Notes under the pieces: generated by a model
Told to the model about the DNA's origin: nothing
Seen by the model: the letters and a program-made list of their open reading frames with translations, nothing else
Database searches by the model: none
Assembly: GCA_964502865.1 (NCBI GenBank)
Contig: CAZCXX010000010.1
Span: 1-23,640, forward strand
DNA from: Candidatus Woesearchaeota archaeon
GTDB taxonomy: Archaea; Nanobdellota; Nanobdellia; Pacearchaeales; GW2011-AR1
Direction: 5' to 3'
DNA: 23,640 nt
Made by a program: the position numbers and the translations under genes
Part shown: positions 1 through 23,640 of the stretch, one piece after another
Layout of the letters: every line of letters begins with the position of its first letter
Position numbering within the stretch: position 1 is the first letter of the stretch

Positions 1-1170
1 CATACATTTTTTGCAGGAGACAAAGCGATGAACGAACAATTAACTGAAACATATGACCTTGCAAACGATTTTTCTCTCGTCTTTGCCGCAGTTGCACGCG
101 GCAAGGACGCCCTCAAGGAGATAACACTCGTGCCTGGACGGCCGATTAAAGTGATGCTGCCTGTTAAGGTGACGAGTATTGAAGAAGCTTACCGCATTTG
201 TGGAAAGCCTGCAGCCTTAGAGCATAAATATGACGGATTTCGGATGTTGATAATGAGTGATGGGAAACACGTGACACTCTTCACGCGCAAACTTGAAAAT
301 GTGACTCAACAGTTTCCTGATGTCGTGAGCGCGGTCAAGGCGCATGTGAAGGCAAAAAAATTTATCTTTGACAGCGAAGTAGTTGGATACAATTCAGCTA
401 CGAAACAGTATATGCCGTTTGAGGCAATTAGCCAGCGGATCAAACGAAAGTATGAGATTGAGAAACTCATTCAGAAACTACCGGTCGAGATCAATGTATT
501 TGATGTTTTGTTCGTCGAAGGGGAAGTCGTATTGCAGCTTCCGTTTCGGGAGCGACGGGCGTTGCTTGAAAAATTGATCAAACCGAAGCCTTGGGTGATT
601 CGGCCTTCAACGCAGCTTGTGACGGACGATGAGGCAAAGGCGGCAGCGTTTTATGAAAGAGCACTCGCGATAGGAGAAGAAGGAATTATGGTAAAAGCAC
701 TGGACGCGCCCTATAAACAAGGACGCCGCGTCGGATACATGGTGAAACTGAAACCTGTGGTAGAAGATTTAGATGTGGTAATTGTTGGTGCAGAGTACGG
801 ATCGGGAAAGCGTGCAGGATGGCTGACGTCATATGTTGTTGCATGCAGGACTGTTGATGGCTTTGCTGAAATCGGGATGGTTTCTTCCGGACTCAAGGAG
901 AAGGAAGAAGAGGGAACCAGCTATGAAGAGATGACTCGCCTTCTGAAACCGCTTATTGTGGGCGAAGCGGGAAACAGGGTCACTGTGCAGCCAAAAATTG
1001 TTGTTTCGGTAACTTATCAGAATATTCAACCAAGTCCAAGCTACAGTTCGGGTTATGCTTTGCGGTTTCCTCGCATTACGCACTACCGTCCTGATAGAAC
1101 AACAAGTGATATCGCAACACTGGCAGACCTTGCGCGAGCGGCGCAACACAGTGAGAGAGATGAAACATGA
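1..1170 (+). CDS. lig: ATP-dependent DNA ligase, probably 5'-truncated by the window edge
   Basis: Contains the adenylation motif I EHKYDGFRM (KxDG), EGIMVK, and an OB-domain tail YALRFPRITHYRPDR. The frame is open from nt 1 (HTFFAGDKA precedes the M at 28). The first ~40 aa look like the end of a Lig1-type DNA-binding domain, so the gene likely continues upstream. The alternative start is ATG 28, with AGGAG at 14-18. Confidence 0.9.
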   Translation, partial: HTFFAGDKAMNEQLTETYDLANDFSLVFAAVARGKDALKEITLVPGRPIKVMLPVKVTSIEEAYRICGKPAALEHKYDGFRMLIMSDGKHVTLFTRKLENVTQQFPDVVSAVKAHVKAKKFIFDSEVVGYNSATKQYMPFEAISQRIKRKYEIEKLIQKLPVEINVFDVLFVEGEVVLQLPFRERRALLEKLIKPKPWVIRPSTQLVTDDEAKAAAFYERALAIGEEGIMVKALDAPYKQGRRVGYMVKLKPVVEDLDVVIVGAEYGSGKRAGWLTSYVVACRTVDGFAEIGMVSSGLKEKEEEGTSYEEMTRLLKPLIVGEAGNRVTVQPKIVVSVTYQNIQPSPSYSSGYALRFPRITHYRPDRTTSDIATLADLARAAQHSERDET

Positions 1171-1400
1171 ACTGGAAAGTTTGGATAGGGATTGCCATCG
1201 GTCTAGCGCTTCTCATAAGCGTGGGGTTGATATTGACCAGAAAAGCACAGGAAGCGTTTTCGGCACCCTCGGGCGCGGCGCATGGATGGGCGATTGGAGT
1301 ACTCATCTTTTTACTTTTAGGCATTATTGGCATCTCCCTCGTTTTTGCTTGGATTCGCCATCGTGAAGAGCGGGCAGGGGCAAGTACATACGATGGATAG
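1167..1400 (+). CDS. small membrane protein with two predicted TM helices, function unknown
   Basis: Its ATG overlaps the ligase stop codon (ATGA). It has two hydrophobic stretches, WIGIAIGLALLISVGLIL and WAIGVLIFLLLGIIGISLVFAWI. I recognise no family. Confidence 0.5.
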   Translation: MNWKVWIGIAIGLALLISVGLILTRKAQEAFSAPSGAAHGWAIGVLIFLLLGIIGISLVFAWIRHREERAGASTYDG

Positions 1401-1426
1401 GTGCGAACTTCGTCAGCGTAAGAAAG

Positions 1427-1455
1427 CTTTATAAATGAACTCCCCTTATAAATAC
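1427..1455 (+). promoter_or_regulatory. tandem TATA boxes upstream of tbp
   Basis: CTTTATAAAT lies at 1427-1436 and CTTATAAATA at 1445-1454. The second ends 24 nt before ATG 1479, which matches the spacing seen at other genes in this window. Confidence 0.6.
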
Positions 1456-1478
1456 CATAGAACATATGAGTGCGAAGA

Positions 1479-2033
1479 ATGACGACTAAATCAAATCTAA
1501 AAGTTCAAAATATTGTTGCGACGACGTCATTGGGCAAAGAGATTTCCTTAACAAAACTAGCGCGGACGCAGAGCAATACTGAATATAATCCCGAACAATT
1601 CCCTGGCTTGGTATTGCGCGTTGAGAAACCGAAATCTGCAGTGCTCGTGTTTTCTTCCGGGAATCTAGTGTGTACTGGAACAAAGAGCGTTGCACAAGTA
1701 AAAGAAGTGATACAAGCAGTCATCAAGCAAATCGCTAAGATCGGGGTCAAAGTCACGGATACTCCGAAAATCACCGTGCAAAACATTGTTGCTTCTGGAA
1801 GCATCAATTTGAGCTTAAATCTTAATGTCCTTGCGCTACAGCTTGGAAATACGGAATATGAACCTGAACAGTTTCCCGGTTTAGTCTATAAACTTGTTGA
1901 TCCTCCTGCGACTTTTTTGCTGTTTTCAAATGGAAAACTTGTTTGTACAGGTACGAAAAATAAACAGCAACTAGAAGACTCCATGGTGCAATTAACGCGT
2001 AACATTAAATCAGCATTGAAAGACAGCAAATAA
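1479..2033 (+). CDS. tbp: TATA-box binding protein
   Basis: It has the two direct TBP repeats: NIVATTSLGKEISLTKLA..EYNPEQFPGLVLRV..LVFSSGNLVCTGTKS and NIVASGSINLSLNL..EYEPEQFPGLVYKL..LLFSNGKLVCTGTKN. The ORF-track start at 1470 is GTG. ATG 1479 fits the TATA spacing better. Confidence 0.93.
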   Translation: MTTKSNLKVQNIVATTSLGKEISLTKLARTQSNTEYNPEQFPGLVLRVEKPKSAVLVFSSGNLVCTGTKSVAQVKEVIQAVIKQIAKIGVKVTDTPKITVQNIVASGSINLSLNLNVLALQLGNTEYEPEQFPGLVYKLVDPPATFLLFSNGKLVCTGTKNKQQLEDSMVQLTRNIKSALKDSK

Positions 2034-2094
2034 GTTTCTCGACGCAAAGTGAAAGTTTTTAAAGTGCATCGCCTTGTGATTTCTATGAGGTGGT

Positions 2095-2168
2095 TATAGA
2101 TAATTCCTTTGATTAGAGTAGTGTTTTTGGAATTATCTATCACGAGAATTCTGAACAAATTATTATCC
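2095..2168 (+). repeat. stem-loop repeat family 2, copy A
   Basis: The stem is 2097-2107 tagataattcc paired with 2129-2139 ggaattatcta, around a 21-nt loop. It is followed by the conserved tcacgagaattc, 7 variable nt, and attattatcc. The whole element aligns with 11575-11649 (reverse complement) and 17263-17335. Confidence 0.8.
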
Positions 2169-2212
2169 TAATCATCAGAATTCTCCATACTTGTTAGAGG
2201 GTGCACAGATAT

Positions 2213-2743
2213 ATGGTAAGCCATGCCATGCGAGCAGTATTGAAAGAGAATTTGCCTTTTTTCGTGGTGGCTGTCGCAGTGATTGGATTCATGGTTGCAT
2301 TGTTGGCAGATTTTTCTGGTCGAGCGAGTGAATGTAAGCACATGGCTAACGAAAGTGAGCAATATTTTTGTTATTTGAGCGCATCGGTCAATGAGCGTGA
2401 TGTGCGTATATGCAACAAGATTGCAGAGAGCGATGGCCGTGAGGGATGTCAAATGTATTATGCCATACAAACGCGAGATTTTGCCCCTTGCTCTCAAATT
2501 AGAGGAAGGGCGGGAAAGGAATTTTGTCATGCGAATGTTGCATTTGCAAAACGTGATATTAATCATTGTAGTGAAGTTGATCACGACTTATATCGCGATG
2601 AGTGTTACTCTCGCTTTGCAGTGCTTGAACGGAATGAGACGATTTGTATGCTGATGCATTACGATGTGGGTATTATTCAGTGCATAGAGGATGTGAAACG
2701 TGCTAGCGCACTAGAGCTACGCTCTGAGAACCTTTCATCCTAA
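2213..2743 (+). CDS. N-terminally anchored protein with five 26-residue Cys-pair repeats, function unknown
   Basis: It has one TM segment (LPFFVVAVAVIGFMVALLA). Ten Cys then follow at strictly alternating spacings of 12 and 14 residues. The ORF-track start at 2201 is GTG. ATG 2213 has GAGGGTG about 9 nt upstream. Confidence 0.6.
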   Translation: MVSHAMRAVLKENLPFFVVAVAVIGFMVALLADFSGRASECKHMANESEQYFCYLSASVNERDVRICNKIAESDGREGCQMYYAIQTRDFAPCSQIRGRAGKEFCHANVAFAKRDINHCSEVDHDLYRDECYSRFAVLERNETICMLMHYDVGIIQCIEDVKRASALELRSENLSS

Positions 2744-2802
2744 ACTTTTGCGTTTTACGCATAAAATGAGATACGACTGCTCGAAGAAAACGCAAAAGTT
2801 TA
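2741..2802 (+). terminator. 16-bp perfect inverted repeat overlapping the stop codon (hairpin, possible terminator)
   Basis: taaacttttgcgtttt (2741-2756) is the exact reverse complement of aaaacgcaaaagttta (2787-2802). The loop is 30 nt, and both arms contain T-runs. Confidence 0.4.
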
Positions 2803-2812
2803 GTCATCGGAA

Positions 2813-2826
2813 CATATTTAAATGAA
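2813..2826 (+). promoter_or_regulatory. TATA box for the 2857 gene
   Basis: The sequence is catatttaaatgaa. The core ends about 33 nt before ATG 2857, implying a short leader. Confidence 0.5.
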
Positions 2827-2856
2827 TTCGTATTCTTAATTGAAAAGAAGCTGAAT

Positions 2857-3336
2857 ATGGCTAAAAAAACTAAAATTCTTATAGACGCAAAACAAAAAAA
2901 AGCTGAAGTTCAGCCTATGAAGCGGAGTGACGTCCCTGTCGGAGCAAAAATTATTTCGGTACTTTACTACATTGGGGCAATTGCTTGTTTGCTTCTTGGT
3001 CTCTTGCTTTTTGTTGCTGCAGGGTTTGCTGATACTATTGCGAATGCCACTGCTGAATTGTCAGGACTTGGTGGCGTTATCGCCACATTAGGAGTAGTCG
3101 GAGGTGTTGTCATGATTGCTGGTGCCGCTCTTTTCTTTTTCATCGGAAGAGGATTATGGAAAGGACAAGCGTGGGCGCGCATTGTAGCAATCATCTTTGC
3201 ACTACTTGGCATTATTTCCGCCGTGAACGCTTTTGCACAAGGTGTTGTACTTGAAGGGATTTTCAACCTTATTGTTGGAGGCGTCATTGGCTGCTACCTG
3301 TTATTTGACAACGAGGTAAAAGCAGCGTTTGCATAA
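2857..3336 (+). CDS. integral membrane protein with about four TM helices, function unknown
   Basis: A Lys-rich N-terminus is followed by four Gly/Ala/Ile-rich hydrophobic segments. I recognise no family. Confidence 0.7.
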   Translation: MAKKTKILIDAKQKKAEVQPMKRSDVPVGAKIISVLYYIGAIACLLLGLLLFVAAGFADTIANATAELSGLGGVIATLGVVGGVVMIAGAALFFFIGRGLWKGQAWARIVAIIFALLGIISAVNAFAQGVVLEGIFNLIVGGVIGCYLLFDNEVKAAFA

Positions 3337-3339
3337 GCA

Positions 3340-3383
3340 GAATATTTTTATTCTTTCCTAATACCCCGCAGCTTGCTGTGGGG
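3340..3383 (+). terminator. oligo-T tract plus small hairpin between convergent genes
   Basis: A T5 run lies at 3345-3349. A hairpin follows, ccccgcag (3364-3371) paired with ctgtgggg (3376-3383), with one G:U pair and the loop cttg. Confidence 0.4.
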
Positions 3384-3446
3384 AGCTTCACTTAAAAAAT
3401 TTTGAAAGACGCGTTTGTTTACCGAATTCTTTCAGGATTGCTATGC

Positions 3447-3911
3447 TTAGAGCAACTGATCAAGAATTGTTGCATACTGATGCGGAGAGAGGTAGTATCC
3501 CTCTTTGAGAAAGTGGGTGAGGAGTGAGCGTGCTTGCTTCTTTGTAAATATCTTCTTTTTTATTGCTAGGAAAAGAAGAGAGGTTGTTCTGTAATAAGGA
3601 ATTTCCATTGCTCTTGCCGCTTTCATTGCTCTTGCGTCGTCTATAATGATATTGTCTTTCTTTTCTTTTGCCAATGAAAGAGCAGCATTTTCTCCTTTAT
3701 CTAAATCAGTAACAATTTCTTCTTTAGGATCTTCGATAATAATCCATCTTTCGCTTATTGCTTTTAGGATAGGTTGACTCCCTCCTTTTTCATTGTATAT
3801 TACTTCTTCTTTTACTTTTTGTGGAATGCTTATTTTGCCAAAAAGATCCTTTAAGAGGTTTAACTGGTTAGTTTTTGCTAGTATAATTAAAGGAGTAGAA
3901 TCTGAAATCAT
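3447..3911 (-). CDS. PIN-like nuclease toxin (DUF3368 / COG2405-type)
   Basis: It has an ISDSTPLIILAK N-terminus, a GENAALSLAKE acidic motif, and IIIDDARAMKAARAMEI. This layout is typical of DUF3368 PIN-like proteins. Its start overlaps the upstream gene's stop (AATGA). Confidence 0.75.
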   Translation of the reverse strand: MISDSTPLIILAKTNQLNLLKDLFGKISIPQKVKEEVIYNEKGGSQPILKAISERWIIIEDPKEEIVTDLDKGENAALSLAKEKKDNIIIDDARAMKAARAMEIPYYRTTSLLFLAIKKKIFTKKQARSLLTHFLKEGYYLSPHQYATILDQLL

Positions 3912-4210
3912 TTAAGCAGAGAGAGGTCTTTTTTAAGATCTTCTTCGTCATATCCTGTCCAGTTTATGTTTTTCTCTTTTGCTAGGTCTAACATCTCCCA
4001 GAGGGTGACGCCGCATTCTTTAGCAGCCCTTCCTATAGATATCTTATGGGCTGCAAGATTCTCCAAGGCATTCTTTATCTTCCATTCCTTGAGTGCTTCG
4101 GCGAGGAGGCGTCTGACTACTTCGCTTCTGTCAATTTGCCATTTCTTTTCCACTGTTTCGAGCTGGCGTAACTGTTCTTCTCGTAATCGCACCGATATTG
4201 TCTCTGTCAT
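3908..4210 (-). CDS. antitoxin, ribbon-helix-helix fused to a UPF0175 (COG2886)-like domain
   Basis: ISVRLREEQLRQLE...RSEVVRRLLAEAL is RHH-like. LAAHKISIGRAAKECGVTLWEMLDLAKEKNI is UPF0175-like. The start is set at ATG 4210 because of the TATA at 4234-4245. The ORF-track start at 4315 adds 35 low-complexity residues. Confidence 0.75.
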   Translation of the reverse strand: MTETISVRLREEQLRQLETVEKKWQIDRSEVVRRLLAEALKEWKIKNALENLAAHKISIGRAAKECGVTLWEMLDLAKEKNINWTGYDEEDLKKDLSLLK

Positions 4211-4233
4211 GTTTACATTATAATATATCGTAT

Positions 4234-4245
4234 ACTTATAAAGTT
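4234..4245 (-). promoter_or_regulatory. TATA box for the RHH/UPF0175-PIN operon
   Basis: The minus strand reads aactttataagt. The core is about 25 nt upstream of ATG 4210. Confidence 0.6.
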
Positions 4246-4322
4246 TTCTATTATGCTTCGAATTCCCAAGACTTAGAAAACCTACGAGAATTTTGAATAG
4301 AGCAGAGCTGCCCATTAGTGTA

Positions 4323-4511
4323 TTACCTTGCTTCTTTCAGATCAGAAAGGCCAAGCAGGATAAAGAGCGCACCAAGACCAACTATAAACCAGAATATGCC
4401 TCCCTTAAGCACAGTCAGCGCTGCAAGCCACCACGTCGGGTAATATGCTGCTGCGATTATTGGGGCAATCACTAAAATCAGACCGAGCAATAATTCTAGC
4501 CATTTATTCAT
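4323..4511 (-). CDS. small membrane protein with two TM helices, function unknown
   Basis: It has two hydrophobic helices. Its own TATA box lies 25 nt upstream of the ATG. Confidence 0.55.
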   Translation of the reverse strand: MNKWLELLLGLILVIAPIIAAAYYPTWWLAALTVLKGGIFWFIVGLGALFILLGLSDLKEAR

Positions 4512-4532
4512 GCATTAGTAACCGACATGTCG

Positions 4533-4544
4533 CTATTTAAAGAT
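4533..4544 (-). promoter_or_regulatory. TATA box for the 4511 gene (palindromic TTTAAA core, could fire in both directions)
   Basis: The plus strand reads ctatttaaagat. It is 25 nt from ATG 4511. Confidence 0.6.
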
Positions 4545-4605
4545 TTCTTTGCTGTAAGATGATTGTTTGTTCATTACTGACGATGAGTGGTTTAGGCCTA
4601 TTTCA

Positions 4606-4697
4606 CTATAGCAAACAACATTAATTTTCGTAGTGCTTGTGTTGTTTGCTAGATAGGAAATCACATAAAAACTACGGAAATTAAAGTGATTTCCTAT
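4606..4697 (+). other. two perfect 12-bp hairpins (H1, H2) whose loops are complementary to each other
   Basis: H1 is 4609-4620 paired with 4640-4651. H2 is 4653-4664 paired with 4686-4697. The H1 loop 4621-4634 is complementary to the H2 loop 4671-4684 at 13 of 14 positions, plus one T:G. Confidence 0.75.
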
Positions 4698-4699
4698 AA

Positions 4700-4788
4700 C
4701 TATAGCAGAAGACCTAAGTCCTTCCCCTAACATCAGGGATTGGCAAATCCTTGACGGAACGGGGAGAAACTTATGTCTTCTGCTATAG
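4700..4788 (+). repeat. hairpin repeat family 1, copy 1 (H3): candidate structured RNA or MITE-like element
   Basis: A 14-bp perfect outer stem pairs ctatagcagaagac with gtcttctgctatag. Inner helices are 4715-4719/4769-4773, 4722-4727/4761-4766, and an apical hairpin at 4733-4754. The flanks recur at 17438-17512. Confidence 0.8.
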
Positions 4789-4860
4789 CTCGCCAAGCCT
4801 GCAAACACAATTGCACGCTTTCCTGTTGTTACTTTCGGAGGGGGGGCGGAGGCACGGAAA

Positions 4861-4870
4861 TATTTAAATA
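4861..4870 (+). promoter_or_regulatory. TATA box for the LamG-domain gene
   Basis: tatttaaata ends 21 nt before ATG 4892. Confidence 0.65.
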
Positions 4871-4891
4871 TGGGCGGAGTGTAGATGATTG

Positions 4892-6760
4892 ATGCAAAAG
4901 AGGTTAGCGGCATTACTTGCCGTCGGTGTTTTGAGTGTCCTTCTGGCAAGTTTGTTAGTGAGTGCGTTCTGGCCGTTTTCGCTGACAGGACGTGTGATTG
5001 ATGATTATTCACAACCTGCGTTTACGATGGCGGGAAATTCAAAGGCGAATGTACTTGGGAGTGGGAGTGTTGCGAGCGAGGGGGTGGATGGAAATTCTTT
5101 GAGTTTTGATGGGAAAAGTGGATATTACATGATGAAAGCTTCATCGTGGAACGGTCCGGTTCCGGAAAAAGCAGTAAGTGTTACCGGATGGTTTAAGACA
5201 GGAGCATTCACAACGGGAGCGAATGAAATAACAGGATCATGGGTGTCGAAACGTAATTCGTACAACTTAGATGCGGAAGCAGACGGGAGAGTTATCTTCT
5301 GGGTGTTTTTGGATGGGCAGTGGCACTCGGTTTCTTCTAATAAACCGGGCGACGTAAGTTTGAATATGTGGGAGCATTGGGTTGGGACATGGGATGGCAA
5401 CACGATTTCGCTCTATAAGAACGGCGCATTACTTGCTCAAGCAGCAGCGTCTGGAAAACTTGGAAACACGGGCGACTTATGCATCGGGCATGATTGTGCT
5501 TTGCCTGCACCACATGATAATAGGTATTTCCAGGGACTGGCGGATGAAGTGAGGGTTTATAGCAATGCGCTTTCTGCGGGCGCGGTGAAGAGCCTGTATA
5601 CTGAACAGAAGGGGAAGTTGACGACTGGGTCAAGTGGTAGCAACTTGAGCACTGGAGGCTCGGGAGGCTCTGGTGGTGGTGGTGGTGGTGGAGGGAGTAA
5701 CACGACAAGTGGCGGCAGTGGTGGAGGAGGTACTTCTAACAGTAAATCTTGGGCTGATGTACAATTTGTAGCGAATACTGAGGAATCTGTTAATCTATAT
5801 ACTGATAATTATAAAATATTTGAAGGAGATTATCTCTATAATGTAAAATCAATTATTACTAGTTCAGATTTGCCTAAGTTTCTTGCAAGTGGGAGTGTTG
5901 GAAATCAAAATAATTATTTACAACATATAAGTATTAATCCTTTTGCCAAGTATTCTCTTATTACAAGGGATCTGGCAGGTCATCCCGATGGCCTAGGAAT
6001 TGCACATTTTTCTAGATATGATTCTCCTATTTATAATTTTACCATTACTTTCACTAACGAAGTTGATTTTACAAGACTTAAAGGTCAACAAATAACTATG
6101 TTTGGAAAAACCTTTTTAATTGGAGAAAACACGAAACCCTATCAATTAGAGTTAATAGAAAATAACAATTATTATTACCTTGGGCTTGTATCAGAAGAAA
6201 TTACAACGAGATATTCTGGCGGAATTACTACTGGAAAAGACCGCTTAGGTTATGGGGGAGTTTTATCTGCAGTTCATTTTAATGTTGATTCAAGTGAAAA
6301 ACCTGGTCAAATGTTCACAAAAGTAAAAAGACTCACGTTTCTTTTTGTTGCCAGGCATAGTACGGACAATGTTATATGGGAAGGTGAGGAATATAAAGAT
6401 CCCATTTTTGGTTCTGGTATATTCTTTAAAAGAATTGTGGTGCCTAGTGGTGGCTCTGGTGGCGGAGGAGGAGGATCAGGAGGCTCTGGTGGTGGCGGAT
6501 CTGGCAGCACTGGAAGTACCAATGCATTCTGCGCAAGCACTGGGTGCATAATTGATGGCGGAAAGTGCGTGCCGTTTGGAACACGAGTTGCGGCGAATTA
6601 CTGCGCGCTTGACGGGAAGATGAAAGCGCAGGCAGTGTCGGATGTAACCTGTGGGAATAATTACGAGTGCTCGAGCAATGTGTGTGCGGGTGGAAAGTGC
6701 GTGGATGCTGGCTTGATGCAGAAGATACTAGATTGGTTTAAGAAATTGTTTGGCGGGTAG
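4892..6760 (+). CDS. secreted or anchored multidomain protein: signal anchor, LamG/ConA-like lectin domain, Gly linker, AT-rich beta-rich domain, Gly linker, Cys-rich C-terminal module
   Basis: LamG_3-like signatures are NSLSFDGKSGYY, VTGWFK, WEHWVGTWDGNTISLYKNG and FQGLADEVRVYSNALS. The poly-Gly linkers lie at about 5651-5735 and 6447-6520. The tail has 8 Cys (CASTGC..CV..C..C..C..C..C). The ORF-track start at 4889 is TTG, and ATG follows at 4892. Confidence 0.85.
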   Translation: MQKRLAALLAVGVLSVLLASLLVSAFWPFSLTGRVIDDYSQPAFTMAGNSKANVLGSGSVASEGVDGNSLSFDGKSGYYMMKASSWNGPVPEKAVSVTGWFKTGAFTTGANEITGSWVSKRNSYNLDAEADGRVIFWVFLDGQWHSVSSNKPGDVSLNMWEHWVGTWDGNTISLYKNGALLAQAAASGKLGNTGDLCIGHDCALPAPHDNRYFQGLADEVRVYSNALSAGAVKSLYTEQKGKLTTGSSGSNLSTGGSGGSGGGGGGGGSNTTSGGSGGGGTSNSKSWADVQFVANTEESVNLYTDNYKIFEGDYLYNVKSIITSSDLPKFLASGSVGNQNNYLQHISINPFAKYSLITRDLAGHPDGLGIAHFSRYDSPIYNFTITFTNEVDFTRLKGQQITMFGKTFLIGENTKPYQLELIENNNYYYLGLVSEEITTRYSGGITTGKDRLGYGGVLSAVHFNVDSSEKPGQMFTKVKRLTFLFVARHSTDNVIWEGEEYKDPIFGSGIFFKRIVVPSGGSGGGGGGSGGSGGGGSGSTGSTNAFCASTGCIIDGGKCVPFGTRVAANYCALDGKMKAQAVSDVTCGNNYECSSNVCAGGKCVDAGLMQKILDWFKKLFGG

Positions 6761-6811
6761 GCAGGGGGGCGTAGGATTTGAAGGATTCCTTTTTCATACA
6801 TGTACCTTCGC

Positions 6812-7423
6812 CTACTTCCATATTTCTTGAATTGTAAAAGGTATCTTGAATTCTTTTAGCAACGCGGTAATTTCAGGGGAAACCTGTATACCTGCTATAA
6901 GTGCAGATGCAATTTTCTTTGCATGCACTCTTTGGAGCAAGCCTGAATGAGCATAGACCTTTTTCCCTTTTTTTGAGCTATATCCGATGAGTTTTCTCAG
7001 AAAATGTACTTTCTCTTTCTGTCTTGTTTTTGAAAGATCGTACTCTATTAGCACCAAATGCTCATTTTTTTTTGATTCTCCTTCGTACTTTCCATATAAC
7101 ACGAGAGCATACGATGCTATCTCGTTTCCAAGCTCTCTCCACTGATTGGCAGTAAGATCCCCGACTATCGGGACAATTGCATTATCAATACCTCTTAACT
7201 TCCACGTTTTGGAGGCTTTTAGCTCAAACTCATTTAATGCTTCTTTGACCAGTTCGTCAACTTTCTCTCTGTCTTTATCGTCAACGTCGATGAACAGGTC
7301 AACATCTGAGTCTTTTCTGGAATTGCCACGTGCAATTGAGCCGAAGAGCAGTATACGTCTTATTTTGTTTTTTTCTCTTTTGTCGAATAAAAGGGAAATA
7401 AACTCATAAATGTACCCCAACAT
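6812..7423 (-). CDS. minimal (Pol-beta superfamily) nucleotidyltransferase with an unassigned ~90-aa C-terminal extension
   Basis: It carries LFGSIARGNSRKDSDVDLFIDVD, the hG[GS]x9-13DxD motif. GGAGGA lies 8 nt upstream of the ATG. It starts immediately after the stop of the upstream gene. Confidence 0.85.
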   Translation of the reverse strand: MLGYIYEFISLLFDKREKNKIRRILLFGSIARGNSRKDSDVDLFIDVDDKDREKVDELVKEALNEFELKASKTWKLRGIDNAIVPIVGDLTANQWRELGNEIASYALVLYGKYEGESKKNEHLVLIEYDLSKTRQKEKVHFLRKLIGYSSKKGKKVYAHSGLLQRVHAKKIASALIAGIQVSPEITALLKEFKIPFTIQEIWK

Positions 7424-7813
7424 TTATTTTTCCTCCGCTATGCTTTTTAACTTATACAACGATTCAACTGCTTCGTTTGCCTCTTTCGCTTCTTTTTCTC
7501 TTCCATAGCACAATCGGTTACGCAGTTCTTCGATTCTTACAAGAAGCTCCAGTATCTCGTTTTTGCGTGGAAATTCTGCGGAAAATGTGTTTTGCGCTTT
7601 TTTTAGAGAAGCAAAAAATGAGTGGTTTATTTGGAAGCCGGGATCTATAAGGTTCTTTTTATGAAGGTAGAGAGCAAAGATGTTCGTCGCAGCTTCAGAG
7701 ACAGCAAAACCAATTATTTTCTGTCTTTTTGCTACCAGGTTCAGGCGCACCTTTTCTTCTATGTCATCAAGCAGTTCTCGAATGGTTTTTTCATGTTCTT
7801 CTGTGGATGCCAT
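7424..7813 (-). CDS. helical HEPN-like partner of the nucleotidyltransferase (no canonical Rx4-6H motif)
   Basis: It is an all-helical ~129-aa protein ending in ELRNRLCYG. This resembles the RNxxxH region of DUF86/HepT, but with Tyr in place of His. The start is set at ATG 7813 because of the TATA at 7833-7843. The ORF-track TTG at 7981 would read through the promoter. Confidence 0.5.
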   Translation of the reverse strand: MASTEEHEKTIRELLDDIEEKVRLNLVAKRQKIIGFAVSEAATNIFALYLHKKNLIDPGFQINHSFFASLKKAQNTFSAEFPRKNEILELLVRIEELRNRLCYGREKEAKEANEAVESLYKLKSIAEEK

Positions 7814-7832
7814 GAGTTGATGAGGGCCGCAA

Positions 7833-7843
7833 GGTTTATAATC
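7833..7843 (-). promoter_or_regulatory. TATA box for the HEPN-like/NTase operon
   Basis: The minus strand reads gattataaacc. It is 22 nt upstream of ATG 7813. Confidence 0.6.
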
Positions 7844-7849
7844 TTTTCT

Positions 7850-7882
7850 GTTATTAATAACATAAATTCTGTTATTAATAAC
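7850..7882 (-). promoter_or_regulatory. two copies of the perfect 12-bp palindrome GTTATTAATAAC, 21 bp apart (operator candidate)
   Basis: The copies lie at 7850-7861 and 7871-7882. The proximal copy ends 6 nt from the TATA box. Confidence 0.55.
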
Positions 7883-7982
7883 TGTATAACTTAGCTCTTC
7901 AGGAGGCGGCTGCACTTCCGTATCCTGAGCAGCGTATGGATCTGGTAAACGGGTTAATCTCTGCACGAAGTATCCTCCCAAA

Positions 7983-7993
7983 CCCTTAAAAGC
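7983..7993 (+). promoter_or_regulatory. TATA-like box for the DHH gene
   Basis: cccttaaaagc lies about 22 nt upstream of ATG 8014. Confidence 0.5.
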
Positions 7994-8013
7994 TTTCTTT
8001 TACGTGTTACGAG

Positions 8014-9075
8014 ATGCTTTCAACTCAACAATGTGAAGAACTCCGCGAACACCTCACACGCGCTCAAAACCCAGTCTTTTATTATGACAATGACGCAGAT
8101 GGATTATGCGCTTTCTTGCTTTTGAGGAGGTTTTTAGGACGAGGAAAGGGAGTTGCCGTACGCAGTTATCCTGGTTTACATCATACGTATGCGCGTAAAG
8201 CGCAAGAGCTCGGAGCGGATGCGGTATTTATTTTAGACAAGCCCGTGCTTGATCCTGCGTTTCTTACGGCGTTACGTGCACTTGCCATCCCCATTATCTG
8301 GGTTGATCATCACGAAAGCAATGTTCCTTCGCCATTTACTCCGGGAGAAGACTTTTTTATTTATAATCCAATGTACGGAACACCTGCTAGCAGTGAACCG
8401 GTAACTTATTGGGCACAGCGTGTCTGTCGACGGGGAGAAGATCTCTGGATCGCCGTCATGGGTTGCATTGCTGACCATTATCTTCCTGATTTTGCAGCAA
8501 CGTTCGCTGAAACACATCCCGACCTCTGGGCGAAGGGTATTGATCAACCATTTGATGCGTATTATCGAACCGAAATAGGGAGACTTGCAAGAGCTCTAAA
8601 TTTTGGACTGAAAGATTCGGCAACTCACGTTGTTCATTTGCAAAACTATTTGATTTCTTGTTTACATCCAACTGAGCTTTTTGCAGATGTTGCAGGAAAC
8701 AGTGCTTTTCGCCGCATGTATGACAAACTCCATACTCGCTATCAAGCGCTCTTAGAGGAAGCAGAAGGATGTAAAGAGGCAGACCTTATATTTTTCTCGT
8801 ATGGGGGGAGAACGAGCATGAGTTCAGAATTATCAAATGAACTCGCATATCGTTCGGGTGGATGTTTCGTCGCGGTGGCATACACCAATGCAGGTATTAC
8901 CAATGTTTCCCTTCGAGGAACTAATGTTAAAGAAATATTAGAGCGCATCTTACCCTGTCTGACGCATGCTAGGGGTGGCGGACACAAAGATGCTGTTGGC
9001 GCCCGCATCCAGAGTAAAGAACTTGAATTATTTCATAGGCTTTTATCTGAGGAGATTTCTCATGGGCATGTATGA
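8014..9075 (+). CDS. DHH/DHHA1-family phosphoesterase (RecJ/NrnA-like)
   Basis: The motifs are YYDNDADGLCAF (DxD / D.DG), IIWVDHHE (DHH), GCIADHY, and the DHHA1 motif ARGGGHKDAVGARI. Confidence 0.85.
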   Translation: MLSTQQCEELREHLTRAQNPVFYYDNDADGLCAFLLLRRFLGRGKGVAVRSYPGLHHTYARKAQELGADAVFILDKPVLDPAFLTALRALAIPIIWVDHHESNVPSPFTPGEDFFIYNPMYGTPASSEPVTYWAQRVCRRGEDLWIAVMGCIADHYLPDFAATFAETHPDLWAKGIDQPFDAYYRTEIGRLARALNFGLKDSATHVVHLQNYLISCLHPTELFADVAGNSAFRRMYDKLHTRYQALLEEAEGCKEADLIFFSYGGRTSMSSELSNELAYRSGGCFVAVAYTNAGITNVSLRGTNVKEILERILPCLTHARGGGHKDAVGARIQSKELELFHRLLSEEISHGHV

Positions 9076-10093
9076 ACTTGAAATAAAAGTGCAAGGACTA
9101 GTGCAAGGTGTTCGTTTCAGGCAAATAACTGAGAAACATGCGCGAAAGCTGGGCTTGTGTGGATATGTCATGAATCGCAGCGATGGGAGTGTGGATATCG
9201 TTGCGCAGGGTGAACGTGCATCATTGCGAGCACTTCTCCATTGGATTGAAGAAAGCCCGGGATTTTCTCGTATCAATGGTGTGCAGTATCATTGGCACGC
9301 TCCAACGCAGACGTTTTCAGAGTTTCGCATTGTGAAGGATAGTTCATTTATCAAAGACCAAGCAAAAAGTTTTTTTAATTTAGGCAAGACACTACTATCG
9401 CGACGGAAGAGTAACTGGCCCGTGCCTGTAACGATTATACCTGATGGAAATCGGCGATGGGCGCGTACGCGAGGACAAGAGCCACATTTTGGACATTACA
9501 CGTCAGCAAGTTTTCAACATTTGCAAGAATTGTTTGCAACGGCGCGAGCGTATGGAGTAAAATACCTGACAATATGGGGCTTTTCAACAGAAAACTGGAA
9601 ACGTGCTGCTGCAGAACGCCTAGCGTTGTTTGCTCTTTTAGAACAGGGAGTAGAACGTCTTCGTACAGAACTTGCACTTCACTGCATCCGGTTTCGCCAC
9701 ATTGGAAGAAAGGACCGGTTGCCTCCCTCGCTCATTGCAGCACTCGCGGCACTAGAAAGTGAGAGTGCGTCGTATACTGAATTTAATGTTCAACTCTGCC
9801 TGGATTATGGTGGCAGCGATGAATTGGTTCGTGCGGTAAACAAGCTTTTAGCATCAGGGACTCACCAGATTGATGAGAATGCATTAGTGCATGCGCTTGA
9901 TGCACCGGATATACCTGCCGTTGATTTAATCATACGAACTTCTGGCGAACAACGCGTGAGCGGGTTTATGCCCCTTCAAGCAGCGTATGCAGAATTATAT
10001 TTTAGTTCTGTACATTTTCCTGATTTTGACGCACGGGCGTTTAAAGAAGCCTTAGAAGCGTATTGCAAACGAGGGAGACGATTTGGCAATTAA
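9062..10093 (+). CDS. uppS: fusion of acylphosphatase and cis-prenyltransferase (undecaprenyl-diphosphate synthase family)
   Basis: The N-terminus has both acylphosphatase signatures, VQGLVQGVRFR and GYVMNRSDGSV. The C-terminus has IIPDGNRRWAR, WGFSTENWKR and IRTSGEQRVSGF..AYAELYF..FPDF. The start is set at ATG 9062, with GAGGAG 8 nt upstream. It overlaps the DHH gene by 14 nt. Confidence 0.85.
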   Translation: MGMYELEIKVQGLVQGVRFRQITEKHARKLGLCGYVMNRSDGSVDIVAQGERASLRALLHWIEESPGFSRINGVQYHWHAPTQTFSEFRIVKDSSFIKDQAKSFFNLGKTLLSRRKSNWPVPVTIIPDGNRRWARTRGQEPHFGHYTSASFQHLQELFATARAYGVKYLTIWGFSTENWKRAAAERLALFALLEQGVERLRTELALHCIRFRHIGRKDRLPPSLIAALAALESESASYTEFNVQLCLDYGGSDELVRAVNKLLASGTHQIDENALVHALDAPDIPAVDLIIRTSGEQRVSGFMPLQAAYAELYFSSVHFPDFDARAFKEALEAYCKRGRRFGN

Positions 10094-10125
10094 AATGGTT
10101 TCTGGGACTTTTATCCCCATTAGCA

Positions 10126-10138
10126 ACTTTTAAATAAT
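10126..10138 (+). promoter_or_regulatory. TATA box for the 10155 gene
   Basis: acttttaaataat lies about 19-28 nt upstream of the ATG cluster at 10155/10158/10164. Confidence 0.6.
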
Positions 10139-10154
10139 TCTCTTACTCACTTAC

Positions 10155-11510
10155 ATGATGCGTATGTTTTTTTCTGTGATGATTCTCTTTGTCGTTGTCA
10201 GTATGAGCATGAGCAGTGCATTTTGGCCGTTTGACTGGAGTTCTCGTTTGTTCACAGGATTATCTGTTACAAATGTTGCATGTAGTGACAGTGATGGATT
10301 GAACACGAGTATTCTCGGAACAACGAGTGGAAGTGATATATATGGTGGAAATCTAAGCTCGGTTGCAACTTATACCGATCGATGCCAAAATCCCACTATG
10401 GTGCTTGAATTTTCATGCAAGGGTGCTGATGGTGTTATTGGTACCAATGTAAGTTGCTCTCAAGCGTGCGTTGATGGGGTGTGCACAAATCTTTCGATGA
10501 ATGCGAGTGTCAAAAATGCTACCACTGGAAATATAAATTCTTCTTCTGCTTCTGCATTTCCAGATCCGTTGTCACCTGAATCTGAAGACTTTTTTGAGGA
10601 ATTCACACTCGAAGATTTCATTACTCCTGCAGGTGTTGCGAACGCACAACCTGACTTACCTCGACAAATTGCACCAACGCCGGGGGATGAAGAAGAAAAT
10701 GTGAGTACGAATGAAAGCAGCAGAGGAAAATTAGCCGATGAAGAATATTTTGATCCCCCCCTCAACAAATTGCTTTTGAATTTGACCGTTAACACAACGA
10801 GCACGCCACTGCGACTTATTGGACGAGGGACATTTGTCGAGAAATCGGTGCTCTTCCCCCAATTTTTACCAAATGTGCGGCCGGATGCAGGCTTATATGC
10901 AAATTGTGATTTTGTGTATCAGAACGATTCCGTAGTTTCTAACGTTTCTCTTCCGCGAGGAAGTTCGACTATGCTCTATGTAAGCGCTCTTTCTCCCTCA
11001 TTTAAGTGTCCACGGAGAGGAAATGTCGACCTTGAAATTGCCTATCGGTTAGTCAATGTCGGCGTTGCTGAAGTCTTCCCCGATGGTGCACCACACGCGT
11101 GTCGTGCTCCTTGGTACTCTCCTTCATTGCAAACTACTGGTCTCACGATTGTTCGTACACCGTTCACGGTGCAACGTGTGATTGTAAAACCTGGAAAGGA
11201 AAATCGCGTTGTTCAGGGAACGTTTGTTGTTCCGGTTCGATCAGGAAGCGCGACGAATTTCAATCATTTTCATTACACTTCCCCACGGAGTGTGTATCTT
11301 GAAGCGTTCAGAGGAAATACTGGAGATTATGTCAGTATGGAATTCACTTTGGTGCGGTGTGTCGAAGGAAAAGGTGCTCACGAAGTTAATCGATCACGCT
11401 ATTCTTCGGATTCAAAAGAGATTCCTGAACCTAGATTTTTTACTCGCGCATGGTGCAAAGTAGTCTCATGGTTCGGGATGGATTACGAAAGTTGCCTATA
11501 CAAAGAATAA
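10155..11510 (+). CDS. secreted or anchored protein with an N-terminal six-Cys module, function unknown
   Basis: A signal anchor ends in SSAFWPF. The module CSDSDG..TDRC..LEFSC..SCSQACVDGVC lies at 10281-10484. An acidic linker and a large beta-rich C-terminal region follow. Confidence 0.75.
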   Translation: MMRMFFSVMILFVVVSMSMSSAFWPFDWSSRLFTGLSVTNVACSDSDGLNTSILGTTSGSDIYGGNLSSVATYTDRCQNPTMVLEFSCKGADGVIGTNVSCSQACVDGVCTNLSMNASVKNATTGNINSSSASAFPDPLSPESEDFFEEFTLEDFITPAGVANAQPDLPRQIAPTPGDEEENVSTNESSRGKLADEEYFDPPLNKLLLNLTVNTTSTPLRLIGRGTFVEKSVLFPQFLPNVRPDAGLYANCDFVYQNDSVVSNVSLPRGSSTMLYVSALSPSFKCPRRGNVDLEIAYRLVNVGVAEVFPDGAPHACRAPWYSPSLQTTGLTIVRTPFTVQRVIVKPGKENRVVQGTFVVPVRSGSATNFNHFHYTSPRSVYLEAFRGNTGDYVSMEFTLVRCVEGKGAHEVNRSRYSSDSKEIPEPRFFTRAWCKVVSWFGMDYESCLYKE

Positions 11511-11574
11511 GCTTGAAGTCGAAACGTTTTTATACTTCAGGGTGGTTTTTGAAGTATGGTGAATTCTGGTAATT

Positions 11575-11649
11575 GGGATAATAATCTGCCTCGAATTCTC
11601 GTGATAGATAATTCCCAAAAACCTACTCCAATAAAGGGAATTATCTACA
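11575..11649 (-). repeat. stem-loop repeat family 2, copy B (inverted relative to A and C)
   Basis: The stem is 11605-11616 tagataattccc paired with 11636-11647 gggaattatcta. The reverse complement aligns over its full length with copy A. The element ends 2 nt before ATG 11650. Confidence 0.8.
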
Positions 11650-12045
11650 ATGAAGTACGAGCATGAGGGTTTTTTGGGTTTTTTTATCGTCGGGGTTGCT
11701 TTTGTGCTTCTTTTTACGTTCGTGTTCATTACTCTGTCAACAGGCACAACAGGGCTTTTAACAGGAAATGCAGTGTTTAAAGATAACACTCCATTTCCGG
11801 ATTCCAAATCGGGATGTACCGATAGCGATGGCGGAATTTATTCTTTGGTTGCCGGCAATATTACTTATCGCGCCGGAGGCGCTTATCTTCTAACTGATAC
11901 ATGTCGTGATCGTGAATGGGGTCGAGCAGTAGTTGTAGAATATTATTGTCGCGATGACAAGGTCCGTATTATTAATATTCCTTGCAAATATGGATGCAAG
12001 AAAGGTGCATGTTTTGATTCATATTATAACGCCAGTTTTAAATAG
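11650..12045 (+). CDS. small anchored protein consisting of a TM segment plus the six-Cys module
   Basis: The TM segment is FLGFFIVGVAFVLLFTFVFITL, followed by LLTGNAV. The module CTDSDGG..TDTC..VEYYC..PCKYGCKKGAC lies at 11815-12012. Confidence 0.7.
   Translation: MKYEHEGFLGFFIVGVAFVLLFTFVFITLSTGTTGLLTGNAVFKDNTPFPDSKSGCTDSDGGIYSLVAGNITYRAGGAYLLTDTCRDREWGRAVVVEYYCRDDKVRIINIPCKYGCKKGACFDSYYNASFK
12035..12045 (+). promoter_or_regulatory. TATA box for the deoxyhypusine synthase gene (overlaps the upstream stop codon)
   Basis: gttttaaatag lies 22 nt upstream of ATG 12066. Confidence 0.6.
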
Positions 12046-12065
12046 CATTTCATCATTGATTTCTC

Positions 12066-13058
12066 ATGCCCAAGGAATTATCACTCGCGCGGAAAAACCT
12101 TTTACGGCGTGCGCGCGAACAACACGGAATACCTGTGAAAGGATATGACTTTAGCGCAGGTGTTGATTATGCGGCCGTGATGCGGAGAGCTGCAACGACT
12201 GGATTTCAAGCTACTCATCTCAGTCAAGCTATTGAGATTACTCGACAGATGATTGCGGCAGATGCAACAATCTTTTTGGGATATACAAGTAACATGGTGA
12301 GTTCGGGACTAAGAGATGTGTTTCGGTATCTGGTACAGGAAAAAAAAGTGCAAGTGATTGTAACGACTGCAGGCGGAATTGAGGAGGATATTATGAAATG
12401 TTTGGGGGACTTTATACTTGGGGATTTTCGTATGAAAGGAGCAGAGTTACGAAATAAAGGCATCAACCGCATTGGAAACGTTCTTGTTTCGAACAATCGA
12501 TATGTAGCATTTGAACAGTGGGCGCAGCCTATTTTGGAAACATTGTATCAAGAGCATCGACATCATGGAACGACCATCACTCCTTCTGAACTCATTTGGA
12601 AACTAGGCGAAACAATTAATAACCCCGAGAGCATTTGTTATTGGGCGTGGAAACATAAAATTCCAATCTATTGTCCAGCTTTGGGCGATGGAGCGTTAGG
12701 AGACAATATTTATTTCTTCAGCTTCAAACATGAAGATTTCATGATTGATCTTGTTGGTGATATTCGCGCATTAAATAACACAACATTGGGTTTAAAAAAA
12801 TCAGGAGTTATTATTCTGGGCTCGGGCGTGGTCAAGCATGCAATTTTGAATGCAAATATGCTGCGTAACGGTGCAGACTATGCGGTGTACATCAACACCG
12901 CTCAAGAGTTTGATGGGAGCGATGCTGGCGCGCTGCCTGATGAGGCTGTGTCGTGGGGGAAAATATTGCCGAATGCGAAAAGTGTGAAAGTGTTTGCTGA
13001 TGCAACGATTGTATTTCCATTACTTGTTGCAGAGACGTTTGCGAAGCAAACGTCTTAG
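12066..13058 (+). CDS. dys: deoxyhypusine synthase
   Basis: DHS-typical blocks are GYTSNMVSSGLRD, VIVTTAGGIEEDIMKC, NRIGNVLV, LGSGVVKH and GSDAGALPDEAVSWGK. Confidence 0.9.
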   Translation: MPKELSLARKNLLRRAREQHGIPVKGYDFSAGVDYAAVMRRAATTGFQATHLSQAIEITRQMIAADATIFLGYTSNMVSSGLRDVFRYLVQEKKVQVIVTTAGGIEEDIMKCLGDFILGDFRMKGAELRNKGINRIGNVLVSNNRYVAFEQWAQPILETLYQEHRHHGTTITPSELIWKLGETINNPESICYWAWKHKIPIYCPALGDGALGDNIYFFSFKHEDFMIDLVGDIRALNNTTLGLKKSGVIILGSGVVKHAILNANMLRNGADYAVYINTAQEFDGSDAGALPDEAVSWGKILPNAKSVKVFADATIVFPLLVAETFAKQTS

Positions 13059-13079
13059 TTTTTACCCTTGCGCAAAAGA

Positions 13080-13472
13080 TTATTTTTGCACAAATTCTAC
13101 ATTTTCAAATTTTTCAAAATCACTATCACCTGTCAGGAACTTGATACTCATGCGTTTTGCGATGGTGTAGCCGATTGCATCAGGAATTGAAAGATTGCGA
13201 TGTTTTGTCTTCAAGTCCATAGCGTTTATGATATCGCTCCACGCAACTTTTACAATGCGCGATCGATATTTTGATGTAATTGAGTCAGATCTTTCTTTAG
13301 AGTGTTCTTTCTTGAGATTATAATTAAGTTCTGCAATGTTAAAAATCGTTGTTACCATTTGGACATCCAAATAAGGATCATATTTTGGATTTCCCTGAAT
13401 TATTTCAAAAAGTGCATATGTATCAAAAAAATACATGCCCCTATTAGTTCCAGTCTTATCTATCTGATTCAT
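13080..13472 (-). CDS. vapC: PIN-domain toxin (VapC-like)
   Basis: YFFDTYALFEI supplies the first acidic residue, and DAIGYTIAKRMSIKFLTGDSDF is the C-terminal PIN motif. ATG 13472 has GGAG 7 nt upstream and overlaps the antitoxin by 17 nt. ATG 13436 is an alternative start. Confidence 0.8.
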   Translation of the reverse strand: MNQIDKTGTNRGMYFFDTYALFEIIQGNPKYDPYLDVQMVTTIFNIAELNYNLKKEHSKERSDSITSKYRSRIVKVAWSDIINAMDLKTKHRNLSIPDAIGYTIAKRMSIKFLTGDSDFEKFENVEFVQK

Positions 13473-13662
13473 CTAAAATCTCCTTTGTTGTTCGCTTGAA
13501 CTTCAGAACGCCAAAAGTTTCTCGAAGAGGATTTTTCTTCTTTGTTATCACTACTTCAAGTGGCTCTTCTTCTCTTAGCTGCTCTTCTCGCACTTTATTC
13601 ATAGGAACAATGATTCCGAATGAGCGCCCCCAGCGCTTGAGTTTTGTTTCTATTTCAATCAT
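13456..13662 (-). CDS. vapB: AbrB/SpoVT (MazE-like) antitoxin
   Basis: KLKRWGRSFGIIVPMNKV is the swapped-hairpin AbrB-type motif. The start is set at ATG 13662 because of the TATA at 13681-13693. Confidence 0.7.
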   Translation of the reverse strand: MIEIETKLKRWGRSFGIIVPMNKVREEQLREEEPLEVVITKKKNPLRETFGVLKFKRTTKEILDESDR

Positions 13663-13680
13663 GGTTATATTGATATAACC
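13663..13680 (-). promoter_or_regulatory. 18-bp palindrome between the TATA box and start codon of the AbrB-PIN operon (operator candidate)
   Basis: In ggttatat-tg-atataacc the 8-nt half-sites are exact reverse complements. It directly abuts ATG 13662. Confidence 0.55.
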
Positions 13681-13725
13681 ATCTATATAAATCTTTGCAT
13701 TCAGTAGGGATATGATTAAAAAAGG
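13681..13725. promoter_or_regulatory. divergent TATA boxes (AbrB-PIN operon and gatB)
   Basis: atctatataaatc (13681-13693) serves the minus strand and lies 22 nt from ATG 13662. gattaaaaaagg (13714-13725) serves the plus strand and lies 22 nt from ATG 13744. Confidence 0.55.
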
Positions 13726-13743
13726 CATTTTGTTAAAGGATTT

Positions 13744-15114
13744 ATGAAAGCGATTGCAGTTATTGAAGGCATGATTGGACTTGAAATACACGTATACGTA
13801 TTAACTAAAGAAAAATTGTTTTGCACTTGCATTGCGTCGCGTAAGAAGGGGATAGCAGAAAATATTTACATTTGTCCAACATGCACTGGCATGCCGGGGG
13901 CGAAACCAATGCTTCCGAACAAAGTAGCTGTGGAAAAGGCTGTGCAAATTGGTTTGATGCTTGGGTGCACAATTAATAAAACACTGAGATGGCAGCGTAA
14001 ACATTATGCATGGCCTGACTTGCCGAAAGGGTATCAAAACACCCTTTCGGGGCGACACGCGGTTAGTGTTGGTGTCAAGGGAAATTTTTTCGGTATTCAT
14101 ATTTCTAGCATGCATCTTGAGGAAGATCCAGCAGCGTGGGATCCGTCTACTGGGAGGATTGATTATAATCGTTCTGGACTCCCGCTGGTTGAAATTGTAA
14201 CTGAGCCTGACTTTTCGACTGCTGAAGAAGTTACCGCATGGCTAGAAAAGCTGCTTCACCATCTCGCGTATTTAAAAGCTGCGGATTCAAACGCAGGCAT
14301 TAAAGTAGATGTTAACGTAAGCATTCCCGGGAAAAGTGAACGTGTTGAAATTAAAAATATAAACTCTCTTGAAAGTATTCGGGCAGCAATAGAATATGAG
14401 CTGGAACGACAAGCGCGTGAAGGTGGAAAAAAGCGCGAGACGAGAAGGTTTGATGCAGCCAAAGGAATAACAATGAAAATGCGTGAAAAAGAGAGTGGAG
14501 AGGATTATCGTTTTATTACAGACCCTGATTTACCGGTGCTTGTTTTGGAAAATGACTTTGTTGCTATTCAACGAGCGCGCATACCTGAGACGCCAGAAGT
14601 AAAACTTGAGCGTCTTAGCAAAGAATATAAAATTGACAAATACAACGCAGATATTTTGACGCGGAATATAGACCTTGTTGATTTTTATGAGAAGGTGAGT
14701 GAACATATTGACGCAAAGTTTGCTTTGCCATGGGTGACCGTTGAATTACTGCGTGTTTTGAACTATAATAAGAAGAACCTCGATGAAGTTTCTATTGAGG
14801 TGGAGCATTTTGTTGCGTTATTAAAACTCGTAAAAGAAGGAAAGATTACAGAGTTACAGGGGAAAGAGATTTTGAATAAGTTTGTACCTAAGAGTTTCAT
14901 GCCCGAAGCGGTACACGAGAAGATTACGAATGAGGAAGAATTGAGCGTAATTATTTCCGCAGTCGTTCGTGAGAATCCAAAAGCAGTGGCAGATTATAAA
15001 ACGGGCGAGAAACAAGCGTTCAACTTTTTAATGGGTGAAGTGATGAAGAAGACGGAGAAGCGGGCTGATTTTAAGGTTGCTGGGGAAATGCTGAAGAAAG
15101 TGCTCGGCAAGTAA
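13744..15114 (+). CDS. gatB: Asp/Glu-tRNA amidotransferase subunit B
   Basis: It has IGLEIHVYVLTKEKLFCTC, CPTCTGMPGAKPMLPN, HLEEDPA and EIVTEPD. The C-terminal YqeY-like tail is FNFLMGEVMKKT. At 456 aa, the length fits GatB rather than GatE. Confidence 0.87.
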   Translation: MKAIAVIEGMIGLEIHVYVLTKEKLFCTCIASRKKGIAENIYICPTCTGMPGAKPMLPNKVAVEKAVQIGLMLGCTINKTLRWQRKHYAWPDLPKGYQNTLSGRHAVSVGVKGNFFGIHISSMHLEEDPAAWDPSTGRIDYNRSGLPLVEIVTEPDFSTAEEVTAWLEKLLHHLAYLKAADSNAGIKVDVNVSIPGKSERVEIKNINSLESIRAAIEYELERQAREGGKKRETRRFDAAKGITMKMREKESGEDYRFITDPDLPVLVLENDFVAIQRARIPETPEVKLERLSKEYKIDKYNADILTRNIDLVDFYEKVSEHIDAKFALPWVTVELLRVLNYNKKNLDEVSIEVEHFVALLKLVKEGKITELQGKEILNKFVPKSFMPEAVHEKITNEEELSVIISAVVRENPKAVADYKTGEKQAFNFLMGEVMKKTEKRADFKVAGEMLKKVLGK

Positions 15115-15127
15115 TCTTTAAATAAAC
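15114..15127 (+). promoter_or_regulatory. TATA box for the 15146 gene
   Basis: atctttaaataaac lies 22 nt upstream of ATG 15146. Confidence 0.6.
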
Positions 15128-15145
15128 ACATCACTCCTTTAAAAG

Positions 15146-16093
15146 ATGTGCATAAGAGGGGTGAACGTAGGGTTTTTTCTTGCGATAGCTCTCATTTTTG
15201 GATCGTTTTTTGTGTCGGCAGTTGACGTTGCGACACCTGTGGGTTTTTCGTTGACTCCTCACGAAAGTAGCATTGCACTTTCATGGTTATCTTCAGCGGA
15301 GAACGTACTTGTCTGGCGGGCGTATGATGCTGAAGGACCGTGGTTTATTCATGAGGTTGTTGCGGCGTCGAGGGGAAGGTATGAGGATACAGACATTGAG
15401 CAATCGACGCGGTATTACTACCGCGTGCAAGGGCTTTCTAGCAGAACGATGTCAGGGTTTTCTGAAACACTGTCAGCGCTCGTGACATATGACGAAGACA
15501 TTGTACTCGTTAATGCCGCGGATGATTTAAGCGAAGTGCCTGAGGTGGGCGAAGGAGAAGGATTGTCGAATGAGGAATATGAGCAGCGCTTAGCTTTATA
15601 CAATCACCATCTGCTTTGCAAGAAATTGGCACAAGAGACACCGGGTGTTTTTATTGAGGCAGGGTGCGATCCACGAAAGAATGTCGGTGAGGGAACGAGC
15701 GGAACTCTTGGCGATCTTTTGCCCGGAACTACAAAATTACCTGATAAGAAAGCAGCTGATTTGAGTGATAAAATTGAGAAGTCGGGAACGGCAGGAGGTG
15801 GTTCGGATTCAGGCTCGAGTAACACCGGAGGTGGCGGTGGTGGCGGTGGTGGCGGCTCGGGAAGTGGAGGTTCTGGAGGCGCAGGAGGAATCGGGGTGAA
15901 CGAAGGACGAGGTTTCGTTGCGGTGTGTGATGATTGGGAATGCGTGACAGTACCGGTGCTGATTGAACGTGGGGGCGAGAGATGGCAATTAGGGTATTAT
16001 CCGGAAGAGTTTGGTGTGGAGAAGGCGCGGCTTTCGTACCGAAGCACGCAGGGGAAATTTATGAGCGTGGATACAGCTTTTTCTGAAGAGTAA
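15146..16093 (+). CDS. secreted protein with an FN3-like domain, an acidic region, a poly-Gly linker and a small C-terminal domain
   Basis: The signal peptide is GFFLAIALIFGSFFVSA. The FN3-like pattern is LTPHESSIALSW...VWRA...RYEDTDIEQSTRYYYRVQG. The Gly linker lies at about 15791-15895. Confidence 0.7.
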   Translation: MCIRGVNVGFFLAIALIFGSFFVSAVDVATPVGFSLTPHESSIALSWLSSAENVLVWRAYDAEGPWFIHEVVAASRGRYEDTDIEQSTRYYYRVQGLSSRTMSGFSETLSALVTYDEDIVLVNAADDLSEVPEVGEGEGLSNEEYEQRLALYNHHLLCKKLAQETPGVFIEAGCDPRKNVGEGTSGTLGDLLPGTTKLPDKKAADLSDKIEKSGTAGGGSDSGSSNTGGGGGGGGGGSGSGGSGGAGGIGVNEGRGFVAVCDDWECVTVPVLIERGGERWQLGYYPEEFGVEKARLSYRSTQGKFMSVDTAFSEE

Positions 16094-17227
16094 TCAAAAG
16101 ACGTTTTTTATAAGCGATAGAAGCTCTGCGAGTGCGCCGCCGATAAAGATGATGATGAGGAGAAGAGTAAGCCAGAGGTTGTAGGGCGCAAGAGGAGGAC
16201 TTGCATCGGGATTTGCTCGGCGAGCGCGCGGAAGCATTGCAAGAATAAGGAGCGCGGTGAGGGTTCCCGAGAGGATTCCGCCAATGCTCATAATCAGCGT
16301 GAATTGTGCTTTATTAAATGATGCAAGCACTAGGACGAGTAAGAGCGGAATGGCGTTGGCAAGCAACCAGGCTTGATTTCTCGAACAACGGCAGTCGAGT
16401 ACCAGCGTGTCGATGAGGGCGAGCGCGAGTGCAAGGTATGCGGTCGCCAGTGTTATAATACTCAGGAGTATGAATGGTTTGCCGAGTGCAAGCGTGGCAA
16501 TTTCCGGTGTTCGCTCTCCTTGCGAACCAAGCACGACAAGAGTGAAGCATGCATAGAGTACGGCAATTAGAAGATACGATGTCATGATCAAGCGTCGCAT
16601 GACGCGTGGAGCTTTAGCAAGCATCATTTTCATCTCAGGAATTGCAGAGAAACCGAGGAAGGCGAAGAGGATCAAGCCAAAGGGAAGCAGTGCGTTTGAG
16701 AAGGAAATAGAGGTGAGATTTTCTATTTGTACCTTGGGTGTATATATTCCAATGATGACTACCATGAGGAGCAGCATGAGTGCAACACCAATCATTTCGC
16801 TTTTGCCGATGTCTTTTTTACGATGCGTGATACAGGCGAATATGAGCCAGACGATGAGCAAAGCCGGTAATGCATTCTCAGTAGAGCCAGTCAAGAGATA
16901 ACTCAGAGAGTGTCCTTCACCAATAAGATATGCCATGAGTGCGGAGTAGATTCCTCCAATGGTCGCGATGAGCATGAGTATCTTGCTTCCTGTGCCAAGA
17001 TATTTTTCCGCGTAGCCAGGAAGTTGGTGACGTTCTTTTGTTCTGAGCGCAATTTCTGCAAGGTAGAGCGTTATTGTCATGACTGCGGCACCGATGACAA
17101 TGATATGTATTAATCCGAGAAGGAATCCTGAGCGAGCCACTACGTAAGGAATGCCTAAGAAACCGGCACCGACGATAGTACCGATTAGCAGCGCGGTTGC
17201 CATCGTTTTGGGGCGAAAGGGATGCAT
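16094..17227 (-). CDS. amino-acid permease (APC superfamily, Aa_trans / Trp-Tyr permease-like)
   Basis: It has about 11 TM segments and LLIGTIVGAGFLGIPYVVARSG near the N-terminus. The ORF-track start at 17248 is GTG. ATG 17227 lies 22 nt from the TATA-like box at 17246-17256. Confidence 0.8.
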   Translation of the reverse strand: MHPFRPKTMATALLIGTIVGAGFLGIPYVVARSGFLLGLIHIIVIGAAVMTITLYLAEIALRTKERHQLPGYAEKYLGTGSKILMLIATIGGIYSALMAYLIGEGHSLSYLLTGSTENALPALLIVWLIFACITHRKKDIGKSEMIGVALMLLLMVVIIGIYTPKVQIENLTSISFSNALLPFGLILFAFLGFSAIPEMKMMLAKAPRVMRRLIMTSYLLIAVLYACFTLVVLGSQGERTPEIATLALGKPFILLSIITLATAYLALALALIDTLVLDCRCSRNQAWLLANAIPLLLVLVLASFNKAQFTLIMSIGGILSGTLTALLILAMLPRARRANPDASPPLAPYNLWLTLLLIIIFIGGALAELLSLIKNVF

Positions 17228-17245
17228 GAGCTTTTCAACACTCTG

Positions 17246-17256
17246 CACTTTAAGAG
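17246..17256 (-). promoter_or_regulatory. TATA-like box for the permease gene
   Basis: The minus strand reads ctcttaaagtg. It is 22 nt upstream of ATG 17227. Confidence 0.45.
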
Positions 17257-17262
17257 CTTTTT

Positions 17263-17335
17263 TATGGATAATTCTGTTGATTAGTCTTCGTTTCCAGAAT
17301 TATCCATCACGAGAATTTTGTACAAATATTATATC
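17263..17335 (+). repeat. stem-loop repeat family 2, copy C
   Basis: The stem is 17265-17276 tggataattctg paired with 17295-17306 cagaattatcca, a perfect 12 bp. It is followed by tcacgagaatttt, 7 nt, and atattatatc. It is collinear with copy A. Confidence 0.8.
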
Positions 17336-17437
17336 AATTAACAGAATTATCGATACTTGATGCGTGAAGCATGCACTGCGAAAAACCGCTCCTTCTGAGC
17401 GGGTTGCAAAACATTAAAAAGCTTCTGAAATAGATAA

Positions 17438-17513
17438 TTATAGTGGAAGACCTAAGTCCTTCCCCTAATAGCAGACGACTGAACGGGGAGAAACTTATGT
17501 CGTCTGCTATATA
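17438..17513 (+). repeat. hairpin repeat family 1, copy 2, ending 2 nt before the tRNA
   Basis: 17438-17468 matches 4700-4730 at 28 of 31 positions. 17482-17512 matches 4758-4788 at 29 of 31. The core differs, 13 nt here against 27 nt in copy 1. Confidence 0.8.
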
Positions 17514-17514
17514 C

Positions 17515-17601
17515 GGGCCCATAGTTTAGTGGATAGAATTCGAGGCTTCGGCATGCACTTGGAGAAACCTTGAGACCAGGGTTCGATTCCCTGTGGGCCC
17601 G
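17515..17601 (+). tRNA. tRNA-Arg (anticodon UCG) with a 15-nt intron at the canonical 37/38 position
   Basis: The acceptor stem is GGGCCCA/TGGGCCC with discriminator G. The D-loop is AGTGGATA. The anticodon stem is CGAGG/CCTTG. The T-arm is CAGGG-TTCGATT-CCCTG. The intron at 17552-17566 allows the helix CUUC/GGAG, flanked by 3-nt bulges in a relaxed bulge-helix-bulge. No CCA is encoded. Confidence 0.85.
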
Positions 17602-18507
17602 TTATTTCTTCTTTCCATCGAGGGAGATGGTGATTTTAAGAAGCCCTCCGATGCCAATGAGGACTTCTTCCCATCCTTTCTGATCTGCAATTTTACAGAT
17701 AGAGAGAGTAACTGGAACGTCGCCAATCTGACCCGTGCAATAGCGGTTGTACATACGCTGCATTGGAAGAATTTTATCCTGGAGTGTGGTGCCGAGCGTT
17801 AATGCGTCAGGCTTCTCAAGTCGTATGGTTGTTTTGTAAAAACATCCTGAGTCTGCACCCCAGACATTATCTTGGGTTTTGTCGCTGTTAGTTGTCATGA
17901 GCGATGTGGCATTCTTTTCAGGAGATTTTAGGATTTCATTTCCTGTTTCATGTACTGTTCTAATCGAGGGGTTTTTGAAAACAAAGAACTTACAAAACTC
18001 TGGAGGAGAGTATTTCTCTTTGTTTGAGAGGGAGTAAGGGGGTTCAACATTGAGGATAAACGGCTCGGCATTATCCGTACCTTCATTTGCTACGAGGAAT
18101 ATTAACTCGTCGCCTGGTTCTGCATTTTCGAATGCTTCATCAAAAGCGACTTCATTTGTTGTGTTATCATCGATTTCCGCATCAGATATTTCCCATTCGG
18201 TATTTTCGCAGGCAGTACCTTCTGCATTACAAGAGTTATCACATACCACGGTTTTCGAGCTTGCACGTTTTCCGTTACATGTGTGTTCGCGCGCGATTCC
18301 TTTCCTGCAGGTGTCAACGAGAGTACGCGTCGTTCCAAATATAGTTTCATAGGTTACTTTTCCTGGAATTTTTTCATATGGACCGTCATCTGTTTCAGCA
18401 CACGTGATTTCCTGAGAGATTACGTTACCTGTTGTTTTGACTGCAACAAACGCGAGCGCAGCAGAGAGCAGTAGAAAGAGAAGGATGAATGGAATGCTTT
18501 TTTTCAT
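17602..18507 (-). CDS. secreted protein with an N-terminal six-Cys module, function unknown
   Basis: The signal peptide is MKKSIPFILLFLLLSAALA, followed by KTTGNV. The module CAETDDG..VDTC..EHTC..VCDNSCNAEGTAC lies at 18208-18402. The start is set at ATG 18507, 23 nt from the TATA. The stop codon abuts the tRNA 3' end. Confidence 0.75.
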   Translation of the reverse strand: MKKSIPFILLFLLLSAALAFVAVKTTGNVISQEITCAETDDGPYEKIPGKVTYETIFGTTRTLVDTCRKGIAREHTCNGKRASSKTVVCDNSCNAEGTACENTEWEISDAEIDDNTTNEVAFDEAFENAEPGDELIFLVANEGTDNAEPFILNVEPPYSLSNKEKYSPPEFCKFFVFKNPSIRTVHETGNEILKSPEKNATSLMTTNSDKTQDNVWGADSGCFYKTTIRLEKPDALTLGTTLQDKILPMQRMYNRYCTGQIGDVPVTLSICKIADQKGWEEVLIGIGGLLKITISLDGKKK

Positions 18508-18526
18508 CCAGAGAGGATGCATGTAG

Positions 18527-18580
18527 ACTTTTTAAACGTTGTTCACACAGTCTTTATTTGCGACATAAGATTTAATAAGC
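18527..18580. promoter_or_regulatory. divergent TATA boxes (18507 gene and proS)
   Basis: On the minus strand, cgtttaaaaagtc lies at 18527-18539. On the plus strand, aagatttaataagc lies at 18567-18580, 22 nt upstream of ATG 18600. Confidence 0.55.
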
Positions 18581-18599
18581 TTTGTCGGTATCGAGCAGC

Positions 18600-20084
18600 A
18601 TGGTTGTTAAACAAGGAAGTTCAGACAAAACATCGGATGCGAAGAAAGATACTGAGAATGTGCCTGAGAAAGATACGAAAGGCTTGACAGTCAAGAAGCA
18701 TGAGGATTTTTCTGAATGGTACACGCAGGTTGTGCAGAAAGCGGAATTGGCTGATTATGCTCCGATACGGGGGTTTATGGTTATTCGACCAAATGCTTAT
18801 GCGATCTGGGAAGAGATTCAGAGGTATTTTGATGGCGTATTGCGAGAAAAAGGCATACGGAATGCATACTTTCCTCTTTTAATTCCTGAATCATTTTTTA
18901 AGAAGGAAACAGAGCATGCTAAGGGTTTTGCTCCTGAACTTGCATATTTAGAAGGCAAGGATGAAGGAGAGCGCTTGGCAATTAGACCAACTTCAGAGAC
19001 GATAATGTATGATTCTTATGCTAAGTGGATTCGCAGTTGGCGGGACTTGCCGTTAAAGATTAATCAATGGAATAATGTGCTTAGGTGGGAGGTAAAGCAG
19101 TGCAAGCCATTTTTGAGAACACGAGAATTTCTTTGGCAGGAAGGACATTGTGTATTTGCAAGCGAAGAGGGAGCAGAGAATGGTATGATGGAGATTATTC
19201 ATGAATATAAGAAACTCTGTGAAGAAGTGTTGGCTATTCCTGTACTTTTGGGCAAAAAATCAAAGACAGAGACATTTGCTGGAGCGAAGAAGACGATGAC
19301 GGTTGAGGCATTGATGCCTGATGGAAAAGCTCTTCAGATGGCGACTTCTCACAATCTTGGGCAGGGATTTGCAAAAACATTTCATATTAGTTTTAAGGGA
19401 ACTGATGAGAAAGAACATATTCCGTGGCAAACTTCCTGGGGATTCTCCACCCGTTTGATTGGTGCGATTGTTATGGTTCATGGCGATGATCGAGGTTTGG
19501 TAATCCCTCCTAAGCTCGCTCGAGAAAAAGCAGTCATCGTCCCTATTGTATTTGATGAACATAAGGAAGAGATTCTTGCAAAAGCTCGAGGACTTGCAAA
19601 GAAACTTTCTCACTTAGGTGCTTTTGTGGATGATCGTGAATATTCTCCTGGATGGAAGTTTAGTGAGTGGGAAATGAAGGGAGTTCCTCTTCGTATTGAA
19701 ATAGGTCCTAAAGATCTGGAGAAGAAACAAGTTACTCTTGTGAGAAGAGATACAGGAAAGAAGGAAAGCGTTGCTGAGAAAGATATTGAAAAGACTGTGG
19801 CTGCGACACTTGAGACGATGCAGAAGGATTTGTATGACAAAGCAAAAGCTTTTCTTGATTCTCATATCGATAGCGCCAAGAATCTCAAGGAGCTTAAAGA
19901 AAAACTCAAGGAGCGTAAGATGGTGCGGGCGTATACTGTGGATGAAAAAGAGGTTGAAGAAGCGGTAAAAGAGGCGACTGGAGGAGCTACTTCTCGTTTT
20001 GTAGAAGAGAGTGATACAGAAGGTATTTGTATTCAAAGCGGGAAGAAAACAAAGACGATTGGGTATTTCGCGAAGGCATATTGA
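18600..20084 (+). CDS. proS: prolyl-tRNA synthetase, archaeal/eukaryotic type
   Basis: It has FSEWYTQVVQKAELADY, IRGFMVIRPNAYAIWE, class II motifs (RPTSET, LRTREFLWQEGH) and a C-terminal domain ending in YFAKAY. The start is set at ATG 18600. The ORF-track start at 18582 is TTG. Confidence 0.92.
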   Translation: MVVKQGSSDKTSDAKKDTENVPEKDTKGLTVKKHEDFSEWYTQVVQKAELADYAPIRGFMVIRPNAYAIWEEIQRYFDGVLREKGIRNAYFPLLIPESFFKKETEHAKGFAPELAYLEGKDEGERLAIRPTSETIMYDSYAKWIRSWRDLPLKINQWNNVLRWEVKQCKPFLRTREFLWQEGHCVFASEEGAENGMMEIIHEYKKLCEEVLAIPVLLGKKSKTETFAGAKKTMTVEALMPDGKALQMATSHNLGQGFAKTFHISFKGTDEKEHIPWQTSWGFSTRLIGAIVMVHGDDRGLVIPPKLAREKAVIVPIVFDEHKEEILAKARGLAKKLSHLGAFVDDREYSPGWKFSEWEMKGVPLRIEIGPKDLEKKQVTLVRRDTGKKESVAEKDIEKTVAATLETMQKDLYDKAKAFLDSHIDSAKNLKELKEKLKERKMVRAYTVDEKEVEEAVKEATGGATSRFVEESDTEGICIQSGKKTKTIGYFAKAY

Positions 20085-20094
20085 GCGCACTTGC

Positions 20095-23000
20095 TTACGC
20101 GAAGAGTTGCAACACCTCTTCTTTTGAAAGTTTCTTAAAGACGTTTTCTTCGTGAAGCATGATTTCCTGCACGAGCTGCTGTTTGCTTTGCTGGAGCGCA
20201 AGAATTTTCTCTTCAATTGTATTTTTCATGATTATTTTGTACACAAACACTTTTTTGTCTTGGCCGATGCGGTGTGCGCGGTCAATCGCCTGCATTTCTG
20301 CCGCTGGATTCCACCAGGGATCAACAATGAACACCTGTTCTGCTGCGGTAAGGTTCAGACCAAGGCCTCCTGCTTTTAAGCTTCCCAGGAAGAGTTTTAC
20401 GTTCTCATTTGCTTGGAATTCCGCAACGACACTCCCGCGATTGCGGGTAGAACCGTCGAGATAGGCATATGAGATTCCTTGTTTTTCCAGTTCTTTTTGT
20501 ATGAGCTGGAGCATTTTAACAAACGATGAAAAAATGAGTGCCTTCCTGCCGGTTGCATGTGTCTCTTCAATATATTCAAGCAGCATTGAGAGCTTTGCTG
20601 AGCTTCCGCGATAGCTTGCGTCAACCAGAGTCGGGTGATTGCAGATCTGGCGCAAGCGCAATAATCCTTCAAGAACTTTCAATTTTGACTTTTGCAGCCC
20701 TTGCTTTTCGATTGTTTCACGTATCTCTCTCTGATAGCGCTGTTTCCACTCGTTGTAGAATGTTTCTTGTCTGGGATCGAACGCTCCATAGAGCGTATTA
20801 ATCTGTTTCTCTGGTAAGTCCTGCGCAACCATCTCTTTTTTTCTCATCAGAATGAAAGGATTGATAATGTTCTTGAGTGTCTTTACTGTCGTATCTTTTT
20901 TTTCTTTTTCAACGGGCGCTACAAATTTGTTCTTAAAGTGTTCGTGATTGCCCAGCAGCCCGGGATTAAGGAAGGTAAATTGCGACCAGAGATCGAGATA
21001 ATTATTTTCTATTGGTGTGCCGGTGAGTACGAGCTTATGCTTTCCGTGCAAGCGCGTTACTGTCCGTGCGTTCTTTGTTATTGGATTCTTTATCTTTTGC
21101 GATTCGTCAAGAATGATATAATGAAATTGTTCTTTGAGAAAAAGCTCTTCGTCCTTGCAAAGCGTCTCATACGTTGTTATAATGAGATCGCTTTTATCAG
21201 CATTTTGGCTCGTTAGTTCTTTTTTACGCTCTTGCCCATGATGAACATATGCAGTGAGCGAAGGGGTGAACTTTTGTATCTCGTGCTGCCAGTTGAATAT
21301 AAGCGAGGTAGGTACTACGATTAAGGAGGGATGATTCATGTGATTATTTTCTTTCTCTGAGAGCAGGAGAGCGAGCACTTGTATTGTCTTGCCGAGTCCC
21401 ATTTCATCGGCGAGACATCCTCCAAATGAGAATTCACGGAGGAAATGCAGCCAATTATACCCTGCTTTTTGGTATTCGCGCAATGTTCCGTTCAACTCTT
21501 TTGGCAGCGATACATCCTCGATCTTCTCAAATTTTTTGAATTTCTCACGCATTTCTTTAAATGTTTCATCAACTTGTTTCGTTTCGGCGAGCTCTGTGAG
21601 CGCATCGATAATCTTAAATTGTGTTCGTGCTGCACGCAACGATTCTTCTTTTTTGTTATGCTCAAGAAACCCAAGCGTACCAGCGATTTTCTCAATCCAG
21701 GGCTTGGGAATAGCCCCGAGAGAGCCGTCGGCAAGCTCGATCCAGCGCTCATGGTTATTGATTGCTTTGATCAGCGCGGCAAGTGGGACTTTCTGCTTAT
21801 CAAATGATAGGTCTGCTTTGATATCGAACCAGTCGATACCGCTCGTAACGTACAGTGCAAGCTTGGGTCTTGCTGGTGAGATCGGTGAGTTGAGCAGTTT
21901 GTCGCTTCCAAAGAGCTCACATCCAGATGCAATTAACCGAGGAGCGTGGTCAGCAAGCCATTCGAGAGGATCACCGGCTGGAGCATATCTTTCTCCGTGT
22001 CGGATTGTTCCTTCTGAGAGGAGTGAGAGAAAACGTTGTTCTTCAGCAGTATTGCGCACGATTTTTGAGAGTGTTCCGTTAGCCTCTTGAAAGACGAGAT
22101 CGTGGTACTGCAAGGCAGAAACTTCTTGATCGAGATAGCGGAAGCGCGGCTCAATTTCCAGTGCACCTTCTTTTTCCTTCAAAAAGAGACGGAGCGTCGG
22201 TATGACATCATTTCGTTCGCGCGGCTTGAATGAGGCGGGCAAAGCAATGGTACCGACCTGTGCAAGAGCAGTGTACTTTTTTTCTATAATCTCTTTTACC
22301 TGCTGCTCGGTAAATTCCATTGCACTATGCTCTCGTATGAAATGCAACGTTCTTTGGTTTGTTGTTTCTACTTCTGCGAGTAAGCCTTTCTCTGTGGAGT
22401 TGACTTTTTGAGGAATATATGCCCAGAGTGTTTTCCCTCCAAACAGTATAATTTCAGGGCTTGCTAGGTCATATGGAATACCATTATACTTAAGCGAGAG
22501 GCTCCACGCATAGCGCTGATTCTTTGCATGCCGGTGTATTGCTATTTCAGGAATTACTTTTTCTTGCGCAATGGCGCAATCGATAAAATATTCCGGATGC
22601 TTTGCATAGAGATCCCGCAGCATTTCGATTACTTTTGTTTCTTGCTGCTGCTTTCTTGGACTATAGTACAACTCGTTTTGCCAGAGCATGTTGTAGAGAG
22701 GGCTTATCATGCGATCTAGTGCCCGTTGCATTTCTTCAGGACAATCAGCATAATACTTCCCAAGTGCATGGAGATTTACTCTCTTGAGAGCACCCAGAGC
22801 ACCATTTTTCTTGACTTGTGCCCGGACGATATATGTTTCGATCATAGTATTATGCCTTTCTGGCGCGAGCGAGAAAAATAAGCGGTATTTTTTTAGTTCG
22901 GGAACGTTTCTCTCTTCTTCCTGCCCATGCCGCATTTCAGCCAACTCTGCGAACATTGTCTCGTACTGCTCCCGGTTGTATTCTTCCCGTATCTTTTGTT

Positions 23001-23640
23001 CGTAGTGCGCCGATATAACGTGTGGATTGTGCTTTTTAATGAGTGAGAGCATGGCGGCAACGCGATGCACGCACGGCTCTTTGAAATAGGAATACCCACA
23101 CGAGCATCTTTTCCATAGTGTCATTTCACTTCTTTTTTCCCAGGGGTGATGTTCGATGATGACACGTGCGATTCTTTCTCCTTCCTTGACTTCGAGACAC
23201 GCCAGCTCATGCGTGTCTCGCAGGATCGTTACGTGTCCATGTACTAGAAGTTCAAAGGCACGAAGAATCGTTCCCGAAGATGCCTGAAATACCGCGTCAC
23301 TTAACTTCAAGAAGGCGGCAAACGGCTTTCGAGAGTGCTTGGTAACTGCTTCTGTCTCGCGCCCTTTGGCTTGATGCATCAGAGCATAGAGTGCCGCGAC
23401 TACGTGCTTGCATTGCTCGCCTTCATACGGACAGGTACAGCCTGCAATGAGCTTTTTGTTATCTACATGGAGCGTGACAGTATATCGTTTGCTGCCTCGT
23501 ACGTTCACTTCAAGATAGTTTCCTTTCTGCCTGATCGCTTCTACACGCCCTCGGTGCCAGTATTCTTTGCCGCGCTTAAAAATTTCTGTGGAGCTTGCGT
23601 GCCGGAGGATGTCATTTTCTGTTAATGCGTGCAAGTCCAT
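20095..23640 (-). CDS. SNF2-family helicase with two N-terminal SWIM zinc-finger motifs (its ATG is the last codon of the window, so it may extend further)
   Basis: SWIM 1 is CTCPYEGEQCKH (23404-23439). SWIM 2 is CSCGYSYFKEPCVH (23065-23106). The helicase motifs are DEMGLGKT, ILDESQKIKN, LTGTPIEN, GGLGLNLT and DPWWNPAAEMQAIDRAHRIGQ. Confidence 0.9.
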   Translation of the reverse strand: MDLHALTENDILRHASSTEIFKRGKEYWHRGRVEAIRQKGNYLEVNVRGSKRYTVTLHVDNKKLIAGCTCPYEGEQCKHVVAALYALMHQAKGRETEAVTKHSRKPFAAFLKLSDAVFQASSGTILRAFELLVHGHVTILRDTHELACLEVKEGERIARVIIEHHPWEKRSEMTLWKRCSCGYSYFKEPCVHRVAAMLSLIKKHNPHVISAHYEQKIREEYNREQYETMFAELAEMRHGQEEERNVPELKKYRLFFSLAPERHNTMIETYIVRAQVKKNGALGALKRVNLHALGKYYADCPEEMQRALDRMISPLYNMLWQNELYYSPRKQQQETKVIEMLRDLYAKHPEYFIDCAIAQEKVIPEIAIHRHAKNQRYAWSLSLKYNGIPYDLASPEIILFGGKTLWAYIPQKVNSTEKGLLAEVETTNQRTLHFIREHSAMEFTEQQVKEIIEKKYTALAQVGTIALPASFKPRERNDVIPTLRLFLKEKEGALEIEPRFRYLDQEVSALQYHDLVFQEANGTLSKIVRNTAEEQRFLSLLSEGTIRHGERYAPAGDPLEWLADHAPRLIASGCELFGSDKLLNSPISPARPKLALYVTSGIDWFDIKADLSFDKQKVPLAALIKAINNHERWIELADGSLGAIPKPWIEKIAGTLGFLEHNKKEESLRAARTQFKIIDALTELAETKQVDETFKEMREKFKKFEKIEDVSLPKELNGTLREYQKAGYNWLHFLREFSFGGCLADEMGLGKTIQVLALLLSEKENNHMNHPSLIVVPTSLIFNWQHEIQKFTPSLTAYVHHGQERKKELTSQNADKSDLIITTYETLCKDEELFLKEQFHYIILDESQKIKNPITKNARTVTRLHGKHKLVLTGTPIENNYLDLWSQFTFLNPGLLGNHEHFKNKFVAPVEKEKKDTTVKTLKNIINPFILMRKKEMVAQDLPEKQINTLYGAFDPRQETFYNEWKQRYQREIRETIEKQGLQKSKLKVLEGLLRLRQICNHPTLVDASYRGSSAKLSMLLEYIEETHATGRKALIFSSFVKMLQLIQKELEKQGISYAYLDGSTRNRGSVVAEFQANENVKLFLGSLKAGGLGLNLTAAEQVFIVDPWWNPAAEMQAIDRAHRIGQDKKVFVYKIIMKNTIEEKILALQQSKQQLVQEIMLHEENVFKKLSKEEVLQLFA

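Follow-up and report, generated by a model that had tools for sequence, protein, structure and literature searches.

The stretch of DNA that we analyzed, 23,640 nucleotides from a Woesearchaeota archaeon (hereafter the window), carries three stem-loop modules. They are very probably copies of a MITE, a non-autonomous element that duplicates TA on insertion and that we infer to be mobilized in trans by a transposase of the IS630/Tc1-mariner type. In the mechanism we propose, a cut-and-paste DDE transposase of that type would move the element in trans. The element inserts at TA and duplicates it, and it has spread to many non-homologous, mostly intergenic sites in DPANN genomes (Woese-, Pace- and 'Nano'-archaeota). 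It also inserts into its own copies, and the insert-bearing derivatives are still copied. The compensated changes in its stems would be the upkeep of each terminal palindrome, not the sign of a dedicated RNA gene. The properties on which we base the name are those of MITEs in general: the element is non-coding and stays well within the length of a MITE (below about 300 bp), it has terminal inverted repeats and a target duplication of fixed length, it occupies many non-homologous sites, and genomes differ in its presence or absence.

A first-pass annotation of the window had described three modules of about 74 nt. All three lie where it had placed them, but each is about 95 nt long and runs about 21 nt further at its 3' end (Table 1). 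Aligned three ways, copies A, B, and C remain alike as far as ...CAGAATT(C/A)(T/A)C(C/G)ATA. A window-wide repeat search recovered arms of 99 nt, 84% complementary, between copies A and B (I1), and three matches to the 21-mer GAATTATCYATCACGAGAATT lie in the window, a number that stays the same with three mismatches allowed, where dinucleotide shuffles expect 0.00. The stems had been read correctly in every copy: tagataattcc with ggaattatcta in copy A, tagataattccc with gggaattatcta in copy B, and tggataattctg with cagaattatcca in copy C. This stem is what we call hairpin 1. The rest of the shared layout had been taken for 'tcacgagaatt', seven variable nucleotides and 'attattatcc'; it is really the 5' arm and the loop of a second hairpin, whose 3' arm (CAGAATTCTCC / CAGAATTATCG) forms the element's right end.

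The complete element therefore reads TA-[arm, 18-21-nt loop, inverted arm]-TCAC-[arm, ~22-nt loop, inverted arm]-TA. Each of the four arms is a version of T(A/G)GA(N)AATTC(Y)(S), successive arms pointing in opposite directions. Since the outermost arms are inverted copies of each other, the element has terminal inverted repeats of 12 to 20 nt. In copy C the repeat search returned this terminal repeat as 20 nt at 90% (TATGGATAATTCTGTTGATT / AATTAACAGAATTATCGATA, I14). The 12-nt termini are 74% complementary across 30 copies, and the profile model of the element also matches its own reverse strand. In copy A the loop of hairpin 1 is 21 nt long and closes with a T5 run, and the 3' arm of hairpin 2 is the right terminal repeat. 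Within the window the element body measures 89 to 91 nt, and in other copies it reaches about 93 nt; it holds no ORF of its own.

Table 1. Copies of the putative MITE in the window and their parts.
Feature	Position	Strand	Details
Putative MITE copy A, type-1 subfamily	2095-2189	+	nhmmer 84 bits
Copy A, parts	TA 2095-2096; element body 2097-2187; TA 2188-2189	+	
Copy A, hairpin 1	2097-2139	+	paired arms: TAGATAATTCC (2097-2107, left terminal repeat) and GGAATTATCTA (2129-2139, its inverted copy)
Copy A, hairpin 2	2144-2185	+	GAGAATTCTGA (2144-2154) pairs with TCAGAATTCTC (2175-2185)
Putative MITE copy B, type-1 subfamily	11555-11649	-	nhmmer 75 bits
Copy B, parts	TA 11555-11556; element body 11557-11647; degenerate TA 11648-11649	-	degenerate TA is CA on the + strand
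Putative MITE copy C, type-2 subfamily	17263-17355	+	nhmmer 67 bits
Copy C, parts	TA 17263-17264; element body 17265-17353; TA 17354-17355	+	

The element is widely dispersed. Beyond the window, pattern scans turned up more than 40 copies, which lie at unrelated loci in MAGs of Woesearchaeota, Pacearchaeota, and 'Nanoarchaeota' and in groundwater metagenomes. A 19-base core pattern, scanned against one genome per species, gave nine loci, five of them true copies in four MAGs labeled Woesearchaeota or Pacearchaeota; the other four were chance matches that share nothing beyond the pattern. The metagenome scan was anchored on hairpin 2 only, which left hairpin 1 unbiased, and it yielded 56 loci, about 33 of which hold true copies with unrelated flanks. 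One metagenome contig of 138 kb has up to three copies. When all collected loci were searched with the nhmmer profile, 40 matches reached at least 50 bits, and several weaker, divergent copies came in addition; two of the loci (L010 and L011) are the same locus as window copy B. No copy was matched in the viral contigs, phage records, and plasmid records that we searched. The copies belong to a family that has diversified into subfamilies.

How the element inserts can be read from copies that sit inside other copies. At locus L027 a divergent member of the family is nested in the loop of another copy, so that the canonical CTTGAT-TA-GTATAA has become CTTGAT-TA-(TGGACAATTCTG...CAGAATTACCTA)-TA-GTATAA, with an insert of 93 nt. 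At L064 a member in reversed orientation breaks the left arm, turning TATAGA-TA-ATTCC into TATAGA-TA-(insert)-TA-ATTCC; without the insert and one TA, the sequence is identical to window copy A. The comparison of filled with uninterrupted sequence in these two cases shows that insertion duplicates exactly TA. The same dinucleotide borders the family as a whole: all 30 distinct copies have the 3' TA, and 29 have the 5' TA as well, the one exception being window copy B, with a degenerate TG in its place. A copy with a 51-nt insert in the internal arm of hairpin 1 is found at two loci with different flanks (L034 and L061), which means that this derivative was itself copied.

Other small elements make use of the same kind of site. 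At L051 an unrelated double-hairpin element of about 80 nt, with arms TAGTGNACCAA, is nested at the TA of ATC-TA-TCACG (4597-4676). We had taken this locus for a striking case of covariation, a different stem at the same position, and have withdrawn that reading because the upstream sequence is the nested unrelated element. A second mini-element, 49 to 51 nt long, lies at TA in L034 (~1097-1147) and L061 (~3206-3256) and is made of two mini-hairpins, CAAAGAC/GTCTTTG and CAAGAATC/GATTCTTG. The TA-flanked double-hairpin design thus seems, from these examples, to recur in these genomes.

Comparison with related loci tells of insertion at the scale of single spacers. L070 shares its gene order with the window (ligase, TBP, a small gene). 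It holds a copy that belongs to another subfamily and points the other way; this copy is placed between the TBP stop and a promoter-like block that is conserved (GTTTTTAAAG...TTTCTAATGAGGTGG), and window copy A sits across that block from it. Opposite orientation, a different subfamily and the other side of the block together make the two insertions in the TBP-downstream spacer independent. Only 35 to 57 nt separate DHS (deoxyhypusine synthase) from its upstream gene in L068, L069, and L070. The window spacer before DHS is 555 nt (11511-12065) and contains copy B together with a 131-aa ORF.

Duplication of a TA target is classical for the IS630/Tc1-mariner group (PMC7386202). Judged by the TA duplication alone, the enzyme that mobilizes the element would most likely be a transposase of that type. 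In about 480 kb of DPANN loci, we found no IS630-type or DDE_3 transposase when ORFs were clustered all-against-all and the multi-copy candidates scanned with Pfam, and no autonomous parent (a long element bounded by the repeats) among motif pairs 0.5 to 3 kb apart. The one candidate to turn up, L027 7562-8647, has a weak rve_2 fragment and is not bounded by MITE repeats. As an observation apart, this ORF of 362 aa has a paralogue of 507 aa at 9566-11086, the two lie about 0.8 kb from a MITE copy, and neither is repeat-bounded; the 362-aa ORF combines its weak match to rve_2 (integrase core; E = 3e-5) with a SEC-C motif.

We return now to the stems. The compensated changes that had been claimed from three copies hold in a larger alignment, of 30 distinct full-length copies (four of them divergent) compared with 500 shuffles, and they reach hairpin 2 as well. 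Over the two hairpins 89.2% of the pairing cells are paired, against 83.1% in the shuffles; 9 of 25 stem pairs have changed on both sides (5.9 shuffled), as have 51 stem cells (16.1 shuffled), and the covariation score is 0.195 (0.089 shuffled). Not one of the 500 shuffles reaches the observed value on any of these measures. If the 3' partners are shifted by 1 to 3 columns, pairing falls to 29-49%. Between the left and the right terminus there is no covariation in the 30 copies: 74.2% of cells are paired, and 470 of the 500 shuffles are at least as high. Covariation within each hairpin and not from end to end is not what one would expect from simple recognition of both ends by one transposase. 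Something besides one protein binding both ends keeps each hairpin complementary. This suggests either that each palindrome needs to form a hairpin, as single-stranded DNA or as read-through RNA, or that imperfect palindromes are corrected by template switching in replication, a known mutational route to 'compensated' changes.

Could the element then be a single-stranded DNA element, moved not by a DDE transposase but by a hairpin-recognizing HUH/Y1 enzyme, as are REP/REPIN sequences (by RAYT) and the PATEs derived from IS200/IS605? Hairpins that serve as recognition structures would directly explain why covariation is confined to two local hairpins and is absent between the termini, and a similar hairpin at each end necessarily resembles terminal inverted repeats. 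REP, BIME, and REPIN sequences and PATEs share with our element hairpin units in alternating orientation, an extragenic location, abundance, and compensatory upkeep. There are also the other small double-hairpin elements of the same design in the same genomes, such as the L051 insert, and, as weak evidence, the tolerance of G·T wobbles on one strand. The details of the ends speak differently. IS200/IS605 elements make no target duplication, have asymmetric ends with hairpins 10 to 20 nt from the cleavage sites, and insert beside a target motif of 4 to 5 nt that lies on one side only, whereas here the feet of the hairpins adjoin TA symmetrically, left and right, and each insertion brings one more TA. 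REP and REPIN units likewise leave no target duplication; they are imperfect palindromes of 20 to 40 nt that begin with a conserved 5' GT(A/G)G head, have a short loop, and go with a RAYT gene. The arms of our element begin T(A/G)GA, and its loops of 18 to 22 nt are far longer than those of REP or IS200/IS605 hairpins. Among the neighboring genes of the loci examined, none close to a copy was a Y1/RAYT or TnpB gene. We consider movement by a HUH/Y1 enzyme improbable.

A broader proposal, which we regard as unlikely, is that these sequences form a distinct archaeal class of mobile element in which terminal hairpins, and not double-stranded inverted repeats, are the functional units. The class would include the main family, the L051 insert with its TAGTGNACCAA arms, and the mini-element of 49 to 51 nt in L034 and L061. 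If it were real, covariation within the hairpins would reflect true structural selection, and the hairpins would be either read as single-stranded DNA by a DPANN enzyme or selected as RNA stem-loops that the element carries into promoters and 5' UTRs, of which copies A and B would be examples.

The reading of the modules as RNA deserves the fullest account, for the first-pass annotation had reasoned that decaying MITE copies would not keep pairing and that a structured transcript was the simplest explanation. That reasoning fails on an element that is very probably a MITE and keeps pairing all the same. Were the modules autonomous small-RNA genes, or a conserved cis-regulatory RNA with several paralogues per genome, their stems would be selected RNA helices. 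The strong covariation of two helices over 30 copies is what such a family would show, and the predicted fold of copy A is stable (z = -5.6). The two-hairpin structure of copy A, however, forms on both strands with similar energy (-29.1 and -29.8 kcal/mol), so that the reverse strand folds equally well; the plus strand of copy C folds instead by pairing end to end. Among stem cells that are not Watson-Crick, 15 are G·T and 8 are A·C on the displayed strand, a slight excess in the direction expected of an RNA that is not significant, in copies that are related and share changes; we set it aside as uninformative about the strand.

The genes of the window are archaeal (TBP, DHS, GatB/E, ProRS, an ATP-dependent ligase). 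The closest homologues of its DHS are 76-80% identical and, where named, belong to 'Nanoarchaeota' or 'Pacearchaeota' MAGs. Across genomes that are only this similar in DHS, the element sequence is highly conserved, and conservation of that degree would, on these sequences, also fit a selected function such as that of an RNA.

The surroundings of the copies do not favor an RNA gene. An autonomous archaeal small-RNA gene would be expected to have its own BRE/TATA promoter at a set distance upstream and to yield a discrete, strand-specific transcript; the upstream flanks of the copies have no promoter in common, being unrelated in sequence. Orientation relative to neighboring genes is random, as the earlier remark on its inconsistency had it, and many copies lie between convergent gene ends. 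Nested insertions break the stem or the loop, one interrupted copy has still been propagated, and the TA duplication at the nested junctions is a signature of DNA transposition. Rfam gave nothing at gathering thresholds and only noise beneath them (the best sub-threshold match scored 18.6 bits against a cut-off of 45). We also considered and rejected a C/D-box sRNA. The marks of such RNAs are a C box (RUGAUGA) and a D box (CUGA), both conserved; copy A has a C-box-like CTGATGA on its minus strand, and Rfam returns sub-threshold snoRNA matches, but these rest on ATCATCAG (reverse complement CTGATGAT), which only some copies have and which the family does not conserve, and a D box is absent. Nothing here is evidence of a small-RNA gene; the compensated changes belong to the inverted repeats of a transposon. 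An RNA family of either kind we judge very improbable.

The same annotation had left the choice between a small RNA gene and a mobile, promoter-proximal module. Mobility has strong support in the TA duplication, the dispersal, and the re-copied composite; the RNA gene has no specific support. Once duplicate loci are removed, gene ends outnumber gene starts by 17 to 11 on either side of the element, so proximity to promoters is not a trait of the family.

These counts bear also on the idea that the repeat is a transcription-factor operator or promoter cassette, with four half-sites round a TATA-like loop and neighbors that belong to one regulon. The GAATTC-centered motif does occur four times in alternating orientation; loop 2 (ACAAATTTTATTC), some 23 nt short of the 3' end, is rich in A and T; an ATG stands 3 nt past the 3' end in L003/L060, and a gene start adjoins the 5' end of window copies B and C. 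Yet gene ends outnumber gene starts on both sides of the copies, and the neighboring genes are functionally unrelated. Loop 2 differs by subfamily and is a poor match to the TATA boxes of the lineage, which read TTTATATA in L068-L070. About 100 nt is conserved where intergenic DNA is otherwise unalignable, which is unlike the way operators evolve, and nested insertions with TA duplication would be left unexplained. An operator we think extremely improbable, and an outward promoter cassette was rejected as a property of the family for want of any gene-start bias in the flanks and on the variability of loop 2.

Each of the three window copies lies near a putative promoter. Copy A is found between the TBP stop (2033) and the gene at 2213, some 25 nt before the start codon of that gene; a TATA-like block that is conserved, GTTTTTAAAGTG (2053-2064), precedes the copy by about 30 nt. 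If the GTTTTTAAAGTG promoter is used, copy A is probably within the 5' UTR of the 2213 gene. Copy B directly adjoins ATG 11650 of the 131-aa ORF. Removing copy B and one TA leaves TTTTTATA-20 nt-TA-ATG (cgTTTTTATA-20 nt-TA-ATG), and this reconstructed site has the geometry of a leaderless promoter, like the DHS promoters of relatives (TTTATATA-21 nt-ATG), which indicates that copy B landed between a TATA box and a start codon. We infer that it split the promoter of a leaderless gene from the start codon, the two now being 95 nt apart. Copy C is about 15 nt upstream of the TATA-like box of an amino-acid permease gene on the minus strand. Such positions would fit TA-targeted insertion into AT-rich promoter DNA and do not imply a function; as a by-product, the copies may alter the expression of their neighbors.

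Several other features of the window were noted along the way. The 131-aa ORF (11650-12045) is a lineage-specific gene for a predicted small protein, hydrophobic at its N-terminus and Cys-rich in its tail, and a DHS promoter-like GTTTTAAATAGC overlaps its stop codon. Copies of a second repeat family, unrelated to the first and about 78 to 91 nt long, lie at 4698-4788 and 17434-17511; they are 88-94% identical and differ by a central indel of 14 nt. They have inverted arms of 28 nt (CTATAGCAGAAGACCTAAGTCCTTCCCC / GGGGAGAAACTTATGTCTTCTGCTATAG) with TA on both sides (TA-TAGCAGAAGAC...GTCTTCTGCTA-TA), and by these features the family is probably another TA-duplicating MITE. The copy at 17434-17511 ends 2 to 3 nt before tRNA-Ala and is 78 nt from MITE copy C. 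That tRNA-Ala(GGC), called by ARAGORN at 17514-17602, is 89 nt long with its anticodon at position 37, longer than a standard tRNA, and may contain an intron or an extended arm; the Rfam tRNA model matches 17515-17601 at 53.7 bits. GGN-rich codon runs that encode Gly/Ser-rich linkers (5654-5732 and 6449-6517) are repeated within a 623-aa protein with a Laminin_G_3 domain (4889-6760), and a similar run at 15818-15889 lies in a 315-aa protein (15146-16093). A gene pair on the minus strand (3447-4315), PIN-domain and UPF0175, is likely a toxin-antitoxin module. It is part of a stretch of about 5 kb, from TBP to a nucleotidyltransferase gene, whose content differs from that of L068 and L070 and which looks like a MITE-rich variable region.

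Among known systems, the element resembles the MITEs derived from IS630/Tc1-mariner transposons, such as RUP of Streptococcus pneumoniae, plant Stowaway, and MITEEc1 of ISfinder; the properties of RUP and Stowaway are textbook knowledge, and the likeness is drawn from their description. All are non-coding and about 100 nt long, have terminal inverted repeats and a 2-bp TA duplication, and occur as tens of intergenic copies in subfamilies. The present family differs in its host, a DPANN archaeon, in having no cognate IS630 element in the ~480 kb of DPANN loci, and in its two adjacent, locally covarying hairpins in place of one long left-right hairpin. Correia elements of Neisseria (CREE/NEMIS), of about 100 to 150 bp, also duplicate TA and have inverted ends; they often lie beside genes, join promoters or 5' UTRs, and form hairpins in transcripts. 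Their host is bacterial, there is no sequence relationship, and they have their own 26-bp terminal repeats and documented roles as promoters and with IHF and RNase III. In Archaea, the MITEs of a prokaryote-wide census (PMC11602168) and SM1-SM4 of Sulfolobus are likewise short, non-autonomous, intergenic repeats. The part of the census on which we draw gives DPANN genomes, including a Woesearchaeon, the highest archaeal MITE densities, 105-146 per Mb, and does not describe a two-hairpin anatomy, TA duplication, or covariation of hairpins (PMC11602168).

A puzzling 'covarying stem-loop' is thus explained, very probably, as a transposon. There is a warning about method in this: compensation within an inverted repeat does not on its own point to an RNA gene, for the DNA palindromes of mobile elements can covary just as strongly. 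For the organisms, it would mean that MITEs are dense in very small DPANN genomes, with three copies of the main family and two of the second in 23.6 kb. Insertions at TA sites in AT-rich promoter regions would be plausible drivers of differences in expression between strains, and the family could serve as a marker that links contigs, hosts, or viruses in groundwater metagenomes.

Follow-up and report, generated by a model that had tools for sequence, protein, structure and literature searches.

Directly upstream of the tRNA-Arg gene of a Candidatus Woesearchaeota archaeon lies a short hairpin-forming sequence that occurs a second time on the same stretch of DNA (23,640 nucleotides, the whole of which is referred to here as the window). 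An initial annotation had interpreted this repeat as a module selected at the RNA level on the plus strand and linked to RNA genes, which raises the question of what the repeat is and how it came to lie beside a tRNA gene. Comparison with related genomes indicates that it is probably a non-autonomous palindromic transposon (MITE) that duplicates a TA target.

The window derives from a DPANN archaeal chromosome, its genes including those for TBP, ATP-dependent DNA ligase, deoxyhypusine synthase, GatB and an archaeal-type ProRS, with the nearest homologues of the latter found in Nanoarchaeota, Pacearchaeota and Woesearchaeota MAGs. The same sequence is contained in metagenome assembly ERZ27284378, while an exact protein look-up of the window permease returned no record. 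The only RNA gene identified in the window by ARAGORN and Rfam is that at 17515-17601. Features of the window and of the related loci (designated by L numbers) are listed in Table 1.

Table 1. Positions of the elements and genes discussed (window coordinates unless an L number is given)
Feature	Position	Strand	Remarks
Family A, copy 2 (73 nt, TA-TAG…CTA-TA)	17439-17511	+	3-4 differences in 73 nt to the six copies outside the window
Duplicated TA target	left 17439-17440, right 17510-17511	n/a	all eight copies flanked by TA…TA
Family A, copy 1 (87 nt, long-hairpin variant)	4701-4787	+	flanked by TA…TA; nhmmer E = 1.5e-17
Core of copy 1, TCAGGGATTGGCAAATCCTTGA (TCARG…CYTGA mini-hairpin)	4733-4754	+	nested in the element
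Diverged relatives of family A	L011 8534-8626; L012 7012-7106; L025 9698-9791, 9822-9914		same ends and two-hairpin plan
Family B (~92 nt, two hairpins, TATAG…CTATA-bounded)	4607-4698	+	abuts copy 1; homologues L009 6282-6374 and L005 5910-6056
Family C (two hairpins, ~100 nt)	2092-2192 (+), 11552-11650 (-), 17272-17355 (+); L004 895-939		
Family D	L011 and L016		TATAG…CTATA-bounded, two hairpins
Mini-hairpins	4733-4754; L016 9460-9760; L005 1210-1370, 5951-6000; L012 9082-9141; L017 11468-11545; L022 5466-5514; others		
tRNA-Arg promoter box (BRE/TATA-like), GCAAAACATTAAAAAG	17406-17421	+	same box in L017, L019, L022 and L016
tRNA-Arg(TCG), anticodon 17548-17550, 15-nt intron 17552-17566	17515-17601	+	Rfam RF00005, 53.7 bits; orthologue alignment
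ORF of 306 aa	17602-18522	-	between tRNA and ProRS; without Pfam domain

The repeat and its two copies in the window

A repeat search of the window aligned 4696-4736 with 17434-17474 (88%) and 4753-4787 with 17477-17511 (94%), and a count by eye upheld the flank matches given earlier (28 of 31 positions for 17438-17468 against 4700-4730, and 29 of 31 for 17482-17512 against 4758-4788). The core lengths that had been reported, 27 nt in copy 1 (4731-4757) and 13 nt in copy 2 (17469-17481), were both confirmed, as was the perfect complementarity of TAGCAGACGAC at 17469-17479 to the right arm at 17499-17509. This pairing was found to reach 12 bp (17468-17479 with 17499-17510) and to be the MFE pairing, copy 2 being composed of two tandem hairpins, the first at approximately 17441-17467 and the second formed by the perfect 12-bp stem. 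The alternative pairing of left arm with right arm that had also been put forward is instead a remnant of terminal inverted repeats; the element termini are imperfect inverted repeats (TATAGYRGAMGAC…), extending over 28 nt with 86% complementarity in copy 1 and matching at 10 of 13 positions in copy 2 (TATAGTGGAAGAC versus TATAGCAGACGAC). The right end of copy 2, previously placed 2 nt before the tRNA, was corrected to the TATAG…CTATA boundary at 17511, which is followed by 3 nt (TAC) and then by the first base of the tRNA at 17515.

The difference between the two cores is real, but the core of copy 1 is a nested mini-hairpin of another class and not a diverged or exchanged version of the core of copy 2. 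A close relative of this mini-hairpin, TCAAGGATTTGCTAATCCTTGA, was found to be inserted in the family-B element of L005, which carries a 54-nt insertion consisting of two mini-hairpins when compared with two uninterrupted copies. The two window copies therefore differ by the nesting of one repeat class in another, and copy 1 is an older or variant member of the family whose centre has been taken by an unrelated mini-hairpin.

No ORF is present in the 73 nt of copy 2 or the 87 nt of copy 1, and a reading of the sequence found no T-run of five or more on either strand of the element. Searches of both loci with Rfam 15, at gathering thresholds and at E <= 10, returned only the tRNA and noise (miRNA and snoRNA models). 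Among other candidates considered, a C/D or H/ACA sRNA was rejected upon inspection by eye, with boxes and pseudouridylation pocket both absent, as was a bulge-helix-bulge at the junction of leader and tRNA, the 3' trailer not being complementary to the leader. The element contains AGTGGAA, which resembles the core of the ORB repeat of replication origins; identity with ORB was rejected given a C-run in place of the G-string, the dispersal of the copies and the lack of orc1/cdc6 nearby.

Dispersed copies and an empty site

A gapped pattern constructed from the two conserved halves of the element was searched for in a set with a single genome for each prokaryotic species and in metagenome contigs. 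As the scans demanded 22 exact bases, the copy numbers obtained are lower bounds from a sample biased to conserved copies; the remaining 51 positions were unconstrained by the scan, yet were without variation. The one-genome-per-species scan identified three matching sites in a single Candidatus Woesearchaeota MAG (CAZKON01), in addition to two obvious chance matches in bacteria, while the metagenome contigs contributed three further independent sites, one of them sampled twice. All six copies outside the window are 73 nt in length, possess the architecture of copy 2 and lie in Nanoarchaeota (Woesearchaeota-like) genomes, with zero to one difference among themselves and a pairwise range of 0-4 in 73 when copy 2 of the window is included. 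Chance similarity of the two window loci was dismissed because of these six near-identical copies in other genomes, and the two loci are copies of one repeat.

Including those of the window, eight sites were identified over at least five contig sets, with unrelated flanks and with a GC content of 36-43% for the host contigs. Genes neighbouring the copies outside the window encode eIF2-gamma, a class II aminoacyl-tRNA synthetase (D/K/N type), DHODH, FKBP and HIT, and of the sites themselves, two are intercistronic gaps 4-7 nt 5' of an ATG, two lie at gene 3' ends, one in a divergent promoter region and one in the loop of a palindrome. A tRNA adjoins only one of the eight sites, with no copy outside the window near a tRNA or an Rfam RNA. 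The reading of the repeat as a module linked to RNA genes fails, therefore, because its copies occupy sites unrelated to such genes. The palindrome in question (L011 11775-11900) is larger than the element and has a 14-bp stem (CAGAGAATTCAACA…TGTTGAATTCTCTG), in the loop of which the copy lies, such that hairpin elements are nested.

Copies in viruses or plasmids were not identified in IMG/VR, GenBank phages or PLSDB, a lone 17-mer match in IMG/VR (L030) being a chance match. Near-identical contig pairs, compared for strain-level presence or absence of the element, showed no indels, and the only occurrences of its sequence in the text of the searched literature were chance matches to zebrafish primers.

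The state of a site before insertion could be read at a methyltransferase locus. Loci L025 and L027 encode an orthologous methyltransferase 80-81% identical to that of L006 and are followed by the same downstream genes, and both are without the element. Their empty junctions read GAAAACAAAGG-TAA-ATC-ATG and GAAAACGAAGT-TAA-CCT-ATG, respectively, while the filled junction of L006 reads GAAAACAAGAT-TA(TAG…CTA)TA-A-CAC-ATG. Exactly 71 nt have thus been gained, with the TA of the stop codon found on both sides and the original TAA regenerated by the insertion. A junction of this form is characteristic of TA target-site duplication, the comparison of L006 with L025 and L027 being the one true empty site obtained for it. 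The TA direct repeat could also be explained if TA belongs to the ends of the element.

Further features of this locus were observed. The methyltransferase ORF of L006 is lengthened by nine codons encoded by the element (YSGRPKSFP; 1181-1210), ending at a TAA between the two hairpins, and its homologues are 4-6 aa shorter. The gap between the methyltransferase and the next gene, 3-18 nt in L025 and L027, is longer by approximately 240 bases at L029 1200-1451, and these bases had been annotated as an ORF of 83 aa. These are probably another non-coding insertion, as they contain a TCAAG mini-hairpin.

A candidate MITE among related hairpin families

Insertion at TA with duplication of the TA is typical of IS630/Tc1-mariner-type transposons and their MITEs, of which plant Stowaway, pneumococcal RUP and Sulfolobus SM1 are examples. 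The small size of the element, its terminal inverted repeats, the TA duplication, the dispersed near-identical copies and the presence/absence polymorphism make it likely that it is a MITE of this TA-duplicating kind, which would insert at TA dinucleotides by means of a transposition enzyme supplied in trans. It resembles such MITEs in being small and non-coding, in its terminal inverted repeats, stable hairpin and TA duplication, and in having many dispersed near-identical copies at intergenic and promoter-proximal positions. It differs from them in its DPANN archaeal hosts, in its size, 73 nt being at the low end, and in possessing two tandem hairpins in place of one long hairpin. The TA duplication points to an IS630/Tc1-mariner-like enzyme acting in trans, although the ~180 kb of related sequence examined yielded neither a transposase, nor an element of more than ~150 nt with such ends, nor an IS630-like partner for the element.

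What is new here is the family, MITEs as such being already known in archaea. A Woesearchaeal genome is reported to be among those richest in MITEs (PMC11602168). With insertion as the explanation, an apparent tRNA-linked RNA motif would become a documented transposition event in very small DPANN genomes, for which the target (TA), the gain of 71 nt and the state before insertion have all been established.

The degree of conservation requires comment. The 73 nt are 95-100% identical, while other alignable orthologues of the hosts show 49-83% protein identity to those of relatives without the element. Judged by the sequences, such conservation exceeds what binding by a transposase would need and would imply either a very recent horizontal spread or an added function; a pure MITE model accounts for the near-perfect conservation across genomes only by recent spread.

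Correia elements (CREE) of Neisseria also duplicate a TA target, and like the element described here are palindromic and inserted near genes, the 5' regions of which are altered. The first nine bases of the element, TATAGTGGA, equal the start of the Correia terminal inverted repeat tatagtggattaa… (PMC5039591), but the similarity stops after 9 nt, with the 26-bp Correia inverted repeat (tatagtggattaa[c/a]a…) not found. Correia elements are 100-155 bp in length and have been described as unique to Neisseria (PMC5039591), and the likeness is one of analogy, not membership.

Family A belongs to a wider set of two-hairpin repeats bounded by TATAG…CTATA in these genomes. Its diverged relatives retain a T-C mismatch in hairpin 1 and show compensatory stem changes (GAAAGAC/GTCTTTC versus GGACGAC/GTCGTCC) and covarying loop-loop complementarity, the covariation being read from folds of each sequence, as MAFFT alignment across subfamilies puts the bulged hairpin 1 out of register. 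Families B to D have interiors unrelated to that of family A. The loops of family B are mutually complementary (TTAATTTTCGTAG / CTACGGAAATTAA), the sequence of family C reads TTATAGATAATTCC…GGAATTATCTATCACGAGAATTCTG…CAGAATTCTC, and a single 45-nt hairpin adjoins tRNA-Val in L009 (10688-10732). Taken together, TATAG…CTATA units comprise single hairpins, two-hairpin dimers and at least four sequence families.

The nested mini-hairpins form a class of their own, with the form TCA[AG]G-N4-loop-N4-C[TC]TGA, a 9-bp stem and a loop of 3-5 nt or longer. The class is strongly over-represented, 24 of the 202 perfect 8-bp hairpins counted across 183 kb from these genomes having the TCA[AG]G start. Mini-hairpins are often paired ~27 nt apart or arrayed, mostly just 3' of genes or tRNAs, and are candidates for terminators or RNA 3'-end elements, protein-binding sites or another mobile repeat. 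The reduced genomes studied here thus harbour tiny, nested hairpin repeats of several families, by which promoters, operon junctions and the ends of genes are remodelled, and such repeats should be masked before small RNAs or promoters are called in them.

The recurrence of TAG…CTA hairpin units in the families bounded by TATAG…CTATA is the main reason for retaining an alternative in which the element is REP/REPIN-like, a hairpin pair moved as single-stranded DNA by a domesticated HUH enzyme (IS200-like, RAYT) and not by a DDE enzyme. The element does consist of two adjacent hairpins of ~11-13 bp with loops that are mutually complementary and covary in several related families (TTGACC/GGTCAA, TTGAGCA/TGCTCAA, ATTTCACC/GGTGAAAT); every hairpin unit reads TAG…CTA, including the single unit of L009, both strands fold equally, and copies are nested in other hairpins, as in L011. 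Bacterial REPINs are likewise extragenic, ~70-100 nt in length, built of two short palindromes and of very high identity within a family. IS200/IS605-type insertion, however, produces no duplication and uses a target of 4-5 nt, whereas here a TA direct repeat was made by insertion and the bases 5' of TA are unconserved across 14 sites. In addition, no Y1/HUH (RAYT) gene was seen near any copy. REPINs have two REP palindromes in inverted orientation; in several of the families here, two tandem hairpins with complementary loops occur, with stems that are no clear inverted copies of each other. Ends of the IS200/IS605 type are unlikely on the same grounds, with no conserved 4-5-nt target and two dissimilar hairpins. 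REPINs have been reported as not detected in archaea (bioRxiv 10.1101/2021.07.10.451892), and a REPIN-like nature of the element was judged to be unlikely. A new mobilisation system may nevertheless, with modest probability, lie behind the TATAG-bounded hairpin superfamily, and near-identity across Nanoarchaeota genera could be maintained by a dedicated enzyme or by a host function.

The promoter and putative leader of tRNA-Arg(TCG)

While ARAGORN calls the tRNA of the window a tRNA-Ala(GGC), Rfam and alignment to intron-less orthologues support the earlier assignment as tRNA-Arg(TCG), with an intron after position 37. Orthologues without the element were found in four relatives: in L017, L019 and L022, relatives with a ProRS 79-80% identical to that of the window, and in L016. 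L019 also shares the order permease, tRNA and ProRS. The intron measures 15 nt in the window and 195 nt in L022, and is absent from two other relatives. In the L022 gene (5186-5452), which is overlooked by both ARAGORN and Rfam, the intron is located at 37/38 and contains several CATCACCTTCC-like hairpin repeats.

In these four relatives, the box CAAAGCATTAAAAAAC ends 22-23 nt 5' of the first base of the tRNA, and all eight tRNA genes examined in L009, L011, L016, L017, L019 and L022 possess an A/T box (consensus aAAG-cATTAAAAA/TTTAAAA) ending 22-24 nt before it. The window is different, and the earlier statement that no TATA box lies near -25 holds, positions -31 to -24 reading CGGGGAGA with no A/T box. 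The sequence gataattata (17434-17443), which had been singled out as the nearest TATA-like sequence, is part flank and part element terminus, the conserved TATA box being CATTAAAAAG at 17412-17421. From CAAAACATTAAAAAGC the window continues with 17 nt, the element and TAC; subtraction of the 71 inserted bases leaves 17 + 2 + 3 = 22 nt, as in L019. The element is thus inserted in the 22-nt spacer between the TATA box of tRNA-Arg(TCG) and the first base of the tRNA, and this spacing returns to 22 nt only under the TA-duplication model. For the MITE reading, this would be a copy that landed between a promoter and its gene. The spacer between permease and tRNA measures 266 nt in the window compared with 17 nt in L019 and has been expanded by at least two insertions, a family-C copy being found shortly before the tRNA promoter, at a distance of ~85 nt from the element on its 5' side. 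Directly 5' of the promoter box, a small G+C-rich hairpin (CCGCTC-CTTCTG-AGCGGG; 17381-17408) was observed that is missing upstream in the relatives.

The sole conserved promoter box is located 5' of the element, which makes a two-hairpin 5' leader of ~70 nt on the tRNA a plausible consequence of the insertion. Initiation would be expected at G17443-G17446, within the element and ~23 nt beyond the old TATA box, and read-through of the element is feasible because an oligo-T terminator is absent on both strands. In the predicted fold of the pre-tRNA, the leader forms two self-contained hairpins apart from a free acceptor stem, with 2-3 unpaired bases before the first base of the tRNA, and its removal would need a 5'-processing activity (RNase P). 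Such a leader is of note in the light of N. equitans, in which tRNAs are leaderless, promoters lie 26-27 nt upstream and RNase P is absent (PMC10100707): the tRNA genes of the relatives share this promoter geometry, with the same strict placement of the A/T box, whereas that of the window departs from this rule owing to the insertion. In the survey of PMC6380272, some RNase P protein was present in every archaeal genome. If the leader exists, this tRNA gene can be expressed only once a long structured leader has been removed, in a phylum one member of which has lost RNase P, and a still-functional tRNA-Arg with a 70-nt leader would show that 5' processing of tRNAs in these DPANN archaea has been retained or re-invented. 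The combined proposal, that TATAG…CTATA units are archaeal REPIN-like intragenomic replicators and that the tRNA-Arg copy is a natural experiment on 5' processing, seems rather unlikely.

No long leader would arise if the element carried an outward-facing promoter restoring a start close to the tRNA or to the ATG of L004 or L006. Three of the eight copies do end 3-7 nt before the start of these genes (first base of the tRNA, ATG of L004, ATG of L006), and the right part of the element, GGGGAGAAACTTAT, consists of purine-rich sequence and then a weak A/T box, in L004 20 nt upstream of the ATG. Correia elements are reported to make promoters at their ends (PMC2649163). Nonetheless, AAACTTAT is a poor TATA box that lies 16 nt from the first base of the tRNA and 17 nt from the ATG of L006, compared to 22-24 nt in the eight native tRNA promoters; the sequence at -31 to -24 of the window tRNA is as given above, and the L006 site is a junction within an operon where no promoter is needed. 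A promoter borne by the element was accordingly regarded as very unlikely.

The structured RNA module proposed initially, either a leader or a co-transcribed small RNA selected on the plus strand and functionally linked to the tRNA, would account for the near-perfect conservation of sequence across genomes. The folds are stable (z = -4.6 to -9), the conserved upstream promoter would transcribe the element at the tRNA, and the orientation is that of the neighbouring gene or genes in all four informative type-2 sites, a bias that is not significant (p ~ 0.06). Selection on the plus strand was not supported by comparison of the strands, as both fold about equally well in every copy (plus versus minus strand, -28.2 versus -27.2, -29.0 versus -29.1 and, for copy 1, -50.1 versus -53.3 kcal/mol), with the wobbles and mismatches of copy 1 slightly favouring the minus strand. 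Type-2 copies show a single polymorphism, T32C, by which a pair is lost on the plus strand, while on the minus strand a G:U results. Between the arms of copy 1 and the core/right-arm stem of copy 2, an A:T to C:G change keeps the pairing, but a change of this kind is silent on whether DNA or RNA is the selected form. Moreover, besides the single RNA gene among eight sites and the lack of an Rfam match, the element is absent from orthologous tRNA-Arg genes in four relatives, its other sites include a stop codon at an operon junction and convergent gene ends, and the diverged relative in L012 (7012-7106) is antisense to its neighbours. An RNA module linked to the tRNA is therefore highly improbable.

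That the two window copies are the att-site borders of an integrated element targeting the tRNA gene, as direct copies 12.7 kb apart with one abutting that gene might suggest, can be dismissed as having virtually no likelihood, since the housekeeping genes of the interval (DHH, undecaprenyl-PP synthase, deoxyhypusine synthase, GatB, permease) are arranged as they are in the relative L014, which has no copies, an integrase is absent from the window, copies elsewhere are solitary, and repeat and tRNA do not overlap.

Downstream of the tRNA, the 306-aa ORF has no homologue except itself among 5.8 billion proteins and is missing at the syntenic L019 locus, and so is either lineage-specific inserted DNA or a spurious ORF. 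Several toxin-antitoxin-like gene pairs (PIN, UPF0175, nucleotidyltransferase) were also observed among the housekeeping genes of the window, at 3447-4315, 6812-7981 and 13080-13472, and these differ from those found in syntenic relatives.
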